A DNA stretch of 41,335 bases from IMG/VR virus record IMGVR_UViG_3300042559_000133, positions 1 to 41,335 of that record. One strand, given 5' to 3'. The DNA is from a virus. Its lineage: Duplodnaviria > Caudoviricetes. Under the pieces are notes generated by a model. The model ran no database searches. It was not told where the DNA came from and worked only from the letters and a program-made list of their open reading frames with translations. A program made the translations under genes and the position numbers. Shown here piece after piece: positions 1 through 41,335 of this stretch (positions are counted from its first letter, which is position 1; the number at the start of each line of letters is the position of its first letter).

Positions 1-254
1 CTTCATGTCCTTCAAGCCGCGCGCCTGCAGCAGGTCGATGCCCTCCTGCGTCGCAGCCAGGCCGAGTTCGTGGTACGACTTCCAGTCGTCGATGATGCCC
101 TGGGCCGTCTCGGGCGTGAACATCGGGCCCATGTTGCGCGCCTGCTCGGCTGCCGTGATCTCTTCGCTGGTAGCCAGCATGCGATCCATGACGCCGCGCA
201 CTTCATCGGTGAGCTCGACGTTCAGGGACTTCAGGTCCTCGTAAATGCTCAACA
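1..254. repeat. Terminal direct repeat, copy 1 (circular-assembly overlap)
   Basis: 1-254 is identical to 41082-41335 except G127 vs T41208; the giant ORF reads through the join in frame. Confidence 0.97.
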
Positions 255-3200
255 GCCAGGAGCGGAAGCGCTGGAAGATTGGCTGCAGCTCCATGGTCGG
301 CGCCTTGCCCTCGAAGGCATAGGCCTCAAAGCCGCGGGCCCACTGTTCGTGGTACGGGCGCTGCTCCTCGAGCGGCATGGACGACCATTGCTGGATTGCG
401 CTGCGCTCTGGCGAGCCCTTGATGCCGAACCAGTCGAGCACCTTGTTCATGTCCTCGACGATTGACTTCTCACCGTCGCTGACTTGCTCGCCGGCCATGA
501 TGCGAGATTCGATGCGTGATGCTAAATCCGCACTGACCTGGAGGAAAAAATGCCCTGATTCGTGAATGAAAGTAGAGAGGTCTGCTCCCTTGAGCAGGGA
601 GATGATCGTCGGGACGCGGGTGATGTCGTCGCCGAATGCAATCTGACCGCGGGCTGGCTGTTCTAGCTCGCCGCTTTGGTAGAGTTCATCTCCAGGAGAA
701 ACTTCTCCCTCAAGCTCTCCACCATCTTCTGATGTTGTTCCGGCGTCATCGAGAAGAGATTCGATTCCTGATCCGTCGGCATTGCCAGCGGCATAGGCGT
801 CTGCGACCTTGCGGGCTGCCTCTTCGTAACTGATGTCTGCTGTTTGCCGCGCGCCGAGCTCGCCATATAGCCTCTTCTCGTAATACCAAAGGATGGCCTG
901 GATGTCGGCCACGCTCAAATTATACCCCTTGCGCTTCAGGCTCTGTTGCGCTTTATTCACGGCATCCAACATGAAGGTCCGGTCCGTCGCATTGAACGGT
1001 GCGTCCTCCAGGTTCTCGAATGCCATCTTGTAGATAGTGTTTGCCGCGCGCTCAATGTTGTGGCGCTGCAACAAAGCATCAAAGCCATCGCCTGCTTTCT
1101 CCTTGGCGTCCTTCATCCACTTGGCCTTGTCGGCCGCCTTGCCTGGCTCGGACCGGCCGACCACCAGGGCCAGCTCGGTCTTGAACCCGCGCGCCTCATA
1201 GGCATTGCGTGGAGTGACCACCTCGGACAGCACCTGGTCGTCAGAGAGCTCTGGCTTGCCGATGAGATCGGCAAAGCTGCGCAGGCTCTGAGGCGTCGGC
1301 GCCGTCAGCAGGGTGCCGCGGTATCGATTGAAGCTGCGCGACCACCAGCGGTCCATGGTCAGGTAGCCGTGCGCGCCCATCAGGTTGGCGTAGAAGGCAC
1401 CCAGCTTGGGGCCGAACTCGACGGCTGCCATCGGCATCTTGATGTGCGCCTGGTAGTCCGACTTCATCTTGCCGCCGTTGGCCTCGGCAATCTTCTTGAG
1501 CTCCTTGATGGGCAGCTCTTGCATCAGGTACGTGTGCATGGCCTGCGGACCCATCTGGTCGTACAGGCGCTGCATCTTCTCCAGGTTGTTGTTGATGCTG
1601 TCTTGGCGAGAGTGGCCACGGCTTGTCGTGAACTGGCCTTGCGTTTCACCGCCTTCGCGGAACCGGCCGTAGATGTCCATGGCCTGGGCAAAGTTGGGCA
1701 CCACCTTCTGGCCGTCCGACGTGATGGCGATCAGCGACGTCATCAGGTTGCGTGCGTCCTTGTCTTCCTTGAGCTCCGGGAACACGTCGCCCATGGTATC
1801 GAGCGCCGTCTGGAACTTGGCCGAGTACCAGCCCACGCCGGACTTCTCCGGGTTCTGCATCTCGAACAGGACCTCTTCCTGCATCCACTTGGCGATCCTG
1901 GTCACTGCCTCTGGGCTGCGATCATCAGGATTGATCAGGCCGTACTTGGACCGCTGGCGAGACTCGAGCGCCGCCGCCACTTCACGGGTCTTGTATTTGC
2001 CATCTGGCTTCAAGCCGTACTTCTTGAGCGTCTCCTTGCCTGAGCGCAGGGTCGCTGACTGGTTCAGGACGTTCGGGTCCTGCGTCGGGTTTTGGTTGAA
2101 TACCGACTTCAGCTGGCTCGGACTCCAGGCAATGAAGAAATTGCCAGCGCCACCGTTGTCGACCTCGACACCGTCATAGCCAGTGATGTCGGCAGCCTTC
2201 TCGAGGAACACTTCCGGGTCGCTGTAGAAATCGTTTTGAATCACCATGAGCTGCGACAGCGGATCGTCGTAGAACATGAATGCGTCGACCGCTGAATTGA
2301 TGACTTTGCGCTTGCCCTCGAACTCGACGTCGCCGTAGTTAGCCAGCCGATCCTCGAAATCAGGCGATGCGCGCAGCATCATCTCGACCATGTCACGGCC
2401 AAGCGCAGGCGACTCTCCCTGCCTGATCGGGTTCTGAATGGATACGTACAGCGGCATGATGTTGGCGCCTTCACCATCCGCATAGCCACCGGCGCCAGTC
2501 GGACTGGTCGTCGTGTAGTAGCCAGGGCCGTATTGATCGTTGCCCTGGTTCTCGCCGCGGAACTGCAGGCTGAACACGCCAAAATCTCTGCTTGTGCCGT
2601 GATAGACGACAAGCGGATTGCCGTTTGCGTCAACAGCGACCGAGTTCTTGAACCACTTCTTGAAGGCGTCGGTGTCTGTCGGCAGCGGCTGGTTGAAGAT
2701 GTTCGGGTCGTTGGTTGGGCGCTCGTTGGAAACGTCCTTGATCTGCTCTGGATTGAAGACGATGTATTCCGGTGGATTGTAAGCATCACCATCAAAGATC
2801 ACGCCATCATTTTCTGGCGTGAGTGCTTGAAGCGCTTTGCGTTTAGCATCGCCAAACGACATGCCTTCATCTTGATACTGTTTGATCGCTTCCGTAGTGT
2901 TCAGAGGATTGGTGATTCTGATATACGCTTCGGTAATTGCTCCGCGTGGCTCTCGTATAGATGCGCCAGGTTTGCGCGTGAAGCCTGCCGCATATTGCTT
3001 GTCGGTGGTGAAGTACGTCCCAGGAAGATCGCCCTTTGCAGAGCGAGTAGTCACGCGAGAAGTATCGAAAACCTCGATCCCTTTTTCTGTGCTTCCGTGA
3101 TAAACCTTCAGAGGTTTGCCCTCTGCATCCACCACCTTGCTCTCACTAAACCACGCCTTGAATTCCGGCGTCGGCTGTCCGTTCTGATCGAACAGCTGTC

Positions 3201-5205
3201 CCTTCGTCAGTGATTCGCCCTGCGTCTGCAGCTGATAGAGCTGGACCATCTGCTCTGGCGTGATGCCGAGCTTGGCGGCCGCCACCGAGTAATAGGACGC
3301 CAGCATGTTGGCGAACGCGGCGTTCGCTTCTGGCTTGAAGCGTCCGACCGTGTTGAGCTCTTCCAGGAACTTGTCGCGCACCACTTCACGGCTCTGATTG
3401 AATTCCGCGTCACCATTCTGCTCGACCATCATGCGCTCGAGCTTGGTCGTCATCTCCTGGTTGAAGGTCGTCTGGTATTGCTGCGATTCGGAAAACGTGT
3501 ACCCGTTAGGGTCTAACTTCAAATGATCAACCAGCGCCGTGTTCAAGTCTGTGCCGGCAACATTGGTGATGTACTCCGACGTCGGAATGCGCACGTAGCC
3601 GTTGGATGCCAAAGCCTCTGGCAGCTGCTCGGCAACGCTCGGCATCAGCTCTGCGACTTGGTCTATCAGTCCAGACTGGTTCAGAGTGTTCGCTGAAATG
3701 TACAAGTCCTGCGCCTTTGTTCCATCGGTGGTCGATTGCAAGAACTCCTGGAACACCTCTGGTGCGCGCGCGTGTGTCTTTGACTGCTCTGCTGCAGCAA
3801 CCAGTCCATCGATCATCTGCTTGGTTTGCTCGGCACTTTGGACATGCGCTTTGTGATCGTAGCCAGACCCCAGAACTGCAGCAAAACCACCGCCTGTGAA
3901 ACCGCCCACAAAGAAGCCGGCAAATGCGCTTTCCATCACGCCCTTTGACAGGTCCGTCGCTGGGTCTAGCGTGGTCTTCTCTGCCAGGTTTTGACCAAAC
4001 TGTTCACCAGCACTTTGGACAAATTCGGTCGTGCCCTCGGTCAGAAACCCCGCGGCTGTGCGCTTGAGCAAAGGGCCAGACTCACTGAATATCTTGCCGA
4101 GAAACTTGCCGGCCACCATGTTGGTGGCTGCGTCAACAATGCCGGCAATCTCTGCGGATTGCTGCGCCACTTCGCCAGCAACAACATCACGCGCCATCTC
4201 TGGTGTGTAGCCTTCATTGATCAGCTGGGCATAACGCGGTGACTTCGACATGTCTGCCTTGCTCGTCTCGAGCTCGACAGCGCCCCTGGTCTGGCCGTAT
4301 CCAACGGCGCCTTCACTCATGGCGCCGCTTATCTTTGCCATCTTGATGGCTGCTTCACGCTGCGCGAGCAGTGCAGCTTCGTTACTGAGGCCAGCTTCGA
4401 GTGCGCTGGTTCTGGCAGTGGTTCCAGCATTCTTGGTCAGGTATGCCGTGGCCATCAATGCCAGCGTGGTTGGCAATGATTCGATCGCATCGCCGACAAT
4501 CTTTACAGGTGAAAGCAGAGCCGATTTGTCCGCGTCAGAGGTGAAATACACCTTGTCGCCATAAGCCGTTTTCGCGCTTTCGTTGTAGTCTTTCCCGGCT
4601 CGATCGGCTTGCTCAAACAAATGACGCGATGCGCGCGAAAAGAAGCCAGCAGGACTCTGTTGCCATTTTTTGTACTCTTCTGGCTTGTCCTTGAAAAGGA
4701 TCGCCGCCTCGTTTGAATTGAGGGCTCCTACTACTTCGCCCGTCAATACAGTGGCCGTGCCAGTGAGGTTGAACCATCCGGCTCTGGCCTTTGCCCAGGC
4801 AAAACTGCTGGCGCTGCTGGCCCACTTTTCAATGCCAGCCAGAACGCCGCTGTCATCATGTGCCAGCTTGGCGAAGTCTGCGTCGGTGTACTTCCTCTCG
4901 AGCACCGGCGTGCCTCTGACATTCTGCTCGATCTGCTGAACCTTGGCGCGCCGGTTCATGTCATCCGGTAGCGCTGACACTGCGGCAGGCACGGTGTTCA
5001 GTCGCTTGGCGATTTCCCGCTCCCTGGCGAACGCATCAGGGTTGGTGTCGACGGCAGTCGACGTTGTTGCACGAAACACCTGCTTCTGGCGCTGCTGCTC
5101 ATCGCGCATCATGTCCAGGTAGGGATTGCCACCAGGAGCACTGTCAGCCTGGCCGGAACCGGGCATCGCTTCGTTCTTGAGCATGTCTAGGTATTCGTTT
5201 GCCAT
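1..5205 (-). CDS. Giant internal-virion/DNA ejection polyvalent protein, N-terminal 1735 codons (continues at 41081->37539; ~2915 aa total)
   Basis: ATG at 5205, just after the upstream stop (5209-5211). Hand translation (MANEYLDMLKNEAMP...) shows no stop down to base 1 and joins ORF 37539..41333 in frame. Contains an AHDD motif (possibly LPD22-like), a Gly/Ala hydrophobic segment, two ART-PolyVal-like domains, an HhH glycosylase-like domain and an HESGH zincin motif. Position is that of the third podovirus ejection protein. Confidence 0.92.
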   Translation of the reverse strand, partial: MANEYLDMLKNEAMPGSGQADSAPGGNPYLDMMRDEQQRQKQVFRATTSTAVDTNPDAFAREREIAKRLNTVPAAVSALPDDMNRRAKVQQIEQNVRGTPVLERKYTDADFAKLAHDDSGVLAGIEKWASSASSFAWAKARAGWFNLTGTATVLTGEVVGALNSNEAAILFKDKPEEYKKWQQSPAGFFSRASRHLFEQADRAGKDYNESAKTAYGDKVYFTSDADKSALLSPVKIVGDAIESLPTTLALMATAYLTKNAGTTARTSALEAGLSNEAALLAQREAAIKMAKISGAMSEGAVGYGQTRGAVELETSKADMSKSPRYAQLINEGYTPEMARDVVAGEVAQQSAEIAGIVDAATNMVAGKFLGKIFSESGPLLKRTAAGFLTEGTTEFVQSAGEQFGQNLAEKTTLDPATDLSKGVMESAFAGFFVGGFTGGGFAAVLGSGYDHKAHVQSAEQTKQMIDGLVAAAEQSKTHARAPEVFQEFLQSTTDGTKAQDLYISANTLNQSGLIDQVAELMPSVAEQLPEALASNGYVRIPTSEYITNVAGTDLNTALVDHLKLDPNGYTFSESQQYQTTFNQEMTTKLERMMVEQNGDAEFNQSREVVRDKFLEELNTVGRFKPEANAAFANMLASYYSVAAAKLGITPEQMVQLYQLQTQGESLTKGQLFDQNGQPTPEFKAWFSESKVVDAEGKPLKVYHGSTEKGIEVFDTSRVTTRSAKGDLPGTYFTTDKQYAAGFTRKPGASIREPRGAITEAYIRITNPLNTTEAIKQYQDEGMSFGDAKRKALQALTPENDGVIFDGDAYNPPEYIVFNPEQIKDVSNERPTNDPNIFNQPLPTDTDAFKKWFKNSVAVDANGNPLVVYHGTSRDFGVFSLQFRGENQGNDQYGPGYYTTTSPTGAGGYADGEGANIMPLYVSIQNPIRQGESPALGRDMVEMMLRASPDFEDRLANYGDVEFEGKRKVINSAVDAFMFYDDPLSQLMVIQNDFYSDPEVFLEKAADITGYDGVEVDNGGAGNFFIAWSPSQLKSVFNQNPTQDPNVLNQSATLRSGKETLKKYGLKPDGKYKTREVAAALESRQRSKYGLINPDDRSPEAVTRIAKWMQEEVLFEMQNPEKSGVGWYSAKFQTALDTMGDVFPELKEDKDARNLMTSLIAITSDGQKVVPNFAQAMDIYGRFREGGETQGQFTTSRGHSRQDSINNNLEKMQRLYDQMGPQAMHTYLMQELPIKELKKIAEANGGKMKSDYQAHIKMPMAAVEFGPKLGAFYANLMGAHGYLTMDRWWSRSFNRYRGTLLTAPTPQSLRSFADLIGKPELSDDQVLSEVVTPRNAYEARGFKTELALVVGRSEPGKAADKAKWMKDAKEKAGDGFDALLQRHNIERAANTIYKMAFENLEDAPFNATDRTFMLDAVNKAQQSLKRKGYNLSVADIQAILWYYEKRLYGELGARQTADISYEEAARKVADAYAAGNADGSGIESLLDDAGTTSEDGGELEGEVSPGDELYQSGELEQPARGQIAFGDDITRVPTIISLLKGADLSTFIHESGHFFLQVSADLASRIESRIMAGEQVSDGEKSIVEDMNKVLDWFGIKGSPERSAIQQWSSMPLEEQRPYHEQWARGFEAYAFEGKAPTMELQPIFQRFRSWLLSIYEDLKSLNVELTDEVRGVMDRMLATSEEITAAEQARNMGPMFTPETAQGIIDDWKSYHELGLAATQEGIDLLQARGLKDMK
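330..660 (-). other. Zincin-like metallopeptidase motif in the giant protein
   Basis: ARGQIAF...ADLSTFIHESGHFFL (HExxH at 564-550), with downstream HEQWARGFEAY as a candidate third ligand. Confidence 0.65.
663..794 (-). CDS. Candidate overprinted small protein (39-43 aa) nested in the giant ORF
   Basis: MPLAMPTDQESNLFSMTPEQHQKMVESLREKFLLEMNSTKAAS* (ATG at 794 or 782). Over 661-780, 29/38 codons end in G/C in this frame against 13/40 in the giant frame. Confidence 0.5.
   Translation of the reverse strand: MPLAMPTDQESNLFSMTPEQHQKMVESLREKFLLEMNSTKAAS
840..2040 (-). other. HhH-GPD/endonuclease III-like (DUF7178-like) helical domain in the giant protein
   Basis: Motifs GVGWY, LIAITSDGQKVVPNF, FGPKLGAFYANLMG, LTMDRWWSR, VADIQAILWYYEK; the GPK lysine and T-x-D aspartate are spaced as in HhH-GPD glycosylases. 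Confidence 0.6.
2095..2675 (-). other. ART-PolyVal-like ADP-ribosyltransferase domain 2 in the giant protein
   Basis: TDAFKKWFKNSVAVDANGNPLVVYHGT...YGPGYYTT...GYA...IMPLYVSIQNP...GYDGV...FFIAWSPSQLKSV. Confidence 0.8.
2725..3171 (-). other. ART-PolyVal-like ADP-ribosyltransferase domain 1 in the giant protein
   Basis: TPEFKAWFSESKVVDAEGKPLKVYHGS...GTYFTTDKQYAAGF...AYIRITNPL...DGVIF...PEYIVFNPEQIK. Confidence 0.85.
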
Positions 5206-5208
5206 GTC

Positions 5209-7380
5209 TTATTTCCGGCTAATGCGTTTTTCGACGTATTGCTTCTTGATGTTTTCTTCAGTAGGCGCGTACTTCGGAATCGGGTTTTCTTTGTACATTT
5301 CTCGCAAAGCCTCAGTAATCTTCACCCGATCTTCACGTGGCACGCGCACCCTCTTTATTTCTTCAGGTCTGACAGTGACAGCCGGAACCTCTTCCTCACC
5401 CCACCATTCACCCTCGATCGTGACAGTGCGAGCCATGATGTCGCGCATCATCTTGCCCTTTTCTTCCTTAGACATCGGACCGCGATTGTTCTTTGCATTG
5501 ATCTCGAGCTGCTCGTCGATTCGAGACTTGGCCAAGCCGAGTCGCTCTTTGTCTTTTGTGCTCTTGCTGCTGTCATAAGGCTTGAGCTGGAACTCGTCAG
5601 CAATCGCATTGAATTGCTCTTTATCCATGGCCGCCGTGATCTTGCCTTCGCGGTTTTGTAGCTGTTCCCACTTGCTCAACAGTGCGCCAGTCTGTCGATC
5701 GCCAAGAGTAGGCAGCAGAGCCTGCACTTGCTGGCGCGACATCGTCGACAACACATCTGGATCACTGTAGCTGTAGTAAGCGCCAGACGTTTTTCTTTCT
5801 TGCTGCGCTTGCAGTCGGTTCTTGTCCTCGATGCTGCGTGCCCACAACATGTGGTTGCGATCGTTGACGTGTTCAGCAATCTGATTCTGCTTGTCACCAG
5901 GCAGCGCCAGGTACTCAGGCATGCGCTTTATCTTGTCCATGGACGTGCCGTTCTTGTAGGCCTCCATGACCTTGTTGGTGTTCCCGGCGTTGACCTCAGT
6001 GTCTTGGGCATTCCACGATTGACCGCGGCTGCGCAGCTCGTTGATCGTCGACTGCACCTTCTGCGGGTCATCCGGGAACATCTTGCGAGCCTCGGCTTCC
6101 ATCTCAAACTGCTTGATGGGGTCGTTCGCCTTCTTGGGCCCCAGGGCTGACCAGATTTTGTCTGCCGTCTCCATGCCGGTCTGAGCATTGTCAAACACGC
6201 GCACGCGATCATCCATCCTGCCGTAGACCTTGGTGTCGATCTCGGTGACGTGACTCTTCAGATATGCGCTGGCTTCCTTGGCCTGGCCGAGACTCAGCAT
6301 CTGAGTCACGACGTCTTCGTGCATGCTTGTCAGCGCCCTGGTCTTGATTGCTTTGGCGGCTTCAGAGCCAGGAGCAAACTTGCTCGCAGCAGCCAGCTCA
6401 TCAGCGAGCTCGACGATTTTTTGCTTGTTCGTCGAAAACAAGCCAGTCGGTTTGCCGTCGGCATCTTTGTCTCTCCAGCTGATCCACGATGAAGCGGCCG
6501 CCTGGCTGGCATTCTCAAGACCAGCCGTGAGCTCCTTCACCTTGCCGGCATTGAGCACGTCGAGCGCTTTGTCTCGAGTGCCTTCCGCCATCTCGTTCTT
6601 GAACTTGTTGAAGTAGGCGTCCGCTTCCTTGGCCTTGCCGGTGGCAATCAAATGATCGATCGATCCAGCGTGCAGCTTGGTGCGCTCTGACAGCATCAGG
6701 TCTTTGGTCGCGTCAGACAGGCCCTCGAAGGAGTTCTCCGGGTTGATGTCTTTCTGAAAGCCCTTCAGCTGTGCCAGCTTTAATACCTTGCGATCGAACG
6801 CCATCTTGTAGACGTCGAATGCGCCGTCTGGCGTGCTGAAGCTCTCAGCGTTGATCGCGGCATTATTGCGCTCGATGTCGATGCTGGCGGCTGTTTCGGT
6901 CAGGTTGTACTGGCGGGCTTGTGCGCCAGCGTGCACGTCGATCTGGCGCAGTGACGTAGCCAGGCGCTGATCTGACACTGCCTGGAACATCTGACGCTGC
7001 ATCGGGTTCTGCAGCTTTGCCGCCAGTGCTTCGCGCTTCTCTTCCAGGGCCTTGCGCGTCTGTTCATGCTGATCAATCGCTGCCTTGCCCTGCAAGTTAA
7101 GGTATCCGTTGTTCGGGTCGTCCAGCAATGCAGATGCGGACTGCACCAGCTCCGAGTCCATCCGCTTGACTTCAGCCTCGTTGATGTCCTTCTGGATGTC
7201 GATGGCAATCTTGGAGAACGCGTCACCGGCGCGCTGCATGTTGTCGCCTGCGCTCTGAAGCATGCGACCAGGCAGCGTGGCCATCTCGCTACTGACGACG
7301 GACGGTTGGCCGCCGGAGAACGCGCCCATATTGGGATTCTCGGCGACCTGGAAATTGTCGTAGGTGGGTACTTTTGGCAT
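5209..7380 (-). CDS. Internal virion/ejection protein (second ejection protein), 723 aa
   Basis: MPKVPTYD N-terminus typical of this position in epsilon15/BPP-1-like phages; helical composition; lies between the small and giant ejection genes. Confidence 0.75.
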   Translation of the reverse strand: MPKVPTYDNFQVAENPNMGAFSGGQPSVVSSEMATLPGRMLQSAGDNMQRAGDAFSKIAIDIQKDINEAEVKRMDSELVQSASALLDDPNNGYLNLQGKAAIDQHEQTRKALEEKREALAAKLQNPMQRQMFQAVSDQRLATSLRQIDVHAGAQARQYNLTETAASIDIERNNAAINAESFSTPDGAFDVYKMAFDRKVLKLAQLKGFQKDINPENSFEGLSDATKDLMLSERTKLHAGSIDHLIATGKAKEADAYFNKFKNEMAEGTRDKALDVLNAGKVKELTAGLENASQAAASSWISWRDKDADGKPTGLFSTNKQKIVELADELAAASKFAPGSEAAKAIKTRALTSMHEDVVTQMLSLGQAKEASAYLKSHVTEIDTKVYGRMDDRVRVFDNAQTGMETADKIWSALGPKKANDPIKQFEMEAEARKMFPDDPQKVQSTINELRSRGQSWNAQDTEVNAGNTNKVMEAYKNGTSMDKIKRMPEYLALPGDKQNQIAEHVNDRNHMLWARSIEDKNRLQAQQERKTSGAYYSYSDPDVLSTMSRQQVQALLPTLGDRQTGALLSKWEQLQNREGKITAAMDKEQFNAIADEFQLKPYDSSKSTKDKERLGLAKSRIDEQLEINAKNNRGPMSKEEKGKMMRDIMARTVTIEGEWWGEEEVPAVTVRPEEIKRVRVPREDRVKITEALREMYKENPIPKYAPTEENIKKQYVEKRISRK

Positions 7381-7398
7381 CTCTTAATCCTTGGCCGA

Positions 7399-8025
7399 TT
7401 ACGGGAACGCGCCCGTAATGGTTTTGCTGCCTGGTGGCGCAGCTCTTGGCGTGGTGCCAGACCCACCAAATGCGCCGACCTTGTTCATGAAGTACCAGTT
7501 CGAGGCGACGCTGGTGGCGCCCTGGACCAGGCTATTGAAAGCCATCGCGGTTGGGTTGATGGCATCCGCTTGAGCTGTGACACCAGACGCGCCAGCTCGC
7601 TTCAGGCGTGCGTCGTTCTCGTAGCTAACCCGCTTCATGCGTGCGTTGTTGGCGGCTCGCACGTAGTTTTCTTCGACGGTCAGTGCGTCGACCTTGGTCA
7701 TCAGTTCGGTGCTGACAAAGTTTCGCAGTGCTGTGTCGCTCCTGACGTCAACGCCATTGGCGGCCGTAGCGGCTCGCTGTGTGCTCTTGACCTGTGCGCC
7801 GCGCAGCTTGACTGACTGCTCGCGTCGCTGGCCTGCGCTGATCTCGTTCTGCGCTTCGAGTTCAGACAGGCGAGCATTCATCTCTGAAACGTCCGCCTGG
7901 TACTGCAATGCGCTGGCCTGCGAGGCCATCGCCATCTTTTGCCCTTGCGCAGCAGAATAGGAGCCCATCGCGCTGGTTAGCACGCCGACTCCCTGCATCG
8001 CTATGGCGGTGGTAGCAAATGACAT
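7399..8025 (-). CDS. Small internal virion/ejection protein, 208 aa
   Basis: Ala/Gly/Ser-rich, hydrophobic N-terminus, QRAATAANGVD motif; follows the tail nozzle gene. Confidence 0.75.
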   Translation of the reverse strand: MSFATTAIAMQGVGVLTSAMGSYSAAQGQKMAMASQASALQYQADVSEMNARLSELEAQNEISAGQRREQSVKLRGAQVKSTQRAATAANGVDVRSDTALRNFVSTELMTKVDALTVEENYVRAANNARMKRVSYENDARLKRAGASGVTAQADAINPTAMAFNSLVQGATSVASNWYFMNKVGAFGGSGTTPRAAPPGSKTITGAFP

Positions 8026-8049
8026 GTCTTGCCCTTTTTCGTATTCAAG

Positions 8050-8082
8050 ACCTTACCCTGTGGCGCGCGCATTACGCGCACC
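8050..8082 (-). promoter_or_regulatory. Putative late promoter GGTGCGCGTA-N17-TAAGGT
   Basis: Intergenic; same motif and 17-nt spacing as 14304-14336, 17269-17301 and 37505-37537. Confidence 0.65.
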
Positions 8083-8083
8083 A

Positions 8084-10894
8084 TCAGGCACCCAGGGCGA
8101 CTTCCATGGTCATGGAAATCAGGGTCAGCGGCAGCGGGTCCGATTGTCGAATAAATACCTGGCCGGCATCCGACCAGCGTGGTGTGATGACCAGGGCGAT
8201 TTCCTCGCTCTTCAGTCGCGGCGCCGATCCGTATGGCTCGTCGGTCCGCTGCTTTGCCTCCACCAGGTTGTCAGCGTCTGGGCCGACAAAGATGCCGCTC
8301 GAGCGGTTCACGCGCAACCAAACCTTGTTGACGTTCTTGTACCGGCCCTGACCAAAACCTGCATCGATCTGTGCCGACCATGGCAGTGTTTTGACATCGG
8401 CCGTGATTGGCAGGCCGACCTGGGCCTTGCTGACTGCTTGGTCCAGAGTGATCGATCCGCCGGTGACCACTTTGCGTGGCTGGACGGCGCCGTCTGCCAG
8501 GATGGAAACGGTCTTGCCCTCGAGCCAGGTCAGGCCACTGATGGTGTCCCTGGCGAAGTCATACGAAGCTGTGGCTACACCGCGGTAGCCAGCAGGCAGT
8601 GTCTTGTCGACGAACGCCTTGGCCACTGTCGTGCTGGTGGTCCCAATAATGGTCAAGCGGTACTTGGTGCCATCGGCATCGGTGAAGACGATGGCATCGT
8701 TGACGTCGGACTGTGACGGATAGTTGAAGCGGGCCGCCGATGCCGTGATGGTCAGCTCTTCGCCTGGTCCCCAGTTGGTGCCGCCCGTGACAGTAACAGT
8801 CGTTGCCGTCGTGTTGGCGCCATTGAATGTCGCGCCACAGTCCACGAAGTAAGCATCCTCCGGGTTCACGAATACCCGGCTGGCCAGGCGCTCGACGTAG
8901 CGCTTGCTGGCGCCGTTGATGGTTCGCTTGACCACCACGTACAAGACGTCCTCTGCGCCCTCTGCAACGATGCAGCAGCTCTCGAAAACGCCGTCGGTGT
9001 CGTGCTGGTGCCAGCTGCCTACCTGCTGCTCTGGCACATAGGTCAGGCCCAGCAGCTTGCCGCTGCTAGAAACGCACCAGACCACGGGATATGGCGCCTT
9101 GCCATACGCCAGGTCGACGATGTCGAAGGTGTCGAACAGGTGCGGAGAACGCAAACACAGGTCGCCGGTGACATAACCGGAGGCCTGCCAGCTGTAGGCC
9201 AGCTCACGCACGTGGCCGCCGCGGGCTGCCGCATAGATCAGCGTGTTGTTGATGATGGCCGGCTGCACGTTGTTGGCGCCGATGTAAGACTGCGGCCGCA
9301 CGGAGATCGATGTCGGTGTGACCGCGTCGGAGTTGACCGACGTGATTCGCCATTCCGATGAGCTGGTCAGCAGCACCAGGTTGTTCAGAGGCACCATGTG
9401 CCGGATCGTGTTGGCTTCGCGCGCAGAAACCCGGAAGTTGACCGCATCATCGTCCCTGGTCGGCAACGAATAGGACAGGTTCGACTCTGTGCCCGTCTTG
9501 GTCATCCAGATGTTCTGCGGCTTGTTGATCGTGCCGCCAAAGCATCGACGCTGCTCGAAGTAGGACACAGCGCCAGGGTAATTGCTCGAGCCGTTGAATG
9601 GGTTATCGAGCTCCGGTGGAGTCACCGCAATGTCAGGATTGATGTTGTCGTCTTTGAAGGTGGTGCCGCTGGTTTGGCCGATGTAGCCATACAGACCGTT
9701 GCTCTGCTTGTAGACGTTATATCGAATAGCGCCCGTCACAGGCGACCAGTTGATCGTGTTGAAGTTGCCCGTAGTGAGCAAGTTGTTCCTTACGCCAGCA
9801 CGGAATACCACGCCGCTGCTGGTGAATGCGCTGTAAGCGGACGTATCCACCACAGAGCCGCCAATCGTGCGCAGCGTCAGCGTAGTTGTCGACGGCACGG
9901 TGTTGACGACATACACCCCATCAGTGAGCTGCGTCATGCCGCCGACGCCTTGCACGTACACCAGGTCCTCGGCCGTGTAGCCGTGCGCCGCCGACACCGT
10001 GATCACGCCAGGGTTGGCTACGGTGATGGCCGTGATGCCCTCGATGACCGCTCCACCGCCGCCATAGGTGCCGGCTGATGTGGTGTTGATGGCGACACCA
10101 GCAATCGTCTTGAGCGTGAATGTCGTGGCTGCCGGCACCGTGTTGATCAGGTAGTAGCCATCGGGAATGGATGGCATGCCGTTTAGGTTCGAGATGTAGA
10201 CCCTGGCATTGACCGCGAAGCCATGCGCTGCACTGGCCGTGAACACGCCAGGCGCCGCATTGGTCACGGCAGTGATCTGCAGGCGGGACGACAGCGACGA
10301 TGCCGAGGCGGACGACTCTTCCTGCCCTTCGGACGATACTGAGGTCACCACGTAGTTGTAGACCTGGTTCAGCGTGCCAGTGCCGACGCCGACAAACGCT
10401 TGAACGCCGGTCGGTGTGCCGATGGTCGGCACGAATGGAATGGTCGTCAGCGTCCAGCTGGTGGCGCCCAGGCGACGTAGCTCGCGCGGCGCATAGTTCG
10501 GGTGCACGATACTGAGCACGTCGGCTGACTGCACGTAATGCAAGTCAAAAAGATCAGCTTCGAGATATGGTGTGGCCACCTCATAAGGAACACCTCCCGA
10601 CAGTAGCGTGCCGCCATTGGTGTGGAAGCGCACATACTGGTCACCGAACTCGAGCACCATGGTCTGCGTGGTGCTGTACGAAAACGGGATCAGGCGCGTG
10701 CGCTTTGAGCTGGTCTTGACCTCGTTGACGTACTTGGTGCCCGGTCTGTTCGATGCCGGACCATGCGGCAGGACCATGAAATTGCGACAAAGCGCCAGGC
10801 CGGTCTGGTACTTGACGTCATCGATACGACCAAACATCTCCGGCGTGAGCTCACCACCGCCGAAGGAACGCTGAAGAGTGCGGACGTTTGCCAT
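8084..10894 (-). CDS. Tail tubular protein B / nozzle, 936 aa, with two inserted E1-FCCH-like repeats
   Basis: QRSFGGGELTPEMFGRID start, YPGAVSYFEQRRCFGG and W-x-x-H-D-T motifs of beta-propeller nozzle proteins; synteny after the adaptor. Confidence 0.88.
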   Translation of the reverse strand: MANVRTLQRSFGGGELTPEMFGRIDDVKYQTGLALCRNFMVLPHGPASNRPGTKYVNEVKTSSKRTRLIPFSYSTTQTMVLEFGDQYVRFHTNGGTLLSGGVPYEVATPYLEADLFDLHYVQSADVLSIVHPNYAPRELRRLGATSWTLTTIPFVPTIGTPTGVQAFVGVGTGTLNQVYNYVVTSVSSEGQEESSASASSLSSRLQITAVTNAAPGVFTASAAHGFAVNARVYISNLNGMPSIPDGYYLINTVPAATTFTLKTIAGVAINTTSAGTYGGGGAVIEGITAITVANPGVITVSAAHGYTAEDLVYVQGVGGMTQLTDGVYVVNTVPSTTTLTLRTIGGSVVDTSAYSAFTSSGVVFRAGVRNNLLTTGNFNTINWSPVTGAIRYNVYKQSNGLYGYIGQTSGTTFKDDNINPDIAVTPPELDNPFNGSSNYPGAVSYFEQRRCFGGTINKPQNIWMTKTGTESNLSYSLPTRDDDAVNFRVSAREANTIRHMVPLNNLVLLTSSSEWRITSVNSDAVTPTSISVRPQSYIGANNVQPAIINNTLIYAAARGGHVRELAYSWQASGYVTGDLCLRSPHLFDTFDIVDLAYGKAPYPVVWCVSSSGKLLGLTYVPEQQVGSWHQHDTDGVFESCCIVAEGAEDVLYVVVKRTINGASKRYVERLASRVFVNPEDAYFVDCGATFNGANTTATTVTVTGGTNWGPGEELTITASAARFNYPSQSDVNDAIVFTDADGTKYRLTIIGTTSTTVAKAFVDKTLPAGYRGVATASYDFARDTISGLTWLEGKTVSILADGAVQPRKVVTGGSITLDQAVSKAQVGLPITADVKTLPWSAQIDAGFGQGRYKNVNKVWLRVNRSSGIFVGPDADNLVEAKQRTDEPYGSAPRLKSEEIALVITPRWSDAGQVFIRQSDPLPLTLISMTMEVALGA

Positions 10895-10896
10895 GC

Positions 10897-11565
10897 TTAC
10901 CTCGCCGCCATCCAGGGAGTCGACTGCTTGATGTTGACCTTGCGCTGGTTGGCGTCAGACACGATGGCCTGGCCACGAATGGCAATGAACATCTGGTACT
11001 GGCGCTTCGATTCAGCCGCACCGATGTCGCCCTTCAGGATTGGGCCGGCGAGCTTGGACGCCAGGAAGTGTGACAGTGCCTCGACGAACAGCGGCGTGAA
11101 ACGGCTGGTGTCTGTGATCTTTGCCGTGTATCTGAGCACGGCATTCTCTTGATTGGTGTAGATGATGCCGGAGCCATCTGGCTGCGTCTCATGCACGAAC
11201 GGCTGCGGTGTGTACAGGCCCTGGCCAGTATTGACCACGCCGACCTGGGTGTAGGGCATCGGGAATCCCTGGCTGTAATCATCCGACGCTTTCGGGTCCA
11301 GGATGGCCATCAGGTTCAATGCGTCGCTGGGCTCCTTGTAGGCGTAGGCCCACTCAGGCCAGCTCGAGCCGATCAGCGGCAGGGCGATCCGCTTGGTGCA
11401 AAAATTCCACGGGTGCATCTCAAGCAAGGAATCTCGCGTCATCGGGTAGAACGTGGCACACAGAGTTGCCTGCGCGCTGCCCTCTGGCGGATCAATGCTT
11501 GATACGGTAGCCACATCACCAAGGTGCGCCAGTGCCAAGTTACAGATGTCGACTTCAGATGCCAT
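10897..11565 (-). CDS. Tail tubular protein A / head-tail adaptor, 222 aa
   Basis: MASEVDICNLALAHLG, HPWNF and F-x-x-LFVEAL...LASKLA motifs. Confidence 0.85.
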   Translation of the reverse strand: MASEVDICNLALAHLGDVATVSSIDPPEGSAQATLCATFYPMTRDSLLEMHPWNFCTKRIALPLIGSSWPEWAYAYKEPSDALNLMAILDPKASDDYSQGFPMPYTQVGVVNTGQGLYTPQPFVHETQPDGSGIIYTNQENAVLRYTAKITDTSRFTPLFVEALSHFLASKLAGPILKGDIGAAESKRQYQMFIAIRGQAIVSDANQRKVNIKQSTPWMAAR

Positions 11566-11579
11566 GCTTTCCTCGACTT

Positions 11580-11610
11580 AAAAAAATGGGGGGCGCAACA
11601 GGCCCCCCAT
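11580..11610 (-). terminator. Rho-independent terminator after the capsid gene block
   Basis: 9-bp stem ATGGGGGGC/GCCCCCCAT with a 7-nt loop, followed by a U-run on the minus strand. Confidence 0.85.
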
Positions 11611-11628
11611 CGTGTTGCTGCTTATGAC

Positions 11629-11823
11629 TTAGTTACCAAAGACATTGGCAACGTCGTCAGGAGCTGACGCAGCCGCGCCCTTTTTGCCTTTGCCTTTCAG
11701 CTCGGGCTTGTCCTCCACCAGCTCGAGGTTGCTGCCAGGCTTGCCAGCGTACTCGACGATCGCGTCTTCCTCGTAGATCGTGTTGTTGATGAATGACTTT
11801 GTCAGAACGCGGTATTGCGCCAT
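11629..11823 (-). CDS. Small head-module hypothetical protein, 64 aa
   Basis: AGGAG RBS, host-like codon usage, between cement gene and terminator. Confidence 0.75.
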   Translation of the reverse strand: MAQYRVLTKSFINNTIYEEDAIVEYAGKPGSNLELVEDKPELKGKGKKGAAASAPDDVANVFGN

Positions 11824-11838
11824 GTGTTTCTCTCCTTA

Positions 11839-12267
11839 TTAAACGACCGTGAAGCCCGATGCGTAGGTCTTCTGATCCTGGATGTCGAGCACGACGTCTG
11901 CAGTGACAGTACCTGCGGACATGGTGCCGACGACGGTGTAGCGAGCGCCCATGTAGCGCTGGCCGTTGGAACCGATCTGTGCGTTCATCTCGACAGCAAC
12001 GCGCTTGCCGGCCGTGAGGCTGGCAGTAACGATTGCGTCCGAGCTGCCCACAACAGTCGGGCTGGACAGGTCTGCCGATGCCGAGGTGATGATCTCGAAC
12101 TTCACCGAAGTGCCGCCTGCAAAGGCAGTACCAACAGCGAAGTGCATGTACGTGCTGCGGCCAGCGCCAATGTCGCGGGCTACAGACAGGTCGATCGTGT
12201 CGGTCGACACAGCAGTGGTGGTCACTGCTTGCGCGTCAGAAACGCGCAGGAATTTATCAGTAATCAT
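11839..12267 (-). CDS. Capsid cement protein (BPP-1 Bbp16-like), 142 aa
   Basis: MITDKFLRVSDAQAVTTTAVSTDTIDL...LTAGK...RY..ARYTV resembles Bbp16; directly after the major capsid gene. Confidence 0.88.
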   Translation of the reverse strand: MITDKFLRVSDAQAVTTTAVSTDTIDLSVARDIGAGRSTYMHFAVGTAFAGGTSVKFEIITSASADLSSPTVVGSSDAIVTASLTAGKRVAVEMNAQIGSNGQRYMGARYTVVGTMSAGTVTADVVLDIQDQKTYASGFTVV

Positions 12268-12295
12268 GTTTCAGTTTCCTTTCGTTTCGGACGGG

Positions 12296-13318
12296 TTAGA
12301 CGACGCGAGCTTCGGTGTTGAGCAACGAATCAACACGACGCAGCGGAACGCCCAGGAAAGACAGCCAGCTGTTCGGTTGGCCGAACTGGGTCAGACCCTG
12401 CTCGATCTTCAACACGTACTGCGACTTGTCCATTGCAGCCAGAGCCAGGCCAGAGTGCACCGTGCGGTTCATGTAGAACGCTGGGCGACCCATCGACATG
12501 TTCGGGATGCGGTACAGAGCGCGCGCCATCAGCTTGACGATGTTGGTCGAAGCAGATGCTGCCTGCGTGCCGGTCTGGCCGATCAGGTCGGACACATCGA
12601 TGTTGGCGATGCGAACGACATAGCGCCAGTCTTTCACGACCAGGCCGTTCTTCCACTGGTAGTGGGTACGGTATGCCTGGTAGCGTGCACCAGCCGAATC
12701 CCACACAGTGTTCAAGCCGAGGTCTTCATGGATCAGACCAGCCTTCGAGCCTTTCGGGAACGGGCAGAACACAGTGTTCTCGCCCCACACGACCAGGTAC
12801 ACGGACGTGTTGTCGCTGCCGCTGCCGCCTGCGTCCAGGATGTTCTGGCTGTTGCCGGCGCCGCTGATTGCGGAGTAGCGAGTAGCCAGGCCGAGGAACT
12901 GCTTCGGATCGGTGCCAGGGTTGCCGTAGAACAGAGTCTGCGCCTGGGTCTGGTTCATTGCCTCCAGGAACGCCTGGTCTTCCGACAAACGGAACTGGCC
13001 GGTGTTGCCGTTGAGCTCTGCCAGGTCCTTGTCGACCTCGGAGTAGGCTTCCAGCATGCCGCATGCCTCATCGACCTGTGCAGTGGTCGACTTGGACGTC
13101 GGGATACCTTGGTTGATTGCGCGCCAGTAGACAGTCGGCAGGCCGGTACGAATCACCGAGCGGTGGCCGGTCGGCAGGTTGCCTTCGACGAACACGCAGT
13201 CCTCGAGGACTTCGTTCGACTGCGACAACAGCTCGGCAATGGTCGGGACCTTGCCATCGGGATCGATGCGTTTTGCCCAGTCCGCGAGGGTCAGGGCGCC
13301 AGTGGACAGAGTAGCCAT
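12296..13318 (-). CDS. Major capsid protein (epsilon15 gp7/BPP-1 Bbp17 family), 340 aa
   Basis: TLADWAKRIDPDG...EGNLPTGHR...RTGLP...DWRYVVRIANID...FLGVPLRRVDSLLNTEARVV; AAGGA RBS. Confidence 0.95.
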   Translation of the reverse strand: MATLSTGALTLADWAKRIDPDGKVPTIAELLSQSNEVLEDCVFVEGNLPTGHRSVIRTGLPTVYWRAINQGIPTSKSTTAQVDEACGMLEAYSEVDKDLAELNGNTGQFRLSEDQAFLEAMNQTQAQTLFYGNPGTDPKQFLGLATRYSAISGAGNSQNILDAGGSGSDNTSVYLVVWGENTVFCPFPKGSKAGLIHEDLGLNTVWDSAGARYQAYRTHYQWKNGLVVKDWRYVVRIANIDVSDLIGQTGTQAASASTNIVKLMARALYRIPNMSMGRPAFYMNRTVHSGLALAAMDKSQYVLKIEQGLTQFGQPNSWLSFLGVPLRRVDSLLNTEARVV

Positions 13319-13336
13319 GGTTTACTTCCTTTCAAA

Positions 13337-13996
13337 TTAAGATTGGTTCGAGTACAGGACAGCCGCGGGATCGCGTCGATTGCCCTGCTGTGGACGACCT
13401 TGACCGCCAGGTACAAAGTTGTCCTCGCTAATTGCTTTGCCTGCTCTGTAGAACACCCGTATGACCTCCGGGTGGTTGCCCAGACCAGACTTGACTAACA
13501 GCTCGCGCAGCTCGGGCGTGCCGAAGGTATCCAGTGCCTTCTTCGCCACTGCAAGGTTCTGGTCGAGTTGTTGCCCGCCGAATTCCTTGTCAGTTTTTGC
13601 GGACTCGCCCCAGGTCGTGATCGCTTTGTCGATCGCTGCCTGCTGACGCTGGGCCATTGCTGGCGCCATCTTGTCCATCATCTTCTGCGCAGCTTCGTTG
13701 CTCAGGTTGAGCTCACGTGCGAACTGCCCGAACGCTGTGACACCCTCGGTGTCCATCGCCGCCCCTTCCGGGACCTTCAGGTCATAGCTCTCCGGTGCGC
13801 CAGTGGAATTGCCACCAGACTCACCGTTGTTCGTTTGCCCGTTACCCTCGGCGGTTGTTGCCGCATCCTGGGTACCCTGTGCTGCCGTCGCTTGCTGTTG
13901 CTGTGCTCCGCCGGTGGCCGCCGGCGCAGCGCTTGTTGATGGTGTTCCGCCTTCAGTGGTTGTTGCGGCGTCCGTCATCATGCTTGTTTCTGACAT
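13337..13996 (-). CDS. Capsid scaffolding protein, 219 aa
   Basis: Disordered N-terminus, APESYDL, DKEFGG and GLGNHPEVIR..YRAGKAISED motifs; precedes the capsid gene. Confidence 0.82.
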   Translation of the reverse strand: MSETSMMTDAATTTEGGTPSTSAAPAATGGAQQQQATAAQGTQDAATTAEGNGQTNNGESGGNSTGAPESYDLKVPEGAAMDTEGVTAFGQFARELNLSNEAAQKMMDKMAPAMAQRQQAAIDKAITTWGESAKTDKEFGGQQLDQNLAVAKKALDTFGTPELRELLVKSGLGNHPEVIRVFYRAGKAISEDNFVPGGQGRPQQGNRRDPAAVLYSNQS

Positions 13997-14297
13997 CGTT
14001 TTGCTCCTTGAGCATCATTGAATACTGGTCTGGAGAGAACTCATTCACTTGTGCCATAAGCATCAAGCCGACATTTCGCATGCCTTCCCTGAAGAAGGTT
14101 TCGCTGTTGCCGGTGAATGAGCTGCGATACACACCAGTCTTTTCCAACAGACGCCACATAATGCGGCGCCCACGCTTGCTGCTCATGAGCCACTTGAAAT
14201 CGTCTTGCTCTACCTGAAGGGTCAGCTTGGTTCGCTCGTTGAGCTCTTCCTTTGCTTCCTCCTGGCCCCTTAGATCGAGCGGGTCATAGTTGCTCAT
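13953..14297 (-). CDS. Conserved head-module protein (Bbp19-like), 114 aa
   Basis: DFKWLMSSKRGRRIMWRLL...TFFREGMRNVGL motif; between portal and scaffold; probably leaderless. Confidence 0.8.
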   Translation of the reverse strand: MSNYDPLDLRGQEEAKEELNERTKLTLQVEQDDFKWLMSSKRGRRIMWRLLEKTGVYRSSFTGNSETFFREGMRNVGLMLMAQVNEFSPDQYSMMLKEQNDVRNKHDDGRRNNH

Positions 14298-14303
14298 GCG
14301 CTT

Positions 14304-14336
14304 AATTTATTGTCATCGGGTTGAGATACGCGCACC
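14304..14336 (-). promoter_or_regulatory. Putative late promoter GGTGCGCGTA-N17-TAAATT (leaderless start at 14297)
   Basis: The ATG begins at the 7th nt after the -10 hexamer and has no SD sequence. Confidence 0.7.
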
Positions 14337-14338
14337 AC

Positions 14339-14662
14339 TTAGTCCGCGTCGCCGTACAGCATTGAGGCCGCGCTCGACTTCTCCTGGGCCGCGCTGATCT
14401 CCATGTCGGTGATCTGCAGGTCCATGCTCATCTCGCTTTCGCCCTTCTGGGTGTTGTATGCGCTGGTGCTCTTGACGAACACCTTGGCATTGATGGTCAT
14501 CTCTGCCCCGACTGCCGGCAGACTGGTGATGCCGAGCTTCTTGAGCTCGTCATCGTGCAGACTCAAGCACAAGCCATACGGATACTGCGGCTCGTCCATC
14601 GGGCTTGCCTCGGTGTACTGCTTTGCCTCGTCCTTGCTGTGCTTCATGTTGATCATGCTCAC
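14339..14662 (-). CDS. Capsid staple protein (epsilon15 gp10-like), 107 aa
   Basis: MINMK...QYPYGLCLSL...LKKLG...LPAVG...MDLQITD mirrors epsilon15 gp10. Confidence 0.8.
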   Translation of the reverse strand: MSMINMKHSKDEAKQYTEASPMDEPQYPYGLCLSLHDDELKKLGITSLPAVGAEMTINAKVFVKSTSAYNTQKGESEMSMDLQITDMEISAAQEKSSAASMLYGDAD

Positions 14663-16383
14663 TGCCCTACCTCCACAGCTGATGGTGAACCGTAGCCGCT
14701 GAACATGTTCATCACGTCCTGCAGCGCGCTTGGTTGTTGCGTATTCGTCTCTGACAGGGTCTTCGATGTCTCAGCGCCCTGCTGCATGGTGGCCATGCGT
14801 TGCTGCTGCTCTGCTTGAGCTGCTCGCTGTTGACGAATGATGGCCACCTTGTCGTCGGCAATGATCAGCTCAGGGTCAACGCCCAGCATGTCGCCGTAGA
14901 TGTCGGCCCACTTGTCGGCATCGAGCTTATCCAAGACCTCTGGCTTGATCTGTGCGACCACGCCCAGGTTGGCCACATAGCGGTCGACGCTGTTGGTGCC
15001 GATGGCGCGCTGTGCCTGGGCCAGCATCGAGACGAACTCGACATTCAGGTCCATGCCCTGGAGCTCTTCCGGCGGAGGTGGGACGATGCCCGACTCGATC
15101 ATGCGCGAGAACGTCATCTCGATCATCGGATCGAGCAGCTCGTTGTGCAGGCGCTCGAGTACCGGACCCAGCATCAGCAGCTTCTCTTCGTGACGCTCGG
15201 CCACCTCAGTCGCCGTCATGCTGCTGTTGGTGCTGTTCGCCAGCATCAAGAACAGGTCAGCGTAGAACGAACCTTTGATGCGCTCGCGCACGTCCTGGAT
15301 GTCGGCCAGCAGATGCGACAGATCGAGGTTGACCTCGAACAGCGTCTTGATGCCAGCACTCGGACTGGTCGGGTCGTAATAGGACAGACCACCAGGCAGG
15401 TTCTCGACGTCGCGGTTTTTCATCGAAGCCGGCACCTGGAGCGGTGGCTTGGTTTTGAAGTCGATGCCCTGGGCTTTGCGCAGCTGCTCATGCTGCAGCT
15501 GCTTGACGTCGCCCAGCGCTTCCATGCCAGGGCTGTTGCCGTAGATGTCGCCGCCACTGGTGGCCCAGCGAGGAACGACAGCAGGGAATTCCTTGAAGCC
15601 CGACTCACGCAGGAACGTGTCAGGCTTGCCGTTGAGCTCGAAGTAGTACGAACCCCAGGCCATGTTCTTGTTGTCTTTCCTGCTCAGATCACGGTCAGCA
15701 CGCGGCTCGATCGCATGCACCAGGGTGATCCACTGGTCCAGGCTGCCGCGGTCATACATGTTCTTCGTTGCGGTGCACACATTCTTGATGCCGAACTCTT
15801 TGACCACCTCGCCGACCGTCTTCTGGAACTCACGGTACAGCGTGCACACGTTGCCCTGGTAGTCGGTGGCAATCGCGTACTCGCCGGTGGTCAGAGGGTA
15901 GTGATGCAGCACGTTGTCGTAGTTCGGCAGGATGATTGAGGCACCAGTGCCGAATGCGCCGAGCTCTTCATACATCGAGTGCAGCGTGCGGTAGGTGTTC
16001 GACTTGCTGAAGATCATCTGCATCAGCCTGGTCACGTCATTGAGCCACACCTTGACCGGGCCGAACTTCATCATCTCTGGGTCGGCCGTGCTCAGACGGA
16101 ACCAGGGACGTGCAGGCGATGTCATGCCAGCCATCATGCCGGCAGCCAGCACGCGCAGTGCTCGCGTGCCGGTGCTGTCATAGATGTTGTTGTGCCGGCG
16201 CCAGCCTTTGTCGCGGTCCTGAATGAAGAAGCGCCCGCTGCGTGGCAGCATGTAGTCGCTGATCTCTTTCCAGTGCGACAGCCAGCTGGCGCGCTCCGAC
16301 TTGAGTTGTCCCCAGCGCGTGTACAGCTTGTCGCGCGTGGGCGACTTTGGATTCGACTGTGCGTCGCTGGTGAATTCACTCAT
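14659..16383 (-). CDS. Portal (head-to-tail connector), 574 aa
   Basis: LAAGMMAGMTSPARPWF, YGNSPGMEALGD and MTATEVAERHEEKLLMLGPVLERL motifs. Confidence 0.95.
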   Translation of the reverse strand: MSEFTSDAQSNPKSPTRDKLYTRWGQLKSERASWLSHWKEISDYMLPRSGRFFIQDRDKGWRRHNNIYDSTGTRALRVLAAGMMAGMTSPARPWFRLSTADPEMMKFGPVKVWLNDVTRLMQMIFSKSNTYRTLHSMYEELGAFGTGASIILPNYDNVLHHYPLTTGEYAIATDYQGNVCTLYREFQKTVGEVVKEFGIKNVCTATKNMYDRGSLDQWITLVHAIEPRADRDLSRKDNKNMAWGSYYFELNGKPDTFLRESGFKEFPAVVPRWATSGGDIYGNSPGMEALGDVKQLQHEQLRKAQGIDFKTKPPLQVPASMKNRDVENLPGGLSYYDPTSPSAGIKTLFEVNLDLSHLLADIQDVRERIKGSFYADLFLMLANSTNSSMTATEVAERHEEKLLMLGPVLERLHNELLDPMIEMTFSRMIESGIVPPPPEELQGMDLNVEFVSMLAQAQRAIGTNSVDRYVANLGVVAQIKPEVLDKLDADKWADIYGDMLGVDPELIIADDKVAIIRQQRAAQAEQQQRMATMQQGAETSKTLSETNTQQPSALQDVMNMFSGYGSPSAVEVGQ

Positions 16384-16386
16384 AAA

Positions 16387-16740
16387 TTACATGCCCAAAA
16401 GAGTGTTGCGACCAATGTTGAGGGCAGCAGGGTCGACGCCAGCTGGGCCGGTCAGCATTGTGCTGCCTGCACCAGGGCCACCGCTGGCGGCCTTGGCTGC
16501 CTGCTGTGCGGAGGCAAGCATGTTGCCGGCATCAGGTGTGCGCGCATTGCGCTTGTTGAACTCCTGCTCCTGGATGCCCATCTGCTTGCGCATGTTCTCC
16601 TGGTTGGCAGACTGAGCTTCCTTCTGCATCTGCAGAGCTTGCTGGTTGGCGCGCTCGGCATCCTTGCCAGCGTTGTATTGGTTGACCGTGTTGACTACGG
16701 TGGCCACGGTTGCGACCGTGGCGACGATTGCAAATGACAT
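16387..16740 (-). CDS. Small virion-associated protein upstream of portal, 117 aa
   Basis: Hydrophobic N-terminus, Gln/Ala-rich middle, STMLTGPAGVD...NTLLG C-terminus typical of this position; GGAG RBS. Confidence 0.7.
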   Translation of the reverse strand: MSFAIVATVATVATVVNTVNQYNAGKDAERANQQALQMQKEAQSANQENMRKQMGIQEQEFNKRNARTPDAGNMLASAQQAAKAASGGPGAGSTMLTGPAGVDPAALNIGRNTLLGM

Positions 16741-16741
16741 G

Positions 16742-17239
16742 TCACTCTCCCTTCAAAAGTTTTTTGATGTCCGCATACGGCAGGCCATCGTGATTGGCTA
16801 CAACTAGCCTGGCCTCCGCCTCTTCGACCGTCTTTGCTTCAGTCGCGTGAAACGTAATCCAGATCGTGTCCTCATGCGCATAGCCGACACGCTTGGTGCC
16901 TGGCCTGGCAATCATGGTGGCCGGCGCTTTGATGCGCTTCGGGCCATCCTCAGTCAGCACGCTGATGTCGCCCTTGGTGCAGACATTGATGTGCTCGAAC
17001 ATGTGCACGGCGCCGGTCAGCAACGTGCCAGCCGGGATGAACATCTCGCGCGCATACATGCCGTCGGCAAAGTAGTGCTTCACCTCGAGAGCCACCTGGG
17101 GCATCTCCATCATGGACGATTCCAAGCGCTCGATCTTGTGGCGCAGCTCGACACTGTCGACGATGTCAGACGCCAGCGGGCTGGCTGGCAGCAGCTGGTC
17201 GAAGTCAATCGATGTGTCTTGCGCGAGTTCAGTTTCCAC
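16742..17239 (-). CDS. Cupin-fold protein, 165 aa
   Basis: HYFADGMYAREMFIPAGTLLTGAVHMFEH...KRVGYAHEDTIWITFH, a His-containing double-stranded beta-helix pattern. Confidence 0.7.
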   Translation of the reverse strand: METELAQDTSIDFDQLLPASPLASDIVDSVELRHKIERLESSMMEMPQVALEVKHYFADGMYAREMFIPAGTLLTGAVHMFEHINVCTKGDISVLTEDGPKRIKAPATMIARPGTKRVGYAHEDTIWITFHATEAKTVEEAEARLVVANHDGLPYADIKKLLKGE

Positions 17240-17247
17240 AGGCGGGC

Positions 17248-18573
17248 CTATCTCATGGTGGCGTAGGGATCATAGTCTTCGCGCTTTCGCACACGCGCAC
17301 CGGGCGCGATCAGCTCGATCGGGTCCCGCGGCGCCACTGGATACGCAAACGTCAAAGCCAGGGCGTCGCCCAGGTCAGGCGATGGCAGGCCACGCTTTTT
17401 GATTTCGTCCTTCGGCTCGAGCTGAATGCGGCCGGCTGAGTCATACCAGAACTTCGGAGCTGCCAGGTCCTGCTTCATGTCGACCCGGTTCGGGATCGCA
17501 CCGCCCAGCTTGATCCACTCCCGAATCTCGAACCACATCTCGGCCCGCTTGTTGAGGAACCGCGGGTCCGTGGCCTTGCCGCCGAACGGGACCTCGATCA
17601 CATCGATGTTGAGCTGGCGCAGGCGATCGATCACGCCGCTGCCCTGGCCTGCATCAATGAAGACTGCCTCCGGCCGCCACTCAGTGATCTTGGCTGCAAC
17701 CTTGGCGGCCAGCTCCATGTTGTCCAGGCCGCGGTAGATCAGCGGCTCCATGCACGCCAGGCCCTGGCGAGGGAACAGCACCGACCGATCGTCGCCGAAC
17801 CTAGCCGGGTCGACGCCCAGGATGCGAGGCGCCAGCCTGATCTGGTCCGGCATGATCACGCGCTGCGCTGCGATCTCGACGTCCGACAGCGAGATCAGCT
17901 GGTCGTCGCCAGCGGCGCTGAAGTCGCACAGGTACTCGCGTGCAAACGACGTCTCCGACATGTCGCGCCGCAAACGCTCCACCTCTTCCGGGTCGATCGA
18001 GTTGGTGTCATACACGGTATAGCGGCCGGAATGCCAGTCGGACAGCGTGGCTGCCTTGAAGTAGAGCTCTGAAAACAGGTTGACGCCAGACGGCGTGCCG
18101 ATAAACAGGGCCCAGCCTTTGCGGTCCGACAGCGCTGGCTGCAGGATGTCGGTCCAGGTTTCGGGTTTGATCTGGGCCACCTCGTCAATGACCACGCCGT
18201 CCAGACGCACGCCTCGCATAGCGTCTGGATTGTCGGCGCCGAAGATGCGGACCACGGCGCCGTTGTGTTTGAACGTGACCGAGAGCTCGCCCTCGTTGAT
18301 CTCGACCGCGCCATGCCTGCGAAGCGGCTCGATGCGCGCCTTCAGCCTGGCCCAGGCGATTGCCTTGGCCTGCTTGAGGTATGGCGCCACATAGAAGAAC
18401 AGACCCAGGTCTTGCTTGAACAGCAACGCATGGTCGAGCAGCTCCATGATAGCGAGCTCGGTCTTGCCAGCCCGTCGGTGCAAGGCCAGGACCGTGAAGC
18501 GCTTGCGCTGCCGGTGACATTGCCGCTGCCAGTCGCGCGGGAAATATCCCAGGCCTATCTCATGATCACTCAC
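17248..18573 (-). CDS. terL: Terminase large subunit, 441 aa
   Basis: HRRAGKT Walker A, VVIDE Walker B, IGTP coupling motif, GVDPARFGDD and SPDLGDALAL nuclease motifs. Confidence 0.96.
   Translation of the reverse strand: MSDHEIGLGYFPRDWQRQCHRQRKRFTVLALHRRAGKTELAIMELLDHALLFKQDLGLFFYVAPYLKQAKAIAWARLKARIEPLRRHGAVEINEGELSVTFKHNGAVVRIFGADNPDAMRGVRLDGVVIDEVAQIKPETWTDILQPALSDRKGWALFIGTPSGVNLFSELYFKAATLSDWHSGRYTVYDTNSIDPEEVERLRRDMSETSFAREYLCDFSAAGDDQLISLSDVEIAAQRVIMPDQIRLAPRILGVDPARFGDDRSVLFPRQGLACMEPLIYRGLDNMELAAKVAAKITEWRPEAVFIDAGQGSGVIDRLRQLNIDVIEVPFGGKATDPRFLNKRAEMWFEIREWIKLGGAIPNRVDMKQDLAAPKFWYDSAGRIQLEPKDEIKKRGLPSPDLGDALALTFAYPVAPRDPIELIAPGARVRKREDYDPYATMR
17269..17301 (-). promoter_or_regulatory. 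Putative late promoter GGTGCGCGTG-N17-TATGAT inside the terL 3' end
   Basis: Same motif and spacing; near-consensus -10 lies ~30 nt upstream of the first virion-gene start (17239). Confidence 0.62.
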
Positions 18574-18883
18574 GCGGCACGCCTGTGGTCACGTGCAGAA
18601 CGAATCCACCAGGGTCTGCGTTCTTCAGCTCGGTCGGCAACACCTTGCCGATCAGGGACAGGAACGCTGTGGGATTGTCTTCGGCCTGGCGCTGCAGGTA
18701 GGCCTGCCCACCGGCACCATCCAATGCGCCCAGGATCATGTCCTTGAGCGCTGCGTTCGCTTTGTTGGGCACGCCTTTCGGTCGCCCCTTGCCGGCATTC
18801 GGTGGCTTTGGCCTGGTCGACACCGGCTTCGCTGCATCAATCGCAACATCAGTAAATGTCACTAGTTTGCTGTTAGACATCAT
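18566..18883 (-). CDS. terS: Terminase small subunit
   Basis: GKGRPKGVPNK...LKDMILGALDGAGG..YL...NPTAFLSLIGKVLP; directly upstream of terL; GAGGG RBS. Confidence 0.8.
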   Translation of the reverse strand: MMSNSKLVTFTDVAIDAAKPVSTRPKPPNAGKGRPKGVPNKANAALKDMILGALDGAGGQAYLQRQAEDNPTAFLSLIGKVLPTELKNADPGGFVLHVTTGVPRE

Positions 18884-19154
18884 TTCCCTCGACATCAAGA
18901 GTCTTCCATCCAAACGGTGTCTGAGCTCTGCGCCGGTACTGGCAGATGCCGGCGATCATTGACTTGCTCACGCCATACATCTCGGCCAGCTGGCTGTACT
19001 TCAGCCCGTGATCTTCGTGAAGGTCCCGGATGCGATCGATCTGCTCATTGGTGAGCTTTGCGTTGCGGTGGTCTTCACCGATCGCATATCCCTTGTCATT
19101 CACAGCAATCACCTTTCGCATGGGCACCTCCGCAAATTGCTTTGCGGTCATCAT
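18873..19154 (-). CDS. HTH DNA-binding protein, candidate late activator
   Basis: GEDHRNAKLT...GLKYSQLAEMYGVSKSMIAGIC HTH; ATGA overlap with the rusA stop. Confidence 0.75.
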   Translation of the reverse strand: MMTAKQFAEVPMRKVIAVNDKGYAIGEDHRNAKLTNEQIDRIRDLHEDHGLKYSQLAEMYGVSKSMIAGICQYRRRAQTPFGWKTLDVEGNDV

Positions 19155-19516
19155 GTTACGCATTTCGCACCATGCTGTGCGACGCTAACCATGGCCATAC
19201 CGCCGCCTCTGACCTCTGCCCACTCAAGGGTCAAACGGCGGATGAGCTTGTCGTCCTGCCACACGCCGGCCTTGGTGATGGCATCAGCGATCACCTTCCA
19301 TGCGTTGTCCAGGTCCCGGCGCCGCTTGTCTGGCGGATGCAACACACAGGTGACCTCGAGCTCGATGTCCAGGTTGACGACCTTGGCCTGGGTCATGACG
19401 ATGGACCGCACCAGGCTGTAGTACCGCCTGGCCTCTTCGGTCAGGTAATGCTTGCCGCCTGCATGCTTCCACATGTGATTGCCTGATGGCGGATATGGCA
19501 ACAACAACTCGATCAT
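19151..19516 (-). CDS. rusA: RusA-family Holliday junction resolvase
   Basis: LPYPPSGN...PPDKRRRDLDNAWK...D.ITKAGVWQDD; GGGGGAG RBS. Confidence 0.93.
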   Translation of the reverse strand: MIELLLPYPPSGNHMWKHAGGKHYLTEEARRYYSLVRSIVMTQAKVVNLDIELEVTCVLHPPDKRRRDLDNAWKVIADAITKAGVWQDDKLIRRLTLEWAEVRGGGMAMVSVAQHGAKCVT

Positions 19517-19537
19517 CTCTCCCCCTTTTCTGGTCCC

Positions 19538-19731
19538 GTCCACGTCGTGTCCACTGAGTGTCCACCCTTATAAAGGGTGGTGGACACGTGGACACCTGGC
19601 AAAACTTTTTGTCCATGGCTTTCGTGGACAAAAAACGTAGCGTTCATGCGGGTTTTGCTGGTAGTGTCCACTGTTGTCCATGGACACCATGGACATTGTC
19701 AAACTGCTACTGTCCACGCCATTCGTGGACA
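19538..19731. repeat. Putative replication origin: 13 (T)GTCCAY/RTGGAC(A) iterons in inverted pairs
   Basis: Non-coding region right after the primase-helicase; includes CCACCCTT-ATA-AAGGGTGG and TTTTTGTCCA-N9-TGGACAAAAA. Confidence 0.75.
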
Positions 19732-19743
19732 AGATTTGTTGCA

Positions 19744-21618
19744 TCATTTGCTACGTTTCCAGACTGGTTTGCCGTTGCCCATGACGACGTGCCCGGTCCT
19801 GGAAAGTGCGCCTGCGCCTTCCTCGGTGATGCCCTGGTCGTTGATGAAGCCGAAGCGCTTGAGCGATGACATGATGTTGCCTGCCGTTGACTTCGAGCAC
19901 TCGAGGTCGTCCGCCAGGCGGCGGATGGTCCGCCACTCCTGGTCGAGCAAGGTCATGACTTCGAGCGCCGTGATGCCGGACTTGTCGCTGCGCTCGGCGA
20001 TCTTGTTCTGAATCAAGTCGCCGGCCACGTCGAGCACAGCGCTGGTGACGGGCTCGCCGTCCTCATCGGTGACGCCCAGGTCGATACTGCGCAGCCGCAG
20101 CATCATCTCTTCCGGGAGCTCGGCTTCCTTCATCTTGGTGAACTTCACGCGCACCGTGCCGCTGTCGTCCTTGGTGACTTCGCACTCGGAATCGACGGCA
20201 GCCTTCAGAGCAGAGCTGCCGCGGGCCCGCTCCATGTTGTGGCCGCTGTGGTGGACGATGATCACGCAGCACTTGAATCGGTGGCGCAGCCACTTGTCCA
20301 CGTGCTGGATGAACTTGGACATGTCCTCGGTGCTGTTCTCATCCCCGGCGCCGAAGTTACGGGCCAGGGTGTCGATCACGATCGCACCAGGCACCTCGCC
20401 GTTGATGGCCACCTGGTCTGCAATCATGTCCGATACCTGGCGGACGTTCTCTTCGTCGAGTATCTGCATGGCGCCGCCGGACTTGAACACCGAGCCGCGC
20501 GGCAGCTTCATCTCGCGGCCCATTTCCCAGGCTCTGAAGCGCCGGGACAATCCGTTCAGACCCTCGCCGGCGATGTAGAACACCGGACCCTGCTTAACCT
20601 TGTTGGAAAACCAGGGCGCCCCGGTGGCGATCGAGCACGTGATGTCGACCGCGAAGAAAGACTTGCCGCCACCTGGTGGGCCGTACACCACCGCCAGGGA
20701 ATCCGTCTCGAAGAACCGCTTGACCAACCAGTCGATCGGCTGGATGTTGGAAACCAGGTCGGCCACATCGAAAAACTTGAAGCCAGTCGAAATGTCATTG
20801 CTGGCTGGCGCGTCGGCCACTACCTCAAACGCATCAACGGCCTGCGCCTCGATGTCCGCGACGGTCGCGCCGGCCTGGACCCAGTCGGCCAGGTCCTTGC
20901 CTGACAAAACATTGACAACCTTGACGGACTTCGCCACCCCTTTCAGAGTGTGGATTACCCACTCTGCATGCCTGATCCCTGGTTCGTCCTGGTCGGGAAT
21001 GACGACCACGTTGGCGCCGTCCAGGTACTGCGAGAACTCAGCGAGCCACTTGTTGCCGCTGCCGTTGTCGGCGCCCATGGCATTGCAGGTAGCCACCAGG
21101 CCCAGGGCCCTGGCTGCCTCGACGTCCTTCTCGCCCTCACAGATGAAGACTGTGCGTCCCTCTGCGACCGCGACAAGAACCTCGGGCAACCGATACAGCA
21201 CTCGGCGCACGCCCTTGATGGACCAGACCCACTGGCCATTGACCATCGCACGCTGCCGAAATGTCTTCGGCTCGTAGCGCAGCGCTTGGTAGAGCACCTC
21301 GCCATGCTCATCGGTGTAGTCATACGTGGCGACCGGCTGTCCCTTGGGTTGTCCAAGGTTGATCTGGACAGGCGCCGGTATCGGAGCCTCTGGCCCAGGC
21401 CTTGCGCTTGGCCACAAACCATGCGCCTTGAGCTCGCTGACAACCAGCGCCTGATCACATCCTGCATGGCAGTGGACCAGCAGCTTGCCGTCCTGTTTTT
21501 CTGCGATGGAAAGTGAGGCCCTTTTGTCGTCGTGCGCCGGGCACCGGCACGACCAGTTGTCGCCTGATTTTGATGCGCCGCCTAAATGGCGGGCTATAGA
21601 TTCTGCTGTTGACTGCAT
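19744..21618 (-). CDS. Primase-helicase (Zn finger + TOPRIM + RepA/AAA_25 helicase), 624 aa
   Basis: CRCPAHDD...HCHAGC, CEGEKD, PDQD, GPPGGGKS, IVIDT, VHHSG, RGSSAL motifs. Confidence 0.93.
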   Translation of the reverse strand: MQSTAESIARHLGGASKSGDNWSCRCPAHDDKRASLSIAEKQDGKLLVHCHAGCDQALVVSELKAHGLWPSARPGPEAPIPAPVQINLGQPKGQPVATYDYTDEHGEVLYQALRYEPKTFRQRAMVNGQWVWSIKGVRRVLYRLPEVLVAVAEGRTVFICEGEKDVEAARALGLVATCNAMGADNGSGNKWLAEFSQYLDGANVVVIPDQDEPGIRHAEWVIHTLKGVAKSVKVVNVLSGKDLADWVQAGATVADIEAQAVDAFEVVADAPASNDISTGFKFFDVADLVSNIQPIDWLVKRFFETDSLAVVYGPPGGGKSFFAVDITCSIATGAPWFSNKVKQGPVFYIAGEGLNGLSRRFRAWEMGREMKLPRGSVFKSGGAMQILDEENVRQVSDMIADQVAINGEVPGAIVIDTLARNFGAGDENSTEDMSKFIQHVDKWLRHRFKCCVIIVHHSGHNMERARGSSALKAAVDSECEVTKDDSGTVRVKFTKMKEAELPEEMMLRLRSIDLGVTDEDGEPVTSAVLDVAGDLIQNKIAERSDKSGITALEVMTLLDQEWRTIRRLADDLECSKSTAGNIMSSLKRFGFINDQGITEEGAGALSRTGHVVMGNGKPVWKRSK

Positions 21619-21731
21619 CCCCTGTCCTGTTCTTTTTCTCCCCGTCCTTCAAAAGGTGCCAGCGCCGATAACCGGGACAGGGGTGTCAGTGAATCGCCCG
21701 TTAGCTAGACAGACGAATCGGCGCTGGCGTC
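21619..21731 (-). ncRNA. Candidate structured leader/antisense RNA controlling primase-helicase translation
   Basis: 12-bp perfect stem (21658-69/21717-28); the loop segment CCCCUGUCC is complementary to the GGACAGGGG RBS next to the ATG. Confidence 0.5.
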
Positions 21732-21759
21732 ATGATTATCGCATGCTGTTGCGAAAGGC

Positions 21760-22008
21760 TCACCGCTTCAGGCGTAATCCTGCAAGCTGCTCGATCGACA
21801 AAGCCACTCCCTTGTCCTGCGCCATCGAGGCCAACGCAGCCCAATGCTTCTGTGGGATACGTCCACCCGTCCCGCCGGTCTTTGCATCTTTGGACCAGCG
21901 GCTGACGGTCGACGCATGAACACCAAGGGAGCGGCCTATTTCCTGACAACCGCCCAGCATGCGAACTACCCCGTGAGCCGGGTTGAGTGTGTGCTTGATC
22001 TGAGACAT
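21760..22008 (-). CDS. Cro-like HTH regulator, 82 aa
   Basis: MLGGCQEIGRSLGVHASTVSRW...GGTGGRIPQKHW; divergent from the CI-like gene. Confidence 0.82.
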   Translation of the reverse strand: MSQIKHTLNPAHGVVRMLGGCQEIGRSLGVHASTVSRWSKDAKTGGTGGRIPQKHWAALASMAQDKGVALSIEQLAGLRLKR

Positions 22009-22040
22009 GAGGACAAACCTACGTAATGGAAAACGTCGCA

Positions 22041-22108
22041 ATTCTATCGGCTCTTGACACCACGTTGTGCCAAGCGCAACATCTTTGCGCTGTTGCGTAT
22101 CAAGCAAA
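22041..22108. promoter_or_regulatory. Divergent immunity control region with 17-bp operators
   Basis: GTTGTG-CCAAG-CGCAAC (22064-80) and GTTGCG-TATCA-AGCAAA (22092-108); TTGACA at 22054 (+) and TAGAAT at 22046-41 (-). Confidence 0.6.
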
Positions 22109-22121
22109 ACGTGAGAAAACT

Positions 22122-22706
22122 ATGAACCAGAGCTGGTTCCAGGACAAACTGAAGGCACTCAAAATATCGCAGCGTCAGCTGGGCAAGAAGATTGGCCTCG
22201 ACCCCGCCGCTGTTTCCAACATGTTCCAGGGCAAGCGCTCGATGTCCATGGACGACGCCAAGGCGATAGCCGACGTCTTCCTGGTGCCGGTCACCGAGAT
22301 CATGCGCCAGGCCGGCATCGATGTCGTAGATGACGTGCGCAAGGTGCCGATCGCTGGGCACATCGGGCCGGACTGCCAGGTCACGCTGCTGCCTGTGGGT
22401 ACCCATGACATGATCATCGCGCCGGCCGACGTACCCACCGGGTCGTTCGCCCTGCAGATGCGCGCCGTCAATACACCGAAGGACGGCTGGCTGTACTACG
22501 TGTCTGGCTCACAGCTCGATCCGACCGAATGCCTGGACAAGCTGTGCATCGTGGCGCTGAAGGACGGGCTCCTCATGCAGGCGGCCATCAAGCGCGGATA
22601 CAAGCAAGGCCTCTACAACCTGGTCATCATGTGCAGCAGCACGTCCGTCCTGGAGAACAAAGAAGTCGCCTGGGCCGCCAAGGTCCTGTGGATTCTCCCG
22701 ATGTAA
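22122..22706 (+). CDS. CI-like repressor (XRE HTH + degenerate S24-like domain), 194 aa
   Basis: ISQRQLGKKIGLDPAAVSNMFQGKRSM HTH; VPIAGHI linker; C-terminal beta domain ending WAAKVLWILP. Confidence 0.82.
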   Translation: MNQSWFQDKLKALKISQRQLGKKIGLDPAAVSNMFQGKRSMSMDDAKAIADVFLVPVTEIMRQAGIDVVDDVRKVPIAGHIGPDCQVTLLPVGTHDMIIAPADVPTGSFALQMRAVNTPKDGWLYYVSGSQLDPTECLDKLCIVALKDGLLMQAAIKRGYKQGLYNLVIMCSSTSVLENKEVAWAAKVLWILPM

Positions 22707-22715
22707 CTATTTGAC

Positions 22716-22740
22716 AACACATGAATAATTTTCATGTGTT
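22716..22740. terminator. Palindrome after the CI-like gene (terminator or protein-binding site)
   Basis: Perfect 10-bp inverted repeat AACACATGAA-TAATT-TTCATGTGTT. Confidence 0.4.
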
Positions 22741-22755
22741 TGTCGCACAAAGGGT

Positions 22756-22785
22756 ATTGCGTTTTCCGCACCAGGCGACGAGAAT
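22756..22785 (+). promoter_or_regulatory. Putative early promoter overlapped by an operator-like site
   Basis: TTGCGT-N17-GAGAAT; ATTGCG-TTTTC-CGCACC (22756-72) overlaps the -35. Confidence 0.5.
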
Positions 22786-22835
22786 CTCAATCACTGACAC
22801 AACGTCAGCAACTGAACTGAACTGGAGAACTGAAC

Positions 22836-23078
22836 ATGCAACTGAAAGCTCACTCAAAAAACAAAGCCATCACCCCAGCTGTCGGCATCAGCATCCTGCA
22901 CGCAGGCAAGAACGATTACCGCGTCGTCATCGACGGTGTTGGTGAATACGCTCAGACGCGCCACCTCGGCGTCGCATGCACAAAGATGTCTCACCTGGCC
23001 ATGCTGGACCGGGACAACATCGAGTGGGTGATCAATGCGATCACCACTTCCAATGCCAACGTCGCCCTGACCGTTTAA
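22836..23078 (+). CDS. Hypothetical protein, 80 aa
   Basis: GGAG RBS; first gene of the early operon. Confidence 0.7.
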   Translation: MQLKAHSKNKAITPAVGISILHAGKNDYRVVIDGVGEYAQTRHLGVACTKMSHLAMLDRDNIEWVINAITTSNANVALTV

Positions 23079-23096
23079 TCACCTGGAGAACACAAC

Positions 23097-23501
23097 ATGA
23101 CAATCGCACTCGCCACCGAAACCACCGTCACCATCGATCAACTGGTCGAAGACTTCATCGCTGCCAAAGCAGCAGAGAACGCAGCCAACAAGCGCCGCAT
23201 CAAGATCGAAGAGCAGATGATTGCTCTGCTCGGCAAGCGCGAAGAAGGCAGCCAGACGCATGAGCTGGCCAGCGGCATGAAGGTCACTATCACCGGCAAG
23301 CTGTCCTACAAAGCGGACATGGAAAAGCTGCAGGCTATCTGCGCCACGCTGCCGGCCGAGCTGCGCCCACTCAAAACCGAAATCAAACTCGATGAGACTG
23401 GTGCCAAATACCTGCGCGCCAATGACCCGACGATCTGGGCCAAGCTCGCTGAAGCTATCACCGTCAAAGAAGCCAAGGCCTCTGTCGAAGTCAAAGCCTA
23501 A
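23097..23501 (+). CDS. Conserved phage hypothetical protein (recombination module), 134 aa
   Basis: GGAG RBS; coiled-coil N-terminus; precedes Sak4. Confidence 0.75.
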   Translation: MTIALATETTVTIDQLVEDFIAAKAAENAANKRRIKIEEQMIALLGKREEGSQTHELASGMKVTITGKLSYKADMEKLQAICATLPAELRPLKTEIKLDETGAKYLRANDPTIWAKLAEAITVKEAKASVEVKA

Positions 23502-23526
23502 TCAACCAACCAACTGAAAGAACACC

Positions 23527-24258
23527 ATGGCATTCAATCTCGAATCAATCAAACGAAGCACGGGCATCAAGGCCCCACGCGTGATGATCTACGGCCCGCA
23601 CGGCCTGGGCAAAACCACCTTCGGTGCCGGCGCACCCAATCCGATTTTCATTCTGACCGAGGACGGCCTGGGCCGCCTCGAGGTCGACCACTTCCCTGTC
23701 GCCACGTCTTTTGATGACGTCATTGGTGCGATTGGCACATTGTATGAAGAAGATCACAACTTCGGCACTGTCGTCATCGACTCCCTAGACTGGCTCGACA
23801 ACCTGATCTGGAAAGACATCCACAGCAAGCACGACGACAAGTCGCTCGCCTATGGCAAGGGCGCCGTGATCGCCGCCGACTACTGGCGCACGGTGCTCGA
23901 TGGCCTGGCTGCGCTGCGTGATGACCGCGGCATGGCCATCGTGCTGATCGCTCACACCGAGATCAAGCGCTTCGACTCGCCAGAGACGGAGCCCTACGAC
24001 CGCTATCGCCCCAAGCTGCAGGAGCGCTCGAGCGCGCTGATCCAGGAATGGTGCGACGCAGTCCTGTTCTGCAACTACCGCGTCATCACGAAAGAAACCG
24101 AGGTCGGGTTCAACAAGGAAGTCCGCCGCGGTGTGACCACCGGCGAGCGCCTGATGTACACGACCGAGAAACCAGCCTACCTGGCGAAGAACAGGTACGG
24201 CCTGCCCGATTCGCTCCCGCTTTCCTGGGAGTCTTTTGCAACCGCCATCGCTAACTGA
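23527..24258 (+). CDS. sak4: Sak4-like AAA_24 ATPase/ssDNA annealing protein, 243 aa
   Basis: IYGPHGLGKTT, VVIDSLD, LIAH and AKNRY motifs; next to DUF669. Confidence 0.88.
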   Translation: MAFNLESIKRSTGIKAPRVMIYGPHGLGKTTFGAGAPNPIFILTEDGLGRLEVDHFPVATSFDDVIGAIGTLYEEDHNFGTVVIDSLDWLDNLIWKDIHSKHDDKSLAYGKGAVIAADYWRTVLDGLAALRDDRGMAIVLIAHTEIKRFDSPETEPYDRYRPKLQERSSALIQEWCDAVLFCNYRVITKETEVGFNKEVRRGVTTGERLMYTTEKPAYLAKNRYGLPDSLPLSWESFATAIAN

Positions 24259-24271
24259 GGAGAACTGAACC

Positions 24272-24769
24272 ATGGCCCAACTTAACTTTGATGCAAACAA
24301 CGTCGAACCGTCCGAGGGATTCGACTGCCTGCCGAAAGGCAAATACCTGTGCATGGCTGTCGCCAGCCAGATCAAGCCGACCAAGAACGGGAACGGCGAA
24401 TATCTGGAGATCACCTTCGAGGTGCTCGACGGCCAGGGCAAGGGTCGCAAAATCTGGGAGCGCCTGAACATTCGCAACGCGAACAAGAAGGCCGAAGAGA
24501 TCAGCCAGCGCCAGCTGTCTGCACTGTGCCGCGCCATCGGTGTGATGAACCTGTCCGACACCGATCAGCTGCACAACATCCCGGTCGTGCTCGACGTCGA
24601 GATCGAGCAGCGCGAAGGCTACGACCCGCAGAACCGGGTCAAGGCCTACAGCTCGAGCGGCAGCACGCAGCCGATCCCTGCATCGCCTGCTCTTCGATCC
24701 TCTGCTGTAGCAGCAGCTGCACCCGCAGCCTCTTCGACACCTGTGTGGAAGAAGAAGGCGGCAGCCTGA
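24272..24769 (+). CDS. DUF669-family ssDNA-binding protein, 165 aa
   Basis: FDCLPKGKY...GEYLEITFEVLDG..KGRKIWERLN...NRVKAY, ending PVWKK. Confidence 0.82.
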   Translation: MAQLNFDANNVEPSEGFDCLPKGKYLCMAVASQIKPTKNGNGEYLEITFEVLDGQGKGRKIWERLNIRNANKKAEEISQRQLSALCRAIGVMNLSDTDQLHNIPVVLDVEIEQREGYDPQNRVKAYSSSGSTQPIPASPALRSSAVAAAAPAASSTPVWKKKAAA

Positions 24770-24776
24770 CGATCAC

Positions 24777-24839
24777 GGGGGAAAGCGGATGCCGTGCCTT
24801 TTTACTTCTGAGGGTGCATCACGGTGCAGCGAGTACCCC
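24777..24839 (+). ncRNA. Candidate structured RNA hairpin with a loop-E/bulged-G-like motif
   Basis: GGGG-GAAA-GC-GGA-UGC...GCA-GC-GAGUA-CCCC enclosing CCGUG/CACGG; intergenic. Confidence 0.45.
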
Positions 24840-24861
24840 ACCTTTTAACTGGAGAACGAAA

Positions 24862-25137
24862 ATGAAACTGTTACTGATACCGCTGCTGCTGGCCATCGCG
24901 GCCTGCTCATCAAACAAGCCGGCGCCAGTAGTGGAGGCGCCACCCAAGCCGGTCGAGGTCGAGCTCGACACCGACAAGTACATGCGGCCGATGACACGCA
25001 ACGAAGTGATCATGGCCATCAATGAGTGTGAGGCCAACAACACGCGCGCCGTCGTCATCAACAGCCGCCGCAAGGTCAACGGCTACAGCACGGAAGTCGT
25101 CGTCGACGTGTCGTGCGCACCGAAGTACAGGTTCTGA
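24862..25137 (+). CDS. Lipoprotein, 91 aa
   Basis: MKLLLIPLLLAIAAC lipobox; GGAG RBS; two further cysteines. Confidence 0.8.
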   Translation: MKLLLIPLLLAIAACSSNKPAPVVEAPPKPVEVELDTDKYMRPMTRNEVIMAINECEANNTRAVVINSRRKVNGYSTEVVVDVSCAPKYRF

Positions 25138-25139
25138 TC

Positions 25140-26258
25140 ATGAAGATGCCCGAACCAGTACACACCCACACCACGGCCACTGCGATCGTCCAGTGGTACG
25201 AAAAGAAGGTCGACGAGAATCGCCCGCACCTGGGCGCCAGCGAGATCGGCAAGCCCTGCGATCGTGCGCTGTGGTACGGATTCCACTGGACCACGAAGAA
25301 GAAATTCCCAGGACGCATCAAGCGCCTGTTCGATACAGGCTTCCGCGAAGAGGCTCGCTTCCTGGAAGAGCTGCGCGGCATTGGCGTCGAGGTCCATGAC
25401 CGGGACCCGATCACCAAGCTGCAGCACAGATTCTCTGCAGTCGATGGCCACTTCGGCGGCAGCTGCGACGGCGTCGGCCGCGGGTTCCCGGAAGGTCCGA
25501 AGACCTGGGCGATCGTCGAATTCAAAACCCATGGCTCGAAGAGCTTTGCCGATCTCGCCAAGTCTGGCGTCCAGAAGTCCAAGCCTGAGCACTACGCCCA
25601 GATGCAGGTCTACATGGGCCTGGCCGAGCTGGACCGTGCGCTGTACCTGGCAGTCAACAAAGACACCGATGAGCTGCACAGCGAATGGATTCACTTCGAC
25701 AAGGAAGCATTCGCAGCGCTGCTTGCCCGTGCCGAGAAGATCATCCGCGCCGATGAGCCGCCGCCTGGTATCAGCACCGACCCAGCCTGGTATCAGTGCA
25801 AATTCTGCGACCACGCGAAGCTCTGCCACGGGCAGATCGCAGCCGCAAAGAACTGCCGCACGTGCGTGCACTCTACGCCGGCCACCGATACCGAGTGGAA
25901 CTGCGCAGCACAGAAGCGCCAGCTCTCGGTTGCGGAGCAGCGCATCGGCTGCCGTCAGCACCTGGTCCTGCCTCCCCTGGTGCCGTATGCCGATGCCATC
26001 GATGCCGGTCCTGACTTCATCAAGTACCAGCACAAGGCCACCGGCATGGTGTTCGCCAACTGCACCGAAGACGCGGACCGCAGCGAAGAGAACATGACCA
26101 ACGACATCACCGCCTGCTACACCAGCGCCGAGCTCGAGGTCGCCATCTCCCAGGTGGTCGGAGACAAGGAGCACGCAGAGCTCAAGAAGCAATTCCCGGA
26201 CAGCCGGATTGTTGGCAGCCGCCTGCTCGAGGACAACGACGATGACATTCCATTTTGA
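25140..26258 (+). CDS. PD-(D/E)xK exonuclease, Cas4-like with Cys clusters
   Basis: LGASEIGKPCDRALWY, GSCDG, VEFKT, HYAQMQVYM, CKFCDH..LC, CRTC; C-terminal DDIPF. Confidence 0.85.
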   Translation: MKMPEPVHTHTTATAIVQWYEKKVDENRPHLGASEIGKPCDRALWYGFHWTTKKKFPGRIKRLFDTGFREEARFLEELRGIGVEVHDRDPITKLQHRFSAVDGHFGGSCDGVGRGFPEGPKTWAIVEFKTHGSKSFADLAKSGVQKSKPEHYAQMQVYMGLAELDRALYLAVNKDTDELHSEWIHFDKEAFAALLARAEKIIRADEPPPGISTDPAWYQCKFCDHAKLCHGQIAAAKNCRTCVHSTPATDTEWNCAAQKRQLSVAEQRIGCRQHLVLPPLVPYADAIDAGPDFIKYQHKATGMVFANCTEDADRSEENMTNDITACYTSAELEVAISQVVGDKEHAELKKQFPDSRIVGSRLLEDNDDDIPF

Positions 26259-26267
26259 GGTGACAGC

Positions 26268-26453
26268 ATGAACGCAAAGAAAGCAAAGGCACTGCGCCAG
26301 ATGATCAAGCACCTGCATGGCCACAGGCCTGAGCACGCGTTCAAGCAGATGTCGGTGGGTTACGCGCAGGGCATGGTCACGGTGGCAGCGGACACCCAGC
26401 GCGGGCAGTACGTCACCATGAAACGCGTCATCGCCAAGGCCTACAACAAATGA
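26268..26453 (+). CDS. Small basic hypothetical protein, 61 aa
   Basis: GAGGTG RBS; stop overlaps the next ATG. Confidence 0.7.
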   Translation: MNAKKAKALRQMIKHLHGHRPEHAFKQMSVGYAQGMVTVAADTQRGQYVTMKRVIAKAYNK

Positions 26454-26566
26454 CCCCGCAGTATTTCGAGCTGATATTTCTGACTGCCGGGATACTGATT
26501 GGCATCGGCATGACTTTTCTTGTGCTGGCTGTCACTGTTTATTTATTTACAAAGAACGACACATGA
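26450..26566 (+). CDS. Small single-pass membrane protein, 38 aa (not in ORF track)
   Basis: MTPQYFELIFLTAGILIGIGMTFLVLAVTVYLFTKNDT; ATGA overlaps at both ends. Confidence 0.65.
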   Translation: MTPQYFELIFLTAGILIGIGMTFLVLAVTVYLFTKNDT

Positions 26567-26805
26567 AACGAAAGCCCGACCAAGAATGGCGCATCTATGT
26601 TGATGACGTCCGGCGCCAGGCCATGCAAACCATCGCAGACATTCGCAGCGGAGCCGTCGACGCAGAGCAGATCGACAAGCTGCAAAACTTCGTGCTGTTC
26701 AGCCTGGCGCTGATGCAGATGGAAGGACCGCGCAAGTGGCAGCTCGCCAAGATCAATGCCGAGATCATGTCATTCAATCATGGAGAAAAATCATCGACCA
26801 CTTAA
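26563..26805 (+). CDS. Hypothetical protein, 80 aa
   Basis: Translationally coupled; host-like codon usage. Confidence 0.7.
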   Translation: MKRKPDQEWRIYVDDVRRQAMQTIADIRSGAVDAEQIDKLQNFVLFSLALMQMEGPRKWQLAKINAEIMSFNHGEKSSTT

Positions 26806-27041
26806 CGCAAAAGACTACCGACCAGCTCTACTTTCGGGACCCTGACATTGACCCGCCACCTCGAGCAACCAGCATGCTGCTGTTGAATCCTGGTGGTGTG
26901 CTGATTGTCGGCACCTGGTCAGATGATTGCCTGGGCTGGTGCCCGAAGCCGAAGATTCCTGAGAGCATCAAGAACAAAATCACCAAAGAAAAGCTGTGGA
27001 AGAAGCGATCCATCGCAGACAAACTAGGAGAAGAACAATGA
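26736..27041 (+). CDS. Hypothetical protein (start uncertain)
   Basis: LYFRDPDIDPPP...LLLNPGGVLIVGTW...LGWCPKP; stop overlaps the next ATG. Confidence 0.6.
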   Translation: MAARQDQCRDHVIQSWRKIIDHLTQKTTDQLYFRDPDIDPPPRATSMLLLNPGGVLIVGTWSDDCLGWCPKPKIPESIKNKITKEKLWKKRSIADKLGEEQ

Positions 27042-27331
27042 AGAGGAGCGAGATTCTGCGTGTGGTCGAAGGCATCATCTGCAATGACCGGCAAGACACG
27101 CACGGCAACCCAGAGAACACGTTCGCGCTGATCGCCACGTACTGGGAAACCTACCTGCGCATGCACATCTCTGATCACGACGTCGCCGTGCTGATGGCGC
27201 TGTTCAAGATTGCCAGGCTGCAGGTCAACCCGCAGCACCAGGACAACATCCTGGACGGCATCGGCTACCTGGCCATCGCCGGCGAGCTCATCGATAAACC
27301 TGGAACTGACGACCTGTTGAACTTCAGATGA
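27038..27331 (+). CDS. DUF6378-like protein (nucleotide-pyrophosphatase-like helical family)
   Basis: DRQDTHGNPENTF..IA.YW..YL...DVAVLMALFKIAR...DNILDGIGY; AGGAG RBS. Confidence 0.78.
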   Translation: MKRSEILRVVEGIICNDRQDTHGNPENTFALIATYWETYLRMHISDHDVAVLMALFKIARLQVNPQHQDNILDGIGYLAIAGELIDKPGTDDLLNFR

Positions 27332-28920
27332 AACTACGACACTACCAATCGGACGCGATCCAGTCGATCTACAACTGGTTTGCTGCCGGCAAGGATGCAC
27401 CGCTGATCGTCACGCCCACCGGGTCCGGCAAGTCGGTGATCCTGGCGGAGTTCATTCGCCGTGCCTGCACCGAATTCCCTGGCACCAACATCCTGGTGCT
27501 CACGCACGTGAAGGAGCTGGTCGAGCAGGACGCCAAAGCTATCCGCACGATCTGGCCGCACGCGAGTGTCGGCATCTATTCCGCTGGCCTGGGCAAGCGC
27601 CAGATCAAGCCGGTGACCGTGGCCAGCATCCAGTCGATCTACAACAAGCCGACCTTCCGCGGCCGCTTCGATCTGATCATCGTCGACGAAGCGCACCTGA
27701 TTCCGCACAAGAGCACCGGCATGTACCGCAACTTCCTGGAGAAGAGCGCGGAGGTCAACCCGGACACCAAGCTAATCGGCCTGACTGCCACGCCCTACCG
27801 CCTGGACAGCGGCGTGCTGCACGAAGGTGAAGGCGCCATGTTTGACGGCATCAGCTATGAGGCCAACGTGGCCGACCTGATCGAGCAAGGCTACCTGTGC
27901 CGGCTCACGGCCCAGCACGGCGCCGACGTCGACCTGGATGGTGTGCGCACCGTCGGCGGCGAGTTCAACCTGGGCCAGCTGGGCGAGCGCATGTCCGCCC
28001 TGGAGCTGGTCGAGCACCACACCGATCTGATCGTGGAGCGCTGCGCCGACCGCAACAGCTGGCTGATCTTCTGCGTCACCGTCGAGCATGCCAGCCAGAT
28101 CAGCGCTTCACTGCGCCGCCGCGGCATCGCCGCCACCTTCGTGTCGGGCGACATGCCAAACAGCGAGCGCGACGCCAAGATCACCGCCTTCAAGAATGGC
28201 GAGCTGCGCGCCCTGGTCAACTGCTCTATCCTGACCACGGGCTTTGACCACCCGGCAACCGACGCCGTGATCCTGCTGCGCCCTACCCTGTCGCCTGGTC
28301 TGTACGTGCAGATGGTCGGCCGCGGACTGCGCCTGCATGACAGCAAAGAGAACTGCCTGGTGCTGGACTTCGGCGGCAACGTGCGCCGGCATGGATTCAT
28401 TGACCAGGTGCAGCCGCCCAGGAAGGGCAGGAAGGGGCCGCCCCAGGAAGCGCCGGTCAAGCAGTGCCCACGCTGCAACAGGCTGCACCCGATCATGACC
28501 AGGCTGTGCCCGTGCGGATTCCAGTTCGAGATTGCCGAGCGTGAAAACGAAACCCTGGCTCACGCCGGACCGATGCTATCGACCGAGGTCCCGCCGGTGC
28601 AGCTCAATGTCGAGCGCGTCGAGTATGCCAAGCACGTCGGCAAGTCGGGCGTGCCCACATTGAAGGTGACCTATTATTGTGGCTTGCGCAGCGTGTCAGA
28701 GTACGTGTGCATCGAGCATAGCGGGTACGCCAGAACGAAGGCCGTCAACTGGTGGGGATCACGCTGGAATAACCGCTTTGATCCTGTGCCGGTGAGCGTG
28801 GACGATGCGCTGGTGATTACGCACGAACTACTCGAGCCAGAACAAATTGTCGTGTCGTTCTCTACCAAGTACCCAGAGATCAAGCGGCACGTGTTTGATG
28901 TTGAGACAACCGCAGCATGA
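27328..28920 (+). CDS. Superfamily II DEAH helicase (RadD/YejH-like) with Zn finger, 530 aa
   Basis: PTGSGKS, DEAH, TATP, LTTGFD, QMVGRGLR and CPRC...CPCG motifs. Confidence 0.93.
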   Translation: MKLRHYQSDAIQSIYNWFAAGKDAPLIVTPTGSGKSVILAEFIRRACTEFPGTNILVLTHVKELVEQDAKAIRTIWPHASVGIYSAGLGKRQIKPVTVASIQSIYNKPTFRGRFDLIIVDEAHLIPHKSTGMYRNFLEKSAEVNPDTKLIGLTATPYRLDSGVLHEGEGAMFDGISYEANVADLIEQGYLCRLTAQHGADVDLDGVRTVGGEFNLGQLGERMSALELVEHHTDLIVERCADRNSWLIFCVTVEHASQISASLRRRGIAATFVSGDMPNSERDAKITAFKNGELRALVNCSILTTGFDHPATDAVILLRPTLSPGLYVQMVGRGLRLHDSKENCLVLDFGGNVRRHGFIDQVQPPRKGRKGPPQEAPVKQCPRCNRLHPIMTRLCPCGFQFEIAERENETLAHAGPMLSTEVPPVQLNVERVEYAKHVGKSGVPTLKVTYYCGLRSVSEYVCIEHSGYARTKAVNWWGSRWNNRFDPVPVSVDDALVITHELLEPEQIVVSFSTKYPEIKRHVFDVETTAA

Positions 28921-28946
28921 TGCTGCACACATAACCAGGAGGTGAC

Positions 28947-29141
28947 ATGGAAGACAAACGATTACGCTACATCGACACCGGCAAGGTGAAGATCGGCATC
29001 TACCATCAACGCAAGCTCGAGCCGGACATGACCTATGACATGGAGCACGTGCAGCGAGTGATCTTGCCCAAGCCGCTTGGCACGCTGCATTCATTCAACT
29101 GGCCCACGCTGCGCCAGATGGTCCGCTGGTTGGTGTCGTGA
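28947..29141 (+). CDS. Hypothetical protein, 64 aa
   Basis: AGGAGG RBS. Confidence 0.7.
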   Translation: MEDKRLRYIDTGKVKIGIYHQRKLEPDMTYDMEHVQRVILPKPLGTLHSFNWPTLRQMVRWLVS

Positions 29142-29509
29142 TGGCGCAGGCACCGACCACCCGCCTGGCCGTGTTCGAGGTGTTGAAAGAGAACGGCCCA
29201 CTGCACACCGCAGCGATTGCAGAAATCCTGGGCATGGACCAACGCAGTGTGAACAGCTCGGTGCGCATCGCTCACCAGCGCAAGCTGCTGCACATCAGCG
29301 GATGGAAGCGCAGCTTCGGAACGAAGGGTCGATGGGGCGCGATCTATTCTCTCGGGCCTGGCCAGGATCGCAAGCCACCCCAGGTCGATCCACACAAGCA
29401 GGCGAACGAACGCTACCGGGAGAAGTACCGGGAGGTCCTTCGTCGCAGAACAAACGCACGCCGTGGTCGCCTTGCGGACCACTGGCTTCAATTACTGAGG
29501 GTCGCATGA
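29138..29509 (+). CDS. Winged-helix-like DNA-binding protein, 123 aa
   Basis: LKENGPLHTAAIAEILGM...LLHISGW; basic C-terminus; coupled to neighbours. Confidence 0.65.
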   Translation: MMAQAPTTRLAVFEVLKENGPLHTAAIAEILGMDQRSVNSSVRIAHQRKLLHISGWKRSFGTKGRWGAIYSLGPGQDRKPPQVDPHKQANERYREKYREVLRRRTNARRGRLADHWLQLLRVA

Positions 29510-29694
29510 ATCGCATCCGTGAAGTTTTGATCTACGTGTACATGGCCATCGTGGCCTGTGCATCGCTGTACTTTGCAACGAAGCTCGACCAGGTTCCAAA
29601 CAAACCGTCGTGCCAGCTTGTCGAGATCAGCCCAGATTTTTCAACTGAGCACCGCGAGTGGTGCCGCAAGAATAGAGGAGCACACAGACTATGA
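29506..29694 (+). CDS. Small membrane-anchored protein, 62 aa
   Basis: MNRIREVLIYVYMAIVACASLYF hydrophobic segment, then C..VEISPDF...C; GAGG RBS. Confidence 0.65.
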   Translation: MNRIREVLIYVYMAIVACASLYFATKLDQVPNKPSCQLVEISPDFSTEHREWCRKNRGAHRL

Positions 29695-29906
29695 GCACAC
29701 ACCAGCTACCAGTCACCCTGGAAGAAGACATGCGCAAGATGGCCGAGCGGCAGAAGGCCAAGGCCTGGGTCGGCGAGCCGGCAGGGCCGCGCACGTTCGT
29801 GAAGCCTGGCGTCTACACGGGAGCAGAATTGCGCAACCGACGCGAGACGATCTGGGACACTGTGCCAAGCGTCATGGGTGGTCAGAGAATCCCGCGTCGT
29901 GCATAA
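29691..29906 (+). CDS. Hypothetical protein, 71 aa
   Basis: GAGGAG RBS; ATGA overlap; last gene of the early operon. Confidence 0.68.
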   Translation: MSTHQLPVTLEEDMRKMAERQKAKAWVGEPAGPRTFVKPGVYTGAELRNRRETIWDTVPSVMGGQRIPRRA

Positions 29907-29915
29907 TGCTCACAC

Positions 29916-30013
29916 GCTGCTGCGCGTGATGTAGCCCTGTGCAATTTGCAGGGGACAAGCGGTTGAAATGTTGCGATAACTGCTTGAACTTTCTATACAT
30001 TATGCGCAGCAGC
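29916..30013 (+). repeat. Forked inverted repeat overlapping the dif-like site
   Basis: 18-bp outer stem 29916-33/29996-30013 with two G.T pairs, enclosing two inner hairpins (CCCTG...CAGGG and CAAGCGGTT...AACTGCTTG). Confidence 0.7.
29983..30010 (-). mobile_element. dif-like XerCD recombination site (putative attP)
   Basis: Minus strand GCTGCGCATAA-TGTATA-GAAAGTTCAAG vs E. coli dif GGTGCGCATAA-TGTATA-TTATGTTAAAT: XerC arm 10/11, core 6/6, XerD arm 6/11; intergenic. Confidence 0.8.
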
Positions 30014-30033
30014 ACTTTGTTATGTCTCATCAC

Positions 30034-30050
30034 GTTGTGCTATTCTCAAC
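30034..30050 (+). promoter_or_regulatory. Operator overlapping the extended -10 of the DUF3653 gene (leaderless)
   Basis: GTTGTG-CTATT-CTCAAC matches the 22064-80 operator; TGc-TATTCT ends 7 nt before ATG 30054; no SD. Confidence 0.62.
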
Positions 30051-30053
30051 AGT

Positions 30054-30479
30054 ATGGACACCAAGGTGCAGGAACTCATCGACCTGGTTCAGGAGCTCGG
30101 CATGTCACGCGCCGAGCGCCTGCTCAACGTCCATCGCACGACCATAAGTCGCTGGATGAAAAGACAAACCCGCATTCCAGACGCCGCCTTGCTGACCCTG
30201 CGCGCCGCCGCCAAGGGCCAGCTCCCAGGGCAAACCGATCGCACCTGGCAAGGCTGGTCCTTCGACAAGCACGGAACCCTCTGGTCACCTAGTGGTGATC
30301 AATTCACATCAGGCGACCTCATGGCCCAGCGCTATGAGCGTGCCGTCATCCGCGAGCTGCGCAAGGAAATTGCCGAGCTCGAGGCCAAGCTCATCAGGAT
30401 GACCAAGGCCGCCGCCGTGGTCGACCAGGCAGCCAACGACCTCGCCATCTCAGGACCACTGGCCAAAGCCTACGGGTAA
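30054..30479 (+). CDS. HTH + DUF3653-like protein (XafT-like Xer activation factor candidate), 141 aa
   Basis: AERLLNVHRTTISRW...IP HTH, then WQGWSF..HGTLWSPSGDQFTSGDL, the DUF3653 signature as recalled; C-terminal coiled coil; adjacent to the dif-like site. Confidence 0.75.
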   Translation: MDTKVQELIDLVQELGMSRAERLLNVHRTTISRWMKRQTRIPDAALLTLRAAAKGQLPGQTDRTWQGWSFDKHGTLWSPSGDQFTSGDLMAQRYERAVIRELRKEIAELEAKLIRMTKAAAVVDQAANDLAISGPLAKAYG

Positions 30480-30505
30480 AAAAAGACCCCGGCACATGGC
30501 CGGGG
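30478..30505 (-). terminator. Rho-independent terminator of the late/lysis transcript
   Basis: CCCCGGC-N5-GCCGGGG stem followed by a U7 run on the minus strand, between converging genes. Confidence 0.85.
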
Positions 30506-30575
30506 CTGAACCCACGCTGGCGCTTGATTGGGGGAAGGAGTGTCCCACGCCAGGCAGGAGGGGCCGCTGTAGCCG

Positions 30576-31055
30576 CTAACTCAGATACAAGGCGCGCTCG
30601 TCCTTGCGCCGCTTGACCAAGCCAGGCAAGACCTTGCCGGCTGCCTTGGTCCATTTCAGAAACTCTTCTGCTGCGCCCTCGTAGTCGCCGCGGTTGGTAC
30701 GCATGCGGATGCCGCTGCGCTGCAGGTTGCCCAGGCCGACGTTAAAAGAGAAACTCACCAGAGCATCGAACACGCCTTGACGACCAACAGCGCCAGGGCA
30801 CATTCGTAATACACCTCGCTCAAACCGTTTAAGGTCTGCCTCAAGAATTGCATCGACTTCCTCCATCGTCAGTGTTCGGTTCCAATCCGGCGGACACTCC
30901 AGTGCCAGGCGATCATCGAACTTCACGTTGCAGTGAGCTGGCGAGATCACATGCCCAACGCCTACCGTCCACAAGCGCGCTGGGCATCGGTACGGTTTGC
31001 GCCGCACGCCCTCATGGTGTTTGATCATCTCGATCGCTTTGGCGCTGATCTTCAT
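30576..31055 (-). CDS. Endolysin, GH24 lysozyme, 159 aa
   Basis: HHEGVRRKPYRCPARLWTVGVGH (E-x8-C-x5-T), FDALVSFSFNVG, GLVKRRKDE. Confidence 0.93.
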   Translation of the reverse strand: MKISAKAIEMIKHHEGVRRKPYRCPARLWTVGVGHVISPAHCNVKFDDRLALECPPDWNRTLTMEEVDAILEADLKRFERGVLRMCPGAVGRQGVFDALVSFSFNVGLGNLQRSGIRMRTNRGDYEGAAEEFLKWTKAAGKVLPGLVKRRKDERALYLS

Positions 31056-31567
31056 TTACCGAAGGCGCGACCGCCAAAGTGGAAGGCGATGATGCTGGCA
31101 AACAAGGCCTGCGTCTCATCGTCCCAGAGCTGATCAGACAACTCCTTGAACGAAACGCCAGCTTCAAAACCCTTGTATGCAAGCACGGCATCGAGCACGC
31201 ACAGCAATAAGAAAAAACCATACGTGATGACCGGGCGCACCGATGCGCGCAGGTCCTTCATCCATTTGCTGGTGCCCTCGTTCAGACTCATGTCGTGGGC
31301 GTAGATGGCATTCATCTCCGCCTGCTGCGCACCGATCAGTGCCTGCTGCGTATCGGCTGCTGACTGGGTGCGAATCTCATCCAGGCGAATCTCTTCGATC
31401 TTGGCCTGCGCCGCGTAGCCACGCTCGAGCATCTGCAGCTCGCGTTCGGTTTGCAGCTGGGCGAGCTTGAGCTCATGCGACTTGTCGGATTTGTCCTGGA
31501 AGAATTCCAGAATCTTGGGCAGGCCGCCCATCAAGAACGACGCGAAGGTCGATATGAGTGTGAGCAT
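31052..31567 (-). CDS. Holin-like membrane protein, 171 aa
   Basis: Hydrophobic N-terminus, coiled coil, SVRPVITYGFF transmembrane segment and IIAFHFGGR end; coupled to the endolysin. Confidence 0.7.
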   Translation of the reverse strand: MLTLISTFASFLMGGLPKILEFFQDKSDKSHELKLAQLQTERELQMLERGYAAQAKIEEIRLDEIRTQSAADTQQALIGAQQAEMNAIYAHDMSLNEGTSKWMKDLRASVRPVITYGFFLLLCVLDAVLAYKGFEAGVSFKELSDQLWDDETQALFASIIAFHFGGRAFGK

Positions 31568-32184
31568 TACAGTTTTCCTCCTTGTTGAAACATCCACCAG
31601 ATGGCGTAGACAAAACCAATCAGACACGCGCCAATCACGATCGCAGCACCAAACTGCTGCAGCGACTCAATCTTCTTGGCGCGCTCACGGCGAATGGCCA
31701 TGAGCTTGCGTTTCTCCTCGAGGATTCGCTCCGTCTCTGCACGGCGCTTGGCCTCGATCTCCGCCTTCTCTTCGTTGACGATCACGTCGCGCCGGTAGCA
31801 CAGCTCCGCATACAAGCCAGGCTCATTGCACTGCCAGGTGAGATAGTTCTTGAGCTCCTCCTCCTGGGCACGCAGCTCTCGCTCGTATTGCATGGCCTCG
31901 AGCGCACGCACGGTGGCGCTCTTCTTTGCAGCAGGCTCCGCCGGCGAGCCGTCTTCGGTGACCGGCACCGGTTCGTCCCTGGCTTTCTTGACCTCGTTGA
32001 TGTGCTTCTGCACCTCGCCATGAGCCGTGAAGACCTTGACCAGTGCACCCATCGATTCGGTCGCGGACATGCCTGCTTCCGCGCATTCGCGGAACTCGTC
32101 CATCGCTTCCTTGGCCGTGTCGAAAGCCGCCTTCAATGCTTTGGCGCCACCGATCACTGCACTGATGGTGATCGGATCGATCAT
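31567..32184 (-). CDS. Coiled-coil protein with C-terminal transmembrane helix (lysis region), 205 aa
   Basis: MIDPITISAVIGG start; C-terminal FGAAIVIGACLIGFVYAIWW; TAATG coupling. Confidence 0.72.
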   Translation of the reverse strand: MIDPITISAVIGGAKALKAAFDTAKEAMDEFRECAEAGMSATESMGALVKVFTAHGEVQKHINEVKKARDEPVPVTEDGSPAEPAAKKSATVRALEAMQYERELRAQEEELKNYLTWQCNEPGLYAELCYRRDVIVNEEKAEIEAKRRAETERILEEKRKLMAIRRERAKKIESLQQFGAAIVIGACLIGFVYAIWWMFQQGGKL

Positions 32185-32185
32185 G

Positions 32186-32344
32186 TCAGTGACCCTTCAA
32201 CACAAGGGACAGCAGCAGCAGGATGATTGCCCCAGCGCTGGCTATCAGAATCGACTCGAGTCTCTTGAGCCGTGCATTGATGCCCGCGTAACGCACAGCG
32301 CACACCTCTTCATGTGTGCTCAATTTTGCTTCGATCGAATCCAC
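32186..32344 (-). CDS. Small XhlA-like/holin-like membrane protein, 52 aa (not in ORF track)
   Basis: GTG start after AAAGGG; MDSIEAKLSTHEEVCAVRYAGINARLKRLESILIASAGAIILLLLSLVLKGH. Confidence 0.72.
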   Translation of the reverse strand: MDSIEAKLSTHEEVCAVRYAGINARLKRLESILIASAGAIILLLLSLVLKGH

Positions 32345-32389
32345 TGCATAACCCTTTCACATCACGTTTGGTTTTTCTCATCACCCTGG

Positions 32390-32902
32390 TCAAACTGGAA
32401 CCAGGTTTCCCGAAATACTGATCCTCAGATCGTCACTCAAATTCTTGGTGACCTTGTGCCTGGCCCACGCCGGGAACACATACAGGTCGCCCTGCTTGGG
32501 CAGGATGCTGTGCTGATAGCCATGATCGAACTCGAAGCACAGATAGCCAGCCTTCTCTGGCACGGACACGTAGTACACGAACGCGGCCACATTCGCGCCG
32601 CCCAGGTGATGGTGCAGGCCGGTGCTCTCGAGCGGCCGATGTATCTGCGACCACACCTCAGACACGCGCAAGCCAGAGCTCTGCGCCAGCGCCTGAATGC
32701 CATTGATCAGCTGCGTGCCTGGACCCTGCTCGATCGGCGCGAACTTGGTGTCCTCAAACAGACAGCTGCGCGGATCGTCCGATAGCCGCTGCTGCGACCT
32801 GAGCACCTCGGCAGCCAGCAGATCATTGTCAATGCCGACCACAGCAAACTTGTCCGCCAGCGCCGACATCAACATCTCCACCCCCACGTGCGTCATGTTC
32901 AT
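32390..32902 (-). CDS. 2OG-Fe(II) oxygenase, 170 aa
   Basis: WSQIH...LHHH...FVYYV...PKQGDLYVFPAWARHKV...RISISGN. Confidence 0.85.
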   Translation of the reverse strand: MNMTHVGVEMLMSALADKFAVVGIDNDLLAAEVLRSQQRLSDDPRSCLFEDTKFAPIEQGPGTQLINGIQALAQSSGLRVSEVWSQIHRPLESTGLHHHLGGANVAAFVYYVSVPEKAGYLCFEFDHGYQHSILPKQGDLYVFPAWARHKVTKNLSDDLRISISGNLVPV

Positions 32903-33642
32903 GAGAACAGCCTTTTGACTTCTGCAAAGTTTTTGACCCAGCGCGACTGGTCCATGAGCTCAGACAGCTGCAGCCGATCCTTGGGCTGCGCATCGCGGCA
33001 CACCATGTCCGGCTGATCCTTCGGCACAAGGACGTACTGCGCGATCGGAGTGCCGGCCCTGATCAGCGTCTTGCCATTCATCACATGCCATAGCAGCTGC
33101 ACGTTCATCGTGGCCGGCCCAGCCTCGCGGAAGAAGTAGCCAGACACTGTGGTGAATCGACTGTCGTCCGACAGTGCCACCGGCATCTCGAGCAGGTAGT
33201 AGCCCTTCGGCACATTGCAGCGCCAGCCGGTGTGAATCTTGACGACGGTGCGCAGCGTGTCGGTGGGCCAGTCTTCAAAGTAGTCAGCCAGCTGCGCTGC
33301 TGGGTGGAAGCCGACGGCGTCGCCACCGATGGCACTGGGCGATCGCCAGGTAAAGCTCTGGCCGTCGCCATTTGTTTCGATCTCGATGTCTTGCCAGGTG
33401 CGCAGAATCCAGCCGTGCCGCTGCAGCGTGAATACACCAGGGCAGCGTGCCGTGTGGACCATGCGCTGATGGCGCCAGTTCGGGTCCTTGCGCACCTCGG
33501 CAAAGTCAGCCACCGCACGGTCGACCCACTGGTGACGATGCTGCCTGGAATCGATCATCGGCATGAGCTCGGCCACGCCATCAATGACGTTGACGAACTC
33601 GATCGGCGGCCTGCGACTAAACAGCATGCGCCACCTCTTCAA
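32899..33642 (-). CDS. Conserved phage protein (DUF6065-like), 247 aa
   Basis: RCPGV...GWILRTWQDI...KIHTGW...PKGY...IRAGTPIAQ motifs. Confidence 0.6.
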   Translation of the reverse strand: MKRWRMLFSRRPPIEFVNVIDGVAELMPMIDSRQHRHQWVDRAVADFAEVRKDPNWRHQRMVHTARCPGVFTLQRHGWILRTWQDIEIETNGDGQSFTWRSPSAIGGDAVGFHPAAQLADYFEDWPTDTLRTVVKIHTGWRCNVPKGYYLLEMPVALSDDSRFTTVSGYFFREAGPATMNVQLLWHVMNGKTLIRAGTPIAQYVLVPKDQPDMVCRDAQPKDRLQLSELMDQSRWVKNFAEVKRLFS

Positions 33643-34204
33643 AGCAGGCAGCCACCTGGTCGAATGGCATGTCCATGTAGGCCTGAACGATCAGCCGCAC
33701 GCCGTCGTTCTGCGGCACGTACTGCCAGCCATCTGACCTGTCATCGCCATCGATCGATACTGAATGCGGCTGCCGCGTGTTGAGCAGCCACACATCGCCT
33801 GGCTGCGCAGTGAACGATTCGACCTTGCTGATCTTCTCCGGGTTGACGTTGCAGTATCCGTGGCCATTGTCAGTGGACCAGCGATCATCACGCTCAATCT
33901 CACCTTCCCAGAAGGATGTGATCTCTCCCGCTGTGGCCTGATAGAAGTTGATGACGCACTGCTCTTCAAGATGAATGTGTGGTGCAAGCAAGCGGATTTC
34001 AGAAAAGTTGACGCCCAGCAAATATGGTTTCAGCTGCTCAGGCAATGCGTCTCGGACAAGCTCGACTTGTTTGCGAGGCAGGTACTTGCGCACAACGGCA
34101 TGCTTGTCATACCCATCCCATATTCCATGACGCCCCAAGACGACCGACGCCTTACCGATCAAAGACAGATCAGCAGTGAAGTCGATTTTCTTGGCGTGCT
34201 TCAT
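33617..34204 (-). CDS. 2OG-Fe(II) oxygenase-like protein, 195 aa
   Basis: APHIH...VINFY...GDVWLLNTRQPHSV...R; ATGA coupling at 34204. Confidence 0.7.
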   Translation of the reverse strand: MKHAKKIDFTADLSLIGKASVVLGRHGIWDGYDKHAVVRKYLPRKQVELVRDALPEQLKPYLLGVNFSEIRLLAPHIHLEEQCVINFYQATAGEITSFWEGEIERDDRWSTDNGHGYCNVNPEKISKVESFTAQPGDVWLLNTRQPHSVSIDGDDRSDGWQYVPQNDGVRLIVQAYMDMPFDQVAACFEEVAHAV

Positions 34205-34680
34205 TTGAACAGGAGGCCGTAGCACTTGGAATCGCCGACAACAATCTTGTCCTGTGACTTGATGCCAATCTGCATAGGACCGGAAAACTTGCGGCCATCG
34301 ATGAACAGCGATCCGTCGCACAAGAACAGAGTCGTGCCGGCCGGCATGGTGATCTGCTCGCCTGCGGCCAGCTCCCATGTCTCCATCACTGGCGTGTAGT
34401 TTCGATTGATCGCCGGGTCAAAGCAGAAGACAACCGTCTCGCCCACTGCGGTGTGCCGGAAGACGCCAGGCACATAATCGCCTGGCCGAGATACGAATCC
34501 AGTCGGAAAATCGATCCACTCAGAATCCGTGGATACATTCCAATTTGTGAATGCGCCTTTGGCCCAGTACATTGTGAACGCATGGCCAGGCATTATCGTG
34601 GCATCAAACGTCTCGCCGTCCTTGTAGACGTTGCGCACCAGTACGTGACCGAATGCGGCGTATGCTTTTTGCGCCGGCAT
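34201..34680 (-). CDS. Hypothetical beta-rich (possibly cupin-like) protein, 159 aa
   Basis: Closely packed ORF in the tail-distal cluster; no clear catalytic motif. Confidence 0.68.
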   Translation of the reverse strand: MPAQKAYAAFGHVLVRNVYKDGETFDATIMPGHAFTMYWAKGAFTNWNVSTDSEWIDFPTGFVSRPGDYVPGVFRHTAVGETVVFCFDPAINRNYTPVMETWELAAGEQITMPAGTTLFLCDGSLFIDGRKFSGPMQIGIKSQDKIVVGDSKCYGLLFK

Positions 34681-34682
34681 GA

Positions 34683-35033
34683 TCAGAGCTCCACGATGTC
34701 GTTGACTTCGTCAGACCCTGGCACGTTGATCAGGTCGGATACCGCGTAGGTTTCCTCCTGGCCCACCATGTCGCGCAAGGCATCGGTCCTGGTGGGGTCG
34801 GCATCGATCCACTCTTTGAGCCTTTGCTGATCGGCGATGTAGATGCCAGAGGCGGCGATGCGCCGCTTGATCTCATCCGGGTCGGTGATGTCTGGCCACA
34901 TCACCGCTGGCTGATAAGCGAGCGGCGGGTAGTGTGATGGATCGCTGTGCGCAGTCTCATCCGAGGCAAACGAAACCAACAGCGACTTGCTGTTTTCGTC
35001 GAATCCTACGATCTTCATTTTGAGTGTGTTCAT
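34683..35033 (-). CDS. Hypothetical protein, possible fibre assembly chaperone, 116 aa
   Basis: GGAG RBS; directly after the adhesin gene. Confidence 0.7.
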   Translation of the reverse strand: MNTLKMKIVGFDENSKSLLVSFASDETAHSDPSHYPPLAYQPAVMWPDITDPDEIKRRIAASGIYIADQQRLKEWIDADPTRTDALRDMVGQEETYAVSDLINVPGSDEVNDIVEL

Positions 35034-35049
35034 TGTGTTGCTCCACTAA

Positions 35050-35964
35050 TTAAGCGACGCCACCAATTCGCGTGCCATTTACTATCCATGTGACGTTTGC
35101 GTTGCCCACAATATAGTTGCCAGCTGCGCCACCACCAGCAGCTGCTCCGCGAACGGTCGCTGCACCTGTCGTTCCGCTTGATCCTGCTGCTCCAAGTGCA
35201 CCGCCTGCTCCGCCGGCGCCAGCAGAATCTGCTGCGGCTCCGCCGGCGCCGCCTGTTGTAGCTGCTCCTGCCGCACCAGTATTGCCAGAGTTGGCACCAC
35301 CACCGCCAGCTGCGCCGACAATGGTTCCTGCACCACCGCCACCGCCACCACCACCTCGGCTTACCGTCGACGCTGTTTTGCCAGAGCCTACTGTGTATCG
35401 ACGACCAGAACCGCCGCCGCCACCACCACCACCACCAGCGATTGTTCCGTTGTTTGCGACACTTGTTGCAAAGCTCACACTTAATGCAGCACCACCTTGT
35501 CCGCCTGCAACAGCATTGACTGGTGTTACTGCGTTCGAGCCAGTGCCACCTGGGCCACCGGCACCTCTGATCGTTCCATTGTTTGTGACGGCTACTGTGT
35601 CGCCGGAAGCAAAGCCTGTCACCGTCATCGCTGGGTTAGCCTGTGATGCACTACCCACTACGACGCCAGAACCGATTGTGACCGTGACGTCTGTGTAGCC
35701 GGCAAAGTAGGCAGAGCCCAGCGCTGTCTTGACGTCGTAATTGTTTGTGTTTGCTGCAATCGTCAGGCTGTTCACAGAGCGCAGCTGCGCGTTGTAGAAG
35801 TTGTTGAACGACACTGCACCAGACGTCGGCACGTTGACGTTCTGCGGCGAGTTGGCCACCCTGCCGCCGCCGCGGTAATACTGCGACAGGGAATAGGGAG
35901 CCGAGCCGAGAAACTCGACACCGATCTGATCGATGGCTAATTGGCCAGACGATGGCAACGGCAT
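35050..35964 (-). CDS. Glycine-rich tail-fibre tip/adhesin, 304 aa
   Basis: MPLPSSG...SLSQYYRGG...VPTSGAVSFNNFY attachment motif, then NNGTI-GGGGGG repeats resembling gp38-type adhesins. Confidence 0.78.
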   Translation of the reverse strand: MPLPSSGQLAIDQIGVEFLGSAPYSLSQYYRGGGRVANSPQNVNVPTSGAVSFNNFYNAQLRSVNSLTIAANTNNYDVKTALGSAYFAGYTDVTVTIGSGVVVGSASQANPAMTVTGFASGDTVAVTNNGTIRGAGGPGGTGSNAVTPVNAVAGGQGGAALSVSFATSVANNGTIAGGGGGGGGGSGRRYTVGSGKTASTVSRGGGGGGGGAGTIVGAAGGGGANSGNTGAAGAATTGGAGGAAADSAGAGGAGGALGAAGSSGTTGAATVRGAAAGGGAAGNYIVGNANVTWIVNGTRIGGVA

Positions 35965-35965
35965 G

Positions 35966-37477
35966 TCAGCCTCTCCGCTTCAGCTCATTGACTTCTGCAG
36001 ATAGCTCCTTCACGGCCTCGATCAGAACCGCCACCATGCGGTCATACTTCACCGCAAGCGTGCCATCCTCGCGTGTGGCGACGATCTCAGGCAGAACTGC
36101 CTGGACGTCCTGGGCAATCACACCCACATCTGCGCGACGATTGAAGTAGCTGTCTTCGCCTCCATGATGATCCAGGTATTCCTGGGTCCAGTTGAAGCGA
36201 ACGCCATTGAGCTGACCGACGATTGCAAGCGCACCATCAATCACGCGTACATTTTCTTTAAGACGACGGTCTGAACTGAAGAAGCCAGTGATGTTGCCGG
36301 TCGCGCGAATCTCACCCGCCGTGCCGGACGCCGCTGTGCCGATACCGATCGACGCATGCTGCACGTTGCTCGCGTCACCCACACCCAGGTTGGTCCTGGC
36401 TGTCGATACGCTGGGAAGGTCTGACAGGTTTTGTGACTTGGCCAGGAACGTCGTGCCCTGGGTGTAGGCGTCCACCCAGCTGGTGCCGGTGTAGACCTTC
36501 ATCGCGCCGGTGGCGCTGTTGAAATACAACATGCCAGCAGCCAGCGGATTGCCGTCGTTGTCGACAGTCGGGTCGCTGGTCTTGACGCCCAGGTAGCGGT
36601 CGTCGAAGCTGTCGTATGCAGCCAGGGTTGCATCGCGTGCAGACTCGGCTGCTGCCTGGGCAAGCGATGCGGCAGACGATGAGTTGGCCGCCGAGGTTGC
36701 TGACGCCGCCGCCGCGTTCTTGCTCGACAGCGCATCAAGCGCGTAATACTTGGCGCTGTACTCACCGCCGGACACGACGCCGGATGTCTTGTAGGCCCAG
36801 TCAGCGGCGATCAGAGCAGACGAAGCAGCAGCTGTCTGACTCGAGCTCGCAGACGATGCGGAGGTCGATGCCGCGCTGGCGCTTGCAGCAGCGGCGGATT
36901 GACTCGACGCAGCTGCAGTCTGGCTTGCGGACGCAGCTGATGCAGACGAACTGGCTGCACTGGCGCTCGATGATGCAGCCGACGCACTGGTGCCGGCGCT
37001 TGATGCAGACGCGACCGCCTCATCTCGCGCATCGAACAGCTCTTCGGTCAGCTCATCACCTGTGGTGGTCGAAGAGATACGGACCTTCACGGCGCGCGAG
37101 ACTTGCTCGCCTAACTGCTGGGTCAGGATCGTGAGCTTGTCCAGGGCATTGGTGATGACCTTCGGATAGAAGCCGCCCTGGTTGGTCAGGTCCGTGCCCT
37201 GCAATGCAGGCACGTCCGTGGTCATGGTGAGCTTGAAGCCTGAAGCCAAGTTGCCGGCGACCAGCGTCACGCTGCCGCCAGGACTCGAATCCTGGTCAGC
37301 ATTCAGGCTGACCGTGTAGTCGGTCGTCAGCGCCAGGTTGGTTTCATCACCTGTCGGGCTGGTTCTGACGACCAGCAAATCGCTGGCCTGAAACACCTTG
37401 AAGGTGAACGGAAACGTGGCCACCAGACCTGTGCCGGTAAATGGGCCCGCCTTCCGGGTATCGGATGAAATTGTCAC
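35966..37477 (-). CDS. Tail fibre with C-terminal S74 intramolecular chaperone, 503 aa
   Basis: AGPFTG.G...FPFTFKVF anchor, Ala/Ser-rich shaft, FDDRYLG, SDRRLKEN...GVIAQD...LIEAVKEL; AGGAG RBS. Confidence 0.88.
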   Translation of the reverse strand: MTISSDTRKAGPFTGTGLVATFPFTFKVFQASDLLVVRTSPTGDETNLALTTDYTVSLNADQDSSPGGSVTLVAGNLASGFKLTMTTDVPALQGTDLTNQGGFYPKVITNALDKLTILTQQLGEQVSRAVKVRISSTTTGDELTEELFDARDEAVASASSAGTSASAASSSASAASSSASAASASQTAAASSQSAAAASASAASTSASSASSSQTAAASSALIAADWAYKTSGVVSGGEYSAKYYALDALSSKNAAAASATSAANSSSAASLAQAAAESARDATLAAYDSFDDRYLGVKTSDPTVDNDGNPLAAGMLYFNSATGAMKVYTGTSWVDAYTQGTTFLAKSQNLSDLPSVSTARTNLGVGDASNVQHASIGIGTAASGTAGEIRATGNITGFFSSDRRLKENVRVIDGALAIVGQLNGVRFNWTQEYLDHHGGEDSYFNRRADVGVIAQDVQAVLPEIVATREDGTLAVKYDRMVAVLIEAVKELSAEVNELKRRG

Positions 37478-37504
37478 GGATTAGCTCCTAGCAGCACTGC
37501 TGAA

Positions 37505-37537
37505 AGTTTCATGGAAATTGTTGTTGATACGCGCACC
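37505..37537 (-). promoter_or_regulatory. Putative late promoter GGTGCGCGTA-N17-GAAACT
   Basis: Intergenic, upstream of the tail fibre gene; same spacing as the other copies. Confidence 0.6.
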
Positions 37538-37538
37538 A

Positions 37539-40500
37539 TCATTTGCTCTCCTGGTAGCCAAAGATGATGGCCGCTGGGTTGCTGGTGTCGCCTTCGTTCA
37601 GCGCTTGCGCACCAGTGATCATTCGATTGATCTGTGCCGATGGCAGGCGCAGGAAGTCGCCCAGGAAGTTGATGCTGGCTTTGCGCAGGGCGTCGTCCGC
37701 CTCCCCCTGACCAATCTGCTTGGCCAGCTTCATGGTGTCCGGGATGATGCGCACACCGGCCGGACCGGAGTAGTCGCCGCTCGGCTTGCCGCGCACCGCG
37801 TCAACGATCGGGCTGATCTCACGAAGACCAAAGAACATGCCCAAAAGGAAACTGACGTGCTCTTTGAGAATGGTCATGAAGGCGTTGTCCTCATCCCAGT
37901 CGTCCGCGTCACCTGGCACTACGGCATCGCGCAGTGCCTTGGTCAGGACGGCCGGCACGGTGATCAGCAGCAGGTACTCCACAGCCAGGGATGCCGAGGA
38001 CGCGCCTCGAGCGTTCTTGGTCATGGTGCGTTCTACGGTCATGTTCAGCGCCGCGTTCATGAACGTGTAGAACGTCGTGAACAGTTTCAGCGCTGGACCG
38101 CCACGCTCGATGGCCGACAGGTCCTTGGTCGAGCCGCCAGCCTGGGCATCGATCACCGCCTGGTCAGCCAGGGCAACCGCCCGCTCCTGATCGTTGCCCT
38201 CGCCGATTGCCTTCTCATAGCCGCCCCACCACGTTGGCAAATCCACCATGCGTTGAGCTGCCAGCATCAGTGCATACGCAGAAGAATCGATGGCCTCACG
38301 CACCTTACCCTGCCCTTTGACCTGGTTGCGCAGCTCGGCCAGCTCACGCATGCGAGTCATGCTTCGCGTGCGCATGAAGTCGGACATCTGGTTGACTTCG
38401 CTGTTGAGCTCCATCGGGTTTGCAATCAGCTTTTTCAGGCCGACGCCAACATACTTGGGACCGATGCGCACGATCGACTGCGTGATGCCGATCGGCTGAA
38501 TCAGCGCTGAGATCACGTTGATGCCAAGGCCTGCCACCGAGACGCCCTGGCGCATCCAGGCGAGTGCCTTCTCGCCGGCGCGCATGGCCTTGCTGTCGCC
38601 TGCAACCGTGTCCTCGATCCAGCTGGTGAACTGCTTGTGGGCGTAGTCGCCATAGTGATCGCGCATGGCGCTGGAAATCTTGGTGTCCTTGACGATCTTG
38701 TTGGCGTCGATCACCCACTCATGCCACGACAGATCGTGGATGACTTCGTTGATACCCTTGTAGATACCGTCCAGGGTATAGAGCAGCGGCCTGCCCTCGA
38801 CCACGTCGACACGCTCCTTGGTGAAACTGCGACGGGTCGTGGTGGCAATGTAGGCAGCCTGCAGCTTGCGGCGTGCCTCTTCGGCGTCCAGGTCCTGCTC
38901 TGCACGCACAGACGCGCGCGGATCGTAGTTGACCGGATAGTAGCCACCACGCAGGCTCAGGACCTCGTTGTCCGCCGTGTGCACGTCCATCGGCATCGGC
39001 TCGATCCACTTCGGCTCTTTGCCATAGATGCGACGCTCCTTCTCCGCAATCATCGGCCGGTAGGACTCGAAGTAATCCCAGACGCCCTGGACAAACTTCC
39101 AGTCAGCCGAGGTCAGCGTGTCGAGCACTGGCTTGATCTTGTCCAGCGTCCAGCCCTCGCCGCCCAGCAGGCGCTGCATGTTGGACTCGTTGCCCATGTT
39201 CAGCGCCATGGCCAGGCGCTGCTCTTTGTTCAGGCTCATGCCAATCGACGGGAAGAACGTGCCCTTGCCGCCCAGCTTGCCTTCCTGGCGCACTGGTGCC
39301 ATGAGCTCCATCAGCTCCTTGGTAGCCTTCGCGCGCATGACCGTTTCCTGGTCGCCGGCTTTGTTGGCCGTGCGGATCAGGTACTCCCACACAGGGCCGC
39401 CATCCTTGCCGCCGTCCATGATGCGGGCCCAGGTGGCCGCTTTGATGTGTGCAGCAAAGAAGTTCTTCATGGCCAGCAGAGACTCACCCAGGAGCGTCGC
39501 CGGGGTGCGGTTCTGCACCTCACGGTCGCCGGCATTCTCGGTGATGCTGTCGACCATGGTCTGGCGAATCTCGTTGAACTCGCGCGCATCCTGGGCTGCC
39601 AGCAGCTTGTTCTTCAGCCGGCCCAGGTGCTCGAGCTGCTCGATGGTGTCGCGCAGGCCGCGCAACTCTTCGATCGTCATGTCCTTGTAGGACTTGCGGA
39701 AGGCCTCGAGCTTAAGCTCTTCGGGGATTGCCGGCTCGATGCCGTCTGCCCGCTGAGATTCCAGCCAGCTGGCCAGGCTCTTGCGCTTGTCGATCGCCTT
39801 CAGGCTGGTGCTCGGCACGAAGTCAAAGCGCTCGAGCATCTGCACGATCTGGTCGTAGTAGTCGACGTCCAGGCTCTTGCTGCGCTTGTTGAACCGGCGG
39901 AAGTAGGCGACTGCCTTGACCGTTTCCTCTTGCGCGGCATAGGCCGCCTTGGCCGTGTACGCGTTGAGAATCTGGTTGCGCTTCTCCTGGGCAGCTGCCT
40001 CGACGTCGTTATTGAAGTGGGCGCGCTCTGCTTCCTTGGCAGCCTTGGCTGCTGCAGCCGCGTACTGCGACGGACGCAGGTTGCGCACCTTTAGCTTGGC
40101 CACGATGTTATCGGCGAACTCACGTGCCGCCTTGGGCAGCACAGCGTAGGTGATCTTGCGGCCCTGGGCATTGACCCGGCCGGTGTCGCCGCGGATGTCC
40201 ATGGCCTTGTCGAGCGCCTTCTGCTCGGTGTGAAGGAATCGCAACATGGCGTCGTTGTGGATCGCCTGGTCTGCTGCGCGCGCGACGCCTTCTGGCGTGG
40301 ACAGCTCGCCATTCTGCTGCAGCATCATGGAATCGGTCAGCGCCTCGATCGCCTCTTTCGGCTTGGTGGCCGATGCCAGCGCTCGCACCAGCTCGTCGCC
40401 GGAGGTGAAGCCAAACAGCTCGGCCACGATGTCTGGGTGGATGCCGTCCTTGGCCGTCATCTTGAGGTCCTTGATGCGCTCGACGATCGCATCGTCAAAA

Positions 40501-41333
40501 CCCATGAACTTCAGAGACGACAGATCGAACCGGCCAGCATTCAACGCGTTGACGTTGACTTGCTCACCAGGCAGCGGGTCAAGGAAGATCGTCGGGTCGA
40601 CCTGGTTGGAATACTGGGTCGCGCCGCGTAGCTCGTCGAAGAACTTCTCCTCGAGCTCGCTCAGGTCATAGCGACCGTTCTCGTCCAGCGTCAGGTAGCC
40701 ATACTGGGCCAGCAGTTGACCCATGCCATCCAGGGTCAGGCCGCCTTCCACGCGCAGCACTGGCTTGCCGAACACCGGCGGGGTGATCCGCTCTTCTACG
40801 CCCCACTCGGATTTCGCCTGGTCCTTCTGAATACCGCCCAGCTTGGCGATCGCTACGAACAGCGAGTCGAGCTCCGGCGTGACTTCGTTCGGGTCAGACT
40901 TGCGAGGCGCCAGCGGTGTGATCTTGTCGTCCGCCTCGATCTTCGCGGTCAGGAACTGCCAGGCGCGATACACAGGCTGCGACATGATCTCGCGTCGAGC
41001 TTCCATCTGCAGAGCCGTGCGCATCTCCTTGACCGTCGCCTGCAGCTCCTTGAGCTTCTTGCTGCGGGCGTTGGACAACCACTTCATGTCCTTCAAGCCG
41101 CGCGCCTGCAGCAGGTCGATGCCCTCCTGCGTCGCAGCCAGGCCGAGTTCGTGGTACGACTTCCAGTCGTCGATGATGCCCTGGGCCGTCTCGGGCGTGA
41201 ACATCGGTCCCATGTTGCGCGCCTGCTCGGCTGCCGTGATCTCTTCGCTGGTAGCCAGCATGCGATCCATGACGCCGCGCACTTCATCGGTGAGCTCGAC
41301 GTTCAGGGACTTCAGGTCCTCGTAAATGCTCAA
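37539..41333 (-). CDS. C-terminal part of the giant ejection protein (true start 5205)
   Basis: In frame with 1-5205 through the terminal repeat; helical; LRGGYYPVNYD and LFTTFYTF motifs of large podovirus ejection proteins. Confidence 0.9.
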   Translation of the reverse strand: MSIYEDLKSLNVELTDEVRGVMDRMLATSEEITAAEQARNMGPMFTPETAQGIIDDWKSYHELGLAATQEGIDLLQARGLKDMKWLSNARSKKLKELQATVKEMRTALQMEARREIMSQPVYRAWQFLTAKIEADDKITPLAPRKSDPNEVTPELDSLFVAIAKLGGIQKDQAKSEWGVEERITPPVFGKPVLRVEGGLTLDGMGQLLAQYGYLTLDENGRYDLSELEEKFFDELRGATQYSNQVDPTIFLDPLPGEQVNVNALNAGRFDLSSLKFMGFDDAIVERIKDLKMTAKDGIHPDIVAELFGFTSGDELVRALASATKPKEAIEALTDSMMLQQNGELSTPEGVARAADQAIHNDAMLRFLHTEQKALDKAMDIRGDTGRVNAQGRKITYAVLPKAAREFADNIVAKLKVRNLRPSQYAAAAAKAAKEAERAHFNNDVEAAAQEKRNQILNAYTAKAAYAAQEETVKAVAYFRRFNKRSKSLDVDYYDQIVQMLERFDFVPSTSLKAIDKRKSLASWLESQRADGIEPAIPEELKLEAFRKSYKDMTIEELRGLRDTIEQLEHLGRLKNKLLAAQDAREFNEIRQTMVDSITENAGDREVQNRTPATLLGESLLAMKNFFAAHIKAATWARIMDGGKDGGPVWEYLIRTANKAGDQETVMRAKATKELMELMAPVRQEGKLGGKGTFFPSIGMSLNKEQRLAMALNMGNESNMQRLLGGEGWTLDKIKPVLDTLTSADWKFVQGVWDYFESYRPMIAEKERRIYGKEPKWIEPMPMDVHTADNEVLSLRGGYYPVNYDPRASVRAEQDLDAEEARRKLQAAYIATTTRRSFTKERVDVVEGRPLLYTLDGIYKGINEVIHDLSWHEWVIDANKIVKDTKISSAMRDHYGDYAHKQFTSWIEDTVAGDSKAMRAGEKALAWMRQGVSVAGLGINVISALIQPIGITQSIVRIGPKYVGVGLKKLIANPMELNSEVNQMSDFMRTRSMTRMRELAELRNQVKGQGKVREAIDSSAYALMLAAQRMVDLPTWWGGYEKAIGEGNDQERAVALADQAVIDAQAGGSTKDLSAIERGGPALKLFTTFYTFMNAALNMTVERTMTKNARGASSASLAVEYLLLITVPAVLTKALRDAVVPGDADDWDEDNAFMTILKEHVSFLLGMFFGLREISPIVDAVRGKPSGDYSGPAGVRIIPDTMKLAKQIGQGEADDALRKASINFLGDFLRLPSAQINRMITGAQALNEGDTSNPAAIIFGYQESK

Positions 41334-41335
41334 CA
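41082..41335. repeat. Terminal direct repeat, copy 2
   Basis: Matches 1-254 with one mismatch. Confidence 0.97.

Follow-up and report, generated by a model that had tools for sequence, protein, structure and literature searches.

Organization of the dif-like locus

The window is the whole 41,335-nt stretch of DNA of a lake phage analysed here (IMG/VR record IMGVR_UViG_3300042559_000133). Its minus strand carried a 28-bp dif-like site at positions 29983–30010, which read GCTGCGCATAA TGTATA GAAAGTTCAAG. The XerC arm (30000–30010, minus strand; GCTGCGCATAA) was near-intact, and its inner 7 bases were nearly invariant across 43 related sites. The 6-bp core TGTATA (29994–29999, minus strand) was the same as the dif core of several of the betaproteobacterial genomes compared. 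The XerD arm (29983–29993, minus strand; GAAAGTTCAAG) was degenerate but kept a G at the fifth innermost position. A near-canonical XerC arm, a compatible core and a degenerate XerD arm are the traits of the attP of TLC-type IMEXs. On the XerD side, there were a distal (29899–29911; offset +99) and a proximal (29939–29951; offset +59) GTGCA-N3-TGCAC box and an IHF-like motif (29956–29968, minus strand; offset +42). A terminator-like hairpin (30486–30506, minus strand) closed the lysis operon where the two arms of the genome converge.

Against E. coli dif, the XerC arm matched at 10/11, the core at 6/6 and the XerD arm at 6/11 positions, and the 22/28 match given in the first-pass annotation was thereby reproduced. 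Compared with chromosomal dif sites, the three parts (XerC arm/core/XerD arm) matched at 10/6/5 for G753 and 9/6/6 for G461. The best score against two chromosomal dif sites was 20–21/28; the rest of the genome reached 16–17, and the maximum of 200 dinucleotide shuffles was 18–19. The Cf1-like 15-mer that had been noted in the same annotation was also found in the window.

On the plus strand, positions 29916–30013 could form a three-way junction fold (z −3.9) with an 18-bp stem containing G-T wobbles, in which the XerC arm paired with an inverted copy. The fold was retained in relative L002, on the plus strand only. A folded single-stranded attP of the CTX type was rejected as a general mechanism: pairing within the fold was limited to the XerC arm plus 4 core bases, and the inverted XerC-arm copy was present at just 3 of 42 sites.

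The xaf-like gene

The xaf-like gene (30054–30479, plus strand) started 43 bp from the site and encoded a 141-aa protein with an XRE-type HTH, a DUF3653 domain and a C-terminal long helix. The HTH plus DUF3653 gene had been proposed earlier at this position together with a similarity to XafT, and both proposals were borne out. The ORF passed the gathering cut-off of DUF3653 (PF12375; E 7e-9, 36.1 bits against a cut-off of 22.4), and its match to HTH_3 (E 0.003) was below the cut-off. A profile of the family aligned over both domains with the VC1465-like protein of TLC-Kn1 (probability 96.8, E 2.9e-10) and also matched ORF136 of VGJ (probability 95.3, E 2.2e-8). By profile similarity, the protein is homologous to XafT and XafV.

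The AlphaFold model (pLDDT 91.7) contained a small beta region besides the HTH and the long helix, and its best matches were two proteins of uncultured Caudovirales and one corticovirus protein. A Foldseek search of the PDB returned generic XRE HTH matches only, none at E ≤ 0.001, and no match was obtained by tblastn against 50,697 GenBank phages. Weak sigma-70-like hexamers (8/12, judged by eye) at 30017–30046 lay directly before the xaf start, which suggested a leaderless transcript.

Genome structure and virion type

The record was labelled linear and 97% complete. However, its ends overlapped by 254 bp with one mismatch, contigs of 41,111 bp (41,081 + 30) were present in two sequencing runs from which this DNA may derive, and an ORF of 2,916 aa crossed the contig join (window 5209–1 and 41081–37539, minus strand). 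The genome is circular at 41,081 bp, and it had rightly been described as closed. The ORF at the join, a giant internal-virion-like one, escapes linear ORF calls.

A scan of 136 window ORFs found a GP7 capsid, a head-tail connector, Bbp16/Bbp19 and a nozzle, and no tape measure protein. The phage is a short-tailed BPP-1/epsilon15/phiV10-like podovirus, and its capsid was 59% identical to that of phiV10 and 82% to that of Limnohabitans phage DC33. A divergent HTH pair (21760–22706), cro-like on the minus and cI-like on the plus strand, provided a temperate context. In this region there was neither a protease domain match nor operator repeats, so the CI/Cro-like switch of the first-pass annotation held at the HTH level only.

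Six-frame profile searches of the window genome with PF00589, PF00239, PF07508 and ParA AAA_31 gave no match, in agreement with the earlier statement that recombinase and Par genes were absent; as a positive control, the PF00589 search did find the integrase of a sister phage. No tyrosine recombinase was found by six-frame search in 22/22 Xaf-bearing records, six of which were at least 90% complete. In 5/5 complete Xaf-bearing genomes, the searches for a resolvase, a large serine recombinase and ParA were likewise negative.

Module swap with a sister phage

The sister phage G815/L296 (42,347 bp, with terminal repeats) had 36 of the 41 window proteins in common with the window phage, and 66% of the DNA was covered at 75% identity. 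The capsids were 94% identical, and the cro-like and cI-like proteins 47 and 60%. In a scan of 80 lysozyme loci, only the window's twin and this sister were syntenic with the window. The DNA similarity ended at 29703 and restarted at 30477, and an ORF reaching into the swapped interval (29691–29906) was 53% identical to the sister's copy. Positions 29704–30476 of the window were replaced in G815 by a DUF4224 excisionase, a 329-aa PF00589 integrase and a tRNA-Asn attP (the 3′ half of the tRNA gene). G815 had no Xaf, and at the swapped junction it had neither a dif-like site nor the boxes. The integrase and tRNA attP in the interval of this one sister were our strongest argument that the window interval is a lysogeny module. 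Integrase and Xaf were both absent from the four named phages nearest to the window phage by capsid (DC33, zth2-2 and two spring phages), and lysogeny modules are thus optional in this group.

Conservation in related viruses

Xaf relatives with 33–100% identity were encoded at 38 IMG/VR loci, which include near-duplicates and the window's twin (L001). The XerC arm and core were found upstream, within 3.2 kb and in the same orientation, at 29 of these loci, compared with 0/38 on the opposite strand and 0/38 downstream. The other nine had variant arms or cores, or their sequence ended early. Seven relatives' contigs were taken whole and comprised six podoviruses and one siphovirus. The latter (L006/G005, a 31.8-kb contig with a tape measure and a major tail protein) also had xaf together with this site and its two boxes, and the module therefore crosses virion types.

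Some loci differed in detail. Loci L016, L018 and L022 encoded Xaf relatives, and their best dif-like site had a GATAA-type XerC arm with boxes at other offsets; they likely belong to a different host group. The podophage L114/L260 had the site, a box and two cassettes with no Xaf match in the 16 kb examined, and its activator may have been lost, may have diverged or may come from elsewhere in trans. Loci L106, L117, L124, L140 and L165 were low-GC metagenome contigs.

The G at position 5 of the XerD arm was present in 27 of the 29 distinct primary sites reached via the protein, a count that excludes 14 further sites found by a pattern requiring that G; the rest of the arm varied. According to one report, XafT-driven recombination needs XerD-arm position 5, or a T at position 1 (PMC9226527).

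Accessory motifs on the XerD side

The GTGCA-N3-TGCAC box (at least 9/10) occurred at offset 99–102 on the XerD side in all 43 distinct primary sites, which had been picked by core and not by box, and a weaker second copy was often found at offset 59–60. In the background, 8/10 or better was reached by 122 of 6,999 windows. The score for an IHF consensus was highest at offset 42 among the 43 primary sites, where it averaged 5.2 against 2.6 across all offsets; in the 33 cassette sites the peak was at offset 43 (6.5 against 2.5). The window scored 8/9, but many primary sites reached only 4–6. We infer that IHF may bind at 29956–29968. The first-pass annotation had described the site and gene correctly and had overlooked these motifs and the cassette arrays of the relatives.

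Small elements adjoining Xanthomonadaceae-type dif had 12 degenerate sites, none with a box at these offsets, and most of the distant Xaf elements with other recognition helices had no box in the 3.3 kb examined. This suggested that recognition helix and box covary; the covariation is a suggestion and not a proof, because the search by which the loci were collected was itself based on the VHRTT helix. The box was absent from the cI/cro region and was rejected as a CI operator. A role as xaf promoter element is unlikely, because the box stayed with the site where cassettes displaced xaf by 1–3 kb. By eye, it did not match the consensus sequences of NrdR, LexA, ArgR, NtrC or matS sites.

Cassette arrays and exchange at the core

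Many relatives had 2–4 tandem sites in the same orientation around cassettes of 0.35–1.5 kb. Such arrays lay beside the dif-like site at L009, L011, L012, L019, L020, L042, L044, L052, L054 and L056, and also at L114, L154, L182, L206, L207, L208, L226, L244 and L252. The window and L050 carried the empty allele with one site. In the filled alleles L044 and L052, the first site matched the XerC flank of L050 and the last site its XerD flank, with the switch at the core, which is the pattern expected of a circle integrating by core crossover. From these empty and filled alleles, exchange probably takes place inside the 6-bp core, and the site therefore likely recombines. The evidence rests on the L050/L044/L052 alignment and the site tables, because the automatic pairwise breakpoint test flagged one pair only.

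Among 36 cassette ORFs scanned against Pfam and PHROG, there were C5, N6/N4 and Dam methyltransferases, Mom (2), Acb3, an exonuclease, a SLOG protein, NinX and queuine tRNA-ribosyltransferase-like proteins (2). Judged by these family names, the cassettes likely counter host defences. Many of the ORFs matched no family, and if this role is true the arrays would be a place to seek unknown counter-defence genes. One class of cassette sites had mismatched cores, hinting at a XerC-only route.

Search for integrated copies and hosts

None of the genome, metagenome and viral samples examined showed a tailed prophage at dif. One peptide pattern, run against 185,579 genomes, matched at two loci: one was a whole-phage contig that lacked host flanks, the other a non-tailed island. 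Profile searches with weaker homologs matched in 20/401 and 18/401 sampled genomes. Their flanks (19/20 and 18/18 matches), compared with the genes of three phages only, contained no virion-gene relatives except on the whole-phage contig. The pattern loci examined comprised 96 from metagenomes and 63 from viruses, and an integration junction was found in 0/96 of the metagenome loci. The contigs of eight runs, which drop rare forms, showed no joint at the dif-like site among the matches listed.

Distant Xaf homologs adjoined dif in many sampled genomes. Four Burkholderiales genomes contained minimal elements of 1.6–2.1 kb with a xaf homolog, a hybrid site at one end and an intact TGTATA dif at the other (L422, 6094–7802; L426, 9232–10815; L430, 9210–11009; L432, 9185–11243), and compatible targets therefore exist in Burkholderiales. 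In the family tested first, two dif sites differed from the window site in XerC arm and core. Two attempts at host assignment failed: the sister's tRNA-Asn fragment was exact in 8/201 genomes of one family, and a dif pattern matched in 10/201 genomes, near the control level. A low-GC island at a Propionivibrio dif with the core TTTGTA (L060; G022:C1, about 151600–166000) encoded a close homolog of Xaf (38%) that shared its recognition helix, and also had a TIR-domain gene. Genes of tailed phages were not seen in this island, and its second end was not found.

Proposed integration route and alternative explanations

We consider it likely that the phage integrates at host dif using host XerC and XerD switched on by the phage Xaf. 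The anatomy of the locus, the missing recombinase, the exchange of modules and the conservation in related viruses were observed directly in these genomes, and a dif-like site accompanied by a Xaf relative where the sister has an integrase therefore makes entry via host XerC/XerD likely. The claim of the first-pass annotation that an integrase had been replaced by an attP plus XafT module gained from the swap with G815, the joint conservation of site and gene, the XafT homology and the core-exchange hybrids, but no dif integrant was seen. If this reading is true, integrase-free tailed phages annotated as lytic can be temperate, and the hijacking of XerCD by means of a Xaf activator is portable as a module and can take the place of an integrase one for one.

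In the proposed route, the genome would circularise and Xaf would be made. Host XerC would then bind the good arm, and Xaf would activate or stabilise XerD on the poor arm. By analogy with TLC, the full core match would allow both strand exchanges, and these would insert the genome at dif; the prophage end next to xaf would then have an intact dif, and the opposite end the poor arm. As in TLC, Xaf may dispense with FtsK, and the poor XerD arm at one prophage end may limit FtsK-driven excision. More speculatively, IHF would bend the XerD flank, and Xaf, bound through its HTH to the boxes at +60 and +100, would reach the weakly bound XerD. If this holds, the conserved boxes offer a testable answer to the open question of what the HTH of Xaf is for. 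The phage site may also take up small circular cassettes by the same reaction. We put forward only tentatively the wider reading of a widespread tailed-phage group that has no recombinase of its own and uses a lambda-like Xer attP (core, IHF bend and HTH-read arm boxes) both for dif lysogeny and as an integron-like platform for counter-defence cassettes. If true, the cassette arrays would be a new route to phage counter-defence genes.

Several points count against integration. The samples examined showed neither a tailed prophage at dif nor a junction, and the two dif sites seen in the family tested first have another XerC arm and core. The accessory motifs stand in fixed phase, while TLC needs no flanking DNA, and PSB15, a DUF3653 protein, was reported to be dispensable for integration. 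The phased motifs would also suit a site of the cer/psi kind, at which XerCD and Xaf resolve multimers and capture cassettes in a lytic or episomal phage that never becomes a dif lysogen. This would agree with the lack of an integrated copy in the samples examined, with cassette insertion as the sole recombination outcome seen, and with the capsid relatives DC33, zth2-2 and the two spring phages, which do without integrase and Xaf. However, site and gene swap one for one with an integrase and its attP, the core equals chromosomal dif cores, ParA is absent from 5/5 genomes, and the boxes lie on the XerD side beside the activator gene. Cassette insertion implies intermolecular events beside the phased motifs, and such capture differs from resolution-only cer. 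We therefore regard a resolution site as rather unlikely.

Still less probable is that the phage enters dif by a XerC-first route (XafV/VGJ- or CTX-like), or that the ORF is a PSB15-like DNA-binding regulator and not an activator of XerD. The homology to XafV nearly equals that to XafT, and XafV is reported to act on XerC-initiated reactions; the PSB15 precedent, the plus-strand fold of the XerC arm onto its inverted copy (z −3.9) and the many cassette sites with mismatched cores point the same way. Yet all 6 bp of the core and G5 are kept at the primary sites, only 3/42 sites have the inverted copy, and the ORF has the fused HTH plus DUF3653 layout of XafT and not that of PSB15. The small Xaf-bearing elements at dif in Burkholderiales are possible donors of a non-functional relic, but the ORF is intact, and site, spacing and boxes are conserved over podo- and siphoviruses with Xaf proteins 33–100% identical, which leaves a relic scarcely credible. 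Integration at dif by host XerC and XerD with the help of Xaf thus remained our preferred reading.

Comparison with known systems

Gene modules bounded by Xer sites, as in the arrays of the relatives, occur in Acinetobacter as pdif modules. According to a report on plasmid sites, fixed-phase accessory motifs are typical of the resolution-only sites cer and psi, which like the window combine a Xer core with accessory DNA (PMC5357621). Unlike cer/psi and pdif, the sites described here are on a phage and share one orientation; their accessory motifs lie on the XerD side, and the phage itself encodes an activator. Neither such boxes nor phage cassette arrays surfaced in the literature searched, in searches that were aimed at neither.

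The first-pass annotation had held that the characterised IMEXs known to it are not tailed phages, and the novelty drawn from this was overstated. Legionella phage LME-1, short-tailed (PMC12407071), is described as an IMEX at dif using XerL (PMC9765430), so there is a precedent for IMEXs that are tailed. LME-1 resembles the window phage in its short tail; it is temperate and integrates at host dif via a host recombinase. According to the same accounts, LME-1 uses the single recombinase XerL, its 22-bp att is identical to dif, and its activator is merely speculated (PMC9765430, PMC12407071). Unlike LME-1, the window has a degenerate site of the XerC/XerD type linked to Xaf.

XafV and the Xaf module of inoviruses and double jelly-roll viruses have already been published. 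In these reports, the carriers also have a Xaf-family gene at a dif-like attP, and the module moves between unrelated virion types; they differ from the window phage in being non-tailed, with XafV reported for XerC-initiated reactions. In the literature searched, mostly outside subscription journals and main texts only, no tailed phage with a XerCD-type site and Xaf was found.

The closest parallel is the TLC-phi satellite of Vibrio cholerae, a TLC-type IMEX with XafT (PMC6744903, PMC9226527). As there described, it has, like the window, a dif-like attP with a good XerC arm and a poor XerD arm, an adjoining HTH plus DUF3653 gene, no integrase, and G5 kept. The XerCD plus Xaf version in a tailed phage is probably a variant of the TLC-type IMEX, apparently unpublished in the literature searched. 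Unlike TLC-phi, it belongs to a 41-kb autonomous tailed dsDNA phage; the window has phased boxes and an IHF-like motif, whereas TLC needs no flanking DNA; and a module of the window type is interchangeable with a classical integrase.
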